Assembly: GCA_965214115.1 (NCBI GenBank)
Contig: CBDCAU010000008.1
Location: forward strand, 156,347 to 220,346
Direction: 5' to 3'
DNA length: 64,000 nucleotides
Origin: Owenweeksia sp.
Lineage (GTDB): Bacteria; Bacteroidota; Bacteroidia; Flavobacteriales; Schleiferiaceae
Part shown: positions 1 through 64,000 of the stretch, piece by piece
Numbering within the stretch: position 1 is the stretch's first letter
How the letters are laid out: every line of letters begins with the position of its first letter
Translations under genes and position numbers: made by a program
The notes under the pieces: model-generated
The model's database searches: none
The model's input: the letters and a program-made list of their open reading frames with translations, nothing else
What the model was told of the DNA's origin: nothing

Positions 1-227
1 GACATATCGATAGCCCAATACGTGAGGGTGGGGTCGGCGGCACGACCTCGCGTCAACCGAGTGCCAAAGGCACGGCACAGCATCCCACTCTTGCGAGATA
101 ACACAAAACCATAAACCACCCTTATATAGAATAATCTTGGCTCTCAAATTGTTATGCAATTTCTATCTTCGATTTCCGTGCGCGTTTCTTAATCGTAATT
201 CGTTAATTCCTCATAAATCCCAACAAA

Positions 228-1865
228 ATGAAAATCCCAACCGCTGGTGCGCGACTGTGTCGCGTTCTTCAAATCACTTTCGCCATTCTGTTTTGCCTTT
301 CGGCAAATCTCACCTCCGCCCAAGACCCCATCCCCGTCCCCTCGGAAATCGATAAAGTGACCGTCTTCCAAAACGGGGCGCAAATCACCCGCACGGCGCG
401 GGTTTCCGTGCCAGCGGGCAATGCCACTTTGCTCTTCAAAAACATCACGCAGGCGATGGACGCGAACAGCATCCAACTGGAAGGGCGCGGCAACTTGACC
501 ATCCTCAGCATTTCTCAAAAGCGCAACTTTCTCGACCCCGAAGACAAGAGTGAAACGATGGTGCAACTGGAAACGGATTTGGAAAAAATCCAAATAGAAA
601 TCGACCAAAACCAAGCGAAACAGGACGCGCTGAAATCGGAAAAAGAAATGATTTTGGCGAACAAAGACATCGGCGGGAAGGAAGGTTTTTCGCTGGCGCA
701 ATTGCAGCAAACGGCGGATTTTTTTCGGAAACGCTTGGAAGAAATCGGTTTCCAAATGATTGATTTGCAGCAAAAACGAAAAGATTTGGAAGAGCGGAAA
801 CGCAAAATCCAAAGCCAACTGGGGCAGGAGCGGCAGGCGTTCTCGCAAAAAACCAGCGTGGTGGAAGTGAAAGTGGAAGCGGCCGCCGCGACCACCGCCA
901 ACTTTGAACTGACCTATCTGGTGAGCGGCGCGGGCTGGCAAAGCACTTACGACGCGCGGGTGACGGATTTGAACAGCCCCGTGCAACTGACCCAAAAAGC
1001 GCGCATCATCCAACAGACGGGCGAGGACTGGAAAAACGTCGATTTGACATTGAGCACCGGCAATCCCGCGCGGGGCGGGCAGGTGCCATATATGAATACT
1101 TGGTACGTGGATTTTGCGCCGGAACTTTATGGCTATCAAAATATTCCAAAGACGAAACGAGAATCAATGACAAGGAATGCTGATGCGATGATGATGGAAG
1201 CCGACGAGGAAGCTGGTGCGCCCGCCCTCGGCAACCAACAATTCCAAGTGAACGAAAACCTCATCGCCGAGGAATACACCATCGAGCGCAGGCAAACCAT
1301 CCTGAGCAGCGGCAGCCCCGAAACGGTGCAACTGCGCGAGCTGGACTTGCCCGCCCAATATCAATACCACATCAAACCGCGCTTGGACAAAGACGCTTTT
1401 CTGATTGCTAAAATTTATAATTGGGATGAATTCAATTTGATTCAAGGCGAACTGTCGCTGTTCAACGGCGCCACTTACGTGGGAAAAAGTTTCTTGAACA
1501 CGCAGAACCCCGACGACACTTTGCAGCTTTCGATGGGCCGTGACCAAGGGATCGTAGTGACGCGCAACCGCGTGCGCAGCAAGGAGGAAAAGAGTTTCCT
1601 CGGCGGCAAAAAGACGGAGCTTTTCACTTGGAAAATCGAGGTGCGCAACACCAAAAGCACGGCGGTGGAGGTGCTGTTGAAAGAACCGGTTCCTGTTTCC
1701 CGCAACGAGGACATTGAAGTGGAAGTGGAGGAACTTTCCGGCGGAAAACTGGAGCCGAAAAGCGGGATTGTGAAATGGGAGTTTGAATTGGCGGCGGGCG
1801 CGAAAAAGGCGTTTGTGGTTTCGTATGAGATTGAGTGGCCGAAGGGGAGGCGGGTGAATTTTTAA
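228..1865 (+). CDS. DUF4140/DUF4139 (TIGR02231, MuiA-like) secreted protein
   Basis: Signal peptide; EIDKVTVFQNGAQITR start, coiled-coil middle, QQTGEDWKNVDLTLSTG and C-terminal W.FEL motifs typical of this family. Confidence 0.85.
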   Translation: MKIPTAGARLCRVLQITFAILFCLSANLTSAQDPIPVPSEIDKVTVFQNGAQITRTARVSVPAGNATLLFKNITQAMDANSIQLEGRGNLTILSISQKRNFLDPEDKSETMVQLETDLEKIQIEIDQNQAKQDALKSEKEMILANKDIGGKEGFSLAQLQQTADFFRKRLEEIGFQMIDLQQKRKDLEERKRKIQSQLGQERQAFSQKTSVVEVKVEAAAATTANFELTYLVSGAGWQSTYDARVTDLNSPVQLTQKARIIQQTGEDWKNVDLTLSTGNPARGGQVPYMNTWYVDFAPELYGYQNIPKTKRESMTRNADAMMMEADEEAGAPALGNQQFQVNENLIAEEYTIERRQTILSSGSPETVQLRELDLPAQYQYHIKPRLDKDAFLIAKIYNWDEFNLIQGELSLFNGATYVGKSFLNTQNPDDTLQLSMGRDQGIVVTRNRVRSKEEKSFLGGKKTELFTWKIEVRNTKSTAVEVLLKEPVPVSRNEDIEVEVEELSGGKLEPKSGIVKWEFELAAGAKKAFVVSYEIEWPKGRRVNF

Positions 1866-1920
1866 GCCCCCTCAATCCCCCACCGTGTGCCGTATCGGCA
1901 ACGATGCACGGCAAAGGGGG
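1866..1920. repeat. Composite REP-like palindrome (CCCCC..AAAGGGGG hairpin containing CCGTG..CACGG)
   Basis: Near-identical inverted copy at 5418-5470. Confidence 0.8.
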
Positions 1921-1950
1921 AAGAATGGGAACCTGTCTGCCGACAGGCAG

Positions 1951-2132
1951 ACACGGATTTGACGGATGCGGCGGATTTTCACAGATAATAAGAAAGGTTT
2001 TTTACACGCAGATAACACAGATTTCGCAGATTTTTATGCGAATTAGTTTTTGTTTTTCATCTGCGGAATCTGCAAAATCTGCGTACCTAAAAAATCCGTC
2101 ATAATCTGCTCTATCCGCGTCATCCGCGTTCC
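1951..2132. repeat. REP-like cluster of (GCGGAT/GCAGAT)n ... (ATCTGC/ATCCGC)n inverted repeats
   Basis: Same family at 2830-2922 and 4511-4592; intergenic. Confidence 0.8.
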
Positions 2133-2175
2133 CATAACCCAACGATTCCCCGCTTAGCCCCGTGTACTCTACCAA

Positions 2176-2817
2176 ATGAGCACATTCCAGAAAATCTACA
2201 AAATCGTCATCCTCCTTTTGTTTTTGATTGTCAGTTTGCTGGCATCGGCGCAAAATCAACCCACCGAAAACCAATCGGCCTTTCTTCTGAAAACCTATCC
2301 CATCCGCTACATCTATGGCGTGAACGGCGAAGCGACTTTTCTTTTCAAAAACGGCCATCAAGTCTCCGGAATGTACCAGCACCACGACCGCGACTTTTTC
2401 TCCATCCGTGGCCGAGGCGACGTGCTGGGCTTCGGCGCCATCCCCACTTTGCTGCCCGCCAATGGGTTTACGCTTTACCTTTCGTATGAATTTCCGATTG
2501 GCGACGAACTTTTTTGGTGGGGCCCAAAACTGGGGGGCAAATTCATCCGAGGGCGGGATAATGATTTTGAAAACAGCGATGGCGAAATTAACGTCGCACG
2601 CGTAGAACAGCAGAACGGCTACCTGCTGGCTCAGATTTCGGTACGCAATCAAAACAAAGGTTTCATCATAGAAGGCTACGCCCACGCGGGGATTGTTCAA
2701 ATCGAAAAGGACGAGATTTTTCTCAACCCAGATGGCTCGCTGGATTATGACCCCGACCCGCAAAGTTTGTGGCTGCCGCACATTTTGGTGGGATTTTCAA
2801 TCGGTTTTGGGATTTAG
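2176..2817 (+). CDS. Hypothetical outer-membrane beta-barrel protein (DUF3575-like)
   Basis: Signal peptide, alternating beta-strand pattern, C-terminal GFSIGFGI. Confidence 0.6.
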   Translation: MSTFQKIYKIVILLLFLIVSLLASAQNQPTENQSAFLLKTYPIRYIYGVNGEATFLFKNGHQVSGMYQHHDRDFFSIRGRGDVLGFGAIPTLLPANGFTLYLSYEFPIGDELFWWGPKLGGKFIRGRDNDFENSDGEINVARVEQQNGYLLAQISVRNQNKGFIIEGYAHAGIVQIEKDEIFLNPDGSLDYDPDPQSLWLPHILVGFSIGFGI

Positions 2818-2829
2818 CGCGAGATGGGA

Positions 2830-2922
2830 ACGCGGATTTAGCGGATACGGCGGATTAAGGCGGATAAGCAAATTTTATTGAAAATCCGTAAGAATCAGCT
2901 TAATCTGCGTCATCCGCGTTCC
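2830..2922. repeat. REP-like inverted-repeat doublet (ACGCGGAT...ATCCGCGT)
   Basis: Inverted repeats visible in the intergenic region. Confidence 0.75.
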
Positions 2923-2929
2923 TATCTTC

Positions 2930-2937
2930 TACCTTCG
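2930..2937 (+). promoter_or_regulatory. Probable Bacteroidota -7 promoter element (TACCTTCG)
   Basis: One mismatch to TAnnTTTG, about 25 nt upstream of the ATG at 2962. Confidence 0.5.
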
Positions 2938-2961
2938 CGCCTCGAAAAAATTCCCCCAAAA

Positions 2962-4503
2962 ATGAGCGATTTCAACATTCAAAATATTCTCAAAGAACTC
3001 AATGTAGAAGCCACCAACCACGGCACTTCCACCGGCCAAAAATCCTTTGGCGAGGGCGAGGTCATCGAAAGTTTTTCGCCTGTCGATGCGCATCTGATTG
3101 GCAAAGTTTCCACCACCACCAAAGACGAATACGAAAAAGTCATCGCGGCCGCGCAAGCGGCGTTCAAAAAATGGCGGATGATGCCCGCTCCACAACGTGG
3201 GGAAATCGTGCGGCAGTTTGGTTTGAAATTGCGGGAGAAAAAAGATGCGCTCGGCAAACTGGTTTCTTACGAAATGGGAAAATCGCTGCAAGAAGGCTGG
3301 GGCGAAGTGCAGGAAATGATTGACATCTGCGATTTTGCGGTGGGATTGAGCCGCCAGCTCTACGGCAAAACGATGCCCTCCGAACGCCCACTCCACCGGA
3401 TGTTCGAGCAGTGGCACCCGCTGGGGATTGTGGGGATTATTTCGGCCTTCAATTTCCCCGTGGCCGTTTGGGCGTGGAACACCGCCATCGCTTGGGTGTG
3501 CGGCGATGTGTGCGTTTGGAAACCTTCCGAAAAAACGCCGATGTGCGGCATCGCTTGCCAGCAGATTTTTGCTGAGGTTTTAAAAGAAAACGATTTGCCG
3601 GAAGGCATCTGCGGCCTGATAAACGGCGGCGCGGAAGTGGGCGAATGGCTCAGCAATGATGAGCGACTCCCGCTGATTTCCGCCACCGGCAGCACACGGA
3701 TGGGCCAAAAAGTGGGCACGGCCGTGGCGCGCCGCTTGGGCAAAACTATCCTCGAGCTGGGCGGCAACAACGCCATCATCATCACCGAAAACGCGGATTT
3801 GGACGCCACTTTGGTGGGCGCGGTTTTCGGCGCGGTGGGTACGGCCGGCCAGCGCTGCACCAGCACCCGCCGTCTTATCATCCACGAAAGTATTTACGAT
3901 TCTGTAAAAGAAAAATTGAAAAATGCCTACGACCAGTTGAAAATCGGCGACCCCTTGGATACGTCGAATCACGTCGGGCCGCTCATCGACACATTGGCGG
4001 TGGAAATGTACGAACACGCGCTGGGCAAAATCGCCAAGGAAGGCGGGCAGATGCTAGTGGACGGCGGCCGTTTGGAGGGCGACGATTACATCAGCGGTTG
4101 CTATGTAAAACCCTGCATCGCCGAGGTGGAAAACGATTATCAGATTGTTTGCACGGAGACGTTCGCGCCGATTTTATATTTGATAAAATACAAAGATTTG
4201 GACGAAGCCATCGAAATGCAAAACGCTGTTCCACAGGGACTTTCATCGGCGATAATGACCACCAATCTCCGCGAAAGCGAAAAATTCCTGAGCGCGGCGG
4301 GCAGCGACTGCGGCATTGCCAACGTGAACATCGGCACCAGCGGCGCGGAAATCGGCGGGGCCTTTGGCGGCGAAAAAGAAACCGGCGGCGGCCGCGAAAG
4401 TGGCTCCGACGCTTGGAAAGCGTATATGCGGCGGCAGACGAACACCGTGAATTACAACACGAAATTGCCGCTGGCGCAGGGGATTGAGTTTAATTTGGGA
4501 TAA
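2962..4503 (+). CDS. Aldehyde dehydrogenase family 7 (L-piperideine-6-carboxylate dehydrogenase-like)
   Basis: SAFNFPVAV, LELGGNNA, catalytic Cys in GQRCT, ETFAPIL. Start moved to ATG 2962 because the upstream extension reads through a repeat. Confidence 0.9.
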   Translation: MSDFNIQNILKELNVEATNHGTSTGQKSFGEGEVIESFSPVDAHLIGKVSTTTKDEYEKVIAAAQAAFKKWRMMPAPQRGEIVRQFGLKLREKKDALGKLVSYEMGKSLQEGWGEVQEMIDICDFAVGLSRQLYGKTMPSERPLHRMFEQWHPLGIVGIISAFNFPVAVWAWNTAIAWVCGDVCVWKPSEKTPMCGIACQQIFAEVLKENDLPEGICGLINGGAEVGEWLSNDERLPLISATGSTRMGQKVGTAVARRLGKTILELGGNNAIIITENADLDATLVGAVFGAVGTAGQRCTSTRRLIIHESIYDSVKEKLKNAYDQLKIGDPLDTSNHVGPLIDTLAVEMYEHALGKIAKEGGQMLVDGGRLEGDDYISGCYVKPCIAEVENDYQIVCTETFAPILYLIKYKDLDEAIEMQNAVPQGLSSAIMTTNLRESEKFLSAAGSDCGIANVNIGTSGAEIGGAFGGEKETGGGRESGSDAWKAYMRRQTNTVNYNTKLPLAQGIEFNLG

Positions 4504-4510
4504 TTTTAGG

Positions 4511-4592
4511 CGCGCAGATTTCGCAAATTCCGCAGATTCTTTAATCTCAAAACGGACTGGTTTTTTATCTGCGAAATCCGCGAAATCTGCGT
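4511..4592. repeat. REP-like inverted-repeat doublet (GCAGATTTCGC...GCGAAATCTGC)
   Basis: Inverted repeats in the intergenic region. Confidence 0.75.
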
Positions 4593-4622
4593 GAGAAAAA
4601 AGCCTGAAATCCGCGCGAAAAA

Positions 4623-5357
4623 ATGCACCACCACAGACACGAAGCCCGCATCCACGGCAGCAAATACCCGCTCATCAACCGTTTCCAAGAATATTTGGGG
4701 GAGTTCGTTTATGGCGGGATTGACGGCAGCGTCACCACTTTTGCGGTGGTGGCCGGCGCGGCGGGGGCGGGTTTGGACAGCGCGGTGGTCATCATTTTGG
4801 GATTTGCCAATCTGATTGCCGATGGCTTTGCGATGAGCGTGGGCAGCTACCTTTCCACCAAATCCGAAAAAGAAAACTACGAAAAGCACAAGGCCGTGGA
4901 ATATTGGGAAGTGGACCACCTGCCCGAAAAGGAGCGCGAGGAAATCCGTGAGATTTACGCTGCCAAAGGCTTTGAGGGCGAAATGCTGGAAAAGGCCGTC
5001 GAAATCATCACCAAAGACAAAGACCGCTGGGTGGACGTGATGATGAAAGAAGAACTGGAAATGACCGAGGAAACGAAAAGCCCGATTGCGATGGGCGGCG
5101 TCACTTTTTTCAGTTTTTTACTTTTTGGATTCATTCCTTTACTGGTTTACGTTTTGGATTATTCGCTTTCGCTGGAGATGGATTTGTTTTTAATTTCATC
5201 CATAATGACGGCGGTCGTGTTTTGCATCATCGGATTTTTGAAAGCGATGGTCAATCAAACAAAAATTTTGAAAAGCATTTTGGAAACGCTTTTCCTCGGT
5301 GGGGCAGCGGCATTTCTCGCCTATTTTGTGGGAGATATTTTGGAGGGGATGTTTTAG
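4623..5357 (+). CDS. VIT1/CCC1 family metal (Fe/Mn) transporter
   Basis: [34 protein letters not shown]; five TM helices; His-rich N-terminus. Confidence 0.92.
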
Positions 5358-5417
5358 GTCTTCTCTTTTCAAAATAGAATGTGATGTATGAACCTTTTGC
5401 GCAAAGTGTAGCTAAAG

Positions 5418-5470
5418 CCCCCTTTGCCGTGCATCGTTGCCGATTCGGCACACGGTGGGGGTTTGGGGGC
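5418..5470. repeat. Composite REP-like palindrome, inverted copy of 1866-1920
   Basis: Direct sequence comparison. Confidence 0.8.
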
Positions 5471-5507
5471 TTAATCATTCCGCCCCCTTTTCCGTTGTCT
5501 TATCCTT

Positions 5508-6974
5508 ATGAAAATCCTCCTCACCGGCGCCAACGGCTATATCGGGATGCGGCTCCTCCCAGTGCTCGTGGAGGCCGGCCACGACGTTGTATGCTGCGTC
5601 CGCTCGCAATCACGTTTTCCCGTCAAAAAATCATTGAAAGAGAAAGTCGAGGTTTTTGAAATCGACTTCCTGAAACCGGAGGAAGCCGAAAACCCGCCCA
5701 CCGATTTCGATGCCGCCTTTTATCTGATGCACTCGATGAGCGGCGGCGGCAATTTTGAAGAAAAGGAACAGAAAATGGCCGAAAATTTTGTCGGGTTTTT
5801 AGACAAAACTTCGTGCAGACAATTGGTGTATTTGAGTGGGATTGTCAATACCGACGAGCTTTCACAGCATCTTCGCTCGCGTTTAAAAACCGAAGAGATC
5901 CTCAAAAAAGCAAAGGCGAAACACACCGTTCTCCGCGCGGGAATCATCGTGGGAAGTGGAAGTGCAAGTTTTGAAATCATCCGCGATTTGGTGGAAAAAC
6001 TGCCGGTGATGATTACGCCGAAATGGCTCAATACCCAATGCCAGCCCATCGCCATTCGCAACGTTTTGCATTATCTGCGCGACGTTCTCGGCCACGAAAA
6101 ATGCCTCGATAAAATCTTCGACATCGGCGGGCCAGATGTTTTGACTTACAAAGAAATGCTCCTCCAATTTGCCGAGGTGCGCGGTTTCAAACGCTACATT
6201 TTCACCCTGCCGGTGATGACGCCGCGCCTCTCCAGCTACTGGTTGTTTTTCGTCACCAGCACCAGCTATCGGTTGGCGGTAAACCTCGTGAACAGTATGA
6301 AGGTGGACGTGGTGGCTGAGAAAACCGAAATCTTGGACATCCTCCCGATGGAATTGTTTTCTTATAAAAAAGCGGTGGAATTGGCCTTCCAAAAAATTGA
6401 GCAGAACGCGGTGGTCAGTTCGTGGAAAGACGCGATGAGCGGTAGCAAACTGGGCAGCTTGAGCGAGTTTGTGGAAGTGCCGCAGAACGGTGTTTTTATC
6501 GATAAAAAATCCCGCAAAATCAAAAATGATAAGGAGCAGGTCATTGAAAATATTTTCTCCATCGGCGGGCAGCGTGGCTGGTATTACGGCAGTTTTTTGT
6601 GGAAAATCCGAGGCTTTCTTGACCAAATGGTGGGCGGGCCGGGCCTGCGGCGGGGGCGCACCCACGGCTCGCACATTTTCGTGGGCGATTCGCTGGATTT
6701 TTGGCGCGTCATCGTGGCCGACCGCGAAGAGCCTCGCCTTTTGCTCTACGCCGAAATGCGCCTGCCGGGCGAGGCGTGGCTGGAATTCTGCATCGATGAA
6801 AGCGGCGAAACCCCTATCCTAAAACAGAAAGCGGTATTCCGACCGCGCGGCATTTTAGGGCGATTGTACTGGTGGTCGGTGCTGCCGTTCCATTATTTCG
6901 TTTTCAATGGAATGATTACGAATATCAAGAAATTTCGGCCGGAACGGGCTGGCCGGAGCGTTGCCCACGGTTGA
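5508..6974 (+). CDS. Atypical SDR oxidoreductase with DUF2867 (YbjT-like)
   Basis: TGANGYIG Rossmann motif, GSGSASFE, C-terminal EMRLPGEAWLEF. The stop codon lies inside a REP. Confidence 0.9.
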   Translation: MKILLTGANGYIGMRLLPVLVEAGHDVVCCVRSQSRFPVKKSLKEKVEVFEIDFLKPEEAENPPTDFDAAFYLMHSMSGGGNFEEKEQKMAENFVGFLDKTSCRQLVYLSGIVNTDELSQHLRSRLKTEEILKKAKAKHTVLRAGIIVGSGSASFEIIRDLVEKLPVMITPKWLNTQCQPIAIRNVLHYLRDVLGHEKCLDKIFDIGGPDVLTYKEMLLQFAEVRGFKRYIFTLPVMTPRLSSYWLFFVTSTSYRLAVNLVNSMKVDVVAEKTEILDILPMELFSYKKAVELAFQKIEQNAVVSSWKDAMSGSKLGSLSEFVEVPQNGVFIDKKSRKIKNDKEQVIENIFSIGGQRGWYYGSFLWKIRGFLDQMVGGPGLRRGRTHGSHIFVGDSLDFWRVIVADREEPRLLLYAEMRLPGEAWLEFCIDESGETPILKQKAVFRPRGILGRLYWWSVLPFHYFVFNGMITNIKKFRPERAGRSVAHG

Positions 6975-7078
6975 AACCGTGGGTTGTGGCGGGGTTTTCT
7001 GACCGATGGTTTTTAGTGTCGCCCACGGTTGAACCGTGGTTTGAGACCAGCACCCCAACCGACGGTTTCAACCGTTGG
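6964..7078. repeat. REP cluster (CCCACGGTTGAAACCGTGGG family), 3 units
   Basis: Palindromes at 6964-6983, 7022-7039 and 7055-7078; same family at 9581-9648. Confidence 0.85.
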
Positions 7079-7196
7079 CTCTTTAAAGGCCAAAACCCAA
7101 ACAGACATTAAAAAATAAAAAAATTAAGGTTTATAAAATTTCCATTCTTTTTTTTGAGGTCTGAAATCCATCAAACATCAAAAAATCCGATTTTTA

Positions 7197-8326
7197 ATGT
7201 CTGTAGAATTCTATCAAATAAACTCCGACCGGAACACGCCGTGGAATGATTTGCCGCCCTTGCCCATCAGGGACGAACTTTATCGAACTGTTGAAATCAT
7301 TGAAAAACTGGGGGCGCCAAAGCGGCTTTGGCCCGCTTGCAGGGGCGCAGCGCGGTGATTCCCAACCAAGGTTTGCTGATCAACACCATCAGCCTGCAAG
7401 AGGGGAAAACCTCCAGCGAAATCGAGAATATCTTTACCACGGACGATGAGCTTTACAAAGCGTTCAGCGACAAAAAAACCGAAGCTACGGGCGCTCCCAA
7501 AGAGGTGTTGCGCTACCGCGAAGCCCTTTGGTCGGGGTTTCATTATTTGGAGGAGAAGGGCACGTTTGACCCCCGTTATTTTGTGCGTGTATTTCAAGAA
7601 GTAAAGCAGACGAAGGACGGCATCCGGCCGGTTTTTTCTAAAACCACCATCAAGCAGGGCGGCACGAGGCCCAATACCGGCCAAGTGGTTTACACCCCGC
7701 CGAAAGGCCCAAAATTGATAGAAGAAAAATTAGAAAACCTGACCGCTTTTTTAAACGATGATGAGCAATTCAACATTGACCCTTTGCTGAAAATGGCGAT
7801 GGCGCATTATCAGTTTGAAGCCATCCATCCCTTTCGCGATGGTAACGGGCGGACGGGCAGGATTTTCAATATCAATTACCTCACGCACAAAAATTTGATA
7901 GACGTTCCCATCCTTTTTTTGAGTAAATATATCCTCGATTTTAAGAATGATTATTATGCAGGATTGCGCGGCATTTCGCAAACGGGAAATTGGAAAGAAT
8001 GGCTACTTTTTATGATGCGGGCGGTGGAGAATACGTCCAACCTTACGTTTCAAAAAATCAACGATATCGTTTCGGCCAAAGATGCCATTTTGGAATATAT
8101 CAAAAATGACAAACGTAAATTCAAAAATCCCGAGCCTTTGATAGAAGCACTTTTTACCCAGCCTTTTACCAAAGTCAAACACTTGGTAGAAGCGGGGATG
8201 TATGCCGAGAATACCGCTCGCGATTATCTGAACCAATTGTGCGAAATGAGCATCCTTGAAAAAAAGGAAATGGAAGGGCATAATTATTATTTGAACCTCG
8301 AACTTTACCGGATTTTATCGGAATAA
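7197..8326 (+). pseudogene. Fic-domain protein (Fic_N + Fic + wHTH) with a 1-nt frameshift near 7310-7314
   Basis: Canonical HPFRDGNGRTGR motif. The N-terminus MSVEFYQINSDRNTPWNDLPPLP is in another frame and joins at a G5 run. Confidence 0.8.
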
Positions 8327-8623
8327 AGGAAGACGCTGCCAATCTTAATAAAAAACGGTAAACCCACTCATTGCGCATTTTCAGATATTCTTGCAGAAAG
8401 ATGGCTGTTTTTTCAGAATTGCAACACGCCATTGGCGTAGTGAACATAGAGCTGACCGCTCCTCTCAGTTTTACCCGAAATATGGGTTGCGTTGAAGCGC
8501 AGGGGGCGGGGGGAAATTTATTATTCCACAGCGCTAAAGCGACTGTGCAATTCTGTAATGCGCAACGAGTTAAACCCCACTATATTTACGCCCCTCAAAG
8601 CTAAATTCTAAACACAATTCCCA

Positions 8624-9580
8624 ATGATCGTCCGCCGGAATTTAGACCCCAAAGTTGTTTTTCTCTATACTTGGAAGCACCTGCTGTACTATCTGCTGTT
8701 GGCGCTGGCGGTTTATTTTATAGATGAGCATTTCAGCAGCGTGCGCGTCCACGTGCCGCCGGTCACCATCGCGGCCTTTAGCACGGCGCTGGCCATTTTT
8801 TTGGGATTCAATAACAACCAAGCCTATGACCGCTGGTGGGAAGCCCGCAAAATTTGGGGCCTGATGGTGAACTACAGCCGAGCGTGGGCGCGGCAGGCTT
8901 CCACTTTTTTGATGACCAAAGATGAGGCCGAACAACCCGAAGTGCGCCGCCTGCAGCAGCGGATGATTTATCGCCATTCCGCCTTCGTGCACGCCCTGCG
9001 GGTGTTTTTGCGAATTGACAATCACTACGATGCCGACCAATATGAATATATGAAACCCAAAAATGCCTACAATGATACCGAGCACTTGTTGACCGAAAAA
9101 GAGTTCCGCGTTTTTTGTCAAAAAGATAATCCGCCCAATTACTTGATTCAACTGCAGGGCGAAGATTTGCGGCGCGCCTACCAGCGCGGCTGGATCAGTG
9201 ATTTCCGCTATGTGCAGATGGACCAGACGCTGGTGGAATTCAACAACATCCAGGGCCGGAGCGAGCGTATCAAAAACACGCCGATGCCGCGGCCCTACAC
9301 CTATTTCTCGCGGATTTTCGTGTTCCTCCACGCCACCCTGCTGCCCTTTGCGTTTGTGGAGGGCCTCGGCCTTTTGATGGTGCCGGTATCGCTCGCCGTC
9401 TCGTTCGTTTTCCTCACCCTCGATTGGATAGGCCAGCGCACGCAAGACCCTTTCGACAAAAAAATCGACGACACGCCGCTGACCTCGCTGAGCGTGACCA
9501 TCGAACGCAACGTAAAGGAACAATGGGGCGACAAGGAACTGCCGGAAAACCCCGCGCCGGTGGAGGGGATCGTGTTTTAG
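8624..9580 (+). CDS. Bestrophin family ion channel (YneE-like)
   Basis: AYDRWWEARKIWG, ERIKNTP, DPF motifs. Confidence 0.9.
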   Translation: MIVRRNLDPKVVFLYTWKHLLYYLLLALAVYFIDEHFSSVRVHVPPVTIAAFSTALAIFLGFNNNQAYDRWWEARKIWGLMVNYSRAWARQASTFLMTKDEAEQPEVRRLQQRMIYRHSAFVHALRVFLRIDNHYDADQYEYMKPKNAYNDTEHLLTEKEFRVFCQKDNPPNYLIQLQGEDLRRAYQRGWISDFRYVQMDQTLVEFNNIQGRSERIKNTPMPRPYTYFSRIFVFLHATLLPFAFVEGLGLLMVPVSLAVSFVFLTLDWIGQRTQDPFDKKIDDTPLTSLSVTIERNVKEQWGDKELPENPAPVEGIVF

Positions 9581-9648
9581 AGATGCCGCAACCCACGGTC
9601 GAAACCGTGGGTTGCGGCATCTCCCGACCGACGGTTTCAACCGTCGGC
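9581..9648. repeat. REP doublet and probable bidirectional terminator
   Basis: 18-bp perfect stem AGATGCCGCAACCCACGG/CCGTGGGTTGCGGCATCT plus a second palindrome, between convergent genes. Confidence 0.85.
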
Positions 9649-9654
9649 AGCAAA

Positions 9655-10254
9655 CTAAAACTTACTCACAAATCGGCTTTTGTTCCAATAAAACCGCCAC
9701 GGCAATGCCGCATCTTCCTCTGCATAATCCACGCCGATGCGGGTGGTTTTTGTGATTTCCCTTTCGGGGATTTTCAGGTCAGAATGTTCTATCCAAATGA
9801 AGTCGCCGTCCAATTTTTCGCCGTAGTTTTTGGTGGTGATTCCCAGCGCCGCGCTCATATTTCCGGGCCCAGCGGTCAGTGTTTTATCGACTTTGGTTTT
9901 CCCTCGCCGTTCCAGCATTTTTTCGATGCCGTCCACGGGTTCAATCGCGCGGATTAAAATTGCGTCCGCCAGACCTTTTTCATTCGTCACGATATTAAAA
10001 AGATGATGAATCCCGTAACACAAATAAACATAAGCGCGGCCAGCGGGGCCGAACATAATTTCGGTGCGTTTGGTGCGGCGGTTCAGGTGGGCGTGGCAGG
10101 CTTTGTCCGTCAGGCCGCAGTAGGCTTCCGTTTCGGTGATGATGCCAGATGTCAAAATCCCACCGAAAAAAGTGCACAGTTTTTTACCGATCAAATCTTG
10201 CGCGAGGAAGACGACATCGGGATTTTTATAATAAGAAAGCGGGAGTTTTTTCAT
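9655..10254 (-). CDS. mpg: DNA-3-methyladenine glycosylase (MPG/AAG family)
   Basis: GIITETEAY, YVYLCYGIHH, LIRAIEP, GPG, TTRIGV, PWRF. Confidence 0.95.
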   Translation of the reverse strand: MKKLPLSYYKNPDVVFLAQDLIGKKLCTFFGGILTSGIITETEAYCGLTDKACHAHLNRRTKRTEIMFGPAGRAYVYLCYGIHHLFNIVTNEKGLADAILIRAIEPVDGIEKMLERRGKTKVDKTLTAGPGNMSAALGITTKNYGEKLDGDFIWIEHSDLKIPEREITKTTRIGVDYAEEDAALPWRFYWNKSRFVSKF

Positions 10255-10480
10255 TGGGAAAACCGAATGATATTTTTAAAATTAAGGATGTTTGTAGGAT
10301 AGCGTATTTACCGTTTCAATTTTTTTGGACAACGAAAAATTACCACCGCCGCTCGCTGACACGGCCTTTTGGCAAAATCATAGAAATGTTTTCCGCTTAT
10401 AATTTCCCGCCCGTTTTTCGTTTAAAAACGTTCAACGCGCGCAAATGTGGAAATTAGCGGCGGATTCCTAAAATTTCGGT

Positions 10481-13400
10481 TTGGCAAAAGGGCGGTTTTT
10501 TTTCATTTGTATGTTGTTGCAAAGCCTCGCTTTCGCGCAAAGCGACAGCACATTGTGGTCGCCCGCCCGTTCGGTTTTCGTCCCCGCCCAGTCCGATTCG
10601 CTTTTTTTGGATTCATTGCCCGTCTTGGAAAACAGCATTTCCATAAATGATTCCAATGGAAATCCATTACCCGTTTTATTCACATTTTATAAAAAGCCTT
10701 TTTCGCATCTGAAATTTCCACAAAAAACCGCGCAAATTTTATATGTAAATTATCAAATCATTGACATTCCTCTGAACCGAATTTATAGGAACAAAGACAC
10801 GACACTTATTTTACCCGAAATTGGCAGCGCGCCCAAAAACCTCTACGAAACGCAAGCCGCAGGGGGCGCGTTCCAGCCGTTCGCAGGGCTGAATTCGTCC
10901 GGTAGCATCAGCCGCAGCGTGAGCGTGGGCAACAATCAGGACGCGGTTTTGAACAGTAGTTTGAATTTGCAATTAAGTGGGGACTTGGGCGAGAACACCC
11001 AAATCCGGGCGAGCATCACCGACAACAGCATCCCCGTGCAAACGGGCGGCTACACCCAGCAATTGCGGGAGTTTGACCGCGTTTACCTCGAACTGGAAAA
11101 CCCAGATTTCGGCCTCCTGCGCGCGGGCGATTATAATATGACCAGCCAGCAAAACCAGTTTTTGCGGTTTGATAAACGGATTTCTGGCGCGGGGATTTTC
11201 ACCAAAATCAATCCTTCGGCAAGCTCAGGACAGGCGACGGGGGGAAACCAAATTCCGCTGCAACTGCAGGGCGGCATCGCGCGGGGAAAGTTTGCGCGCA
11301 ACCGTTTTCAGGGTTCGGAAGGAAACCAAGGCCCGTATAAATTGACGGGCGCGAACGGCGAACGGTTCGTGATCATTATCAGCGGTTCGGAGCGGGTCTA
11401 TATCGACGGAATCCTGATGCAGCGTGGCGAGCAGAACGATTATGTGATGGATTACAATGCGGGCGAAATCACGTTTACCGCGCTGCAACCGATTACGAAA
11501 GAACGGCGCATCGTGGTGGAATTTCAGTACACCGAGCAGAATTTCCTGCGCTCGGTTTTTTATGGCGAAAGCGGTTTTGAAAGTGAAAACTGGCAAACGT
11601 CGGTCAGTTTTTACTCCGAACAAGATGCCAAAAACCAGCCGCTTTTGGAGGATTTGCAAGATTCTGAAAAAGAGCTTTTAAGCCAAGTGGGGGATGATCT
11701 GAACGCCGCCCGCGTTTCCGCGATTCGCCGCTCTGAATTTTCCAATGACTTGGTTTTGTATGAGTTGCGCGATTCGCTGGGCTTTGATTCGGTCTTGGTT
11801 TTTTCGCTGGACAGCAACGCTGTTTTGCACCAAGCCGCTTTTACTTTTCTGGGTGAAAACGGCGGCGATTATGTGCTCGCACAAAACAACGCCAACGGTC
11901 GCGTTTTCCGCTGGGTGCCGCCCATCAACGGGATTCCGCAGGGGCGGTACGCACCCGTAAAACAACTGGTGGCGCCCAATCAATTGCAAATACTGACCGC
12001 ACGAACGGCGGGAAAAATTGCCGAAAATCACGCGATAAATGCTGAATTGGCAATGAGCAAAAATGACATCAATTTATTTTCCAATTTAGAGGAAGAAAAT
12101 GACCAAGGCAGTGCGGGTAAAATTCAATATATTTTGGATAAAAAACTGGACAATTCCGTAGTGAATTTTGGTGTCAATTACGAATTCAACCAAGATAATT
12201 TTCGCACGATTGAACGGATTCGCCGCGTGGAATTTGCCCGCGACTGGAACTTGCCGCTGAATTTCAACGGTGGTTTGCAGCTCGGTGGGATTTCCGCGGG
12301 CATTTCCGATGAAAAAAAATCGCTAATTTTGGAATCCGACTTTTTGACGTTAGACGGTTACGATGGTTTTAAAAACGTAGTGGCTGGAAAACTGCGCGAC
12401 TCTTCCAACATCGGCTTTTTGCAAGCCAGTTTTTTAACCACCAAAGACAGCCTCGGAAGCACGGAATTTTTACGCGAAAGCGGAGAATTTGCGCATTTTG
12501 TGACCCCGAACTTTTGGGCGGGAATCGGTTCGATTGGCGAATGGAACCAGCGCCAGGCGCGCGGCACCGACACGCTGCGCCGCGCCAGTTATAACTTTTT
12601 AGAATACCGTCTTTTCACGGGTTTCGGCGATTCGTCCGCCAATTTTACGGAGCTGAGTTTTCTGGAAAGATGGGACGACACTGCGCGCTTTGGTCGCTTT
12701 GTAAATTTCTCAAAAGCAACCACTTACCGAGTGGAATCGAATTACAAAACGAAATTTAACAGTACGCTAAACGCGAAAATCAACCTGCGGAATTTGAAGA
12801 TTCTGGAACCGGAGGAGAAAGAAATCCAACGCACCGTGACCACGCGCTTCAATTATTTGCAGCGGTTTTTTAGTAACAGCGTGGTCAGCACCACTTTTTA
12901 CGAGGCCGGGGCAGGCAGCGAACCGCGCCGCACTTTCAGTTATTTGGAAGTGCCGGCCGGCACGGGAACTTTTACCCACACCGATTATAACGGAAACGGA
13001 ATCAAGGAGTTGGATGAATTTGAAGTGGCGCCCACGCCAGACTTGGCAACCTTTGTCCGCATCTTTACGCCAAACAATGAATTTGTAAGGACGAGCCTCC
13101 AAAAATTTGGGCAGACCTTGAATTTGAACGCGCCTTCCAACTGGAAATCCGCCGAGGGAATCCGTAGCGGTTTGCACCGTTTCTCGCTGTTGTTCAATTA
13201 TTTAATAGATAGAAAAACCCTGCTGGACGGGACGACCAACCGATTGAATCCCTTTGAAGAAATTCCCGACGACACCTTGATCGTGGCGCTAAACCGCAAC
13301 TTCCGCAGCACGGTTTTCTTCAACCGCGCGTCCACCCTTTTGGGCGCGGATTACACCTATCGGAACACGGACAATCGCAATCTTTTGAGTTTTGGAATCG

Positions 13401-13936
13401 AGCAACGGAAAGTTATCGAAAACACCATCAAAATCCGCTATCAAATTTTTGAGCCTTTTTTGATAAAAACGGGCGCATCTTTTTTTGATAAAAACAACCT
13501 TTCGGGAAACTTTGCTTCGCGCAATTTTGGTATCGATCAATTTCGTAACGAAAACTCGATTTCCTACCAACCGGGCGAAAAATTGGTACTGACCGCACTC
13601 TATATTTTGGATGAACAAAATAGCAGTGCGGAAGAAAACGAAAACACGCTTTTCGCACAAACGGCGGGCGTGGAAATGAGCTATAATGCGGGGCAAAAAC
13701 TGAGTTTGCAGCTGAACCTCAATTACATCAAAAACGATTTTGAAGGGGCGCAAAATTCGCCGGCCGGCTTTGAAATGCTGCGCGAACTGAAACCCGGAAA
13801 CAACGGCACTTGGGGACTAACGCTGCAAAGGACGTTCAACAAAAATATCTTGGTAAGCCTGAACTACAACGGGCGGACGAGCGAAAACTCGCGGCCCATC
13901 CACAATGGGAACGTGGAAGTGAAGGCGTTTTTTTAA
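10481..13936 (+). CDS. Large conserved Bacteroidota outer-membrane protein of unknown function
   Basis: 1151 aa ORF with signal peptide, GSISRSVSVGNNQD...LNLQLSG motif and terminal beta-strand ending in F. Confidence 0.75.
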   Translation: MAKGRFFFICMLLQSLAFAQSDSTLWSPARSVFVPAQSDSLFLDSLPVLENSISINDSNGNPLPVLFTFYKKPFSHLKFPQKTAQILYVNYQIIDIPLNRIYRNKDTTLILPEIGSAPKNLYETQAAGGAFQPFAGLNSSGSISRSVSVGNNQDAVLNSSLNLQLSGDLGENTQIRASITDNSIPVQTGGYTQQLREFDRVYLELENPDFGLLRAGDYNMTSQQNQFLRFDKRISGAGIFTKINPSASSGQATGGNQIPLQLQGGIARGKFARNRFQGSEGNQGPYKLTGANGERFVIIISGSERVYIDGILMQRGEQNDYVMDYNAGEITFTALQPITKERRIVVEFQYTEQNFLRSVFYGESGFESENWQTSVSFYSEQDAKNQPLLEDLQDSEKELLSQVGDDLNAARVSAIRRSEFSNDLVLYELRDSLGFDSVLVFSLDSNAVLHQAAFTFLGENGGDYVLAQNNANGRVFRWVPPINGIPQGRYAPVKQLVAPNQLQILTARTAGKIAENHAINAELAMSKNDINLFSNLEEENDQGSAGKIQYILDKKLDNSVVNFGVNYEFNQDNFRTIERIRRVEFARDWNLPLNFNGGLQLGGISAGISDEKKSLILESDFLTLDGYDGFKNVVAGKLRDSSNIGFLQASFLTTKDSLGSTEFLRESGEFAHFVTPNFWAGIGSIGEWNQRQARGTDTLRRASYNFLEYRLFTGFGDSSANFTELSFLERWDDTARFGRFVNFSKATTYRVESNYKTKFNSTLNAKINLRNLKILEPEEKEIQRTVTTRFNYLQRFFSNSVVSTTFYEAGAGSEPRRTFSYLEVPAGTGTFTHTDYNGNGIKELDEFEVAPTPDLATFVRIFTPNNEFVRTSLQKFGQTLNLNAPSNWKSAEGIRSGLHRFSLLFNYLIDRKTLLDGTTNRLNPFEEIPDDTLIVALNRNFRSTVFFNRASTLLGADYTYRNTDNRNLLSFGIEQRKVIENTIKIRYQIFEPFLIKTGASFFDKNNLSGNFASRNFGIDQFRNENSISYQPGEKLVLTALYILDEQNSSAEENENTLFAQTAGVEMSYNAGQKLSLQLNLNYIKNDFEGAQNSPAGFEMLRELKPGNNGTWGLTLQRTFNKNILVSLNYNGRTSENSRPIHNGNVEVKAFF

Positions 13937-14074
13937 CCTCACCCCCAGCCCCTCTCCCACGGGAGAGGGGTGACGCAACGGACGGACGCAGTAAAGAAAC
14001 CTCATTAATATTTAATGCGGGATTTTTACGTCCAGCCACCCCCTCCCTGAAGGAGAGGGGGACGGGGGGTGAGG
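13937..14074. repeat. REP doublet (CCTCACCCCCAGCCCCTCTCCC...GGGAGAGGGG family)
   Basis: Two inverted GC-rich hairpin units. Confidence 0.8.
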
Positions 14075-14132
14075 TAATTTCGACCACACTTTCAGGGCGT
14101 GTCACTCGGCAAGAAATTATCAGCAGGATGTT

Positions 14133-14403
14133 TCATTGCAATTTTGCCAGAATCGTATCCGGCCTAAATACGGGCGGCCGCTCTTCCAAGGCCTTTTTCA
14201 AACTATCATTTTCTTTTTGCAATTTTTGCTTTAATAGAAGCTCTTCGGCGTAGCGATCGATCAGCACCTTTTTATGCGAATTGAGTTGCTTTACTTCTTG
14301 CAAATTTTGGTATAAAAAAAACGGCGGTATATACCAATCCCACGAAAATCAAAACGATGACCCAGACCAATCCCTTGTTTATGATGATAGTTTTGCGGCG
14401 CAT
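14133..14403 (-). pseudogene. Small N-terminally anchored coiled-coil protein (89 aa after correction), +1 frameshift in an A8 run
   Basis: MRRKTIIINKGLVWVIVLIFVGLVYTAVF then, shifted by 1 nt at 14314-14321, YQNLQEVKQLN...ILAKLQ*. Span 271 nt = 3n+1. Confidence 0.6.
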
Positions 14404-14444
14404 TTGTTATTTTTAAAAATTCAAATGTAGTTTTTTACTTACCA

Positions 14445-15143
14445 ATGAAGCGGCCTTTTTTCGTTCGAGATGTGGTGGATTTAGTGTATCCCGATGCTTG
14501 CGCGGGCTGCAGCAGCCCGTTGGTGGGAAAGGAAGAGTGGATTTGCCTGGACTGCCTGCACGACTTGCCCACCACGGATTTTCACAAAATGCAGGAAAAT
14601 CCTGTCTTGCAAATTTTTGCAGGGCGCGCGAAAATCGAAAAGGCGGCGGCCTATTTTTATTTTGAGAAAGGCGGCACGGTGCAGCGGCTAATGCATCATT
14701 TCAAATATGAAAACCAACCCGAAATCGGGACGCTGCTGGGGCAGTTGGCGGGGAAAGAATTGTTGAAAAGCGACTTTTTGGATGGGGTGGATTGTCTTGT
14801 CCCCATCCCGCTGCACCCGAAAAAGCTGAAACAGCGCGGCTTCAACCAAAGCCTCGTTTTGGCGCAAGCCATTTCGGATAGGACACGGATTCCCGTGCAT
14901 TTTGGCCATTTGACGCGCGATGTTTTCACGGAAACCCAGACGCGGAAATCGCGCTTTGCACGGTGGAAAAACGTGGAGAAAGTGTTCACCATCCAAAATT
15001 CCGCGAAGCTGGACGGCCAGCACGTTTTGCTGATTGATGACGTGATAACCACCGGTTCCACGGCCGAAGGTGCCGCGATTCAAATTCTGGGTTTGAAGAA
15101 TACCAAGGTTTCTTTTTTTGCTTTGGCGAAAGCCTCCAAATAA
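14445..15143 (+). CDS. comF: ComF family phosphoribosyltransferase-like protein
   Basis: CAGC..ICLDC zinc finger, PIPLH, RGFNQS, LLIDDVITTGST. Confidence 0.92.
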   Translation: MKRPFFVRDVVDLVYPDACAGCSSPLVGKEEWICLDCLHDLPTTDFHKMQENPVLQIFAGRAKIEKAAAYFYFEKGGTVQRLMHHFKYENQPEIGTLLGQLAGKELLKSDFLDGVDCLVPIPLHPKKLKQRGFNQSLVLAQAISDRTRIPVHFGHLTRDVFTETQTRKSRFARWKNVEKVFTIQNSAKLDGQHVLLIDDVITTGSTAEGAAIQILGLKNTKVSFFALAKASK

Positions 15144-15172
15144 AAAACCCCCGACGTTTCCGCCGAGGGTTT
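15142..15172 (-). terminator. Rho-independent terminator of the T9SS gene
   Basis: Minus strand CCCTCGGCG-GAAA-CGTCGGGGG followed by a T run. Confidence 0.75.
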
Positions 15173-15196
15173 GTGAAAGATTCAATTTCTATAAAA

Positions 15197-18100
15197 TCAT
15201 TGCTTGATGAGCTTCACGTTGGCCGTGCCAGTGGCGGTTTGCACCTGCACCGTGTACACGCCGTTGGCCAAGTTGGCCACGTCCAACCGGTCGCTCACGA
15301 GGCCGACCTCGCCATAGTTTTTGCTCATCACGATTTTGCCGCTAACATCCAGAAGGCGCATTGTTACGGCGCTGCGCTCGTCCAGTTGGATGTCCAAATT
15401 CAGTTCATCCGTGGCGGGGTTGGGGAACATCAGCAACTGCCCGCCAATGTTGGTTTCTTCCAAGCTTACGTTGGCGAGGGTAACGGTGGCACTGTCCGTG
15501 CCGCAGTTGTTGCTCACCACCAGTTTCGCCGTGAAGGCTCCTCCCGTGGCGTAGGTGTTGGAAGTGGTCACTCCCGTTCCAGAATTTCCGTCGCCAAAGT
15601 CCCACGCGTAGTTGTTTCCACTGCCCGTGCTGGCGCTGGCGTCAAAGTTTACGGTGAAGCCGTTGATGACTGGGGTGCCGATGCTGGCCACGGGCGCGCC
15701 TTCGTCTTTCACGTCCACCAAGGTAAATGCCGCCTGGCTGGTGTCGCTGCCGCAAACGTTGGAAACAATCACCAAATATCCCGTATTGGCCATCGTACCC
15801 GTCAGCGTATAAGAGCTGTCGTTGTAGATGGGAGCCAAGATGGGGGGGCTGGCAAAGTTGGTATCTAAGGCCGCGATGAAAGAAGTATCAGCCGCAGTGT
15901 TCCAAGTGATGATGATGCTATCGCAGGAAACTACGTTGGCAGCGAGGTTGGTGGGGGCGGAGCAGAAGGTAGCGCCAGCCTCCAAAATAGTTACATCATC
16001 TATAGCATTATCACCCGCGCAGCATCCGTTGGATACGGAACGAAAACGTACCTGAAAATCGGTTTGGGCGATGTAGTTGGAAAGATCCAAAACCGTATCC
16101 GTCCAAGCATCGGCTTGGGACGTTTGCGCGCCTATGGCATTGGTATAGGAGTGAAGGCCCAAATCCCAACTTGTGCCATTGAACACGTCCACGTACAAAT
16201 CGGCCATTTGAGTGCCGTACCTGTACACGGAGTAGGACAATTCTGGATTGGCAAGACCGGAAATGTCCACTACGGGAGAAATGAGCAGGGTGGAATCGGG
16301 AACGGTGCCGGAAGAACCTGAAACATCGGCGGTGATAAAATGGCCGCCCATCGCTGGGAAAAGCGTACGGTCGCCGCTGGGGCCGGTGGTGGTGCCGGAC
16401 GTCGTTTGGGCGGTATTCCTCACCTCCCAAGAATAATTACCACTGGGCGTTGTTCCTGGATTATTGGATTGGAATTCCCAACACCTTTCCGTACCGTCAA
16501 AATGGCCCACGGTAAAGTTTTCAAAATCCTCAAGATAAGGGGCTGTGAAAGGGGGGCAAGTAGTGCAGAACACAAAAGGCCCGGCCCAAAGCGAACTATC
16601 GCCCGGGGCGCATATCGCACGTACCAAGTATTCGTAGCAGAAGTTGCCCCGCAGAGTGTCAATCACGGCACTGGACGTATTGGTCAAAAATTTAGTACCG
16701 CCCACGGTAGTGGTGGCTTGGAAAAAGCCTTGAGGGCCAAACCATACTTGATAAGAACCCGCGAAACCGGGATCCGTCCAATTGAGCGTTGCGGAAGTAT
16801 CCCCAATGGAAGAAACGCCAAGGCTATTTGGAGCTGGGCAAGAAGGTAGGGCACAGGAGGCGGTGAAAATTCCTAAAGTGTCGCCAGCAGCTGGGCCGTT
16901 GCCAAACGTAGTAGGGTTAATCGAATCTACCAACATTGGAAAGGGGGAGAAAATTTTATATCCGATTTCGTAAGAAAATGTGCCTGCATTAGTCAAAACT
17001 ACATAGGTGGTGATACTGTCGCAAAGCCGGACTGTAGTCTGGAGGCTATCCCCATTGTTTACTGCAGAAGTAAAATTAGCGCCCACGGTTTTTACGCTAA
17101 CACCATTCTGCAAGAAAGAAATCTCCGCACCGTTCCAGCCGTCTCCAAAGTCATCGGTCAAAGTCACACCGAAGACGCAGCTTTGCGAGGTATCACAAAC
17201 TTCCGTATTGAACGCGAAAGGGCCCACTGGCGTACTCAGACTGCCGGAGCTGCAACTGTCTTGTACATAAAATTCGTAAGCGGTGCCCGCTGTCAGGCCA
17301 GTAACATTTAGCGTGTCATTCATAGTGGTAACGGAAGTACCTTGGCCGAGGGTAAAGCCGGCGGGCCCGTATTCCACAATTGAGTTTGATGCTCCGCCCG
17401 AACTCCAATAAAGGTTGGTAGTGGTAGTGGTAGCTCCAAAAGCACCCAAAGCGGTTGGATCAGGGCACACAATGTCTCTCACCTGAATATTATCTACCAT
17501 CCACCACCAAGCCCAATTACCCATATCGTCATACACAAAGCGAACTTTGAAATCCGCATTGGCATAGACAGATACATTAATGGTTTGGTGGTTGGGCGCT
17601 GAGAAGTTGCCTGTATTGGCAGTGACTGTATATACGGAAACCCACTGCACCCCATCAAACACCTCCACTTTTCCGGAAGAACTCAAGTGACGGTAATAGT
17701 GATCAAAATCGAGAGTTAGAACGCCATTTATCGTATCAGCATCAATGGCTGGCGTTTCCATAATTTCGAACAGAGTGGGGCCACTGCCCGGTGCGTCGCT
17801 ATTGGCAATAGCGAAAGCGGTTCCGTCCAAATCGCCGTTTACGGAAGAGCCTCCAGCAGGTTCTATCACCCAAGTATCAGGAGAACTGCCACCATCAACA
17901 ACGGAGATGCAGCCGAACATTTGGCTGTTGAAATTTTCGGAATAAGGCAGGTTTTGCTTGGGGCAGGTGGTGCAATATTGGAAAGGCCCCACCCAAGCTG
18001 AAGTGCCATTGCCCGTGCCTGTACAGTTTTTTCGGAAATAAAAATCGTAGCAAGTTTGCGCCATCAGTGGATTGTTGCAGATTCCGGTAACGGAAGCATT

Positions 18101-18817
18101 GGTGATGGTAAAAGTGTTGCTCTGGAATTGCGCGTTGCAACCCGTGCCCTGTAAAAACCCTACGGGTCCCCATTCAATATCGAAAGTGTCCGAAACTCCG
18201 CTCAAAGTAAAAGCCAATGAAGTATCCGTTGCATTAGAGGAAAGCACTATCGGGTCGGAGCAGGTAACTTCTTTCAGTTCAAAATTGTCAATCAGCCAAT
18301 ACCAAGCGAAACTGTTATTGTCATCATAAATAAAGCGTACCTGAAAATTAGCGTTGGCATAAATGGTTACATCAATAAGCTGATGATTAGGTGCGGAAAA
18401 TGCACCGATTGTATTTTCAACTACATAGACAGTTATCCAGCTTGCGCCATCGTACACTTGTACTTGGCCCGAATCGGACGAGCCTAAACTCCGGAAATAT
18501 TGGTCGAACTCCATTATTAGACTACCATTCAATGAAGCGGCATTTATTACTGGAGATTCGAGCGTCTCCGACAAAGTGTTACCAGAACCCGCCGCATCTG
18601 AATTGACAATCATATAGCCGGTGCCGTCCAAAGTGCCCACTCCGGCTGTATCCTGAAACCAAGTGTCAGGCGTATTCCCGCCATTGATGGGAGTGAAACA
18701 ACCCGTGTCTTGGTTAAAATTTTCAGAATAGGGGAGGGAAACTGGTGAGGTGCATTGCGCCTCCACCATTTGCCAACTACAAAAAACAACGGTTAAAAAA
18801 TAAACCAGATTTTTCAT
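15197..18817 (-). CDS. T9SS-secreted multidomain surface protein (MAM/cleaved-adhesin-like repeats, FN3, PKD, type A CTD)
   Basis: Signal peptide, repeated LPYSENF...WxIDN modules, YAWDFGDG PKD motif, C-terminal MFPNPA...GVYTVQV...KLIKQ. Confidence 0.85.
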   Translation of the reverse strand: MKNLVYFLTVVFCSWQMVEAQCTSPVSLPYSENFNQDTGCFTPINGGNTPDTWFQDTAGVGTLDGTGYMIVNSDAAGSGNTLSETLESPVINAASLNGSLIMEFDQYFRSLGSSDSGQVQVYDGASWITVYVVENTIGAFSAPNHQLIDVTIYANANFQVRFIYDDNNSFAWYWLIDNFELKEVTCSDPIVLSSNATDTSLAFTLSGVSDTFDIEWGPVGFLQGTGCNAQFQSNTFTITNASVTGICNNPLMAQTCYDFYFRKNCTGTGNGTSAWVGPFQYCTTCPKQNLPYSENFNSQMFGCISVVDGGSSPDTWVIEPAGGSSVNGDLDGTAFAIANSDAPGSGPTLFEIMETPAIDADTINGVLTLDFDHYYRHLSSSGKVEVFDGVQWVSVYTVTANTGNFSAPNHQTINVSVYANADFKVRFVYDDMGNWAWWWMVDNIQVRDIVCPDPTALGAFGATTTTTNLYWSSGGASNSIVEYGPAGFTLGQGTSVTTMNDTLNVTGLTAGTAYEFYVQDSCSSGSLSTPVGPFAFNTEVCDTSQSCVFGVTLTDDFGDGWNGAEISFLQNGVSVKTVGANFTSAVNNGDSLQTTVRLCDSITTYVVLTNAGTFSYEIGYKIFSPFPMLVDSINPTTFGNGPAAGDTLGIFTASCALPSCPAPNSLGVSSIGDTSATLNWTDPGFAGSYQVWFGPQGFFQATTTVGGTKFLTNTSSAVIDTLRGNFCYEYLVRAICAPGDSSLWAGPFVFCTTCPPFTAPYLEDFENFTVGHFDGTERCWEFQSNNPGTTPSGNYSWEVRNTAQTTSGTTTGPSGDRTLFPAMGGHFITADVSGSSGTVPDSTLLISPVVDISGLANPELSYSVYRYGTQMADLYVDVFNGTSWDLGLHSYTNAIGAQTSQADAWTDTVLDLSNYIAQTDFQVRFRSVSNGCCAGDNAIDDVTILEAGATFCSAPTNLAANVVSCDSIIITWNTAADTSFIAALDTNFASPPILAPIYNDSSYTLTGTMANTGYLVIVSNVCGSDTSQAAFTLVDVKDEGAPVASIGTPVINGFTVNFDASASTGSGNNYAWDFGDGNSGTGVTTSNTYATGGAFTAKLVVSNNCGTDSATVTLANVSLEETNIGGQLLMFPNPATDELNLDIQLDERSAVTMRLLDVSGKIVMSKNYGEVGLVSDRLDVANLANGVYTVQVQTATGTANVKLIKQ

Positions 18818-19060
18818 TTTTGGATTTTTTTAGAAGCAAATGGCTATACTAGGCAAAAAAGAATTCGTAGGCAACTTAATTCCTACAGTATTAGGAATCA
18901 GAAAAAGAACACCAAATTATTTAGCCAACCTCGAGACAAGAATAAGACCTAATTTCAAGTGCAGAAATTTATAGATGCCACTACTAGGAAATAGCGGTAA
19001 ATCTCCCGTAGCCAATCAATCACAAGAAAAACCATCATCTGAGGTTACTCCAACAATAAA

Positions 19061-19471
19061 CTAATGATGAAATAATACCCTACCTAGGGGCCCTCCCTGA
19101 TAATTACACACCCAACTATATTGAACTGGGTCATTAGAGCAACTTTCACAAACTAACGCAGAACTATTGCTAGGCTGATTTGGAGTGCAAACACAACCAC
19201 CTTGGATTACCTTCCCAAAATTTTTCGGACATTCCACGTATTTAAATTTCACACTATTAAAAAATTCTCCAGAAGGTGCTGTTGGGGCAATGTTTTGGCC
19301 TGGAGCCAAAGTATAACTGAGAGTTCTTGAATATTCGCAACTTCCATCTACAAGTGAAAAAACAATATCCAATGCACACGTTGTTTGATTTTGAACCAAC
19401 ACTTGAGATTGGGCGTTTGCAAACTGTAGTCCAATAGCGGAGATTAAAAGTAAGAATATTTTATTTTTCAT
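19061..19471 (-). CDS. Small secreted Cys-rich hypothetical protein
   Basis: Signal peptide ending ANA-Q; 8 Cys; AT-rich DNA. Confidence 0.7.
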   Translation of the reverse strand: MKNKIFLLLISAIGLQFANAQSQVLVQNQTTCALDIVFSLVDGSCEYSRTLSYTLAPGQNIAPTAPSGEFFNSVKFKYVECPKNFGKVIQGGCVCTPNQPSNSSALVCESCSNDPVQYSWVCNYQGGPLGRVLFHH

Positions 19472-19531
19472 TTTTGAATAATTTTAATTTCAGCAAAGAT
19501 AATTGATAGAGATAAATTCAATTATAAAATT

Positions 19532-21204
19532 ATGACAAGATTTTTTTTTTGGCTTTTTTAGTGTTTTATTTTGAGGCCACACTCACCTCCTGCGCCAGCC
19601 GCTCTTCCCCCAGCGGCGGCCCGCGCGATACCACCGCCCCCGCGCTGGACACTTCCTTCCCGCCCAACTTTTCCACCCGCTTTTCCGCCAAAGAAATCAA
19701 CTTGGTGTTCAACGAATACATCACCTTGAAAAACGCCCAGCAGCAAATCCGCTTCACGCCGCCGCTCAATGAAAAGCCTGACGTACAGTCGCGCGGCAAA
19801 GAAGTCAACATCCGGTGGGAAGACACTCTGCTGGAAAACACCACCTACACGATTTCCTTCGGCACGGCCATCGAGGATTTTACGGAAGGAAATACCCTGG
19901 AAAATTTCAAGTACGTCTTTTCCACCGGCGACTACATTGACAGCCTGAGCCTGCGCGGCACGGTGAAAAACAGCCAAACGGGCGGTGCAGAAAGTGGGAT
20001 TTTGGTCGCCCTTTACGATTTGGGCAACCTCAAAAAACCCGACTCCATCCCGTTCCTCAACCTTCCCACCTACTACGCCTACACGGGTGAGGCGGGCGAT
20101 TTCCAGCTTTCCAATTTAAAATACGGCCGCTTCCACATCGTGGCCTTCGAGGACAAGCGCGGCGATTTCAAAATGAGCGGCATCGGCAAAACGGCCTTTT
20201 TTGAAGATACCCTGACGCTGGGGCTGGACAACCCGCCGGTGGAACTTTTCACCTTTGAGCCGAATCCCGACCCACGATTTTTCGGGATGAAACAAGAAAG
20301 CCGCGGGATGGTGAGCCTGCCCTTCAACTACCCCGTGCCCAACCTGAAAATAGAACCGCTGAACCCGAACTGGGGCGAGCGTTTTTCCTACGTTTTATTT
20401 TCCAAAGAAAAAGACACCGCGCGCTTTTGGTTCGACCCCGAAAACTTGGACTCCGTCCGTTTGAAACTGTCAGTAGATTCTTCCTTTTCGGATACCGTCA
20501 CCACCAATTTGCGCAATTTGAAAATCCAAGATTTTACCCTGAGCTTGGCGCAAAGCGAAGTGAAATACAACGATCCGGTGAGCTTAAAGGCGCGCCGCCC
20601 CGTGCAAAAAGTAAATTTGGAAAAAGTGCTTTTCCTTAGCGGGAAAGACACGCTGGCGGCAGAATTGGACAGCAGCGCACTGCCCCTGTTTTTAAAATTC
20701 ACACTCAAAAAACGCCCGAAAGAATTCAAATTGATTTTGCTGAAAAACGCCATCGAACCCTACTTGGGCGAGGGCAATGATTCCGCGCAATTTTCGCTGA
20801 CCACCTTAAAAGGCGAGGATCTGGGGAATTTGGATTTTACCGTGAAAACGGGCGACACCGCGCAGCCGCTGGTTTTGGTGATGAAAAATCCTGCTGGGGA
20901 GGAAATCGTGCGAACCTCTTTCACAGAAAAAACCACCGAGAAGCTGCGGAAAATGAAGCCCGGCGTTTACACCGCGCAGCTCATTTTAGATGACGATGGC
21001 GACGGGAAATGGAGCACGGGAAATTACCTGAAAGGCCACCAGCCCGAAAAAATTCTCACCTATCCCGACAAGATGGAAATCCGCGCCAACTGGGACTTGG
21101 AACTGGACTGGCTTCCGAAAATCTCGGAAACGCCGAAAATTCCCACCATCCCCGTGGAAACCCTCAACGATTCCACCGGGGCGGCTCAGGATAGCTTAAA
21201 ATAA
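19532..21204 (+). CDS. Ig-like (Big_5) domain lipoprotein; the likely ATG (19532) is out of frame across a T10 run
   Basis: LTSC lipobox, SPSGGPRDTTAP, FNEYI, NTTYTISFG. ATG 19532 becomes in frame with T11 or T8 at 19541-19550; otherwise TTG 19549 is the start. Confidence 0.75.
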
Positions 21205-21992
21205 TCGCGGTCTCTCAAAAACCCAAATCTTTCGCGCGAGGCGTGGATTTTTTGGTAATCCAGTTCCACGGTTTTGATGGCTTCTTCGCCATTTTCAAAA
21301 TGCAAAACCGAATTGCCCAGTTCGTCGAACACCTCGGAATTTCCACTGTGGAGTACATTGTTCCCATCGCTTCCCACGCGGTTGAGCCCAGCCACGGCGC
21401 ACATATTTTCGATGGCGCGCGCCTTTAGTAAAGCGCTCCAGGCGTCGGCGCGGCGCTCCGGCCAGTTGGCTACGAAAAGCTGCAAATCCGCTTCCTCCGT
21501 ATTCCGGCACCAAACGGGAAAACGCAAATCGTAGCAGACCAGCGGCATAATCCGCCAGCCGCGAAATTCCACGATAAGATGCTCTTGGCCAGCAGAATAT
21601 ACCTTTTCTTCGCCCGCCAAAGTGAACAAATGCTTTTTGTCATAAATGGAATAATCGCCGTGGGGATGTACAAAATAAAGGCGGTTGTAAAAGTTTCCGT
21701 TTTCCTTTATGATAACGCTGCCGCAAATCGCCGTGTCCCAGTTGGCGGCCCAAGTTTGCATCCATTGCAGGGTCTCGCCTTCGGGGTCGTCCCACAGCGG
21801 CATTTCCGCTTGGGCGGCGTCCTGTCCAGCGGGGTTCATCGTAAATCCGGTGGTGAACATTTCCGGCAAAAGGATCAGGTCGGCCTTTTCCGCTTTCGCG
21901 AAAAGCGCTTCGAACTTGGCAAAATTGGCCGCCTTGTTTTCCCACGCCAAATCCGCTTGGGCCAAGGCGATGTTCAGGTTTTGTCTTTCCAT
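21186..21992 (-). CDS. Carbon-nitrogen hydrolase / omega-amidase (YafV-like)
   Basis: LPEMFTTGF, YDKKHLF, VCYDLRFP catalytic triad motifs. Confidence 0.92.
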   Translation of the reverse strand: MERQNLNIALAQADLAWENKAANFAKFEALFAKAEKADLILLPEMFTTGFTMNPAGQDAAQAEMPLWDDPEGETLQWMQTWAANWDTAICGSVIIKENGNFYNRLYFVHPHGDYSIYDKKHLFTLAGEEKVYSAGQEHLIVEFRGWRIMPLVCYDLRFPVWCRNTEEADLQLFVANWPERRADAWSALLKARAIENMCAVAGLNRVGSDGNNVLHSGNSEVFDELGNSVLHFENGEEAIKTVELDYQKIHASRERFGFLRDRDYFKLS

Positions 21993-22246
21993 AATTTTTT
22001 AAAAAAGAAAAAAAGGCGTCAGTGTTCGCGATTGAGAAATTTTTTTAAAAAAAACAAAACGATGAGCGGCGGCGACAAAACGGAATGGGGAAATTGTTTG
22101 GAAGTGGCGGGGAATCGGCAGGATGATGTTTAAAACCCATTTATCGCCGCGCCAAACCGACGGCGCGATACTATTTTCGCGCTCCCATTTTTAGGGGATT
22201 GAACCGTGGTTTGATTCCGCTTTGAAAACTCGCTTCCTTTATTGCA

Positions 22247-24130
22247 ATGAACTACCTCTCCGTCGAAAACATTTCCAAATCTTTCGGGCTGCGCACGCTC
22301 TTTAAGGATTTATCTTTTGGAATTGCGGAAGGCCAAAAAGTGGCACTGGTAGCGCAGAACGGCACGGGCAAAACTTCCATCTTGGAAATGCTGGCCGGCG
22401 AGGAGCAACCAGATTCGGGGCGCGTGGTTTTCCGTAAAGGAATGAAAGTGGGCTACCTGCCGCAAGACCCTGAAATGCAGATGGGTATTTCGATTTTGGA
22501 TAGTGTTTTAAATGTCGAAAACCCCGCCACGGAGGCCATCAAAAATTACGAAAAAGCCCTCGAAAATCCCGAAGAAACAGAAGCCTACCAACGCGCTTTC
22601 GATGCGATGGACCGGCACAACGCTTGGGATTTTGAAAGTCAGGTGAAACAGATTTTGGGGAAACTCGGCCTGCACGAAACTTCGCGGAAAACCGACAACC
22701 TGAGCGGTGGCCAAAAAAAGCGCGTGGCTCTTGCCAAAACCCTCATTTCCAAACCCGATTTGCTAATTCTCGACGAGCCCACCAACCACCTCGACGTGGA
22801 GATGATCGAGTGGCTGGAAGAATATCTCGCGCAGCCGGGCATCACGCTTTTTATGGTCACGCACGACCGTTGGTTTTTGGAAGTGGTTTGCGATAACATT
22901 CTCGAACTCGAAAACGAAAAACTCTACTCCCACGCGGGCAATTATTCCAAGTTTTTGGAACGCAAAAGCGAGCGCGAGGAAATAGAAGCCACCAACGTGG
23001 GCAAGGCCAAAAACCTGATGCGCAAGGAGTTGGAGTGGATTCGGCGGCAGCCCAAAGCGCGCGGCACGAAGAGCAAGGCGCGCGTCAGTGCCTTTGAAGA
23101 CGTAAAACGCGATGCCTCCCAAAAACTGGGGCGGGATGAACTGAAACTGGGCATCCGGATGGAGCGGCTGGGCAGCAAAATTTTGGAATTGCACCGCGTC
23201 CGCAAAAGCTACGGCGACTTGAAAATCGTGGACGGTTTTGATTATATTTTTAAACGAAAAGAACGCGCCGGCATCGTGGGGCCGAACGGGGTGGGGAAAT
23301 CCACTTTGCTGCGGATGATCACCGGAAGGGAAGAACCTGACGGCGGGAAAATCGTGAAGGGCGAAACGGTGAAATTCGGGTTTTACACCCAAAGCGGGAT
23401 GGCGCTGGACGAGGGCAAGCGCGTGATTGACGTGGTGAAAGAAATCGCCGAATACATCCCCGTGGGGCGCAAGGGCGGCGACATCACGGCGAGCCAATTG
23501 TTGGAGCGGTTTCTGTTTGAGGGCGACCAGCAATACACGTTCGTGAGCAAGCTGAGCGGCGGCGAAAAACGGCGGCTCTACCTCTGCACCATTTTGATGA
23601 GCAATCCCAACTTCCTCATCCTCGACGAGCCGACCAACGACTTGGACATCCTGACGCTCAATGTGTTGGAAGATTTTCTGTTGGAATTTGAAGGCTGCCT
23701 GTTGGTCGTCACCCACGACCGTTATTTTATGGACAAGCTCACCGACCACCTTTTTGTGATGGAAGGCGGCGGCCACATCCGCGACTTCCCCGGCAACTAT
23801 TCACAATGGCGCGCCAAAAAAGAAGCTGAGGAACAAACCGAAAAACTGCGCAAACAGAGCGCACCGGTTTCTAAAATTGCACAATCAAAAAAAGAAGAAA
23901 AACCTACCGAAAAAACCAAGCTGACCTACGCGGAGAAACTGGAAATGAAGGAAGTGGAAAAGGAATTGGAAGATTTGGAAAACCGCAAAACAGAAATCGC
24001 AGAGGAATTTGAAACGGCCGTTTCCGATGCGGAAAAACTGGAGGCGCTGTCGCGGGAAATGAAGGAACTGAACGAAAATTTGGAGGAAAAAGAAATGCGG
24101 TGGTTGGAGTTGAGTGAGGTAGAAAATTAA
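22247..24130 (+). CDS. ABC-F family ATPase (Uup/YfmR-like)
   Basis: Two ABC cassettes (NGTGKT and GPNGVGKS; LSGG; LILDEPTN), no TM segments, C-terminal coiled coil. Confidence 0.93.
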   Translation: MNYLSVENISKSFGLRTLFKDLSFGIAEGQKVALVAQNGTGKTSILEMLAGEEQPDSGRVVFRKGMKVGYLPQDPEMQMGISILDSVLNVENPATEAIKNYEKALENPEETEAYQRAFDAMDRHNAWDFESQVKQILGKLGLHETSRKTDNLSGGQKKRVALAKTLISKPDLLILDEPTNHLDVEMIEWLEEYLAQPGITLFMVTHDRWFLEVVCDNILELENEKLYSHAGNYSKFLERKSEREEIEATNVGKAKNLMRKELEWIRRQPKARGTKSKARVSAFEDVKRDASQKLGRDELKLGIRMERLGSKILELHRVRKSYGDLKIVDGFDYIFKRKERAGIVGPNGVGKSTLLRMITGREEPDGGKIVKGETVKFGFYTQSGMALDEGKRVIDVVKEIAEYIPVGRKGGDITASQLLERFLFEGDQQYTFVSKLSGGEKRRLYLCTILMSNPNFLILDEPTNDLDILTLNVLEDFLLEFEGCLLVVTHDRYFMDKLTDHLFVMEGGGHIRDFPGNYSQWRAKKEAEEQTEKLRKQSAPVSKIAQSKKEEKPTEKTKLTYAEKLEMKEVEKELEDLENRKTEIAEEFETAVSDAEKLEALSREMKELNENLEEKEMRWLELSEVEN

Positions 24131-24408
24131 GGGCGTTCTTGATTTTTGCGAAGACCGATGGCCGTTACCAAGTCTTTTTCTTCTTGAATTTTATATGTAA
24201 TACAATATCCTCGGAATGTCATATCTCGAATGTTTTCGTCATTGTAATAGCGGGATTTTCGATAGCGGAAAGGCATAAAATTCAAAGTGTGAATTTCGTC
24301 AATCACATCATTGAAAAATTTCCGCGACGCTTCTGGTTTGTCCCTTGCAATAAAATCTACTGTTTTTTGCAATATTTTGTCAAATCTTTTCGAAGTTCTA
24401 ACCTTCAT
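24127..24408 (-). CDS. RelE/ParE family toxin
   Basis: MKVRTSKRF..DFIARDKPEAS..MPFRYRKS..IRDMTFRGYCITY; 93 aa; start overlaps the upstream gene. Confidence 0.85.
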   Translation of the reverse strand: MKVRTSKRFDKILQKTVDFIARDKPEASRKFFNDVIDEIHTLNFMPFRYRKSRYYNDENIRDMTFRGYCITYKIQEEKDLVTAIGLRKNQERP

Positions 24409-24721
24409 ATTTTTTGACAATTTCTTCGCAAGATTTTCGCAACTCTTCCAAAGTGCTAAATTCAGCATCAGGGCGGTCTATATATTCTAAATCCTCCCTT
24501 AATTCATTCTGAAAATCAATAAATTTCTCTGATTCCTCCACACTATAAAACTTCGCGTTTGGAGACTTCATATATTCATAATCCTCGTGCAGTTGTTTTT
24601 TCGCAGCTTCAAATTCTTTTGGACTTTCAACCAAACGCGCCTCGTCATTATCAAATTGAGAGAGCCAATCTCCCAGTTTTTTATAGGCGTTTTCTTTTAA
24701 CTCTAAAGTGATTGTCTTCAT
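24398..24721 (-). CDS. Putative antitoxin with a duplicated C-terminal motif
   Basis: Acidic 107 aa protein overlapping the toxin start; internal repeat LHEDYEYMKSPNAKFYSVEE / LREDLEYIDRPDAEFSTLEE. Confidence 0.7.
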   Translation of the reverse strand: MKTITLELKENAYKKLGDWLSQFDNDEARLVESPKEFEAAKKQLHEDYEYMKSPNAKFYSVEESEKFIDFQNELREDLEYIDRPDAEFSTLEELRKSCEEIVKKYEG

Positions 24722-24773
24722 TTTTTAATTTTATAATAGCTCAATATGACGATAAATATTCAATAAAATGTCA

Positions 24774-25103
24774 TCAAATTGGGAAATTTTTATTTTCAAT
24801 TATAGCCTTCAACCGCTTTTTATAATTTCGGAATTCCGCCGTTTTTTTGAACTTTTCTTCCTCCAAAATTTTCAAATCCTCATTGTCGAATTTACCTAAT
24901 AGCAAATTGAATTCGTGCCAGCCGTTGTCACCAATTCCCAATTCAACGGTTTTCGAGAAGCCCTTCATATCCAAGTTCATTTTTGCGGCATCGAATGGCT
25001 CACCATTTTTCAATACTTGAATATCTTCTCCTTCAATTTCTGCCAATAGTCGCTGAAATTTTGGTTTTACAGAATCTCTGGGCAGCAAAGCGAGCGAGTA
25101 CAT
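24774..25103 (-). CDS. Hypothetical protein resembling the neighbouring antitoxin N-terminus, with an internal two-fold repeat
   Basis: FQRLLAEIEGEDIQVL / FNLLLGKFDNEDLKIL compared with WLSQFDNDEARLV. Confidence 0.55.
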   Translation of the reverse strand: MYSLALLPRDSVKPKFQRLLAEIEGEDIQVLKNGEPFDAAKMNLDMKGFSKTVELGIGDNGWHEFNLLLGKFDNEDLKILEEEKFKKTAEFRNYKKRLKAIIENKNFPI

Positions 25104-25197
25104 CTAATAAGTTTTTGATGATTTCAAAGATATTAAATGGTGCGAAGAGGTGGAAATTTATTCTCGAAAGAGCCGATTGCCAAACCAAACAAAACCG

Positions 25198-25205
25198 TAA
25201 ATTTG
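25198..25205 (+). promoter_or_regulatory. -7 promoter box of the tRNA gene (TAAATTTG)
   Basis: Exact TAnnTTTG match just upstream of the tRNA. Confidence 0.75.
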
Positions 25206-25221
25206 CCGACCCAAAAAAAAC

Positions 25222-25296
<75 letters not shown>

Positions 25297-25349
25297 AAAA
25301 ATCGTGATTGGTGATTCGTTAAATCTTTAATCAACTACGTTGAAAAAGT

Positions 25350-25374
25350 AGCCCCCACAGCGGGGCTTTTTTTT
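25350..25374 (+). terminator. Rho-independent terminator after the tRNA
   Basis: AGCCCC...GGGGCT stem followed by a T run. Confidence 0.8.
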
Positions 25375-25458
25375 GTGCTGAAATCAAAAAAAGGAGTTTC
25401 TTGCTAAATCGAAAAGAGGCCTTCCGGTCAATGGGGTTTATAAAGATTTTGAGAAACG

Positions 25459-25507
25459 AAAAAAGCCGCCCCCTTTTCCGAAAGAGGAAAAGCAATGGGC
25501 CGGCTTT
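25459..25507 (-). terminator. Probable minus-strand terminator
   Basis: Minus strand AAAGCCG...TTTTCC-..GGAAAA...CGGCTTTTT. Confidence 0.55.
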
Positions 25508-25756
25508 CTCAACACAACAACATCATTTACAGATAAATAGCGTTGAGCATCAGGTTCAAGTCTCGTTAAGCGGTTCGGGGTTTGTATTGGGCAACGGACT
25601 AAAAAATTGGTAAAATCTGGTCAAGCGATTCTCCTTTAATGCAGGCTTTTAAAAAAGGTAACCCATTATTTTTCAAAAATTTCAAAATATTTTTCCAACC
25701 TTGCCCACGGAAGCAAAATCAAGGGGGTTACCTTTTTATATAAAATACATACAAGC

Positions 25757-26314
25757 GTGGAAAACGAGCAAGACAACGCGCTCATCCAAAGGATAAAAAA
25801 CGGCGACGGGCGCGCGCTGGGCGAGTTTTACGAAAAGCACCGCGAGGAATTTGCGGGCTGGGCCTACAAGAAGTTCGGTATTCAAAACGAGGAGGCGATG
25901 GACGTTTATCAGGACACCATCCTCATCTTTAAGGAGAACATCGAATCGGAGAAGCTGAACGAATTGAAGAGCACGGCCAAGACTTACCTCTTCGCCATCG
26001 GGCGGAACAAGTGCTTGGAATGGCTGCGCGGCCAAGGCAAAACGGTGAGCAGCGAAAGCGCGCTTCACCCCGTGGTGGATGAAGGCGACGGCGATTTGGA
26101 AGAGAAGAAAGCGAAAGAAAAAATACTGGAGACGGTAGAAAAAAACCTGAAAGAACTGACGGAAAAGTGCCAGCGGATTTTGGAACTTTTTTACTACAAA
26201 GACTACTCGATGGAACAGATAGCGGAGGAAATGGATTACGACACCACCAACTCCGCCAAAACTCAAAAGCATAAGTGTATGAAGCGCCTGCGCCAATTGC
26301 ACCACTCAAATTGA
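25757..26314 (+). CDS. ECF-type RNA polymerase sigma factor
   Basis: Sigma2 region (DVYQDTILIF, TYLFAIGRNK) and sigma4 region (KCQRILELFYYKDYSMEQIAEEM); GTG start. Confidence 0.92.
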   Translation: MENEQDNALIQRIKNGDGRALGEFYEKHREEFAGWAYKKFGIQNEEAMDVYQDTILIFKENIESEKLNELKSTAKTYLFAIGRNKCLEWLRGQGKTVSSESALHPVVDEGDGDLEEKKAKEKILETVEKNLKELTEKCQRILELFYYKDYSMEQIAEEMDYDTTNSAKTQKHKCMKRLRQLHHSN

Positions 26315-26321
26315 CAACACA

Positions 26322-27065
26322 ATGGACGAGCAAATTATCATAGAAATAGAAAACTTGGTGGCGGGGCAGCTCCCGCCGGGGCGCGCGGCCGAATTGCGCG
26401 AGCGCATAAAGAACGAAGCGGAGCTGGCCAAGATTTACCAAACCGAGCTGGAACTGAAAGAAGGCATCATCCGAGCGGGGCGCCGCAAGGAAACCAAGGA
26501 ACACCTGCGCGAAGTGGAAGCCGGCCTGCCGCCTCTCCATTATGAAAAGGCCGAGCCGCAAAGCTCTGCCCGCAACTGGAAACCGCTGATGATTGCGGCC
26601 AGTTTGGTGTTGGTGTTTTCGCTTTATTTTGTAATGAACAACATTTTCGGCCCCAACCCCGAAAAACTTTATGAATCCTATTATGAGCCGTATTCCGCGT
26701 ATTCATCGGTAATAAAGCGCGGCTCGGAAGTTTCCCAAGAAAAATACGACCAAGCGATGGCGGCCTACGAAAGTGGCGATTTTGCCGATGCGGCCGAGCA
26801 GTTTTCAGGTTTGCCCGTGTCCACCCAGCGCAATTTCTACCTCGCGCAAAGCCATTTGGCTTCCGGCGATGCCGAGGCGGCGCTCCCGCTTTTTCTGAAG
26901 TTGGAAAAAGACCGATCGGCGCCGCGCAGCACGGTGCTTTGGTACTTGGCGATGGCGGAACTGAAACTGGATAAGGAAAAAGACGCGGAGGCGACCTTGC
27001 AAAAACTCGCCGAAATGAACAGCGGCTACCACTCGCGCGCGGAAGAAATTCTCGAAAAACTGTAA
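26322..27065 (+). CDS. Putative anti-sigma factor: cytoplasmic N-domain, one TM helix, periplasmic TPR repeats
   Basis: Directly follows the ECF gene; TM LMIAASLVLVFSLYFVM; TPR-like FYLAQSHL and WYLAMAELKL. Confidence 0.75.
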   Translation: MDEQIIIEIENLVAGQLPPGRAAELRERIKNEAELAKIYQTELELKEGIIRAGRRKETKEHLREVEAGLPPLHYEKAEPQSSARNWKPLMIAASLVLVFSLYFVMNNIFGPNPEKLYESYYEPYSAYSSVIKRGSEVSQEKYDQAMAAYESGDFADAAEQFSGLPVSTQRNFYLAQSHLASGDAEAALPLFLKLEKDRSAPRSTVLWYLAMAELKLDKEKDAEATLQKLAEMNSGYHSRAEEILEKL

Positions 27066-27118
27066 ACACGAGGAATCCCGTTCACGGGAAAATTTTTAAT
27101 AACTAAAATTCAATTAAA

Positions 27119-27268
27119 ATGTCAGAACAAGAACATAGAGACTCGACCCCTCCCACCGTAAAAAACAAAGGCATAAAACCGGGCGAAATCCGAGCCGCGA
27201 TAGTGGCAGGAATTATTACCGGCGCGGCGCTCACGGCAGATGCTATTCATTCTATCGCCACGGGATAA
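27119..27268 (+). CDS. Unannotated 49-aa peptide with a hydrophobic Gly/Ala-rich C-terminus
   Basis: MSEQEHRDSTPPTVKNKGIKPGEIRAAIVAGIITGAALTADAIHSIATG*; A-rich start context; below the ORF-track length cutoff. Confidence 0.5.
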   Translation: MSEQEHRDSTPPTVKNKGIKPGEIRAAIVAGIITGAALTADAIHSIATG

Positions 27269-30176
27269 CGCGCCGCAAGCCGAAAAAAAGAAGAACGGCC
27301 GCGCCCCCGCCCAGTAGCCACGGCCATACCGGGCGCGGCTGGCGATTTTGAACTGTCAGGGCGGGATCGCCGCCAATCTGCACGAAACCCGCCCAGTTGT
27401 TGGGGTGCGCGCCGTATTCGTCCGCATTTTCCAAATAATGCAATTTTGCATCGGCCAAGGCGCTGGACACGGGTTTTTCGGCGGATACCCCTTCGTAAAA
27501 ATCACTGAAGAATGCGGCGCATTTTTGATCGCTGACGCGCCACAGGCTGGCCACCGTGGTGGGTACGCCCATATAGGCAAACCCGCGCCCGATGCTGAAG
27601 ATGCCCTGCCCGCGCAGCGCCTCGCCATAGCCGCTTTTACAAGCGCTCAAAACCACCAATTTCGCTTGGCTTTGCAGTCGGTACATTTCGTGCATATACA
27701 GCAACTCGGCTTCATTTTTTTGCTCGTTTTGTGATGGAAAAACCAGCCCTGATTCGTAGGGATTGAACGTATTGTAAACATTGTGAAATGCAACGTGTAC
27801 GACTTGGGCATTTTGTAAGGCTTCCGAAAACTGAGGCTTGGTGGCCGCGTGCCCTGAATATCCCCGAAAATCGCCCCGCCAAAGTTTCTGGATGGCATCC
27901 ACTTCCTTTTGAGAGTGGGGGAGGTGATTATCGGAATGGGCATCCCTGCCATAGGAAAACGCGCTCAGCGCACATTTTGCATCCATTTTTTTCAATATGG
28001 GCAGACTGGAAATAAACCAACTGGCGGAAAAAGCATAGCGCATTTTGGGGCCGCTGATCAAATAAACCAAGTTGCGGTAGTTCACCTCTGGGGTGGGCGA
28101 TTTTTCCACCACGAACGCCTCGAAAGGCACCTGCGCCAACCCACCATCGGGGATGATGATGCAATCTTTCCCTTTCGGTTTTACAATGGCCACCAAATTT
28201 TGATACAGCCAGTGCGCGCTGTTTTGAAATTCCATAAAATCCGCCGAGGCCGTGCCTTCTGAAAAACCTTGGGAAAGGTGGCGGGCAAAAATCCTCAAAT
28301 GCTTTTTTGCCGGTGCCGCGGGGATTTTGGCAAACTGCCAATTCCCATCGGAAACGGCAATGATAAATATAGCAGAATCACCTTCAAAGTAGGAAAGCAA
28401 GCTGGTTTCGCTCCCCAAAAAATCCTCCGTTTCTTGCCTTGAAACCACCTCTGCGTCGGGGGTTTGGGGCACGATTCCTTTCAATAGGATTTCCAGCGAA
28501 TCGTGGCGACGGTCTAAATCAAAAATGGCTTGGTTGGCCGCCGCGCGGGTTTCGTCTGTTGTCAAATTTTTTTGCTGGGAGGCGCGCGCGGACTCCACAT
28601 TTTGCAGTTCGTAAAAAAGTACGCTTGCCTCAGGGCTTTGGTCGCGCACTTGGCTTTCCGCCAAGGCCTCCATCAGGTTGGCGGCCTTGCTGCACTCCAT
28701 AAAATACCAAGCCGCTTCCAGCGCTTTTTCTCGGTATTCATCATAACGGTACAGGCCGTGGGCGGCTTTTAGGGCACTTACAAATACTTTGAAGTTGAGG
28801 TCGGAATGAAGGAACTTGCCCGGTTCGCCATCCACTTTTTGGCGTTCCAAGGTTTTTAATTTTTCTAATTCCTGAAAATCCTTCAAAGCCCGCAGCAGGT
28901 GGCCCGGGCTGTTTTCCTGCGTTCCAATATCGGTCAGCAAGCTGGCGCGTTCGGCCAAGGTGTTAATGGTATAAAACCGGCCTTTGGATTTTTTGAAAGA
29001 AGGATGTAGCGCCTCGTTGAAATAATACAAGGCTGAATCTTTTTTATCGACGTTTTTGTGCCAAATCCCCATACAATAGAGGCTGCGCTGGTGGTTTAAA
29101 TCGCCCTCTTCAGGAAAAAGCCGCCGCGAGAGCGCCAGCATTTTTCGCATATTGGCATACCCCGCTTGGTTTTGCTGTGCCAATCCCAGCTGAATATACG
29201 ATTCCCAAATACCCGAAGAATCTTGCTGGGGGGCGGCTGCTTCCAGCGCTTGGCCTTTTTTTAGATAATAAAGTGCCGAATCATTGTCTTGCCCCATCAA
29301 GGCATTGGCCAAGTTATAGTAGGAATTGGCAATCAGGTCAGCGGGGTCGCCCGCCGCGATGCGAGAGCGCAGCGATTGTTTGAAATAATATTCCGCCGTT
29401 TCGTAGCGGTCTTGGTCATAAAACAAAGAACCCAGACCATTCAAGCAATAGCCCTCGAAATTGTGGGGAGAGTCTTCCATCCGGCCGCTGCTTTCCAATA
29501 CTTTTTCAAAAAAAACCTGGGCCTTTTCTACATCGCCCAGTTGCCGGTATACTGCACCCAAATTAAAATATTCGACCAGCAATTCAGCGGAGAGTTTGCC
29601 GTTGCTTTCACGCAGCGTGGCGGCCTGCAGATAATGCGGCTCCGCGGCCGAAACGTTGGAAAGCTCGTCTCGGTAAACGTAGCCCACGAAAGAGTGGCTG
29701 TTGGCCAAATCCTCCCAGTCTTGTGGACGCAGGCCCTCGCGGATTTCCAAGGCTTTTTTATGAAATGAAAGAGCTTGTGGCGCCTGTCCCAAAAGCACCG
29801 CGCTCGTGCCCCTGTAATAGAGTCCATCGGCGCGCAGCTTTTGCGCCACCGGAGAAAGTTGGCTGGGCAAGGAATCCAAGAAAACCAGCGATTGGCTGGC
29901 CTCTTGGGTCTTGCCCAGCTCCACAAAGGCTTGGGCTTTTGCCACCGCCCACAAAAGTTTGGTCTCAAGGGTTTTGGCCTGTTCCGCTTGCGATTCCGCC
30001 AAGGCCAAGGCCGATGAAAAATCACCCTTTTCCAAAAGCGAATCAACGTGCCGCCACGCAGGGGATTGCAGCTTTTTTTCGGCCGTCCGCCAGTTTTGGC
30101 CTTGCATTTCTAAAGTAGAAATCACAAAAACCAAAAGCGAAAAAAGAATCTTGAAAACGGCCCACTCCTTCTTCAT
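27252..30176 (-). CDS. TPR-CHAT domain caspase-like protease with signal peptide and C-terminal membrane anchor
   Basis: TPR repeats; IIIPDGGLAQVPFEAF; HVAFH (His); LVVLSACKSG (Cys); SLWRVSD; P..WAGF; terminal hydrophobic helix. Confidence 0.9.
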   Translation of the reverse strand: MKKEWAVFKILFSLLVFVISTLEMQGQNWRTAEKKLQSPAWRHVDSLLEKGDFSSALALAESQAEQAKTLETKLLWAVAKAQAFVELGKTQEASQSLVFLDSLPSQLSPVAQKLRADGLYYRGTSAVLLGQAPQALSFHKKALEIREGLRPQDWEDLANSHSFVGYVYRDELSNVSAAEPHYLQAATLRESNGKLSAELLVEYFNLGAVYRQLGDVEKAQVFFEKVLESSGRMEDSPHNFEGYCLNGLGSLFYDQDRYETAEYYFKQSLRSRIAAGDPADLIANSYYNLANALMGQDNDSALYYLKKGQALEAAAPQQDSSGIWESYIQLGLAQQNQAGYANMRKMLALSRRLFPEEGDLNHQRSLYCMGIWHKNVDKKDSALYYFNEALHPSFKKSKGRFYTINTLAERASLLTDIGTQENSPGHLLRALKDFQELEKLKTLERQKVDGEPGKFLHSDLNFKVFVSALKAAHGLYRYDEYREKALEAAWYFMECSKAANLMEALAESQVRDQSPEASVLFYELQNVESARASQQKNLTTDETRAAANQAIFDLDRRHDSLEILLKGIVPQTPDAEVVSRQETEDFLGSETSLLSYFEGDSAIFIIAVSDGNWQFAKIPAAPAKKHLRIFARHLSQGFSEGTASADFMEFQNSAHWLYQNLVAIVKPKGKDCIIIPDGGLAQVPFEAFVVEKSPTPEVNYRNLVYLISGPKMRYAFSASWFISSLPILKKMDAKCALSAFSYGRDAHSDNHLPHSQKEVDAIQKLWRGDFRGYSGHAATKPQFSEALQNAQVVHVAFHNVYNTFNPYESGLVFPSQNEQKNEAELLYMHEMYRLQSQAKLVVLSACKSGYGEALRGQGIFSIGRGFAYMGVPTTVASLWRVSDQKCAAFFSDFYEGVSAEKPVSSALADAKLHYLENADEYGAHPNNWAGFVQIGGDPALTVQNRQPRPVWPWLLGGGAAVLLFFGLRRVIPWR

Positions 30177-30198
30177 TATGAAAGCACTTTCTAACGGT

Positions 30199-30396
30199 TC
30201 AAGTAGGCATTATACCTTTAAGTTTCACGTTCACGCTCCCGCCGCCCTTGTCCACGCGGGCGTAATAATTTTCGAGACCTTCCTCCTCATAATTCAGGTT
30301 CATCTCTTGGGCGCGCTCCTCTTCCGTCAGCGCGGCCAGTGCGTCATACAGTTCTTGAAAGGTGGTGCAGGTCTTGGGCCATTCTCCGTTTGCCAT
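30199..30396 (-). CDS. Unannotated 65-aa acidic protein upstream of the CHAT gene
   Basis: MANGEWPKTCTTFQELYDALAALTEEERAQEMNLNYEEEGLENYYARVDKGGGSVNVKLKGIMPT*; A-rich start context; TACATTTG box on the minus strand at 30435-30442. Confidence 0.65.
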   Translation of the reverse strand: MANGEWPKTCTTFQELYDALAALTEEERAQEMNLNYEEEGLENYYARVDKGGGSVNVKLKGIMPT

Positions 30397-30520
30397 TTTG
30401 TTTTGATTTTTAAGATGAATAAATTGTGAAGCACCAAATGTAAATTTTCGGTTTAACCCCACCAATTTTTTTAATGGAAACCTTTGGTTTGCCCTTTCTT
30501 TGCACCCCTTTTTACAGAAA

Positions 30521-31165
30521 ATGAACGAGCTTTTTCGCAGTATCCTCGGCGATGCCATTTCCATCTTCACCATTATGAACCCGCTTTCGGCGGGCGTGGT
30601 GATGCTCACGCTCTTGGACGAAGACGTCACCAAAAAAGAAATCCAAAAGACGGCGTGGAAAAACACCCGCGCGGTTTTCATCACGATGCTCGTGCTTTTT
30701 CTGCTGGGCGCTTACATTTTTGATTTCTTTGGGATTTCGCCGCACGGGCTGCGGGTTTTCGGTGGGATAATTTTGTTGGTGATGGGCTTCAATATGGTGC
30801 AGGGCGTGGGCAAAAAGGTGAACCACACCGCCGCCGACCAGCGCGCCGCCGCCGAGCGCAACGACATCAGCACCGTGCCGCTGGCCATCCCCATCATTGT
30901 GGGGCCGGGGATGGCGACGACCCTGATTACAATGAGCGTGGCCAGCGCCGGTTGGCAGGGCTACGTCAGCGCCATTTCCGCCATCGTGATTTGCTGCGCG
31001 GCCAGTTTGGTCATCCTGCGGCGGATGCCTTTTATCAAAAGAACCCTCGGCGCCAACGGCCTGAAAGTGATGAACCGCCTGATGGGATTGATTGTGGGGT
31101 CGCTGGCGGCGCAGATGATTTTGAGGGGGGTGCTGGGGTTGTATGAGTTGTTTTTGGTCCCCTAA
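30521..31165 (+). CDS. MarC family integral membrane protein
   Basis: IFTIMNPL, FFGIS..LRVFGGIIL, VPLAIPIIVGPG, RLMGLI. Confidence 0.92.
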   Translation: MNELFRSILGDAISIFTIMNPLSAGVVMLTLLDEDVTKKEIQKTAWKNTRAVFITMLVLFLLGAYIFDFFGISPHGLRVFGGIILLVMGFNMVQGVGKKVNHTAADQRAAAERNDISTVPLAIPIIVGPGMATTLITMSVASAGWQGYVSAISAIVICCAASLVILRRMPFIKRTLGANGLKVMNRLMGLIVGSLAAQMILRGVLGLYELFLVP

Positions 31166-31208
31166 ATCTCCCTGTGCATAAAAGGTCTAATAGGGAATAC
31201 AAATTGGC

Positions 31209-31493
31209 CTACGTTTTTTCGATGACAAAACGGCCTTCCCTTTTTCTAACTTCCAAATGGCCTTCCATAATATCCCAAAACTGTTCTTTACTGATGGACA
31301 AAGCGCGGAGTGCATTTTTCACAATAAATTCTGGGACGGGCTGGATGTGGGTCTGAAAAATAACGGGCCGGCGTAAATCGTCGCGGGAATATTTGCAGTG
31401 TCCACCTTTGATACCGACCAATTCACACAAGGCCAGTTCCAAAAAAGACTCGAATTGGGAAATGAAAATATTTCGCAGATGGCGGGTGGACAT
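31209..31493 (-). CDS. HicA-like toxin
   Basis: KGGH.KYSR..LRRPVIFQTH..VPEFIVKNALR pattern. Confidence 0.7.
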   Translation of the reverse strand: MSTRHLRNIFISQFESFLELALCELVGIKGGHCKYSRDDLRRPVIFQTHIQPVPEFIVKNALRALSISKEQFWDIMEGHLEVRKREGRFVIEKT

Positions 31494-31494
31494 T

Positions 31495-31878
31495 TCAGAC
31501 CAAGGCTAATTCCAATGAAGTTGTGGATTGGGTCATCCCATCCTTAGCTTGGATTCCGACCAATGGCTCGCTTTCGGCCAAAAGCGTTTCATAATCGGGG
31601 GCCAAAAGCCATTTCCGGCGGCGGTTTACCAGCCAGCCCAGCCGTTCCAGCTCGTCGAAAAGCGTGGATTTTTCCATCATATACTGGACAGTTTCGGCCA
31701 AGGTGATGTCGAAGGATTGGGTGGCCTCTTGAGAGGATTTTCCGTAGCCGGTCAAATCCAAGGCGGGGGAATAAATGAAAAAAACGCCGTCCTCTTCCCA
31801 CGAAAAAAGATGCAACTCTACCTTGGTTTTGCTCGATTTTTCGTCTATCGAAGTTTTCTGTTGATGTTTCGTCCGCAT
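31495..31878 (-). CDS. HicB-like antitoxin
   Basis: EEDGVFFIYSPALDLTGYGKS.QEA..SF partial RNase H-like HicB pattern. Confidence 0.7.
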   Translation of the reverse strand: MRTKHQQKTSIDEKSSKTKVELHLFSWEEDGVFFIYSPALDLTGYGKSSQEATQSFDITLAETVQYMMEKSTLFDELERLGWLVNRRRKWLLAPDYETLLAESEPLVGIQAKDGMTQSTTSLELALV

Positions 31879-32033
31879 CGCGTTTTCTAAAGAGTGATTT
31901 TACAAAAATAAGTTTTTTGGTATGGAAACCCCAAAAGGTGGAATTCGGATTCTTTGGTGGTAATTTTTTGGTTGAAAATTAAAACTGTTTTCGATTAAAG
32001 TTTTAGTTTGCCAACCTTTAATTTTTTATAAAA

Positions 32034-33371
32034 ATGAATATTTCCGTTTTCTTAATCATCACCGTCTTAGTGGTGCTTTTCGCTTTGTTGGTCATTGGGT
32101 TTGTCCTCTCGCTGCGCTCGGGGAAGGTGCGGCGCGCGGCGGAAACCGAGCGGGCGGATCTGAACGAAATCCTGACCACGGAACGCATTTCCCGCGAAAG
32201 CGCCGAGAAAAATCTGGCGAAAGCCGAAACCGAACTGGAAACAAAACGTGGCGAGGTGGTGGCGCTGTCGCGCGATTTGGCCTCCCGCGAAAGCGACCTG
32301 AAAAATCTAAACGAAAAACTGGCCGAGCAAAAAGGGGAAGTGGAAAAACTGAACGAGAAATTTTCAGTAGAATTCAAAAACTTGGCGAACGAAATTTTGG
32401 AAGAAAAAACCAAAAAATTCACCACCCAAAACAAGGAAAACCTCGACCAAGTGCTGAACCCATTGCGCGATAGGATTTTGGAATTTCAAAAGAAAGTGGA
32501 AGACAATCACACGGCGGGCGAAAAACGCGGCGCGGCGCTGCACCAACAGCTCAATCATCTCAAAGAAATGAACCGCCAAATCACTAAGGAGGCGGAAAGC
32601 CTGACGAAAGCGCTACGCGGCGAAAGCAAGACCCAAGGCGGCTGGGGCGAGATGCAGTTGGAAACCATCCTCGAAAAAGTGGGGCTGCAAAAAGATGTGC
32701 ATTACCAAAAAGAACAGAACCTGAAAACCGAGGAAGGCGGCAACCAGCGGCTGGATTTCATCATCAATCTGCCCGATGGAAAACACTTGATTTTGGATTC
32801 CAAGGTGTCGCTTTCGGCTTATGCCAATTATTTTGATACCGAAGACGAGGCGGAACAGGCGCGCTTTTTAAAACAGCATTTGGCGAGTATGCACGCCCAC
32901 ATCAAAACGCTGAGCGGCAAGAATTACCAAAATTTATATAATATAAATGCGCCGGATTATGTGCTGATGTTCATCGCCAACGAACCCGCGCTGACGATGG
33001 CGCTGAAGGAAGACCCGACGATTTATGAAAAGGCACTCGACCAAAACATCGTGCTGGTTTCCACGACCACCTTACTGGCCACGCTGCGCACCATTTCCTA
33101 CATCTGGAAACAAGACCAGCAAAACAAAAACGCCGATGAAATAGCGCGGCAGGCGGCGGCGCTTTATGATAAGTTCGTGGGTTTTACGGAAGATTTGATC
33201 AAACTGGGAAACCAACTCGGCACGGTGCAAAAAACCTATCAGGATTCAATGAAAAAGCTGAGTTCCGGCCGTGGGAACTTGGTACAAAAAACGGAACAGC
33301 TCCAAAAACTGGGCGCTAATCCCGCCAAACGAATCGACCAAAAATTGTTGGACAGGAGTGAGAAGGAATAG
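32034..33371 (+). CDS. rmuC: DNA recombination protein RmuC
   Basis: N-terminal TM helix, coiled coil, QGGWGEMQLE, IINLPDG..LILDSKVSL, DYVLMFI. Confidence 0.93.
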   Translation: MNISVFLIITVLVVLFALLVIGFVLSLRSGKVRRAAETERADLNEILTTERISRESAEKNLAKAETELETKRGEVVALSRDLASRESDLKNLNEKLAEQKGEVEKLNEKFSVEFKNLANEILEEKTKKFTTQNKENLDQVLNPLRDRILEFQKKVEDNHTAGEKRGAALHQQLNHLKEMNRQITKEAESLTKALRGESKTQGGWGEMQLETILEKVGLQKDVHYQKEQNLKTEEGGNQRLDFIINLPDGKHLILDSKVSLSAYANYFDTEDEAEQARFLKQHLASMHAHIKTLSGKNYQNLYNINAPDYVLMFIANEPALTMALKEDPTIYEKALDQNIVLVSTTTLLATLRTISYIWKQDQQNKNADEIARQAAALYDKFVGFTEDLIKLGNQLGTVQKTYQDSMKKLSSGRGNLVQKTEQLQKLGANPAKRIDQKLLDRSEKE

Positions 33372-33456
33372 CGAATAGGTAATAATGAATTAGTAAAATA
33401 GGCAGGGCGAAAAAGTACTCCGACTACTTATTACCTATTCATTATTACTTATTTTC

Positions 33457-33609
33457 TCACATCCGATTTCCCCCAATCACTTTGAAAACCAAGATGATAA
33501 ATGCAAGCACCAGCAGGAGGTGGACGTAATCGCCCCAATCGAAAAAGATGAGACCCGCCAACCAGATGACAGCGAGGATAATGGCGATGGGATAAGAGAA
33601 TTTGCTCAT
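33457..33609 (-). CDS. lmo0937/DUF5670-like 50-aa membrane protein
   Basis: MSKFSYPIAIILAVIWLAGLIFFDWGDYVHLLLVLAFIILVFKVIGGNRM*; W..G...G..VHLLLVLA family pattern. Confidence 0.75.
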   Translation of the reverse strand: MSKFSYPIAIILAVIWLAGLIFFDWGDYVHLLLVLAFIILVFKVIGGNRM

Positions 33610-33709
33610 ACTTTAATGGTCGTGCCGTGGTCCTTATGCGGATTTACGAATCAACGGATTAACGAATCACCGATGAACGAGTTCGCGCTGTTTCGCTCGC
33701 CAGCGGTTT

Positions 33710-34747
33710 TCACCTCTTTTTCTTTTTGGGAGTGTCTTCCATCAATAAAACCAAGGGCCTCAAAGTTTCGCTGTGGCTGAATACCAAGCGCAAAATACCC
33801 ACGGCGGGGAGCGCCAATATCAATCCGGCCACGCCCAAGATTTGTCCGCCCACAATAAGGCTGAGCAAGGCCACCAGCGGGTTGATGCTGACTTTGCTGC
33901 CCATTATGTTGGGGGTGATAAAATTGCCCTCGCAAAACTGGATGAACGCAAAAACGGCGATGACGCCCACCGCAAACCACGCCGAATCTTTGGTGACCAG
34001 CGCCACCAACACCGCCACCAGCCCGCCCAAAAAATTGCCCACATAAGGGATAATCGTGAGCATCGCCGAAAAAATACCGAGGAAAATGGCGTAGGGAATC
34101 CCCAAGATCAAAAGGCCGATGGAATTGAGCGTGGCCAAGATCAAGATGACCCAGAACATCCCCGCCACGTAGCCCTGCACCACCACCTTCACTTCCTGCA
34201 TCCGCGCGGCCGACGATTCCACCAGCTTGCTCATAAACTGCTTGAACCGGTCGCGGTAAAGCAATATCAAAAAGAGGTAAATGGGAATCTGCACCAAGAT
34301 GGTGAGCACGTGGGAGGTAGTTTGCACCAGCCCCGTGAGAAAGGGCGCGGCGCGCTGGGCCAAGTCGCCCATCCACACGTTGCGCTCGGGGATTTCGATG
34401 CCCATTTTCTCGGTGATGAAATCCTGCACGTTCACGATCAGATTGGTGATGCGCTGGGAAAGTTCCGGCAGGTCGCGCACCAAACTCGTAACCTGGAATC
34501 CCATAAAAAAGAGGATGCCGCTGGCCACGACCATAAAGGTGAGCAAAACGATGGTGATGCCCAATATGCGCGGGGTGTTGATGCGTTCCAGCCGTTTCAA
34601 AAATGGGTTGAGCACGATGGCGAATAGAAACGCGAACGCCAGCGGGATGATAACGGCGCTGGCGGCCATCGTGATCACCACCAAAAAGGCAATGATGATG
34701 CTGATGTGGCTGAGGGCTTGGGCTTTTTGCCGGAAGTTTTCGGTCAT
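33710..34747 (-). CDS. AI-2E family transporter
   Basis: IIPLAFAFLFAIVLNP, IPYVG, QFCEGNFITPNIMG, INPLVALLSL. Confidence 0.92.
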   Translation of the reverse strand: MTENFRQKAQALSHISIIIAFLVVITMAASAVIIPLAFAFLFAIVLNPFLKRLERINTPRILGITIVLLTFMVVASGILFFMGFQVTSLVRDLPELSQRITNLIVNVQDFITEKMGIEIPERNVWMGDLAQRAAPFLTGLVQTTSHVLTILVQIPIYLFLILLYRDRFKQFMSKLVESSAARMQEVKVVVQGYVAGMFWVILILATLNSIGLLILGIPYAIFLGIFSAMLTIIPYVGNFLGGLVAVLVALVTKDSAWFAVGVIAVFAFIQFCEGNFITPNIMGSKVSINPLVALLSLIVGGQILGVAGLILALPAVGILRLVFSHSETLRPLVLLMEDTPKKKKR

Positions 34748-35056
34748 CGGGGGCGGGTGAAGTTTTTATAAGAAGGGCGTAACACCGCTGGGCGCGAAAG
34801 TGTTCCGTCCCGTTCGGCATCAATGGTCGAAAGGGCGCATTTGACGTTTCACGTTTTTAAGGAAAATGTTGAACGTCATCCCAGCGGGCAACTTGTTGAG
34901 CCAAAATACCGTCCGCTGCCAACCGGAATTTGGAGGAGGGATTGGTATGTTAATTGCTGCCCGCGCCCGCAACCGAACTGCTGGCCGAATTGGGTAACAT
35001 TTTGTGTTAAACGCAATTTCTACAAGATATTCCCGCGCTGCCACAGTTTAAGAGGA

Positions 35057-35089
35057 GTCCCGAAGCGTAAGTTTCGGGGCTTTTTTTTG
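35057..35089 (+). terminator. Rho-independent terminator
   Basis: GTCCCGAAGC-GTAA-GTTTCGGGGC followed by a T run. Confidence 0.65.
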
Positions 35090-35369
35090 GTGTTTGATAA
35101 AATATCCAAATTTTCGCTATGCGAGCATAGCATATTGCCAATTCCTTGCTGCTCAGTTTTGTAGGAAAAAGAATTAACCTAATTCCTACAAAAATTTCCA
35201 TAACTATTTGACAACTTAACAAATAGATAACATCGAATATTTGGCAGTCTCATTTTTTTTTTTTTTGGTTTGTCAGGATTTTCCTCAAGAAGCTGGCCAG
35301 CCAATGATAAAAATCAAACAGAGGCTGGGAATAGTTCCCAGCCGTTTTTTAACTCTAATTTTTTTCAAA

Positions 35370-36416
35370 ATGAAAAAGTTATTTTTACCCCTCGCGGCTT
35401 GCGTTGCTTTAGCAAGCTGTAGCAAAGAGGAAACGATGAATGAGGCAAATGCACCTTTGGTGAAGAAGAGTATTCCGACTGAGGATGATGGCATATTGCT
35501 TGTCGTGCAGGATTTCGAGTCTACTTATTACGAATGGAAAGATGAAAATTACACTCCTTCTGCTGCGAAAACAATTGAGTATGAATATGCCATTTGGTTG
35601 GTGGAAGGTACGTTCAATTATGTGAATCGTGTAGGCGCAGAAGAGGTGCTTGAACATCCAAATTATACGAATCCTCAGTTTTATACTACCACCATTCCCG
35701 TGAGTGTAGAAAATAGCTCGGGCTACGTTTCGGAGGAAGATATGCTGGCACTCTTTGATGAGTTGGCGGGATTGCCAGGAGATCCTGCTCCAATCGCAAA
35801 TCTTTCCTTAACGGGGGTCTCTAACGGTAATTTGGAACTGGAACATAAGCGGTATTTATTTCCCGCAGCTCATAACGGTATCCCATATCCTATTACTGGC
35901 ACAGATAACTGGTTGGCGATTAATCCGGGAAAATGTAATTCACCTTCTTCTAAAAATGCGTCAGACCGCATCACCGAGGCTTTCTTGTATTATGACTATA
36001 CACAAGATGCAAGTTGGTACAATGGTTTGCAATCAATACATTTTTTTCCATGGAGCGCAGTGCCTGGTCTTTCCTTACAAGCATCGAAAGATTTTAAGCC
36101 GTGTATGTTGAGTGTTGATATGTCTGGAAACCAAATCATAACTGTTGTGGGTACGGGAACTAAATATTGCAATAGTTTTTGGGGTGGAAAAGAATATTGT
36201 GATGGCTTACCGTCACTCTCGCCTTCCGATTGCATTAACAGTACTGAAATGTCCGTTTTGGCTAATAAAGTAGATGCTATCTACGATGCAGAGTCCAATC
36301 TTATCGGCGATCCGCTGAGTGGTGGGGTGAGCGGTTTTCAGTCAGGTGGATACTTCACTCACGATATGTCATATGACATAGGTTTGGCAGGAAAGGCCGT
36401 AGCCGTAACACTGTAA
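35370..36416 (+). CDS. Hypothetical lipoprotein (low GC)
   Basis: MKKLFLPLAACVALASC lipobox; start moved to ATG 35370. Confidence 0.8.
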   Translation: MKKLFLPLAACVALASCSKEETMNEANAPLVKKSIPTEDDGILLVVQDFESTYYEWKDENYTPSAAKTIEYEYAIWLVEGTFNYVNRVGAEEVLEHPNYTNPQFYTTTIPVSVENSSGYVSEEDMLALFDELAGLPGDPAPIANLSLTGVSNGNLELEHKRYLFPAAHNGIPYPITGTDNWLAINPGKCNSPSSKNASDRITEAFLYYDYTQDASWYNGLQSIHFFPWSAVPGLSLQASKDFKPCMLSVDMSGNQIITVVGTGTKYCNSFWGGKEYCDGLPSLSPSDCINSTEMSVLANKVDAIYDAESNLIGDPLSGGVSGFQSGGYFTHDMSYDIGLAGKAVAVTL

Positions 36417-37981
36417 TGAGGCATATTTTAAATCCCAAAAGGAAAAATGCAGTTCTTGTGCTGCATTTTTTCTTTTGTTTTATGATAAGCTTGAACGCGC
36501 AAACTTTTGCAGATTTAGGCCAAAATGAATTTCAAAACAGTCCAGCACGTTACGACGCTTCTTGTAATTGTTTTGAAACCATAGTATCCTCCACACCTGC
36601 ATTTTATCAAAGTGCGGACTCAAATATGGTTTTTGTGCGACTACGCTACGACACTATTGGTCAGGTGATTGACAGCAATCGAATAAGCTTTTTGAATAAT
36701 TTCAATGCGAAATATCCCTTTAGTATTGACGCAGTTGATGGTTCCGAGACTATGGTTTTGGTTCGTTTCGCCGATTTTACCCGGTGTCATCCACAATCTA
36801 CCTCTGGAGTGCCGCAATGTTTGTCATCGGCTTATTTATCCCAATGGGATAATGATTCGGTCATCCTATTAGATAATGTGGCTACCGATTCTGCTTACGG
36901 CCTAAAAATTCTGGGTCATCAAAAAATTGGCGACTCCCTTTTTTTTGTAACAGAATACTATAGTGGATTAAAAGATACCGCAAAAAATTTATATTTTACC
37001 TCCATATACCTTCCCGATGGTTCTAAAAAAACTAAAATACTGAACTTGAAAATAGGTATGACGGATTTGGGTTTAGGTCGATTTCGGAGAGATCAAAATT
37101 CAAATGACTGGTTTGCTGTAGGGATTTTACAAAATACTTTTACACCTCTTATCTGTCGGTTAAATGCTGGAATGCAATTTGTAAAATCTTTTGATAATCT
37201 CTCATTTATCCCGCTTAATGGATTCACTAATATTTGGCAAACTAATAAGGAAATTTATGTCTATACTACTGGTGCAGTCATTACGCCTAAAGCATCCTCA
37301 AATATTTTAATGACTTATGCAATTGAAGTTTTTGACAAAAACCAAGATTCTATAACGGCGCGCCATTTCTATAATTTTTCACCTGACTCTACTGGTTGGG
37401 AGGCCAATTTGGCGGGTTTTGATTCTTATTTTGACGGAGAGCGCTTTGTGCTAACTGGTGTTTCAGATACCGACCCTTCTTTGGCCGGCCGTAGATTGAA
37501 AACCGTCTTATTTGAAGTAGACACCAGTTTTACGATTAAGAAAGCTCTTGAAATTTCGGACAGTACAAGTAATTACCGAGGTTCAATAACCCGATTATTA
37601 AAGGTTTCGCAATTCCCGTCCAAAATTTTCTACTTTGGAACAGTGAATAGTTCAATTCTAACGGGGTCTGCCGGTTTCAACTTGATGTTCGGCGAGTTTG
37701 TGATAAATGACTCATCTATTTCGACTGCTGACTACGTTTTCCATAAGGCCAATATGTACCTCTACCCCAACCCCTCAAAGGGCAAACTAAACTTACTATG
37801 GGACGGCGAAGATTTCAAACCCTATCCTGTAAAAGTGTATGATGTAAACGGCCGATTGGTCTTTCAAGCGCAAATCAAGAACGCGCGGGAAAAACTGGAT
37901 TTAAAACTTCCCGCCGGGCAGTATTTTTTAGAGGCACGGGAGGGCAGGTTTGCGGAAACGCAAAGTTTTATAGTGGAGTAG
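36416..37981 (+). CDS. T9SS type A sorting-domain protein (low GC)
   Basis: C-terminal LYPNPSKG...VYDVNGRLV...LPAGQYFL CTD; start overlaps the upstream stop. Confidence 0.82.
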   Translation: MRHILNPKRKNAVLVLHFFFCFMISLNAQTFADLGQNEFQNSPARYDASCNCFETIVSSTPAFYQSADSNMVFVRLRYDTIGQVIDSNRISFLNNFNAKYPFSIDAVDGSETMVLVRFADFTRCHPQSTSGVPQCLSSAYLSQWDNDSVILLDNVATDSAYGLKILGHQKIGDSLFFVTEYYSGLKDTAKNLYFTSIYLPDGSKKTKILNLKIGMTDLGLGRFRRDQNSNDWFAVGILQNTFTPLICRLNAGMQFVKSFDNLSFIPLNGFTNIWQTNKEIYVYTTGAVITPKASSNILMTYAIEVFDKNQDSITARHFYNFSPDSTGWEANLAGFDSYFDGERFVLTGVSDTDPSLAGRRLKTVLFEVDTSFTIKKALEISDSTSNYRGSITRLLKVSQFPSKIFYFGTVNSSILTGSAGFNLMFGEFVINDSSISTADYVFHKANMYLYPNPSKGKLNLLWDGEDFKPYPVKVYDVNGRLVFQAQIKNAREKLDLKLPAGQYFLEAREGRFAETQSFIVE

Positions 37982-37985
37982 CCCA

Positions 37986-38014
37986 CTTTTCCAAAGTTCG
38001 GAACTTTGGAAAAG
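37986..38014. terminator. Perfect palindrome; probable bidirectional terminator or REP
   Basis: CTTTTCCAAAGTT-CGG-AACTTTGGAAAAG. Confidence 0.65.
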
Positions 38015-38101
38015 CTATAATTTCAAACACACATTCTTCTTCTCCGTAAAAAAATCCAGCGCCTCGAAACCGCCCTCGCGTCCCACGCCGCTGTTTTTCA
38101 T
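38015..38101 (-). pseudogene. Orphan duplicate of the ALDH gene 3' end
   Basis: 38022-38101 matches 38788-38867 at 77/80 nt; encodes MKNSGVGREGGFEALDFFTEKKNVCLKL*. Confidence 0.9.
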
Positions 38102-38139
38102 CTCAATGAAACCAACGATTAATAATGAGATTTTGAATT

Positions 38140-38493
38140 TCAATACGACTGGTTTCTCAAATTTTCCCCATCGTAAACGTAAAGCCTCCGAGCAGGATTT
38201 ATTTTTTCCACCGAAATCAAGTGTTCCACCAATTCACCAGCGTACTTGATTTGCTCAGCCTCAAGACGCAAAAAGATGACGCCCGCTTCGGGATAGAGAC
38301 CTTTCTGAAAAATCAAGCGTCCAAAATCGCTGTCAAAAGTGACGATGACGCGGTTCTCCAAATTGGAAATCGCAATGATGTTTTCATCCTTGATACTGGG
38401 GTGCGCCCGACCCACGGCTTTCACATCGTGGCCTTTTTCGATGAGATAATCTATCATCTTATTCGATAGATTTTCGTCCGCCAAGAGCCTCAT
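38140..38493 (-). CDS. DUF5615 family PIN-like protein (putative toxin)
   Basis: MRLLADENL, VIVTFDSDFG, GVIFLR. Confidence 0.88.
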   Translation of the reverse strand: MRLLADENLSNKMIDYLIEKGHDVKAVGRAHPSIKDENIIAISNLENRVIVTFDSDFGRLIFQKGLYPEAGVIFLRLEAEQIKYAGELVEHLISVEKINPARRLYVYDGENLRNQSY

Positions 38494-38732
38494 CCCGAAA
38501 CCTTTTGCGGGAAGGGCAGGTAGAGCGATTCCTGCAATTCTTCACTGACGTATTGAAAAATGGCCTGCAAATGCTCTTTGCGCAGCCTCGGATAATTCTC
38601 CAAAAGTTCTGCCTCGCTCCAGCCGCCCGCCATCAGTTTCACCAAAAACTCTATCGAAAGCCGCGTGCCTTTGATGGCGGGCTTGCCCATCAGCACTTCG
38701 GGGTCAGATACGATGTGGTTTCTCCAGTCCAT
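38490..38732 (-). CDS. DUF433 family protein (putative antitoxin)
   Basis: IVSDPEVLMGKPAIKGTRLSIE...ELLENYPRL. Confidence 0.9.
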   Translation of the reverse strand: MDWRNHIVSDPEVLMGKPAIKGTRLSIEFLVKLMAGGWSEAELLENYPRLRKEHLQAIFQYVSEELQESLYLPFPQKVSG

Positions 38733-38780
38733 TTTTTTGAGAATTGAAAAGCGAATTTCGGAAATTTTGAGGAGAACCTT

Positions 38781-40223
38781 TCAAACCTTCAAACACACAT
38801 TCTTCTTCTCCGTAAAAAAATTCAGCGCCTCGAAACCGCCCTCACGGCCCACGCCGCTGTTTTTCATTCCGCCAAAAGGCGTGCGCAAATCCCTGACCAG
38901 CCAGCAATTGAGCCACACAATTCCGGCATCCAACTTTGCCGTCACGCGGTGCGCGCGGTTCAAGTTTTCCGTGAAAACGGTGGCCGCCAAACCGTACTGC
39001 GTGGAGTTGGCCATTTTCAAAACTTCGGCCTCCGTTTCAAAAGGCGTGAGCGTCACCACCGGCCCGAAAATCTCTTCCTGGTTGGTGCGGCATTGGTAAT
39101 CCAAACCTTCGATTACCGTGGGTTCCAAATAAAAACCGTCGGCAAATTCGCCGTCCATTGTCAGGCGATTTCCGCCGTGCAGAACCGTCCCGCCTTCTTC
39201 TTTCGCCAGTTCGATGTAGCGCATCACTTTTTCCAAATGCGCTTCCGAAACCAGCGCGCCCATTTTGGAATTTTCGTCGGTGGGCGGCCCTACTTTCAAA
39301 GTTTTCACTCGTTCCAAATAGGCGTTTTTAAATTTTTCATAAATGCTTTTTTCAATAAAAAGACGGCTGCCGCAAAGGCAGATCTGTCCTTGGTTGGCAA
39401 AGCTGGCGGTGACGGAAGTTTTCACGGCGAGGTCAAAATCACAATCCGCAAAAATCAAATTGGGGTTTTTGCCACCCAGTTCCAGCGACAGTTTTTTGAA
39501 CATCGGGGCGGCGGTGCGCGCGAGATGTTCGCCCGTTTTCGTGCCGCCGGTAAAACTGATGGCTTTTATTTTGGGATGTTCCACGATGGCCTGCCCCACC
39601 TCCGGCCCCGTGCCGTGGAGGATGTTCAGAACGCCAGTGGGCATTCCGGCTTCTTGGCAGATTTCCGAAAGTAGGAAAGCAGTCATTGGCGTCACTTCGC
39701 TGGGTTTGGCAATCACGCAATTTCCCGCCGCCAGTGCTGGCGCAATTTTCCAAGTGAACAGATACAGCGGCAAATTCCACGGCGAAATGCAGCCCACCAC
39801 CCCAATCGGCTGGCGCAAAGTGTAATTGAAACCCTCGCCGCCCATTTGGTGGAAGTGGCTGTCTTCGTGCAAGATAGCCGTGGCAAAAAAGGCAAAATTG
39901 TCCCGCGCGCGGGGGATGTCCACGGCGGTGGCGAGCTTTACGGGCTTGCCGTTGTCGAGGCTTTCGGCTTGCGCCAATTTGTCCAAATTTTCATCAATTA
40001 AATTGGAAACCCGCAGCATAATTTCCGAGCGCTCCCTGGCGGAAAAACCGCTCCATTTTGGGAATGCCGCAGTTGCAGCATCCACCGCTTTTTGCACGTC
40101 TTTTTCGTCGGATTTCGGGATGAGCGAATACACTTTTCCCCGCGAGGGGTCGATGTTTTCCAGCCATTCGCCGGAAGCGGGTTCGTGCCATTCGCCGTTG
40201 ATGTAATTGAGGATTTTTTTCAT
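38781..40223 (-). CDS. Aldehyde dehydrogenase, probably 2-aminomuconate/2-hydroxymuconate semialdehyde dehydrogenase
   Basis: ISPWNLPLYL, ELGGKNP, NQGQICLCGSR, EEIFGPV, WLVRDLRTPFGGMK. Confidence 0.88.
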   Translation of the reverse strand: MKKILNYINGEWHEPASGEWLENIDPSRGKVYSLIPKSDEKDVQKAVDAATAAFPKWSGFSARERSEIMLRVSNLIDENLDKLAQAESLDNGKPVKLATAVDIPRARDNFAFFATAILHEDSHFHQMGGEGFNYTLRQPIGVVGCISPWNLPLYLFTWKIAPALAAGNCVIAKPSEVTPMTAFLLSEICQEAGMPTGVLNILHGTGPEVGQAIVEHPKIKAISFTGGTKTGEHLARTAAPMFKKLSLELGGKNPNLIFADCDFDLAVKTSVTASFANQGQICLCGSRLFIEKSIYEKFKNAYLERVKTLKVGPPTDENSKMGALVSEAHLEKVMRYIELAKEEGGTVLHGGNRLTMDGEFADGFYLEPTVIEGLDYQCRTNQEEIFGPVVTLTPFETEAEVLKMANSTQYGLAATVFTENLNRAHRVTAKLDAGIVWLNCWLVRDLRTPFGGMKNSGVGREGGFEALNFFTEKKNVCLKV

Positions 40224-40326
40224 TGGAATAAACGCAAGATGTTAGACACAAGACGCAAGTTTGGAGGGTCGGCATGATTGGCATGGAGTCATTGGCCCAT
40301 TGTCCCATTGACTAATTGTCTCATTA

Positions 40327-41115
40327 TTAAAGATTCCCCAGCCTTCCCCCATCCACCGGCAGATTAATCCCATTAATGTACCCCGCCGCCGGACTGCACA
40401 AAAACGCAATCGCATTGGCAATTTCTTCCGGCTTCGCAAAGCGCTTCAGCGGCACTTCCGCCGTCATTTTTTTCTCCACCGCTTTTTCAGGCGTCCCCGT
40501 TTTTTTCGCCTTGTTTTCGATGATGGAACTGAGCCGCCCCGTCTCCGTCGCGCCCGGCAGCACGTTGTTCACGGTGATGCCGAATTCGCCCAGTTCATTG
40601 GACAAAGTCTTGCTCCAATTGGCCACCGCGCCACGAATCGTGTTGCTCACGCCGAGGTTGGGCAGCGGTGCTTTCACGCTGGTGCTGATTACGTTTACGA
40701 TGCGGCCGTACTTTGATTTTTGCATCCCCGGCAATAACAGTTTTACCAATAATTGATTGCACAACAAATGCTGCCGAAACGCATCCACAAATTCTTCCAA
40801 ATCTGCTTTATGCGCCGGGCCAGCAGGTGGGCCGCCCGTATTATTAATTAGAATATTAAAATCGTTGCCATTATTCAGACAACCCGAAACCACACTCTCC
40901 AATGAAACAGGATCATTAAAATCCGCCACCAAAAATTGGTGTTTTTGATTATGGCTGGTGCTGAGGTTTTTCTGCACTTTTTCCAGCTTTTCCGCATTCC
41001 GCGCCAGCAAGGTAATTTCCGCGCCCATCCGCGCCAGTTCTTCGGCGGCGGCCTTTCCGATGCCGTCAGAACTTCCGCATACGAGGGCTTTTTTATTGGT
41101 GAGATTTAAGTCCAT
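40327..41115 (-). CDS. SDR family oxidoreductase
   Basis: CGSSDGIG, NNTGGPP, SNTIR, NNVLPG, VDGG. Confidence 0.9.
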   Translation of the reverse strand: MDLNLTNKKALVCGSSDGIGKAAAEELARMGAEITLLARNAEKLEKVQKNLSTSHNQKHQFLVADFNDPVSLESVVSGCLNNGNDFNILINNTGGPPAGPAHKADLEEFVDAFRQHLLCNQLLVKLLLPGMQKSKYGRIVNVISTSVKAPLPNLGVSNTIRGAVANWSKTLSNELGEFGITVNNVLPGATETGRLSSIIENKAKKTGTPEKAVEKKMTAEVPLKRFAKPEEIANAIAFLCSPAAGYINGINLPVDGGRLGNL

Positions 41116-41195
41116 AGAAGAGTGTAATTTGTAATTGGGTAATTTATTGTAATTGGTAATTCAGTTGTAATTCGATAGTAATTCATTGTAATTTT

Positions 41196-41352
41196 CCTCC
41201 CCCGGCTCGTGCCTCGCCACCCCCTCAAAGAGGGGGATAGGGGCCGCCACCCCGAACCACGGAACGACTAAACTGGCGGTCTTCCAAAAAGTTGGAGCGT
41301 GCGCTGTCCCCCTCTTTGAGGGGGTGTCTCGGCTCAGCCGAGACGGGGGAGG
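41196..41352. repeat. REP doublet / MITE-like element (CCTCCCCCGG...CCCCTCAAAGAGGGGG family)
   Basis: Terminal inverted repeats flanked by degenerate octamer tracts. Confidence 0.75.
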
Positions 41353-41422
41353 TTTTCACTATTCCCCTAATTAACTAATTGTCCGATTGTCTCATTGGCA
41401 AATTGCCTAATTGTCCCATTGA

Positions 41423-42130
41423 CTAATTGTCCAATTGCCCCATTGTCTCATTCATTTTATCACTCTCCACCATCCCGTCCCGCAGCCGGATCACCCGCTT
41501 GGCGTGCAGCGCGATTTCCTCTTCGTGCGTCACCAAAATCACCGTGTTGCCGTTGCGATGGATTTCTTCAAACAAATTCATTATTTCGATGGAGGTTTTG
41601 CTATCCAAATTCCCCGTTGGTTCATCCGCCAAAATGATGGAGGGATTGTTCACCAGCGCCCGCGCCACGGCCACGCGCTGCCTTTGCCCGCCGCTGAGTT
41701 GGTTCGGCCGATGGTCCATCCGGTCGCCCAGCCCCACGGATTCCAAAACTTCCTCCGCGCGTTTTTTCCGAGCGGAACTGGACATCCCCGCGTAAACCAA
41801 AGGCAGCGTAACATTCTCCAAAGCGGTGCTGCGCGGCAATAAATTAAAAGTTTGGAAGACAAACCCAATCTCGCGGTTGCGGATTTCAGCCAGCTCATTG
41901 TCAGACAGTTGGCTTACGTCCTGTTCGTTCAGAATATACTCGCCGGAAGTGGGCGTGTCCAGACAGCCAATCAAATTCATCAAGGTAGATTTCCCGCTCC
42001 CGCTCGGCCCCATCAAAGCGACGTACTCGTTCCGCTTGATGTCCAAGTCAATGCTTTTCAGCACTTTAACGACTTGATTTCCAAGGGGAAAATTGCGGAT
42101 GATTTGGCGGAGACGGATGATTTCGTTCAT
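41423..42130 (-). CDS. ABC transporter ATP-binding protein (LolD/MacB-like)
   Basis: [27 protein letters not shown]. Confidence 0.95.
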
Positions 42131-42245
42131 TTTTTTTCAATGTGCTAATCAGTCAATCGGACAGTTAGTCAATGAATAGGAGTGGGTAAAATTAGGAGAT
42201 AGAAATCGAACATCTTGTTAAAGATTTTAGCCGATTGTTTAGCAA

Positions 42246-42410
42246 ATTGTCCCATTGTCCCATTGTCCCATTGTCCCATTGTCCCATTGTCCCATTGTCC
42301 CATTGTCCCATTGTCCCATTGTCCCATTGTCCCATTGTCCCATTGTCCCATTGTCCCATTGTCCCATTGTCCCATTGTCCCATTGTCCCATTGTCCCATT
42401 GTCCCATTGT
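42246..42410. repeat. Octamer microsatellite (ATTGTCCC)x20
   Basis: Perfect tandem copies at 42246-42405 plus a partial unit; degenerate relatives at about 40291-40325 and 41369-41453. Confidence 0.95.
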
Positions 42411-42418
42411 CAAATTGA

Positions 42419-43417
42419 CTAATTCTCTTCATCTCCTTCATAAAAAGTTTTCACCGCCACCGCGTTCAGCCCCATTTCTTCGCGCAGCCACTTGGCGTAA
42501 ATATCTTGAAACCCGTGGGTTACATAAATATTTTCGGCTTCCGTTTCTTGGATCGCCATATTCAAACCTTGCCAATCGGCGTGGTCGGAAAGGACGAAGC
42601 CACGGTCGGCGGCGCGGCGGCGGCGTGCGCCACGCAGCGCCATCCAACCCGAACAAAAACCGGTGCTGTACGGCGTCATCTTCCGCGACCACGGCGTGCC
42701 GATGGCCGAGGGCGGGCAAACCACCATCGAACCTTTCAAATCCGCCTTCTTGGTTTCTTTGGTAATCAATTCGGTGTCAGGCAGTTCGATGCCTTGCTTG
42801 CGCAAAATCTCGTTGGTGTTTTCCACCGCGCCGTGGGTGTAGATTTTACCGATAGAAACGTCCAGCCCGCGTAAGATCCGCTGCGCTTTTCCCAGCGCAT
42901 AGCCCGCCAAGATGCTGGTTTTTCCTTCTTCTAAATTTTTGCGCCACCAGTTATTGATTTCTACGAAAATTTCAGATTGCGGCCGCCAAGTGTAAACGGG
43001 CAGCGCGAAGGTGCTTTCGGTAATAAAATGATGGCAGGGCACCGGCTGGAATCTCGCCGAAAGGCCGTCGTCCTCCAGTTTGTAATCGCCACTGGCCACC
43101 CAGATTTCGCCCTTATGTTCCACGCGAATCTGCGCCGAGCCGGGGATGTGGCCGGCGGGGTGGAAACTGAATTTCACGCCATTTATAGAAAAAATTTCTC
43201 CGTACGGAACGCCTCGGACGTCAATGTCTTCGCCCAAGCGGTGGCGCATCACGGGGAGGGAATCTTCCTGCGCCACGTATTTTTCCATCCCCCAGCGGCT
43301 GTGGTCGGCGTGGGCGTGGGTGATAAGGGCTTTCTTCACCGGTTTCCACGGGTCGATATACACATCGGCGGGCGGGCAGTAGATGCCGTTTTCGTTGAAA
43401 ACCAAAAGATTTTTCAT
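42419..43417 (-). CDS. Ligase-associated DNA damage response exonuclease (MBL/beta-CASP, TIGR04122-like)
   Basis: YIDPWKPV, ITHAHADH, AGHIPGS, SGDYK, ITESTF, LSDHADW. Confidence 0.9.
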   Translation of the reverse strand: MKNLLVFNENGIYCPPADVYIDPWKPVKKALITHAHADHSRWGMEKYVAQEDSLPVMRHRLGEDIDVRGVPYGEIFSINGVKFSFHPAGHIPGSAQIRVEHKGEIWVASGDYKLEDDGLSARFQPVPCHHFITESTFALPVYTWRPQSEIFVEINNWWRKNLEEGKTSILAGYALGKAQRILRGLDVSIGKIYTHGAVENTNEILRKQGIELPDTELITKETKKADLKGSMVVCPPSAIGTPWSRKMTPYSTGFCSGWMALRGARRRRAADRGFVLSDHADWQGLNMAIQETEAENIYVTHGFQDIYAKWLREEMGLNAVAVKTFYEGDEEN

Positions 43418-43480
43418 TGTGAAAAGAGACAAACGCGTTTCACTAAAAGTTTGATTTTATTTTGAAAATGCATCTGTTTT

Positions 43481-43875
43481 GCCACAAAGACGCAAAGAAC
43501 ATCAAGCTATCTGAGCTCGATTTATATTTTAAAAATTTAGATTTCGTCCAAGGTGCTGAAACCCATAGGGCCTGCCTGCGGTAGGCAGGTTTCCATATTT
43601 GTAGAACCGTTTCAAGCCTACGAAAAACGACCCCAGCGGGGTCGTATTACGCCAATATATGACCCCGATGGGGTCATAGTGTGGTCTAAATATTTTGCTA
43701 CAAATATTTGATGCCTACGGTATCTTAGCATTTTAAATAAATGACTGAATTTCAGTAATTTAAGTTATCTACATAGATTTTTTAAGAATCGAACTCAGGT
43801 AAGCTACCTTAATCTCAGCAAATAATTGGCTGCAATTCAGCGCAATAAACTTTGTGTCCTTAGTGTCTTTGTGGT
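43481..43875. mobile_element. Nested non-autonomous repeat composite (REP/MITE-like)
   Basis: Outer inverted repeat CCACAAAGAC.., inner inverted repeat AGCTATCTGAGCTCGATT/AATCGAACTCAGGTAAGCT, internal hairpins; no ORF. Confidence 0.6.
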
Positions 43876-44008
43876 CAATAATGAAAAACTTTAAAATGTT
43901 TCATTGCGGTTAAACTAAAACATTTTCTTAGAAAGTATTTTCTTACAATGAACTTTTTAGAAGCACATTTTTTAACTAATCCAATCGGAAATCTAAATTT
44001 TTAGGGAA

Positions 44009-45061
44009 ATGAAAAAACTGAGATTGACACCTTTTATCGCGGCTGCCGCCATTGCGATGAGCGGCTGCGCGCGGTCGTCCAATACGGTGGCCGAGGACGG
44101 CGACCCGGTGATTGATTTGAGCGAAAGCGCCGAAATGGACAATGGCGAAATGGAAGACAAAAGTGATTCGCCGGATTCCATCGTGGTGAATATGAAAGGA
44201 CTCTACCCCGAAGGCATCGACTATGATACAAAAAACGACCGCTTTCTAATTACCTCGCTGACCCAAGGCCAAGTGGGCGCAGTGGATTGGGAAGGAAATT
44301 ACTCCGTTTTGGTGAAAGACGACCAAGTGATTTCCGCCATCGGCATTTATATAGATGAAGAACGCGACCGGATTTTGGTGGCCACCAGCGACCCCGGCGC
44401 CAGTCCGAATTCTACTGAAGAAACCAAGCGCAAACAGGCGCATTTGGCCATTTATGATTTGGAAACGGGGGAGCGCGAAGCTCTTGTTGATTTAGATGCC
44501 TCAGGCGGTGGGCAGATGCATTTTGCCAACGACATCACCGTGGACGGCAGCGGGAATATCTACGTTACCAACAGTTTTTCGCCCATCATCTATAAAGTAG
44601 ATTTGGAAAACAAAGTGAAAATTTTGGCGAACAACGAAATTTGGTCGGCCAAGGAAGGGCAGTTTGGACTGAACGGAATCGTGTGGCATCCCGGCGGTTA
44701 TTTGGTGGTGGCGCATTCGGCGGCGGGCAAATTGTTCCGGCTGAACCCCGACCGGCCGTTGGAAATTTTGGAGATAAAAACCGACCAGCCGCTGCCCAAA
44801 GGCTTGGACGGACTGGAAATCACCCAAAACGGCGGGCTGGCCGTGGTATCCAACGCCAAGGGAAAAGTGATGCTTTTGGAAGGCACGGACAATTGGGAAA
44901 AAGCGAAGGTGAAAAGCGAATTTGAAGTGGGCAAGGTATTTCCTACCACCGCCGCCGCCGTAGATGGCGACCTCTACGTTTTGGAGGCGCACCTCGGCAA
45001 GCTGTTCGGCGGCAATGCCAACCACGAAAATTTCGTAATCCGAAGAGTGGATTTTAAATAA
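44009..45061 (+). CDS. SMP-30/gluconolactonase-like beta-propeller lipoprotein
   Basis: Lipobox AMSGC; YPEGI, FANDITVDGSGNIYVT, GLNGI, GLDGL. Confidence 0.82.
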   Translation: MKKLRLTPFIAAAAIAMSGCARSSNTVAEDGDPVIDLSESAEMDNGEMEDKSDSPDSIVVNMKGLYPEGIDYDTKNDRFLITSLTQGQVGAVDWEGNYSVLVKDDQVISAIGIYIDEERDRILVATSDPGASPNSTEETKRKQAHLAIYDLETGEREALVDLDASGGGQMHFANDITVDGSGNIYVTNSFSPIIYKVDLENKVKILANNEIWSAKEGQFGLNGIVWHPGGYLVVAHSAAGKLFRLNPDRPLEILEIKTDQPLPKGLDGLEITQNGGLAVVSNAKGKVMLLEGTDNWEKAKVKSEFEVGKVFPTTAAAVDGDLYVLEAHLGKLFGGNANHENFVIRRVDFK

Positions 45062-45148
45062 AGATTTTTTGTTTGACTACGAGAGCATCCGTTTTGTGGA
45101 AAGCGGGTGCTTTTTTTATTCGATTATTTTTACAAAAATTTTTACAAA

Positions 45149-45562
45149 ATGAGCAAAGCTCCCAAGCCCGTCGGCAGTTATCCCTTAGCCCGAAAAGCGG
45201 GTAACCTTTTGTTTTTGAGTGGCGTAGGGCCGCGCATCGCCGGCAGCGACGAGAACGACAGCGGCGTACCAGAACTGGAACTCGACCACAATGGCAATTT
45301 CAAATCCTTCGATTTTGGCGCGCAAGTCCGCTCCGTTTTTCAGAATGTGAAAAATATTCTCGAAGAACACGGCTCTTCGTGGGAAAAACTGGTGGACATC
45401 CAAGTTTTTTTGGTGAATATGAAACGGGATTTCCGCGAATTCAATCAAATCTACGCGGAGCTTTTCGCGGATTGCGACCCGAAACCTTGCCGGACGACCA
45501 TTGAAATCGGGAGTCTGCCTACGCCGATTGCGGTTGAATTGAAATGTGTGGCGGAGGTTTGA
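45149..45562 (+). CDS. RidA family protein (probable 2-aminomuconate deaminase)
   Basis: PVGSYP, LFLSGVGP, PCRTT, PIAVELK; start moved to ATG 45149. Confidence 0.85.
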   Translation: MSKAPKPVGSYPLARKAGNLLFLSGVGPRIAGSDENDSGVPELELDHNGNFKSFDFGAQVRSVFQNVKNILEEHGSSWEKLVDIQVFLVNMKRDFREFNQIYAELFADCDPKPCRTTIEIGSLPTPIAVELKCVAEV

Positions 45563-45718
45563 GGAGGGTAATTCGGTAGAAACTCTTGTGCAATTTTAAA
45601 TGGACGTGTGCCAAAATTTAAGGTAGTCCTGATACTTCGGTTTGAATGTTAATATCTTGGTTTGAAAATGTTTAGCGTAAATTCGCGTCCCATATTTAAA
45701 AAGTGTATTTTTAACACA

Positions 45719-45940
45719 ATGAATGTTTATCTCGAAAAAAAGCTAAAAGAATTGGGCATCGATGATATCCTTGACTACGATTACAAATCACACCGCCAAG
45801 CCACTCGCGAAAATTTGGTAAGTGCCAAAGTGCGCGGCAACGTTAGGATGCAGCAGAAAAAAGTGCTGACCGAAAAGGAGTTCTTGGCCAAGAAAGAATC
45901 CATTTTAGCTTCCAGCCGGTTGCTCCGCGCTAAAATTTAA
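45719..45940 (+). CDS. Small basic hypothetical protein (73 aa)
   Basis: MNVYLEKKLKELG...VRGNVRMQQKKVLTEKEF; lies 15 nt before the next gene. Confidence 0.6.
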   Translation: MNVYLEKKLKELGIDDILDYDYKSHRQATRENLVSAKVRGNVRMQQKKVLTEKEFLAKKESILASSRLLRAKI

Positions 45941-45955
45941 CCTAAATCTTCTTAT

Positions 45956-46614
45956 GTGCCTTCCTCCAAAGAGCAGATTTTTTTAGAAGGTTTTCAAAAC
46001 CTGCTTCCCCTCTATTTGAAGGTCAAAGAAAGGATTGCCTTGGCCGAAGAAATCTCCGGTGATGTTTATTTAGGTGCCATCAATGAAATGCGCAACGCGC
46101 TCGACCATCTGATGCGGGCCTATGAACGGCAGGAAAGCGGCATTGTCAAGGAACTGGAAGAATGCAAGGAACATTTGATAAGGGCGGCTTTTGACTCTTT
46201 TGACTTGGTGGCAATGGAACTATTGGAAAACAATGAAAGAAAATTCCAAGGTTTCAAAATAGAACTGATCGCCAAAATCTATCCTGATTATTTCAAGGAA
46301 TTTATTCCAAAACTGAATCAAATGCTTGAGGCCAAAGCGGCGGTAAGGGCTAAAAATACGATGACCTCATTGCCAAACCTTCCCTTACTCCTTCTGAAAA
46401 GTTTGACAAGATTTTTGAAAAATACGACCATCTGCTAACTGAAATACTCCAGCTTGACCAAGATGCTAACGGCCTTATTCCAACCCTCATAAAAGCTAAG
46501 GAGGAAGCCGAAATGCAAGCTCGAAAAAGAAAAAATTTCGATTGGATTAAAATTGCGGTTGCCGCCGTTTTGGGCGGGCTGCTCTCTTTGTTCGTCCGTT
46601 ATTTTATGATGTAA
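45956..46614 (+). pseudogene. All-helical protein with an RxxxxH (HEPN-like) motif and C-terminal TM helix; 1-nt frameshift in an A5 run
   Basis: NEMRNALDH. Adding one A at 46352-46356 gives a 219-aa ORF ending WIKIAVAAVLGGLLSLFVRYFMM*. Confidence 0.65.
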
Positions 46615-46745
46615 ATTAAGCGGAAATCACTTTTCATTTTTTCCCACCTCACAAAAAATCGAAAATCGAAGAAATCGAAAATTCTTCGGCGTTACGCTTT
46701 TTGCATATCTTGCCGTCCGCTTAACACAACTATCTCATTACTAAA

Positions 46746-47705
46746 ATGCTACACCCAACTCAGGACGCGCCGCGCATTTCCCGCGCAAGTGAATCCGACG
46801 CACTCTATCAAAAAATAATGGCGCGCGAGAACCTCTTCGTGAAAGCGCCGGCGGGGATGGGAAAAACCCACCTCATTCAAAAAACGATGGAAAATTTGGA
46901 AGGCCGCCGCGTCAGTTTTTATTCGTCTTTGCGGGGGTTGGATTCCATCGAAAAGTTTTTCAAAATGTTCCTTTTTGCCTTGCGCCGCACGATGGAAAAT
47001 CACGATAATGTGAATTTCCAGCTGGGCAAATTTCTCAATGAGAAAACCCAAACCGATTTTTCCCAAAAGGATGAAGCCGAAAAATTTATGCGCGAATTTT
47101 CCATCGTGCTGAGCCAGATTATGCAGGATTTTTTATTCGTTTTTGAAGATTTTGACCAATGGGAAGGGAGAGAGGATTTGCTGCCGATTTTGCTTTTGTT
47201 GGACTCTCAGAACAGTCAAAAGCTTATTTCATCCGAAAATGAAATGGAAATTTCCGAGGATTGGGAACGGTTTCCGTTGCGGCCGCTTGCGCGGGAAAAT
47301 GTGGAAAACGTGAGCGAAATCTCCATCGAAAACTTGGAAAACCTTTTGAATTGGACGCGCGGCAACACCGCTTTCTTTTTGGAAACCGCTGCATTTTACC
47401 CCGACAAACAGGATGTTGCAAAAACCAAAACCGCCGTTCTCAAAAAATACCACCCGCACTTTTCCTCCTTTAAAAAACGCTTCACGGATTTGCAATGGCG
47501 ACTTTTGAGAGCCTTGGCCAGCGCCGAAATCACCGCCCAGCCCCACGCTTTTGACTTCTTGGTCAAGCATAAATTGGGTGCGGCCAGCAGCGTGGAGCGA
47601 GCGCTGAAAAATTTGCTCGACACAGAAATGATTGAAAGATCAGAATACGGCTATTTTATAAAAAACGTGGCGCTGCAACGGTGGCTGCGCTGGGTGTATT
47701 TGTAA
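46746..47705 (+). CDS. P-loop ATPase with C-terminal wHTH (degenerate Walker A)
   Basis: APAGMGKT, FVFEDFD, ASSVERALKNL. Confidence 0.7.
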   Translation: MLHPTQDAPRISRASESDALYQKIMARENLFVKAPAGMGKTHLIQKTMENLEGRRVSFYSSLRGLDSIEKFFKMFLFALRRTMENHDNVNFQLGKFLNEKTQTDFSQKDEAEKFMREFSIVLSQIMQDFLFVFEDFDQWEGREDLLPILLLLDSQNSQKLISSENEMEISEDWERFPLRPLARENVENVSEISIENLENLLNWTRGNTAFFLETAAFYPDKQDVAKTKTAVLKKYHPHFSSFKKRFTDLQWRLLRALASAEITAQPHAFDFLVKHKLGAASSVERALKNLLDTEMIERSEYGYFIKNVALQRWLRWVYL

Positions 47706-47709
47706 AAAA

Positions 47710-48780
47710 TCATTCCGTTTCCGTCTCCGTTTTCAACCGATAAACCCACCGCTCCGATTTCAATGCCTTCACGATAAATGGGTCGAGGAAATCGCGCAGC
47801 CCACTCCCCTTCGGATAGGAAAAACTGTAGTAATCTGTTTTTAAATCCTTGGGGTTCAGTATCAAATCTTCGAATCCCATTTGGTTGAGGCCGTATTTTA
47901 ACAGCGGGCGGTCGTACACAAAAATGTCGATTTCGTCATTTTCCACCGCTGCCAAACCTTCGGAAACCGTTTTAAATTTCCGCGTTTCCACGCTGAAAAT
48001 ATCCAAATATTCCGCGCTGCTGCTGGCGGAAATTGTCCCGACCTCGAAGCGGCGCAAATCTTCCGCCGTATCGATTTTGGCATCCAGCGAGGATACCGTG
48101 AGCGCGCTGGCGATGCTGGCGGTGAGGCCGGAAATGAGCAAAATCGCGGCGAACATCCAGACGAACCCAATAATGCGGCCGGCGGTGGTTTCGGGGGCTT
48201 TATCGCCGTAGCCCACGGTGGTCATCGTCACGGCGCTCCACCAAAAACCGTGGCCCAGCCCGCGCATCCCGCCGCCGAATTGTTCCTTGTTTTTCTTGCG
48301 CTCTACCAGCCAAATCAAAAATCCGAAAATGAAAATCACCAAAACCAAACCCGCCACGGCCACCAAGAATTTCCAAGTGAAAATATTGCGCAAAACATCG
48401 AACCAGCCGCTGTCGTCCTTACGCACCATCGCCGTGCCGCTGATGTAAAATGGCTGGGCAAAATCGAGGAATTTCATCCGTTCTTCCGTTACCGTAATCG
48501 GATTGACGGACATATCCACCTCCTTGTTTTTCAGGGCGTTGAGAAGGTCGTCGAGGTTTTCGTACTCTCGAAATTCATAGCGGATTTGTGCCTCGCCTTC
48601 CACTTCGCTCCAAAAATCCAAGCTCAGACCATCGGGCGCCAAATCGTTGCGCAGTTCCACAAAGGGCGGCGCCTCCTTAATACCGACGGTGATGACGGAA
48701 TCGGTGAGGGAAGTGTCTTGGGCGTGGGGTTTTATCCCGAAAAGGAACAGGAAAGAAATTGCGAAAAGCCTAATTTTCAT
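47710..48780 (-). CDS. Ligand-gated K+ channel (GluR0-like): substrate-binding domain plus pore
   Basis: Split PBP domain (EAPPF, DMSVNPITVTEER) around TM-pore-TM with WWSAVTMTTVGYGD filter. Confidence 0.88.
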   Translation of the reverse strand: MKIRLFAISFLFLFGIKPHAQDTSLTDSVITVGIKEAPPFVELRNDLAPDGLSLDFWSEVEGEAQIRYEFREYENLDDLLNALKNKEVDMSVNPITVTEERMKFLDFAQPFYISGTAMVRKDDSGWFDVLRNIFTWKFLVAVAGLVLVIFIFGFLIWLVERKKNKEQFGGGMRGLGHGFWWSAVTMTTVGYGDKAPETTAGRIIGFVWMFAAILLISGLTASIASALTVSSLDAKIDTAEDLRRFEVGTISASSSAEYLDIFSVETRKFKTVSEGLAAVENDEIDIFVYDRPLLKYGLNQMGFEDLILNPKDLKTDYYSFSYPKGSGLRDFLDPFIVKALKSERWVYRLKTETETE

Positions 48781-48942
48781 TGAGTTGCGGGTTTATTTTT
48801 TAGCAATAAAGAAATGGGAAGCGGGCGGGAATTGTTCAGATTTTGGTTAAATCCAACTTTTATCGCTTATCCAATCACTTTAACATAAATTATTGGATTT
48901 TTACTTACTTTTATGGATTTAGTAAAATGAATATTCTTACAT

Positions 48943-49036
48943 AATCCAAAATTATTATGTTTGTTTAGGAATGAAATCCAAAATTATTATGTTTATTTGG
49001 GAATGAAATCCAAAATTATTATGTTTATTTGGGAAT
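48943..49036. repeat. Three tandem 32-bp direct repeats
   Basis: AATCCAAAATTATTATGTTTRTTTRGGAATGA at 48943, 48975 and 49007 (last copy 30 bp); no spacers. Confidence 0.9.
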
Positions 49037-49079
49037 TTGAAGATGAGTTGGTATTTTTGTGAACTCATTTTACTATCAA

Positions 49080-50210
49080 ATGATACTTCGGGAACAAATT
49101 GATTTTGTCCGCCAACGGCTTTTCCGAGGCAAGGCATTCATCATTTTCGGGCCACGCCAAGCCGGAAAAACCACTTTTGCTAAGCAACTTTTGGCTACTG
49201 AAGACCGAACCGTTTTTCATCTCAATGGAGATGACAGCGATGCACGGAATCTTCTTGCCCAACCCAATGCAACAATGTTAAGGGCACTGCTGGGCAAAAA
49301 TGAGATTTTCTTTTTGGACGAAGCCCAGCGTGTGCCCGACGCGGGACTTTTGATAAAAATTATAGTTGACCAAATTCCCGAAGTTCAGGTCATTGCCACG
49401 GGCTCCTCTTCTTTTGAATTGGCCAGCCATATCAACGAGCCGCTAACGGGCCGCAAATATGAGATGCAGCTTTTGCCACTTGCCTATCAGGAATTGGTGA
49501 GTCATACCGACCTTCTAACCGAAAATAGATTGTTAGAACAGCGGCTGGTTTTTGGCGCCTATCCAGAAATAGTGATGGATCCCATCAATGCGGAAGAACA
49601 CCTTAATTTATTGGCAAACAGTTATTTATATAAAGATGTCTTTGCATTGGAACAAATTCAAAAACCCAATCTTTTGGAGAAACTGGTGAAGGCGCTCGCC
49701 TTGCAAATCGGTAGCGAGGTGAACATCAACGAATTGAGCCGATTGCTGCGTGCCGACCACAAAACCATCGAAAAATACATACAGCTTTTGGAGTTGGCGT
49801 TCGTGATTTTTCAATTGCCCGCGCTAAACCGAAATGTGCGCACCGAAATCCGCAAAAGCCGCAAAATTTATTTTTTCGACAACGGGATTGTTAACGCCGT
49901 TACCGGAAATTTGAACCCATTGCACAACCGTAAAGACGTGGGCGCGCTTTGGGAAAATTACCTGATGAGCGAGCGCTATAAATATTTGGAATTCAAAAAG
50001 ATACGCGCCAAACAACTGTTTTGGCGCACCACGCAGCAACAGGAAATCGACTACATCGAAGAGACGTTTGACACAATGCTGGCCGCCGAATTCAAATGGA
50101 ATCCGAGCCGCAAAACCAACTTTTCAAAAACTTTTTTGCGCGCTTATCCCGAAGCGGAAACGCTGGTGGTGACGCCGGAAAACCGGCACGTGTTTTTGAC
50201 CGTTTCATAG
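49080..50210 (+). CDS. AAA_14 ATPase with DUF4143
   Basis: GPRQAGKT, FLDEAQ, ATGSSS, LTGR, GAYPE, KIYFFDNG, WENYL, EIDYI..AAEFKW. Confidence 0.9.
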   Translation: MILREQIDFVRQRLFRGKAFIIFGPRQAGKTTFAKQLLATEDRTVFHLNGDDSDARNLLAQPNATMLRALLGKNEIFFLDEAQRVPDAGLLIKIIVDQIPEVQVIATGSSSFELASHINEPLTGRKYEMQLLPLAYQELVSHTDLLTENRLLEQRLVFGAYPEIVMDPINAEEHLNLLANSYLYKDVFALEQIQKPNLLEKLVKALALQIGSEVNINELSRLLRADHKTIEKYIQLLELAFVIFQLPALNRNVRTEIRKSRKIYFFDNGIVNAVTGNLNPLHNRKDVGALWENYLMSERYKYLEFKKIRAKQLFWRTTQQQEIDYIEETFDTMLAAEFKWNPSRKTNFSKTFLRAYPEAETLVVTPENRHVFLTVS

Positions 50211-50433
50211 TGCGGCTGGGGAGCGGTTATTTCTTTCCATCGGACATTCCACCCTCAAAAAATTTACAGAATGCAAATAAAAAATATACAAGTTGTAGTT
50301 TACACTTTGTATATTTTTTGATGCAAAATGCTAAAATGTACTATTCATTTTGGAAATTTTCTGTGAAATAAGTGGGCGCTGGCTGACCCCACTCCGACCG
50401 ACAACTAAGAACCAAGAACTGACAACTCCACCG

Positions 50434-50441
50434 TACCTTTG
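50434..50441 (+). promoter_or_regulatory. -7 promoter box of ileS (TACCTTTG)
   Basis: Exact TAnnTTTG match 26 nt upstream of the ATG. Confidence 0.7.
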
Positions 50442-50467
50442 CCGCCCTTTTGCAAAAAGCAAAAAAT

Positions 50468-53400
50468 ATGGCGCGCAACTATCCCGAATTCAAGCAATTA
50501 GACCTTGTGAAAATCCACAACGACATTCTGGATTTTTGGAAGGAAAACGACATTTTTGAGCAAAGCGTTTCCTCCCGCGAGGGGCGCGAAAACTTCGTGT
50601 TTTACGAAGGGCCGCCCTCGGCCAACGGGATGCCGGGCATCCACCACGTGATGGGCCGCGCCATCAAGGATATTTTTTGCCGCTACAAAACATTGGACGG
50701 TTTTCAAGTCCATCGAAAAGCGGGTTGGGACACCCACGGACTGCCCGTGGAGCTTGGCGTGGAGAAGGAATTGGGTATAACAAAAGAGGACATCGGCAGC
50801 AAAATTTCTGTAAAAGAATACAACGAGGTCTGCAAAAAAGCGGTGATGAAATACACCGACGCGTGGAACGACCTGACCGAGAAAATGGGCTATTGGGTGG
50901 ATATGGGCGACCCCTATATCACCTACAAACCCAAGTATATGGAAACGGTGTGGTGGCTTCTCAAACAACTGTGGGACAAGGACTTAATGTATAAAGGCTA
51001 TACAATTCAACCGTATTCGCCGGCCGCCGGCACGGGGCTGAGTTCCCACGAAATCAATATGCCGGGCTGCTACCGCGAGGTGAAGGATACATCAGTAATT
51101 GCGCAGTTTCCGGTGGTGCGGAATGAGAAATTTCAAAAGGTTTTTGGCGAAGCGGTTTCGGTGGAGGATGCGGTGTATTTCCTCGCTTGGACGACCACGC
51201 CTTGGACGTTGCCCAGCAACACCGCGCTGACGGTGGGGAAAAGTATTCCCTATGTTTTAGTGGAAACTTTCAATCAATATACCCATCAAAAACAGAAGGT
51301 AGTTTTAGCCAAAAATTTAGTAGCTAAATATTTCAAAAAAGAGGCGAAAAATGTTTCTTTTTCTGATTATAGAAAGGATGGAAAAAATATTCCTTGGAAG
51401 ATTGTTTGGGAAGGTTTGGGCGAGCGGCTTTTAGATTTGAAATATGAGCAACTTTTGCCGTATGCAAAACCTTACGAAAATCCCGACCAAGCGTTTCGGG
51501 TGATTGCTGGCGATTTTGTGACGACAGAAGACGGAACTGGCATTGTCCACACTGCGCCTACGTTTGGTGCGGATGACGCGAAAGTGGCGAAAGAAAATGG
51601 CGTGCCGCCGATGTTGGTTTTGGATGAAAATGGCAACGCCGTCCCGCTGGTGGATTTGCAGGGGAAATTCCGAAAGGAAATGGGTGAATTCGCTGGAAAA
51701 TTCGTGAAAAACGAATATTATTTGGAAAGCGAAAAACCGGATAAATCAGTTGATGTAGAAATCGCCATTAAATTAAAAGAAGAAAACAAAGCTTTTTTAG
51801 TCGAAAAATACAGCCACAGCTATCCCCATTGTTGGCGCACGGACAAGCCCGTATTATATTATCCGCTGGACAGTTGGTTTGTGAAAGTGACCGCCGAGCG
51901 CGAAAAGCTGGTGGCGCTGAACAAAACCATCAATTGGAAACCCGCCGCCACGGGCGAAAAACGCTTTGGCAACTGGCTGGAAAACGCCAACGACTGGAAC
52001 CTTAGCCGCAGCCGTTCTTGGGGAATCCCGCTGCCGATTTGGAGTACCGAAGACGGCACGGAACGGCAAATCTTTGGCAGCGTGGCCGAGTTGAAAAGAG
52101 CCTGCGACGACGCCGTAGAAGCGGGTTTGATGGATTCCCATCCTTTTGAAAAATTCGAGTTGGACAATCTTTCCGATGAGAATTACGACACCGTGGATTT
52201 GCACCGTCACATTGTAGATGACATCATCCTAAAATCCCCGCAAGGGAAACCGATGAAACGGGAGGCGGATTTGATTGATGTGTGGTTTGATTCGGGGAGT
52301 ATGCCGTATGCGCAGTGGCATTATCCGTTTAGCCCCCTATCCCCCAAAGGGGGGAAATTGGAGCGTGAAAGCGCGCATAATAAAACGTCCAATTCTAACG
52401 TCCGTGTAGCTGAACCCCCCTTTGGGGGGCAGGGGGGCTGGCAAGATTTAGCGAGTGTTTTCCCCGCCAACTTCATCGCCGAAGGCGTGGACCAAACCCG
52501 CGGCTGGTTCTACACGCTCCACACCATCGCTGGATTGGTTTTCGATTCGGTGGCGTATAAGAATGTGATTTCCAACGGATTGGTGCTAGACAAAAACGGC
52601 CAGAAAATGTCGAAGCGCCTCAAAAATGCGGCTGACCCATTTGAGACTTTGGACAAATACGGCGCGGACGCGGTGCGCTGGTATATGATTGCGAATGCGC
52701 AGCCGTGGGACAATCTGAAATTTGATTTCGCGGGCATCGCCGAGGTGCAGCGCAAATTTTTTGGGACGCTATATAATACGTATTCGTTTTTTGCGCTGTA
52801 CGCGAATATCGATAGGTTTGAGTGGGATTCGGCGCGGCTTTCGGAGGTGAAAAACCGGCCGGAAATCGACCGCTGGATTTTGTCGCGGCTGCAAGTTTTG
52901 AAAAAAACGGTGCGCGAAAATTTCGACAATTACGAACCGACTTGGGCGGCGCGCGCCATCCAAAATTTTGTGGATGAGGAGCTAAGTAACTGGTATGTAA
53001 GGCTTTGCCGGAAACGGTTTTGGCGCGGCGAAATGAGCGCCGACAAACGGATGGCCTACGAAACGCTTTACGAATGCCTGTTCACGGTGAGCCAATTGAT
53101 GAGTCCGGTGGCGCCGTTTTTCGCGGATTGGCTGTACCGAAACCTGACGGAACATCTGCCGGAAGGCGAAAAAGAAAGCTCGGTGCATCTGACTTTTTTG
53201 GCGCAAGCCCAAGAAAACCAAATCGATACACATCTGAACGAGCGGATGAAAATGGCGCAGCGGCTCAGTTCGATGGTGCTGTCGTTGCGGCGGAGCGAGT
53301 CCATAAAAGTGCGGCAGCCGCTGCAAAAAATGATGGTGCCGGCGCTGAAACCGGAGGTGGCCGAACTGATAAAAAGCATCGAGGACATCGTGCTGGCGGA

Positions 53401-53971
53401 GGTGAACGTGAAAGAACTGGAAATTTTGCGCGACGTGCAGGGCGTGCTGGTGAAAAAGGCGAAACCGGATTTCAAAAAACTGGGCCCGAAATACGGCAAG
53501 TTGATGAAGCCAATCGCGGGCGCGGTGAAAAATTTTGACCAAGACCAAATCGAAAAACTGGAAGAAAAAGGCGTTTTGGATTTGGAAATCGGCGGGGAGA
53601 AAATCGCGCTGGCGCTGGGCGACGTGGACATCGAAACGGAGGACATCCAAGGTTGGCTGGTGGCCACGGAGGGCGGGCTGACGGTGGCTTTGGACGTCAC
53701 GATTTCGGACGAACTGCGCTACGAGGGCATCGCCCGCGAGCTGGTGAACCGCATCCAAAACCTGCGCAAAGACAGTGGGCTGGAAGTGACCGACCGCATT
53801 TCGCTGCAGATTTTGAAAAACGACGAAATCAGCAAGGCGCTGGCGCAAAACCGCGACTACATTGCCAGTGAAACCTTGGCGAACGAAGTGATTGAAAAAG
53901 AGGAAATGATTGGTGGGTTGGAGTTGGATTTAGGGGAAGTGCAGACGGCAATTGCGTTGGAGAAAGTTTAG
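50468..53971 (+). CDS. ileS: Isoleucine--tRNA ligase, carrying an in-frame palindrome insertion
   Basis: EGPPSANG.PGIHH, GWDTHGLP, WTTTPWT, DWNLSRSR.WG, DVWFDSG, EGVDQTRGWF, KMSKR. Confidence 0.97.
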   Translation: MARNYPEFKQLDLVKIHNDILDFWKENDIFEQSVSSREGRENFVFYEGPPSANGMPGIHHVMGRAIKDIFCRYKTLDGFQVHRKAGWDTHGLPVELGVEKELGITKEDIGSKISVKEYNEVCKKAVMKYTDAWNDLTEKMGYWVDMGDPYITYKPKYMETVWWLLKQLWDKDLMYKGYTIQPYSPAAGTGLSSHEINMPGCYREVKDTSVIAQFPVVRNEKFQKVFGEAVSVEDAVYFLAWTTTPWTLPSNTALTVGKSIPYVLVETFNQYTHQKQKVVLAKNLVAKYFKKEAKNVSFSDYRKDGKNIPWKIVWEGLGERLLDLKYEQLLPYAKPYENPDQAFRVIAGDFVTTEDGTGIVHTAPTFGADDAKVAKENGVPPMLVLDENGNAVPLVDLQGKFRKEMGEFAGKFVKNEYYLESEKPDKSVDVEIAIKLKEENKAFLVEKYSHSYPHCWRTDKPVLYYPLDSWFVKVTAEREKLVALNKTINWKPAATGEKRFGNWLENANDWNLSRSRSWGIPLPIWSTEDGTERQIFGSVAELKRACDDAVEAGLMDSHPFEKFELDNLSDENYDTVDLHRHIVDDIILKSPQGKPMKREADLIDVWFDSGSMPYAQWHYPFSPLSPKGGKLERESAHNKTSNSNVRVAEPPFGGQGGWQDLASVFPANFIAEGVDQTRGWFYTLHTIAGLVFDSVAYKNVISNGLVLDKNGQKMSKRLKNAADPFETLDKYGADAVRWYMIANAQPWDNLKFDFAGIAEVQRKFFGTLYNTYSFFALYANIDRFEWDSARLSEVKNRPEIDRWILSRLQVLKKTVRENFDNYEPTWAARAIQNFVDEELSNWYVRLCRKRFWRGEMSADKRMAYETLYECLFTVSQLMSPVAPFFADWLYRNLTEHLPEGEKESSVHLTFLAQAQENQIDTHLNERMKMAQRLSSMVLSLRRSESIKVRQPLQKMMVPALKPEVAELIKSIEDIVLAEVNVKELEILRDVQGVLVKKAKPDFKKLGPKYGKLMKPIAGAVKNFDQDQIEKLEEKGVLDLEIGGEKIALALGDVDIETEDIQGWLVATEGGLTVALDVTISDELRYEGIARELVNRIQNLRKDSGLEVTDRISLQILKNDEISKALAQNRDYIASETLANEVIEKEEMIGGLELDLGEVQTAIALEKV
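52331..52439. repeat. REP-doublet insertion inside ileS
   Basis: AGCCCCCTATCCCCCAAAGGGGGG ... CCCCCCTTTGGGGGGCAGGGGGGCT imperfect terminal inverted repeats. Confidence 0.85.
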
Positions 53972-54000
53972 GAAATTATTGAAAATAAAATCTCAATCTG

Positions 54001-54669
54001 ATGAACTCGAAAAAAATCATAAAAAGAATATCCGAGCACATAGCTTTGGAAGGTTTCAAACCAGCCGTAGTTAATTATCTTTTAATGCTCGCGCGAGTCA
54101 CCGAAAATAGAAGGGATGAAATTGTTTTTCCTACAACCAAACGGACGATGGCCAGCAATTTGGTAGCCAGAATTCAATTCCCTGCTGTTGAAGAAATATA
54201 TAAATCAGCGGTTAATAAGAATGATGGAAACTATGTATCGAGTACTCTTCTAAAACAAGTCGATGCCGATTCATTTGTCAATACGTATGAGATAATTTAT
54301 ACTGAGGATGTAGATAAAGACATTCCCTATTTTAAAGAAGCAATTGATAACGGTGCCATTCCATTTTTCAACAAATACCAATCGGTTGAAGCGGTTTACG
54401 GTGAGATGAAAAATATAAATAAATCGAACTACTTAGATTATATGCAAGGATTACACAAGTTTATTGGACATCCGGTTATCGTAAGATATTTAATCATACT
54501 TGGATTGATGGGCGATGATGATTTTTATAAAGAATCCGACAGGCAGTTGAAGTTTATAGAAGAGCATGAATCTTCTAATGCTGAAATTGACTTGCAGACT
54601 CGAAATGTCAACAAAATCTTACCCACGGTAATTCAGATGACCAAAGAAAAATTTGGCTCATTGAAATGA
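54001..54669 (+). CDS. Low-GC hypothetical protein
   Basis: 222-aa ORF with AT-rich codon usage; no family recognised with confidence. Confidence 0.7.
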   Translation: MNSKKIIKRISEHIALEGFKPAVVNYLLMLARVTENRRDEIVFPTTKRTMASNLVARIQFPAVEEIYKSAVNKNDGNYVSSTLLKQVDADSFVNTYEIIYTEDVDKDIPYFKEAIDNGAIPFFNKYQSVEAVYGEMKNINKSNYLDYMQGLHKFIGHPVIVRYLIILGLMGDDDFYKESDRQLKFIEEHESSNAEIDLQTRNVNKILPTVIQMTKEKFGSLK

Positions 54670-54872
54670 AAAAAGAATGGCGTTAGAGGTGGGTTCGGCT
54701 AAAGCCAAAACTCGGTGACCGAATTGAAACAACCGCACTAAAGCGGCGGTTCAATATCACCTCATTTCAGAAAGATTTCCTTAAAATATCGAATTTTCTA
54801 TATTTGGTCGCTTTTTGAGCAAATTTGTAAGAATACTCACTCTACCCAAATATTTGAAACCCTCTCGTCGGC

Positions 54873-54971
54873 GAAACCTTGGCGGATGAAGTGTTTGAAA
54901 AAGAGGAAGTTGGCGGCGGTTTGGAACTGGATTTTGATGCGGTAAAAGTGGCGATGGCGTGTGGAAAAGTG
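54873..54971 (+). pseudogene. Orphan diverged copy of the ileS 3' end
   Basis: ETLADEVFEKEEVGGGLELDFDAVKVAMACGKV aligns without gaps to ETLANEVIEKEEMIGGLELDLGEVQTAIALEKV (21/33 aa). Confidence 0.85.
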
Positions 54972-55097
54972 TGTGCATTTTGCCATTTAAATTAAGGTCT
55001 CCGTAAATGTTGCAGCGCCCCATTTTTTGCGTTTTGGCCAAAAACTAAAATCCATTTTAAAGATTGATTTTTTTACAATGGAAAACAAAAAATTGAA

Positions 55098-55790
55098 ATG
55101 ATAGTAAAAACAGTAGCCAATTCTACCGAAGCCGTGCGCGGCCTAAAAGACGGGATGACGCTGATGCTGGGCGGTTTCGGGCTGTGCGGCATCCCTGAAA
55201 ATTCCATCGCCGCCATCCGCGAAAACGGCGCGAAAAACCTAACCTGCATCAGCAACAACGCGGGCGTGGACGATTTTGGGTTGGGACTGCTGTTGCAGAC
55301 GCGGCAAATCAAAAAGATGATTTCCAGCTACGTGGGCGAAAATGCGCTGTTTGAAAAACAGATGCTGAGCGGCGAGCTGGAGGTGGATTTGGTGCCGCAA
55401 GGTTCGCTGGCCGAACGGTGTCGCGCGGCGGGAGCGGGCATCCCCGCGTTTTACACGCCCGCCGGCTACGGAACCGAAGTGGCGCACGGCAAGGAAGTTC
55501 GCTGGTTCAAAGGGAAACCGCACATTTTGGAACACGCTTTTGAAGCGGATTTTGCTTTCGTAAAAGCGTGGAAAGGCGACGATGCGGGCAATTTGATTTT
55601 CAAGGGCACGGCGCGGAATTTCAACCCCTTGATGGCGATGGCGGGGAAAATCACCGTGGCGGAAGTAGAGGAACTGGTGCCGGCGGGCGAGCTGGATCCG
55701 AACTTTATCCATACGCCGGGGATTTTTGTGCAGAGGATTTTTAAGGGGAAGAATTATGAAAAGAGGATTGAGCAGCGGACGACTCGGTAG
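55098..55790 (+). CDS. scoA: 3-oxoacid CoA-transferase subunit A
   Basis: [44 protein letters not shown]. Confidence 0.93.
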
Positions 55791-55832
55791 TCTTGAAATT
55801 TGCCACAAAGACTCAAAGGCGCTATTAGTTTT

Positions 55833-55840
55833 TACCTTTG
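55833..55840 (+). promoter_or_regulatory. -7 promoter box upstream of the TA array (TACCTTTG)
   Basis: Exact TAnnTTTG match 17 nt before ATG 55858. Confidence 0.65.
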
Positions 55841-55857
55841 GAAAAAAACCTACGCCA

Positions 55858-56166
55858 ATGCCTAAAATCTATGAATATCTTGGGATTTCGATTTTCTTCT
55901 TCTCCAATGAGCACGAGCCGATTCATGTGCACGGGCTGTACGGCGAATTTGAAAGCAAGGCGGAAATTTTCTGGATTGAAAAAAACGTTTTGAAAGTAGA
56001 AATTATAGAAATCTCAGGTAAAAGATCATTGAAAGGAAAAACTCTAAAAAACTTTGAGATATTCATTAATGAATATGCAGTAGAGATTATGGAAAAATGG
56101 AATCTGTATTTTAAGCAAGGAATTACTAAATTGACATTTGAAAGGATCACTAAAAAAATTCGATGA
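55858..56166 (+). CDS. DUF4160 family putative toxin, copy 1
   Basis: MPKIYEYLGISIFFFSNEHEPIHVH motif. Confidence 0.85.
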   Translation: MPKIYEYLGISIFFFSNEHEPIHVHGLYGEFESKAEIFWIEKNVLKVEIIEISGKRSLKGKTLKNFEIFINEYAVEIMEKWNLYFKQGITKLTFERITKKIR

Positions 56167-56507
56167 TGAAGGTAATTGTAGAAGTAAAATACGATGAAAA
56201 AACAGTAGATGACAACCGTAAAATCTATTCAGTTATCGATGCTCGCTACATCGGCGATTTTGCTATCCGTGTTTTCTTTTCCGATGGTCATCAAAAATTG
56301 GTGGATTTCAAGCCTTTTTTGGAGCAGGTTAAGCAGCCTCTTGCAATGCAATATTTAGAGGAAGAAAAGTTCAAAGAGTTTGAGATTGTCCACGGCAATT
56401 TGAACTGGAACGATTATGAGATGATTTTTCCCTTGGATGATTTATACAATAATTCTATCCTGAAGGAAACAAAGACAAAGGAGCGCGAAGTTTTAGAAAA
56501 TGCCTAA
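56163..56507 (+). CDS. DUF2442 family putative antitoxin, copy 1
   Basis: IRVFFSDG....VDF...L, LNWNDYEMIFPLDDLY. Confidence 0.85.
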   Translation: MMKVIVEVKYDEKTVDDNRKIYSVIDARYIGDFAIRVFFSDGHQKLVDFKPFLEQVKQPLAMQYLEEEKFKEFEIVHGNLNWNDYEMIFPLDDLYNNSILKETKTKEREVLENA

Positions 56508-56802
56508 AATTTATGAATATCTTGGGATTTCGATTTTCTTCTTTTCCCGTGAACACGAACCTATCCACGTTCACGCACGCTACGGAGAATTTCAAAGCAG
56601 GGCGGAATTTATTATCGCGGATGGCAAAGTGGTCGATATTCGAATTATTGGTGTTAAAGGTTCAGACCCTTTGGTAGGAAAAGTCTTGAAAAACTTTGAA
56701 GATTTCTTAGAAGTTTTTGCTGATGAAATGATACAAAAGTGGGTTGATTATTTTGTTTATGGCAAGAAGTTAAAGTTGAAAAGAATCACTAAAAAGCTTT
56801 GA
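56500..56802 (+). CDS. DUF4160 family putative toxin, copy 2
   Basis: MPKIYEYLGISIFFFSREHEPIHVH motif. Confidence 0.85.
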   Translation: MPKIYEYLGISIFFFSREHEPIHVHARYGEFQSRAEFIIADGKVVDIRIIGVKGSDPLVGKVLKNFEDFLEVFADEMIQKWVDYFVYGKKLKLKRITKKL

Positions 56803-56805
56803 AAA

Positions 56806-57135
56806 ATGAAGATAACCGTTGATTACAGCAATTTGAAAAAAGATAACCAAGTATATTCTGTAACCGATGCCAAGTACATCGGCGATTTTGCTATCCGTGT
56901 TTTCTTTTCCGATGGTCATCAAAAATTGGTGGATTTCAAGCCTTTTTTGGAACAGGTTACCCATCCCAGCGCCAAGCAATATTTTAATGAAGAAAAGTTT
57001 AAGGAATTTGAGATTGTGGATGGCATTTTGAATTGGAATGATTACGAAATGATTTTTCCCTTGGATGATTTATATAATAATACTATTCTGAAAGAAACGA
57101 AAACCAAGGAGCGCGAAGTTTTGGAAAATGCCTGA
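56806..57135 (+). CDS. DUF2442 family putative antitoxin, copy 2
   Basis: Same motifs as copy 1; 77-bp identical block (56247-56323 and 56875-56951). Confidence 0.85.
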   Translation: MKITVDYSNLKKDNQVYSVTDAKYIGDFAIRVFFSDGHQKLVDFKPFLEQVTHPSAKQYFNEEKFKEFEIVDGILNWNDYEMIFPLDDLYNNTILKETKTKEREVLENA

Positions 57136-57166
57136 AATTTCCAACTTTTAAAACAGAAAAACCTAA

Positions 57167-57706
57167 ATGACCAAAAGAGATTTTTTTATTTCACTTCTTA
57201 AAGTTTTTGGATTGTTTTCGGCGATAGCGGCGCTATTTTCTTCTCTGCCCTCCTACCTTTCTTTTGCCATTGCCAGTTTTGATTGGATTTCTCTCTTTTG
57301 GGTTTCGGTGGCTTCCATAGTGGTGATTGGGCTTTTTTTGCTTCTTATTTTTAAGTCAGAAAATATTGTAAGTATTTTAAAATTGGACAGCGGATTCGAT
57401 ACCGACCATATTGATTTTGGAAATTTGAAGGCGGTTGATTTAATCAAAATCGGGACTTTTGTGGTGGGAGGTTTTTTGATTTTAGATAATATCCCCACTT
57501 TTTTAGGTCACACTTTGTATGCTTTTAAAGGAGAGCAAATGGGCTTGGAATCTACTCCTCGTGATAATCTGATGTGGACGATGAGTGGGCTGAATCTCAT
57601 CATCGGATACATTTTGATTACCAACTACCATTTTGTGGCGGCCCGTTTTTACAAACACGAAAAGGGAGAAACGACCACTTCAACGAATCACGATTTAACG
57701 AGTTAA
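57167..57706 (+). CDS. Hypothetical multi-pass membrane protein
   Basis: Four hydrophobic segments. Confidence 0.7.
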
Positions 57707-57716
57707 CAAATCACGA

Positions 57717-58370
57717 ATGTTAGACAAAAACGGAATCGCAAAACGCATCGCCCAAGAACTGGAAGACGGCTACTACGTCAACCTCGGCATCGGCATCCCA
57801 ACGCTGGTCGCCAATTTTGTTCCAGCGGGAATTTCCGTGGAATTCCAGTCGGAGAACGGTATCCTCGGGATGGGACCATTTCCCACCGAAGCGGAAGTGG
57901 ACGCAGACCTGATAAACGCGGGAAAACAAACCATCACCGCCCTGCCCGGCGCCGTGTTTTTCGACTCGGCCAACAGCTTCGCGATGATCCGCGGCCAGCA
58001 CGTGGATATGACCGTCCTCGGCGCGATGGAAGTGAGCGAGCAGGGCGACATCGCCAACTGGAAAATCCCCGGCAAAATGGTGAAGGGGATGGGCGGCGCA
58101 ATGGATTTGGTGGCCAGCGCCGAAAACATCATCGTGGCGATGATGCACACCAACCGCGCGGGTGAATCCAAACTTTTGACGAAATGCACTTTGCCCTTGA
58201 CGGGCGTGCGCTGCGTCAAAAAAATCGTGACCAACCTTTGCGTGATGGACGTGACCGAACGGGGTTTTAAACTTTTGGAACTTGCCCCGGGGATTAGTAT
58301 CGACGAGGTGAAAAACGCCACCGAAGGCAGGCTTGTCGTGGAAGGGGATATTCCGGAAATGAAAATATGA
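57717..58370 (+). CDS. scoB: 3-oxoacid CoA-transferase subunit B
   Basis: [14 protein letters not shown] (catalytic Glu), [13 protein letters not shown]. Confidence 0.94.
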
Positions 58371-59728
58371 AACTCGACCGGATTTTTTCCAAGGCGCTGT
58401 GCCTTTATCTCAGCCTTGCTTTTTTAATCTTTTTTTTTATCCGTTTTTCAGGTGATTTGCGCGACAATCGCGGGCAAGAAACGCTGTTTATTTATGATGT
58501 CAATAATTATTACTCGTATCTGCCCGCTATTTTTATCCACAAAGATTTAACCTTTTCCTACCCCAACAATTACTGGACAAACCCCGCACCGGACGGGACA
58601 AAAATTGCCAAGGGAACGTATGGGATGGCCTTGATGTATTCTCCGTGGTTTTTTATCGCCCATCAGGTGGCGCTTTCACAACAAGATGAGGTTACTGGCT
58701 ATGAAAAAACATACGACTTTTTAATAAATTTTGGCAGTTTTACTTATGCGGTTTTAGCGGCTTTTTTTTTAATTAAGTCCTTGTTTTATTTTACCAAACC
58801 TTGGTTGGCGGCTTTGACTTATTTTGGGATTTTTTTTGGGACTAATTTATATTACTATACCGTTAGCCAAGGCGCGATGCCCCACTCGTATTTGTTCTTG
58901 CTTTTTTCGTTGATGATTTACCTTACTCTGCTTTGGCATAAAAACCCAAAACCTCTTTATCTGTCGGGTCTTGGCCTCACTTTGGGATTAATCATCTTAA
59001 TCCGCCCCACCGATTTGATAGTGGTGCTCATCCCGCTTCTTTATGGCGTAAATTCTAAAAATTCTTTTGTTGAAAAAATAAAATTACTGACCAAAAATAT
59101 AGGCCCACTATGTATCGCAGCCGTATTGTTTCTTCTTCCTTTTTTTGTTCAGATGATCTACTGGAAGGTTTATACAGATTCTTGGCTGTTCTTTAGCTAC
59201 GGAAGCAAAGAGCGTTTTTTCTTTTCTGATCCTAAAATTTGGCAAGTGCTTTTCAGCTTTCGCAAAGGATTGTTTGTTTACACTCCAATCGCTCTTCTTT
59301 TTATGGCTGGATTTTTTGTGAAATCTGCCCATAAAAAACAATGGATATGGCCCGTTTCCAGCTTATTTTTAACAACCATCTTTGTGGTTTCCAGTTGGTG
59401 GGATTGGTGGTTTGGTGGTTCGTTCGGGCATCGCGCTTTTGTGCAATATTATGCCTTTTTGGCCTTGCCTTTTAGTGCTTTTTTGCAATGGGCATTCCGC
59501 AGTTTTTGGCGTGCGATTCCCGTATTGATTTTTTGTGGCTTTTGCATTCATCTTAACTTGCTCCAATCGGCCCAGTACCGCCACAGCATTATCCATTATG
59601 ATTCGATGAGCAAAGAAGCCTATTTTTATGCCTTTGGAAAAACGCAATTGACCAAAGAGGAATACGAGGAACTGACCCAACTACTGGAACGACCGAATTA
59701 CGAAAAAGCTATCAATGGAAAAAGATAG
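58367..59728 (+). CDS. Polytopic membrane protein, probable GT-C glycosyltransferase
   Basis: About 11 TM segments; D...[24 protein letters not shown]. Confidence 0.65.
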
Positions 59729-60467
59729 TGTGAGACTAAAAAAACTATTAATCATTATTCCTTGCTACAATGAGGCTGGAAATGTGGTGAGTTTATATCA
59801 AGAAATCCAATCTTTGGATGAAATGGATTCGCTAAAAATAGACGTGATTTTTATAAATGACTCCAGTACAGATAATACTTTAGATATTCTCCAAAAAAAC
59901 AAGTTGCCGCATCTAAATTTACCTATCAATTTGGGGATTGGAGGAGCGGTGCAAACGGGTTTTAAATTTGCGGATTCGCGAGGGTTTGATTTTGCCGTAC
60001 AGATGGACGGCGATGGTCAACACCCGCCGAAAGAACTTTCCAAACTTTGGAACGCAATGCAGGCAAACCGCGCGGATATAGTTATCGGATCACGTTTTGT
60101 GGAGAAGGAGGGTTTTCAATCCAGCCGTAGCAGGAGACTGGGAATCAAGTTGTTATCCACTTGGTCAACCTTCTTGACAGGCGTAAAAATTCTCGACATT
60201 ACCTCGGGTTTCCGACTTTTGAACCGAAGGGCGGTGAAACTGGCCGCCGAGCATTATCCCGATTCTTATCCCGAGCCAGAAACGGTGGCGCTCTTTGCGG
60301 GGGCGGGACTAAAAATTACTGAAACGCCCGTGAAAATGCGCCCCCGGCAAAAGGGTGTTTCGTCCATCCGGCGGTGGTTCAGTTTGTTCTATATGTTCAA
60401 GGTCGGTTTGGGCATTTATTTTATGAAGAAAAAAGCACAAAAATTATGGAAAACATCGTCCCACTAA
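59715..60467 (+). CDS. GT2 glycosyltransferase (polyprenol-phosphate sugar synthase-like)
   Basis: IIPCYNEA, INDSSTD, QMDGDGQHPP, IVIGSRF, DITSGFR. Confidence 0.9.
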   Translation: MEKDSVRLKKLLIIIPCYNEAGNVVSLYQEIQSLDEMDSLKIDVIFINDSSTDNTLDILQKNKLPHLNLPINLGIGGAVQTGFKFADSRGFDFAVQMDGDGQHPPKELSKLWNAMQANRADIVIGSRFVEKEGFQSSRSRRLGIKLLSTWSTFLTGVKILDITSGFRLLNRRAVKLAAEHYPDSYPEPETVALFAGAGLKITETPVKMRPRQKGVSSIRRWFSLFYMFKVGLGIYFMKKKAQKLWKTSSH

Positions 60468-60796
60468 AAATTCAACTTTTAAGTATCACTGGGAGTATCT
60501 TGTTTTTGGCCTTTATCGCGCGGCTAATGTTGAAAGGAAAACTGCGCGAAGAATACTCTTTGGTTTGGATAGGTTGCACCTTGGTTTTTCTCACCTTTTC
60601 GATATGGCGGAATGGACTGGACGTGGTGGCTAATTTCTTGGGCGTTTACTACGCGCCTTCCTTGGTTTTTTTGTTCGGTTTTTTCGCCATAATTATATTT
60701 TTGGTGCATCTTTCAGTAGTGAATTCGCGCCAGCAAAAAGAAATCAAAAACTTGGCGCAGGAATTAGCACTTTTGAAAAAGAAAACTGATGGCTAA
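60446..60796 (+). CDS. DUF2304 family membrane protein
   Basis: LREEYSLVW, GVYYAPS, KNLAQELAL; start at ATG 60446. Confidence 0.85.
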   Translation: MENIVPLKIQLLSITGSILFLAFIARLMLKGKLREEYSLVWIGCTLVFLTFSIWRNGLDVVANFLGVYYAPSLVFLFGFFAIIIFLVHLSVVNSRQQKEIKNLAQELALLKKKTDG

Positions 60797-61598
60797 AACG
60801 TATTTATTTAGTATCGATTTAGAGGATGTCCGCGAAAATGTAAAAAACGGACATTTATATAAAGATCGTGTTCAGGAAAACACACTGGTTTTTTTAGAAT
60901 GGCTCGCTAAAAAAAAGGCCAAATGTACTTTTTTCGTGGTAGGAAAAATGGCGCAGAAATATCCTGATTTAATCAAAGAAATAGTAAGCCAAAACCACGA
61001 AGTTGCTGCCCACGGGATGCACCATATCTCATTGGATAAATTAAATAAAGATTCCTTCCAAAAAGATATTCAGGAAAATAAAGAAGCCCTGTTAAAAGCG
61101 GGCGCCAAAGACTGTGTGGGTTTTCGTGCGCCCATTTTCTCATTGACCAAGGAAAAATCGTGGGTGTATGAAACTTTGGCGGATGCTGGATTTGAGTACA
61201 GCAGCAGCGTTCTTCCGGCGCGCAACCCGCTTTTTGGCTGGGCCGATTTTGGTCAAGAGGCCCGAAAGGTGAATGGAGTTTGGGAACTTCCAATGTCAGT
61301 AGGAAAAGTTTTGCACCGCGCTTTTCCCGTGGCCGGCGGCATTTATTTTCGGGTGATTCCGTGGCTTTTTTTAAAACCGAAAATCCAAGATTCCAACACG
61401 GTCTTGGGCTATTTTCATCCTTACGATATTGATTATCAACAGGAAAGATTTATGCATTCGGGCATTAACGAAAGTAAATTTTACAACGAATTAATGTACT
61501 ATGGACGAAAGAATTTAATATCAAAAATGGATAAGATTTTGCGCTTAGGTTTTTCTATTGAAAAATACGATAGTTATGTCGAAAGGATATCAACTTAA
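60789..61598 (+). CDS. Polysaccharide deacetylase family protein (DUF3473-like)
   Basis: FSIDLED, TFFVVG, HEVAAHGMHH, GFRAP, YFHPYDID. Confidence 0.88.
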   Translation: MAKTYLFSIDLEDVRENVKNGHLYKDRVQENTLVFLEWLAKKKAKCTFFVVGKMAQKYPDLIKEIVSQNHEVAAHGMHHISLDKLNKDSFQKDIQENKEALLKAGAKDCVGFRAPIFSLTKEKSWVYETLADAGFEYSSSVLPARNPLFGWADFGQEARKVNGVWELPMSVGKVLHRAFPVAGGIYFRVIPWLFLKPKIQDSNTVLGYFHPYDIDYQQERFMHSGINESKFYNELMYYGRKNLISKMDKILRLGFSIEKYDSYVERIST

Positions 61599-62394
61599 AA
61601 TTATAGAAACGGACGATTCCCATTTGGAAAAATTGTCTGATTTTCTTAATACTATTTTCGGGAAAGATGCGCGATTTTCAACGGATTATTTACGATGGCA
61701 ATACCGCGACAACCCACTGGGGAAGGTGGTCGGTTTTGATGCTTTTTTGGGAGATGAACTGGCGGCACATTACGCCACCATCCCAGTTCGCTGGAAAATT
61801 GAAGGGGCGGAAAGAGCGGGCTTGCTTTCTCTAAATACGGCCACATCGGCCAACCACCGCGGCCAAGGGCTTTTCACAAAACTCGCCGCGCGGACTTACG
61901 AAGCCGCTGCGGAGCAAGGTTTCACATTCGTGATAGGCGTGGCGAACGCCAACAGTACACCGGGGTTTCTGCGCAAATTGGGTTTTGAACTCATTGCTCC
62001 GCTGGACGTACATTTTTCCTTATCCAAATTGTATAGACTTTCAAACATCAAAGACTTCCAAAACCACTCTATTTTAGATGATAAAACGGAAAAATGGCGA
62101 CTGAACAAACCCGCTGGAAATTATTACTCTAATACCCATAGCATTTTGTCTAAAGCAAAACCAGGCATTGGAGCGGTATTAAAAAAAGACAATCCAAAAC
62201 TACAAATGCCGTCTCAATTTTACCCGATTCACCTATTAATTGGATTAAATGAATCGTCCGGTTTTCGCTTGAAAATGCCACGAAAATGGCAGCCCTCTCC
62301 CTTGAATTTAATCTTTAAAAAATTGGACGAAAAGATGGAAATTCCAAAGCCAAAAATGATTTTGTTTAGGGCTATTGATTTTGATGCTTATTAG
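61576..62394 (+). CDS. GNAT family acyltransferase
   Basis: YLRWQY.DNP, TATSANHRGQGLF, VANANS.PGF. Confidence 0.82.
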   Translation: MSKGYQLKIIETDDSHLEKLSDFLNTIFGKDARFSTDYLRWQYRDNPLGKVVGFDAFLGDELAAHYATIPVRWKIEGAERAGLLSLNTATSANHRGQGLFTKLAARTYEAAAEQGFTFVIGVANANSTPGFLRKLGFELIAPLDVHFSLSKLYRLSNIKDFQNHSILDDKTEKWRLNKPAGNYYSNTHSILSKAKPGIGAVLKKDNPKLQMPSQFYPIHLLIGLNESSGFRLKMPRKWQPSPLNLIFKKLDEKMEIPKPKMILFRAIDFDAY

Positions 62395-62498
62395 AAATAC
62401 TTTAACCGCTAAGAACTGCGCCCGCTTTGCGTATCTCCTTTTTAGGTTTTTATACCTTTCGCCGATGTCCTTGAACGCCTTTTCATCGCTCGTATAAA

Positions 62499-63959
62499 AT
62501 GACACGCCATAGCCACCTTTCTTGGATTTACCTCACGCTTTCCTTGCTGGTTTTTTCCTACGTGGCCGCCCGCACTTGGCGGCTGGATGCCACTTATGAC
62601 GAGGTATGGACCATAACCGAATATCTGCCGCTGACCTATTGGGAAATCCTGAGCCGCGAACCCTGCAACTCCAATAACCACATCCTCAATTCCTTGCTCA
62701 TCAAGCTCTTTGACTCGGTGCTGCACGGCCGCATTGCTGGGCTACACGGTTTGGTTATCGCGCGGCTGCCCAATCTGATAGCTTTCGCGCTGTATCTGAC
62801 TTTCGCTTTCAAAACCGCCCGCCGCTTTTTCCCGCCCATCACCGGCCTGCTTTTCTTCGTGCTTTCTTGGTGCAACCCCTTCCTTCTGGACTTTTTCGGA
62901 CTGGCGCGCGGCTATGGGCTGGCGCTTGGTTTTATGATGCCCGCCCTCTATTTCCTGTTGCGCTTCCGAGAGAGGCTTTCGCTAAGATGCGCCGCACTTT
63001 CGCTGGCGTTTTCCCTCTGTTCGGTGCTTTCCAATTTGCCGTTTCTCAATGTGTATTTGGCCATCGCCGGTTTGGTTTTCCTTTTCCCTTTTATAAAGAA
63101 CAAAACTCGCCAACCGGATCTCAAACTCTTGGGAATCCTGTTCTTTTTCAGTTTTGCGCTCTTCGCCATTTTGTACGAGCCGGTGCGCAAGATGTTGGCT
63201 GGCGGCGATCTGTATTATGGTGGCTACGTGGGTTTTTACCACGACACCCTCCACTCGCTCACTAAGGCCTCCTTGGGACGCCCGTTTCAAGAAGAGGGTT
63301 TTCCGCTGCAGCTCAATTTGTTTCTGGCGGCCTTGGCGCTGCTCGTTATTTTGGGATGGCAGCGTGTCCCAAAGCTACCCGCCTTTGCCCTATTCTGCAC
63401 GGCCATTTTGGCTATCCCCATCCTTTCCAGCCTTCTCCAACATTGGTGGCTCGGCAACCTGTTTTTGATAGGCCGCACCGCGCTTTTTTATTTCCCGCTT
63501 TTTATTTTGGTGATGGCGGCTTGGGCGGGCAACGCGACTTCGGCGGCGATTCCCAACATTATCCTTTCGCTGGTGGTGGCTGGCCTGGTGGTAAACTTGG
63601 CCCAGAACGCCAACTTCTACAAAACCATCAACTGGCCGCACGACTCTCGGACTTCCGAAGTGGTGGAGCGGTTGAAATACGAAGCGGGACAAACGGGCAA
63701 AACCGCAAAGCTGGATGCTTCTTGGCCCTGCGAAAACTCGCTTCGCTATGCTTTGACGATAAAAGACACCTTCCCTAAAATTGAATATTCGGGCCGTGAA
63801 AGGCACCGATTAGAACCCGCGGCCACGCACTTTCTCTATTACGGCCAAACGCTCCATCGTGTGGGCTACTACCCAAGGGAGCTTGCGATAGATTCGTTGC
63901 CAAAAGACACCCTGCTACACTTTCCCGACGATAATTTGACCCTGTTCGTGCTAAGATGA
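62499..63959 (+). CDS. Polytopic membrane protein, probable GT-C (ArnT/PMT-like) glycosyltransferase
   Basis: TYDEVWT, NNHILNS, ARLPN, ARGYG motifs; many TM segments. Confidence 0.7.
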   Translation: MTRHSHLSWIYLTLSLLVFSYVAARTWRLDATYDEVWTITEYLPLTYWEILSREPCNSNNHILNSLLIKLFDSVLHGRIAGLHGLVIARLPNLIAFALYLTFAFKTARRFFPPITGLLFFVLSWCNPFLLDFFGLARGYGLALGFMMPALYFLLRFRERLSLRCAALSLAFSLCSVLSNLPFLNVYLAIAGLVFLFPFIKNKTRQPDLKLLGILFFFSFALFAILYEPVRKMLAGGDLYYGGYVGFYHDTLHSLTKASLGRPFQEEGFPLQLNLFLAALALLVILGWQRVPKLPAFALFCTAILAIPILSSLLQHWWLGNLFLIGRTALFYFPLFILVMAAWAGNATSAAIPNIILSLVVAGLVVNLAQNANFYKTINWPHDSRTSEVVERLKYEAGQTGKTAKLDASWPCENSLRYALTIKDTFPKIEYSGRERHRLEPAATHFLYYGQTLHRVGYYPRELAIDSLPKDTLLHFPDDNLTLFVLR

Positions 63960-64000
63960 AAAGAACCTCCCCAGCTACTTTTTCACCCCTGCGTCCTTTC

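What the first reader, a model, noticed from the sequence alone, without database searches (positions are those of the whole stretch)
53870..54971. Second gene-end replacement event, in the essential gene ileS
Seen: 1003 bp downstream of the matching ileS position, an intergenic segment encodes a gap-free 33-codon homologue of the IleRS C-terminus (21/33 aa identical). Between the two copies is one low-GC orphan gene (54001-54669). The architecture matches the ALDH case but is more decayed. Inference: core-gene 3' ends act as recurrent recombination anchors for sub-kilobase cargo, recalling orphan C-terminus accretion in polymorphic toxin loci but operating on housekeeping genes.
Basis: partly seen in the sequence, partly recalled or inferred. 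Interest (0 to 1): 0.7.

Follow-up and report, generated by a model that had tools for sequence, protein, structure and literature searches.

The report
Displaced ileS gene-end left by imported DNA
A leftover copy of the last 33 codons of the essential isoleucyl-tRNA synthetase gene sits 1 kb downstream of the working gene end, most likely because about 0.9-2.4 kb of DNA from a related strain was spliced in on one side only; this kind of event is already described for other selfish genes, so it is a good example and not a new principle.

Summary
Bases 54873-54971 are a gap-free homologue of the last 33 ileS codons (53870-53968): 21/33 aa, 71/102 nt, offset 1003. The next best 33-mer in the window scores 12/33.

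The relic and the working end are two diverged alleles (dN/dS about 0.19), not a duplicate that decayed.

The DNA between them has two parts:
- An orphan gene. In other contigs, its roughly 215-aa family always follows a conserved upstream gene end, like an immunity gene after a toxin.
- About 170 nt that in all relatives is the promoter and 5'UTR of the dksA-like gene, which normally follows ileS. This stretch is cut off just before the ATG and joined to the relic.

Best reading: a piece of another haplotype (ileS 3' part, immunity-like gene, dksA leader) entered by homologous recombination in ileS. Its other end joined illegitimately about 102-111 nt before the resident stop codon.

The sister ALDH case carries a DUF433/DUF5615 toxin-antitoxin-like pair. 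It is a true presence/absence polymorphism: a related metagenome holds both the empty and the filled site.

No integrase lies within the window. The closest known kinds are insertion with long target duplication (RM systems) and homology-facilitated illegitimate recombination. I file it as a new member of a known kind, of moderate interest.

The parts
50450..53971 (+). ileS (isoleucyl-tRNA synthetase, 1173 aa), intact and functional-looking
   Evidence: ORF. It is 70-75% aa identical to IleRS of Owenweeksia/Schleiferiaceae MAGs.
52460..53869 (+). 3' third of ileS, with unusually high identity to strains in metagenome X2. This is the candidate homologous (anchor) part of the imported tract.
   Evidence: X2 contigs of at least 95% identity cluster at 52462-53775 (97.0, 98.4 and 96.4%). 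At 50606-52004 the listed (longest) contigs are 89.7-91.8% identical and none reaches the 95% cut-off. Suggestive, not decisive.
53870..53971 (+). Working ileS 3' end (copy 1): last 33 codons plus the TAG stop. It is the allele linked to the cargo.
   Evidence: GC is 45%, against 50.5% for the gene body and the relic. It carries a derived 'DLG' where the family has an invariant 'DFD'.
53972..54001 (+). 29-nt spacer reading EIIENKISI* in frame after the ileS stop. Tentatively a vestige of the C-terminus of the orphan gene's usual upstream partner.
   Evidence: Partner genes in L057, L059 and L060 end ...GEVISDMKKI*...GDAISNIIKL*...GDVISGIDKY*, 2-6 nt before the family member. The resemblance covers only ~10 aa and is not statistically tested.
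54001..54669 (+). Orphan gene, 222 aa, 34.5% GC; immunity-like by context, function unknown
   Evidence: No Pfam hit. Only itself turns up among 5.8 billion proteins by word search. An exhaustive HMMER search finds 11 weak relatives, 10 of them 213-238 aa and one a 551-aa protein matched over only ~50 residues, sharing a PFFxxYQTVEQVY motif. The AF2 model is confident (pLDDT 89.7) but has no PDB fold match. In 4 of 4 other contigs it directly follows a conserved upstream ORF end.
54693..54860 (+). Fragment of the upstream region of the dksA/traR-like gene: a 63-nt hairpin-rich element (54693-54756), a Bacteroidetes -7 box TATATTTG (54799-54806), and the 5'UTR, cut about 3 nt before the ATG
   Evidence: The promoter motif lies just after the ileS stop (within about 30 nt) in the 13 related loci with a blastn match, and is followed by the dksA-like gene and lspA. 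X2 contigs match 54707-54850 at 93-95% and then continue '...TTTGAAACAATGGCAGATACGAAAGAA' where the window diverges. No dksA or lspA is in the window.
54861..54872 (+). Junction: 12 nt (CCTCTCGTCGGC) of uncertain origin between the dksA leader and the relic
   Evidence: There is a weak possible ileS homology (LVG against IAS). GAAACC occurs on both sides of the junction (54856-61 and 54873-78).
54873..54974 (+). Relic: displaced ileS 3' end, 33 codons. The former stop is now TGT, and the frame runs on to TAA at 54993-54995.
   Evidence: It keeps the ancestral DFD..K but has non-conservative changes at four near-invariant positions in the last 8 residues.
54975..55097 (+). Sequence downstream of the relic, up to scoA. 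Its first ~50 nt loosely resemble what follows the ileS stop in X2 strains.
   Evidence: By-eye comparison of the 30-nt loose ends. Weak: no X2 contig reaches 80% identity here.
55098..55790 (+). scoA-like CoA transferase subunit A, the first gene after the relic
   Evidence: Pfam CoA_trans, E = 1e-75.
38781..40223 (-). ALDH gene of the sister event. Its last 28 codons are the repeat copy at 38784-38867.
38102..38780 (-). Cargo of the ALDH event: a DUF433 protein (38490-38732) and a DUF5615/PIN-like protein (38140-38493), a toxin-antitoxin-like pair
   Evidence: Pfam hits at E = 5e-19 and 4e-21. An X2 contig carries the same left junction at 91% identity.
38015..38101 (-). ALDH 3'-end relic (28 codons plus stop), followed by the native downstream sequence
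   Evidence: It differs from copy 1 at 3 of 80 nt, plus the last two codons. X2 holds an empty-site allele in which ALDH coding sequence runs straight into this downstream sequence.

Best explanation
**Proposed event.** The relic is the resident 3' end of ileS, displaced when a linear piece of DNA from a related strain was integrated one-sidedly. The donor had the arrangement usual for this family (ileS, then the promoter and leader of a dksA-like gene, then dksA and lspA), plus a small orphan immunity-like gene lodged right after the ileS stop. The recipient had ileS followed by a short spacer and scoA.

**How the two ends joined.**
- The left end of the incoming DNA recombined homologously inside ileS, probably just 3' of the 130-nt palindromic element at 52330-52459.
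- The right end had no homology. It stopped in the dksA leader at ~54860 and was joined illegitimately to the recipient about 102-111 nt before the recipient's own ileS stop.

**Result.** ileS now ends in the donor allele. It is followed by the immunity-like gene and a promoter that has lost its gene. The recipient's last 33 codons survive as a non-functional relic that has begun to decay (stop lost, conserved residues changed).

**The ALDH locus** shows the same architecture, with a toxin-antitoxin-like pair as cargo.

**Shown directly:** the homology, the sharp boundaries, the composition of the insert, the broken synteny, the allelic pattern of divergence, and the empty and filled ALDH sites.

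**Inferred:** the direction of transfer, the position of the left crossover, and the mode of joining.
For: - **The relic is real.** Significance is far above chance.
- **The two copies are alleles.** dN/dS between them is 0.24/1.28. Each has private derived states, and both share a lineage-specific EV.EKEE..GGLELD motif absent from all other IleRS retrieved. X2 strains carry several ileS-end alleles, some sharing relic states.
- **The insert comes from an ileS-linked haplotype.** It contains 168 nt of the dksA upstream region. In all relatives checked, dksA and lspA directly follow ileS. In X2 that upstream region leads straight into a dksA-type start codon.
- **Direction of transfer.** dksA and lspA are absent from the window. 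A recipient with the standard arrangement would have lost them, which favours the direction proposed.
- **A tract shared with X2.** Contigs of at least 95% identity cluster at 52462-53775. At 50606-52004 the listed (longest) contigs are 89.7-91.8% identical and none reaches the 95% cut-off, and such contigs are nearly absent from the flanking genes. The dksA leader is 93-95% identical to X2, while the relic is only ~84% and scoA 81-90%.
- **The relic is decaying.** Its stop is lost, and it has T>V, I>M, L>C and E>G at near-invariant positions.
- **No dedicated recombinase.** No integrase or transposase was found in the ORFs scanned, and there are no terminal inverted repeats around the insert.
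- **The ALDH event is an insertion polymorphism.** Empty and filled alleles coexist in X2.
- **The mechanism class is documented.** See PMC5361080 for HFIR displacement that leaves shifted 3' ends and orphan immunity genes, and PMC2853133 for long-target-duplication insertion of RM genes without mobility genes, some of which overlap gene 3' ends.
Against: - No donor or recipient genome was recovered, so the direction of transfer and the left crossover are inferred from short metagenome unitigs of mixed strains.
- The identity map may partly reflect which strains assembled.
- The first 36 nt of the repeat are much more alike (33/36) than the rest (38/66). Plain HFIR does not predict this. It fits better with a crossover or a recognition core at that spot.
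- Two events whose illegitimate joins both fall within the last ~100 nt of a gene is somewhat coincidental, although joins further downstream would leave no relic and so go unseen.
- Natural competence is not established for this lineage.
- The 12-nt junction filler is unexplained.
Confidence: 0.55

Rival explanations
1. A small cassette integrated by recombination at the gene end. A circular molecule carrying [ileS-end mimic + cargo] would insert by a single crossover in the near-identical first 36 nt. The crossover would be made either by a site-specific recombinase acting in trans (as phage 21/e14 integrate into icd and supply a replacement 3' end) or by RecA (Campbell-type). The direct repeats would allow later excision and re-use.
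For: - Homology starts abruptly, with a 12-nt identical run and 33/36 identity before falling to 38/66.
- The ALDH repeat likewise starts sharply at its ATG, with 20 identical nt.
- Both cargos are compact one- or two-gene selfish modules.
- Empty and filled ALDH sites coexist in one community.
Against: - No integrase or transposase was found in the window ORFs scanned.
- No ileS relic occurs in 56 related ileS loci.
- The two events share no common motif at their junctions.
- The cargo includes a truncated piece of the neighbouring dksA leader. That looks like an arbitrary fragment end, not an element terminus.
Confidence: 0.2
2. A larger rearrangement. The left side (ileS, cargo, dksA leader) would be native. 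The right side (relic, spacer, scoA and onward) would have been brought in or translocated, with the relic as a passenger fragment or templated filler at the breakpoint.
For: - The left side keeps the ancestral ileS-dksA-leader linkage.
- Synteny with all relatives ends exactly at the junction.
- scoA is less similar to X2 than the ileS 3' part is.
Against: - It would separate or delete dksA and lspA from a genome that had them only here.
- The right side has normal core-genome GC (52-62%) and ordinary housekeeping content.
- It does not explain the ALDH event, where an empty site shows a simple insertion.
Confidence: 0.1
3. In-situ tandem duplication of the ileS end (for example by slippage or sister-chromatid exchange), followed by neutral decay of the downstream copy.
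For: - It is the simplest way to obtain a direct repeat.
- The ALDH repeats are 96% identical to each other but only ~88% identical to X2 alleles.
- The relic shows some decay.
Against: - dN/dS of 0.19 with dS near saturation is not what a neutrally decaying copy gives.
- The working copy itself carries derived states at invariant family positions.
- The non-functional dksA leader in the same insert is still 93-95% identical to X2. The event is therefore much younger than 30% divergence would imply.
- The sequence after the relic is not a second copy of the insert.
Confidence: 0.1
4. Assembly artefact: two co-occurring strains' ileS ends joined into one contig.
For: - The source is a metagenome with low coverage (about 4x).
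- Related strains with different ileS ends exist in X2, a different metagenome.
Against: - A single 3393-nt Logan contig crosses both repeat copies and the junction without a branch or a mismatch.
- The junction joins two sequences that share no k-mer, so a de Bruijn assembler cannot create it without reads that span it.
- The two repeat copies share no identical run longer than 14 nt.
Confidence: 0.03

Closest known systems
Insertion with long target duplication (ILTD) of restriction-modification gene complexes (Nobusato et al. 2000, cited in Furuta et al. 2010; Furuta et al. 2010, PMC2853133)
   Same: - A small block of selfish or defence-type genes lies between direct repeats of tens to hundreds of bp.
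- The repeats correspond to a single copy in the empty-site genome.
- The insert carries no integrase or transposase.
- Some reported repeats overlap the 3' end of a gene.

The ALDH event meets all of these.
   Different: - The cargo here is a toxin-antitoxin-like pair and an immunity-like gene, not RM genes.
- The host is a Flavobacteriales lineage.
- In the ileS event the repeats are only 70% identical and behave as two alleles.
- The ileS insert also contains DNA natively linked to ileS, so 'target duplication' does not describe it literally.
Homology-facilitated illegitimate recombination (de Vries & Wackernagel 2002; Prudhomme et al. 2002), as proposed for displacement of T6SS effector-immunity modules and Rhs C-termini (Kirchberger et al. 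2017, PMC5361080)
   Same: - There is a one-sided homologous anchor in a conserved gene and a non-homologous far end joined illegitimately.
- The incoming module supplies a new gene end.
- The old 3' end is shifted downstream and kept as an orphan.
- Orphan immunity genes accumulate.
   Different: - The anchor gene is an essential housekeeping gene, not a toxin gene with a constant 5' part.
- The event was not observed experimentally.
- Microhomology at the join cannot be read without the parental sequences.
- Competence of the host is unknown.
Integrative elements that insert into the 3' end of a protein-coding gene and carry a replacement end (phage 21 and e14 in E. coli icd). This is recalled from my own knowledge and was not checked in the paper library.
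   Same: - The working gene ends in an element-borne allele.
- The displaced native end remains as a pseudogene fragment on the far side.
- Identity is highest at the 5' edge of the repeat.
   Different: - Those elements are 15-40 kb and encode their own integrase next to the attachment site.
- Here the insert is 0.9 kb, with no recombinase within the window and no recurrence of the site in relatives.

Membership tests
Insertion with long target duplication (ILTD) | Direct repeats longer than 30 bp flank the insert | tested here: met
   ileS: 98-102 nt at 70% identity. ALDH: 80-87 nt at 96% identity.
Insertion with long target duplication (ILTD) | The repeats align to a single copy in a related genome that lacks the insert (empty site) | tested here: inconclusive
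   ALDH: met. An X2 contig runs from ALDH coding sequence through the stop into the relic's downstream sequence. ileS: X2 strains have a single ileS end and no orphan gene, but what follows could be read for only 30 nt.
Insertion with long target duplication (ILTD) | No integrase, transposase or other mobile-element genes in or next to the insert | tested here: met
   Pfam scans of the insert and of 30 further window ORFs found none.
Insertion with long target duplication (ILTD) | The inserted DNA is foreign to the locus | tested here: not met
   For ileS, 168 nt of the insert is the dksA leader, which is natively linked to ileS in all relatives. For ALDH this was not contradicted.
Homology-facilitated illegitimate recombination product | A donor-derived tract is continuous from a homologous anchor into the heterologous insert | tested here: inconclusive
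   X2 contigs of at least 95% identity cluster at 52462-53775, and the dksA leader is 93-95% identical to X2. Flanks are 81-92%. The data are a mix of strains and short unitigs only.
Homology-facilitated illegitimate recombination product | Illegitimate join at a short microhomology at the non-homologous end | not testable with these tools
   The junction is narrowed to 54861-54872, and GAAACC occurs on both sides.
Site-specific integrative element with a replacement gene end (phage 21/e14-icd type) | Element-encoded tyrosine or serine recombinase adjacent to the attachment site | tested here: not met
   No recombinase was found in the window ORFs scanned.
Site-specific integrative element with a replacement gene end (phage 21/e14-icd type) | The same attachment point is used recurrently in other genomes | tested here: not met
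   No ileS-end relic was found downstream of ileS in 56 related loci. Two metagenome scans were empty.
Polymorphic-toxin C-terminal displacement (Rhs/CDI/T6SS orphan modules) | The displaced gene is a toxin with a constant N-terminal part and a variable C-terminal toxin domain, followed by its immunity gene | tested here: not met
   The displaced end belongs to IleRS, a housekeeping enzyme. Only the cargo resembles an orphan immunity module.
Diversity-generating retroelement (variable repeat at a gene 3' end, template repeat downstream) | Differences are confined to adenines of the template repeat, and a reverse transcriptase lies nearby | tested here: not met
   The 31 differences are of 9 kinds. 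Only 6 (relic) or 11 (copy 1) involve A. No RT was found in the window ORFs scanned.

The most novel reading that the evidence does not exclude
In this lineage, small selfish modules (toxin-antitoxin pairs, orphan immunity genes) might travel as recombinase-free cassettes. Each would carry a copy of a housekeeping gene's last ~30 codons as a portable attachment site. The cassettes would integrate by a crossover in that segment, restore the essential gene with their own allele, and could pop out again as circles through the flanking repeats. This would be a RecA-driven counterpart of integron cassettes that uses core-gene ends as docking sites. The coincidence with a homing-type DUF559 element inside the same ileS gene could mean that breaks in ileS stimulate such capture.
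Probability: 0.12. Interest if true: 0.7.

Novelty: new member of a known kind. Interest (0 to 1): 0.4.

Why it matters
- **An essential gene can be a mosaic.** The 3' end of an essential aminoacyl-tRNA synthetase gene can be swapped for a foreign allele as a by-product of acquiring a 0.7-kb accessory gene. Core-gene phylogenies and recombination scans can therefore be affected right up to the stop codon.
- **Relics as dated scars.** The leftover gene ends can be searched for genome-wide to count one-sided recombination events. Such events are otherwise invisible.
- **A wider range of cargo and hosts.** The cargos here (a toxin-antitoxin-like pair and a probable orphan immunity gene) extend the 'insertion with long target duplication' pattern from restriction-modification systems to other addiction or defence modules, and to Bacteroidota.
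- **A possible regulatory side effect.** A strong housekeeping promoter (that of the dksA-like gene) was carried along. It now points into the relic and scoAB, so gene-end insertions may rewire the expression of downstream genes.

Tried and rejected
**Searches that found nothing useful**
- Exact-protein look-up of the orphan gene: not on record.
- Word-based search of 5.8 billion proteins with the orphan: only itself.
- Word-based search with an alignment of the two C-terminal variants: no candidates, a wasted search.
- Metagenome scans: peptide patterns ISLQILKN and DEISKALA gave no true relative; the promoter DNA pattern gave 0 hits.
- Pfam on the putative toxin partners and neighbouring ORFs: nothing.
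- Head scan for 5'-end relics in the window: only tandem paralogues.
- The third low-GC island (55790-57716, between scoA and scoB): no relic found.
- Shared junction motifs between the ileS and ALDH events: only chance-level matches.

**Readings considered and rejected**
- Known RNA family in the insert: Rfam gave only sub-threshold noise.
- tRNA-like attachment site: the cloverleaf-looking 54686-54763 is not called by ARAGORN, and its fold z-score is only -1.9.
- LAGLIDADG homing endonuclease for the orphan: a weak PDB sequence hit (E = 0.0035 over 15 residues) was not borne out by the confident AF2 model, which has no PDB match at E < 0.001.
- DGR.

**A limit of the tools**
- Walking along the X2 contigs was impossible, because only 30 nt of each loose end are shown.
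Full report
**1.

ileS is the 1173-aa ORF at 50450-53971 on the + strand. Its last 33 codons (53870-53968) and the stretch at 54873-54971 align without gaps at an offset of 1003 nt, with 21/33 aa and 71/102 nt identical.

- A tblastn of the last 45 residues against the 4 kb downstream gives E = 2.4e-10.
- In a gap-free scan of all six frames of the window, the next best 33-mer has 12 identities. No codon shuffle of the relic out of 100,000 exceeds 12.
- The homology begins abruptly. The 60 nt upstream of the two copies are unrelated.
- The relic has no stop where ileS ends. It reads TGT and runs on for six more codons, whereas a related allele in metagenome X2 has TGA at that place.
- Between the copies lies a 222-aa ORF (54001-54669) in a 34.5% GC stretch, against 50.5% for ileS.
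- A Logan contig of 3393 nt from run X1 covers 52507-55899 without a single difference or branch. The two repeat copies share no identical run longer than 14 nt, and the junction joins unrelated sequences. An assembler could not have invented the join.

**2. The organism and the normal neighbourhood**

- The closest IleRS sequences (70-75% aa identity) are from Owenweeksia, Schleiferiaceae and 'Cryomorphaceae' MAGs.
- In most of the relatives examined (13 loci by blastn) the ileS stop is followed within about 30 nt by a conserved Bacteroidetes-type promoter (…TTTTCTATATTTGGC…). About 65 nt later comes a dksA/traR-type zinc-finger gene, and then lspA. In L002 and L011 the spacer is longer (~145 nt) and has a different promoter-like motif, but the same two genes follow.
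- In the window, that promoter and its leader sit at 54786-54860, between the orphan gene and the relic.
- dksA and lspA are nowhere in the 64 kb.
- Contigs of a different metagenome, X2, hold close relatives at 90-98% nt identity. They match 54707-54850 at 93-95% and then continue '…TTTGAAAC AATGGCAGATACGAAAGAA', a dksA-type start. The window instead has CCTCTCGTCGGC followed by the relic.
- The insert therefore contains more than the orphan gene. It is a contiguous piece of an ileS-downstream haplotype, cut about 3 nt before the dksA ATG and joined to position -102 (or -111) of another ileS end.

**3. The two ileS ends are alleles, not a duplicate and its wreck**

- Differences fall 7/7/17 on codon positions 1/2/3. 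dN is 0.24 and dS is 1.28, a ratio of 0.19.
- Both copies share a motif (EV.EKEE..GGLELD) that no other retrieved IleRS has. They therefore come from one narrow lineage.
- Each copy also has private derived states. The working copy has DLG..Q where the family has an invariant DFD and usually K. The relic has V, M, C and G at four near-invariant positions among its last eight residues, and has lost its stop.
- X2 contains at least three ileS-end alleles, and some share states with the relic.
- The stranded dksA leader is useless here, yet it is still 93-95% identical to X2. The joining event is therefore much younger than the 30% divergence between the copies.
- Most of that divergence thus predates the event. 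Only the tail of the relic shows decay.
- One unexplained detail: the first 36 nt of the repeat are far more alike (33/36) than the rest (38/66).

**4. The cargo**

- The orphan ORF has no Pfam hit and no close relative among 5.8 billion proteins.
- An exhaustive HMMER search finds 11 distant relatives, 10 of them 213-238 aa and one a 551-aa protein matched over only ~50 residues, with a shared PFFxxYQTVEQVY motif.
- AlphaFold2 with this alignment gives a confident α/β-plus-helical model (pLDDT 89.7, pTM 0.87) that matches nothing in the PDB at E < 0.001. It is a real protein of unknown fold class.
- In all four other contigs retrieved, a family member starts 2-12 nt after an ORF ending in a conserved tail (…NNKWIKIFDSETGEVISDMKKI*, …NNKWIKIYDTEKGDAISNIIKL*, …YDSEDGDVISGIDKY*, …AWVKVGDTGTGSVYGE…*). 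In one of them only a 50-codon stump of that partner remains.
- This is the layout of a toxin-immunity pair and its orphan derivatives. It is an inference from context, because Pfam gave nothing for the partners.
- In the window, the 29 nt between the ileS stop and the orphan ATG read EIIENKISI* in frame. This may be the last trace of such a partner, but the resemblance is too short to test.

**5. The sister event**

- ALDH (38781-40223, - strand) is followed by 48 nt, a DUF433 gene, a DUF5615/PIN-like gene (Pfam E = 5e-19 and 4e-21), 38 nt, and then an 84-nt copy of the ALDH end. That copy differs from the working end at 3 of 80 nt plus the last two codons.
- X2 holds both states. One contig carries the ALDH end joined to the DUF433 gene at 91% identity. 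Another runs from ALDH coding sequence (…ACGCCCTTTGGCGGA) through the intact end LKV* straight into the sequence that follows the relic in the window.
- This is therefore a genuine insertion polymorphism with a long direct repeat and no mobility gene.
- Two such events lie in 64 kb here. None of 56 related ileS loci, 13 kb each, has an ileS relic, and among the Bacteroidota loci the scan gave only one gene-end repeat of any kind (L009, 19 aa immediately after the gene end).

**6. Mechanism**

No integrase, transposase or reverse transcriptase was found in the window ORFs scanned. The differences are not adenine-specific, so this is not a DGR. There are no inverted terminal repeats around the insert.

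The best fit is a one-sided recombination with these parents:
- a donor with the family-standard ileS-dksA arrangement plus the immunity-like gene;
- a recipient in which ileS was followed by a short spacer and scoA.

Recombination was homologous on the left, and the right end was joined illegitimately inside the recipient's own ileS end.

Support for a left-hand homologous tract:
- X2 contigs of at least 95% identity cluster at 52462-53775 (97.0, 98.4 and 96.4%).
- At 50606-52004 the listed (longest) contigs are 89.7-91.8% identical and none reaches the 95% cut-off.
- Such contigs are almost absent from the genes on either side.
- The left edge of this tract coincides with a 130-nt palindromic element at 52330-52459, which X2 lacks. 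That heterology would stop heteroduplex extension.

The opposite direction of transfer would have deleted dksA-lspA from a genome that had them only here.

This reading is an inference from short, mixed-strain unitigs, and I give it 0.55.

The main rival (0.2) is a cassette that integrates by a crossover in the near-identical first 36 nt, either site-specifically in trans or by RecA. It explains the identity gradient better. It does not explain the lack of any recombinase, the lack of recurrence, or the arbitrary-looking truncated dksA leader.

The remaining rivals are:
- in-situ duplication with decay (0.1);
- a larger rearrangement with the relic as passenger (0.1);
- an assembly artefact (0.03).

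**7. Comparison with what is known**

- Direct repeats of 46-420 bp flanking restriction-modification genes, with no other mobility genes and sometimes overlapping a gene's 3' end, were described as 'insertion with long target duplication' in several, mostly competent, bacteria (PMC2853133). The ALDH event meets every criterion I could test. The ileS event fails one: part of its insert is native to the locus.
- Homology-facilitated illegitimate recombination, with the old 3' end and old immunity genes pushed downstream, has been proposed for T6SS effector-immunity arrays and Rhs loci (PMC5361080).
- What is new here is the setting, not the principle. The anchors are housekeeping genes, one of them essential. 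The cargos are a toxin-antitoxin-like pair and a probable orphan immunity gene. The host is a Flavobacteriales lineage. A population sample shows the empty and filled states side by side.

**8. Verdict**

The relic is real and highly significant. The event belongs to a known class, so interest is moderate (0.4).

The most novel reading not excluded is recombinase-free cassettes that use core-gene ends as portable docking sites. I give it about 0.12.

Noticed in passing
window 52330-52459 (inside ileS); also L007, L009, L011: A 130-nt palindromic element (arms CCCCCTATCCCCCAAAGGGGGG / CCCCCCTTTGGGGGGCAGGGGG) is inserted in frame in ileS between the WFDSG and KMSKS motifs. It adds ...SPLSPKGG...PPFGGQGG... 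to the protein. X2 relatives lack it and have 28 nt there instead. At the same site, IleRS of three relatives carries an in-frame DUF559 (Vsr/REase-like) endonuclease domain flanked by the same PLSPxGG / PFGGxGA-type repeats. The window copy therefore looks like a miniature derivative of an endonuclease-bearing element that lives in frame inside an essential gene, reminiscent of Rickettsia palindromic elements. It could be a homing-type element.
   Followed up: partly
window 41222-41322: A second palindrome pair of the same type (CCCTCAAAGAGGGG on both strands, 87 nt apart) lies in an intergenic region. This suggests a small family of these elements in the genome.
   Followed up: no
window 55790-57716: A 1.9-kb low-GC island splits the scoA-scoB CoA-transferase pair. 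It holds two tandem DUF4160/DUF2442 gene pairs (84-86% nt identical to each other) and a 179-aa membrane-like ORF. No gene-end relic was found. X2 has matches of at least 95% identity within this island (56127-56427 and 56729-57000, which overlap the DUF2442 ORFs), so these modules appear to move between strains.
   Followed up: partly
window 54786-55098: The stranded dksA-type promoter (TATATTTG at 54799-54806) now points through the relic towards scoA, with no predicted terminator on the + strand in between. It may drive scoAB, or a small peptide from the relic ORF (54879-54995).
   Followed up: no
window 40287-40381, 41359-41560, 42235-42400: Stretches that translate as repeats of LSHCPIVP / LTNCPIV recur at three places around an ABC-transporter gene. 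They are probably a dispersed or tandem nucleotide repeat.
   Followed up: no
window 54693-54756; X1/X3 contig of 1170 nt: A 63-nt hairpin-rich element upstream of the dksA promoter is conserved (about 81%) in another organism of the source sample and in X2. It matches no Rfam family, and its fold z-score is only -1.9.
   Followed up: partly
L059 2529-5773: A relative of the orphan gene lies in what looks like an immunity-gene island. In order: a 408-aa protein with two internal repeats, a free-standing DUF559 endonuclease gene, a 50-codon stump of the partner gene, and then the family member.
   Followed up: partly
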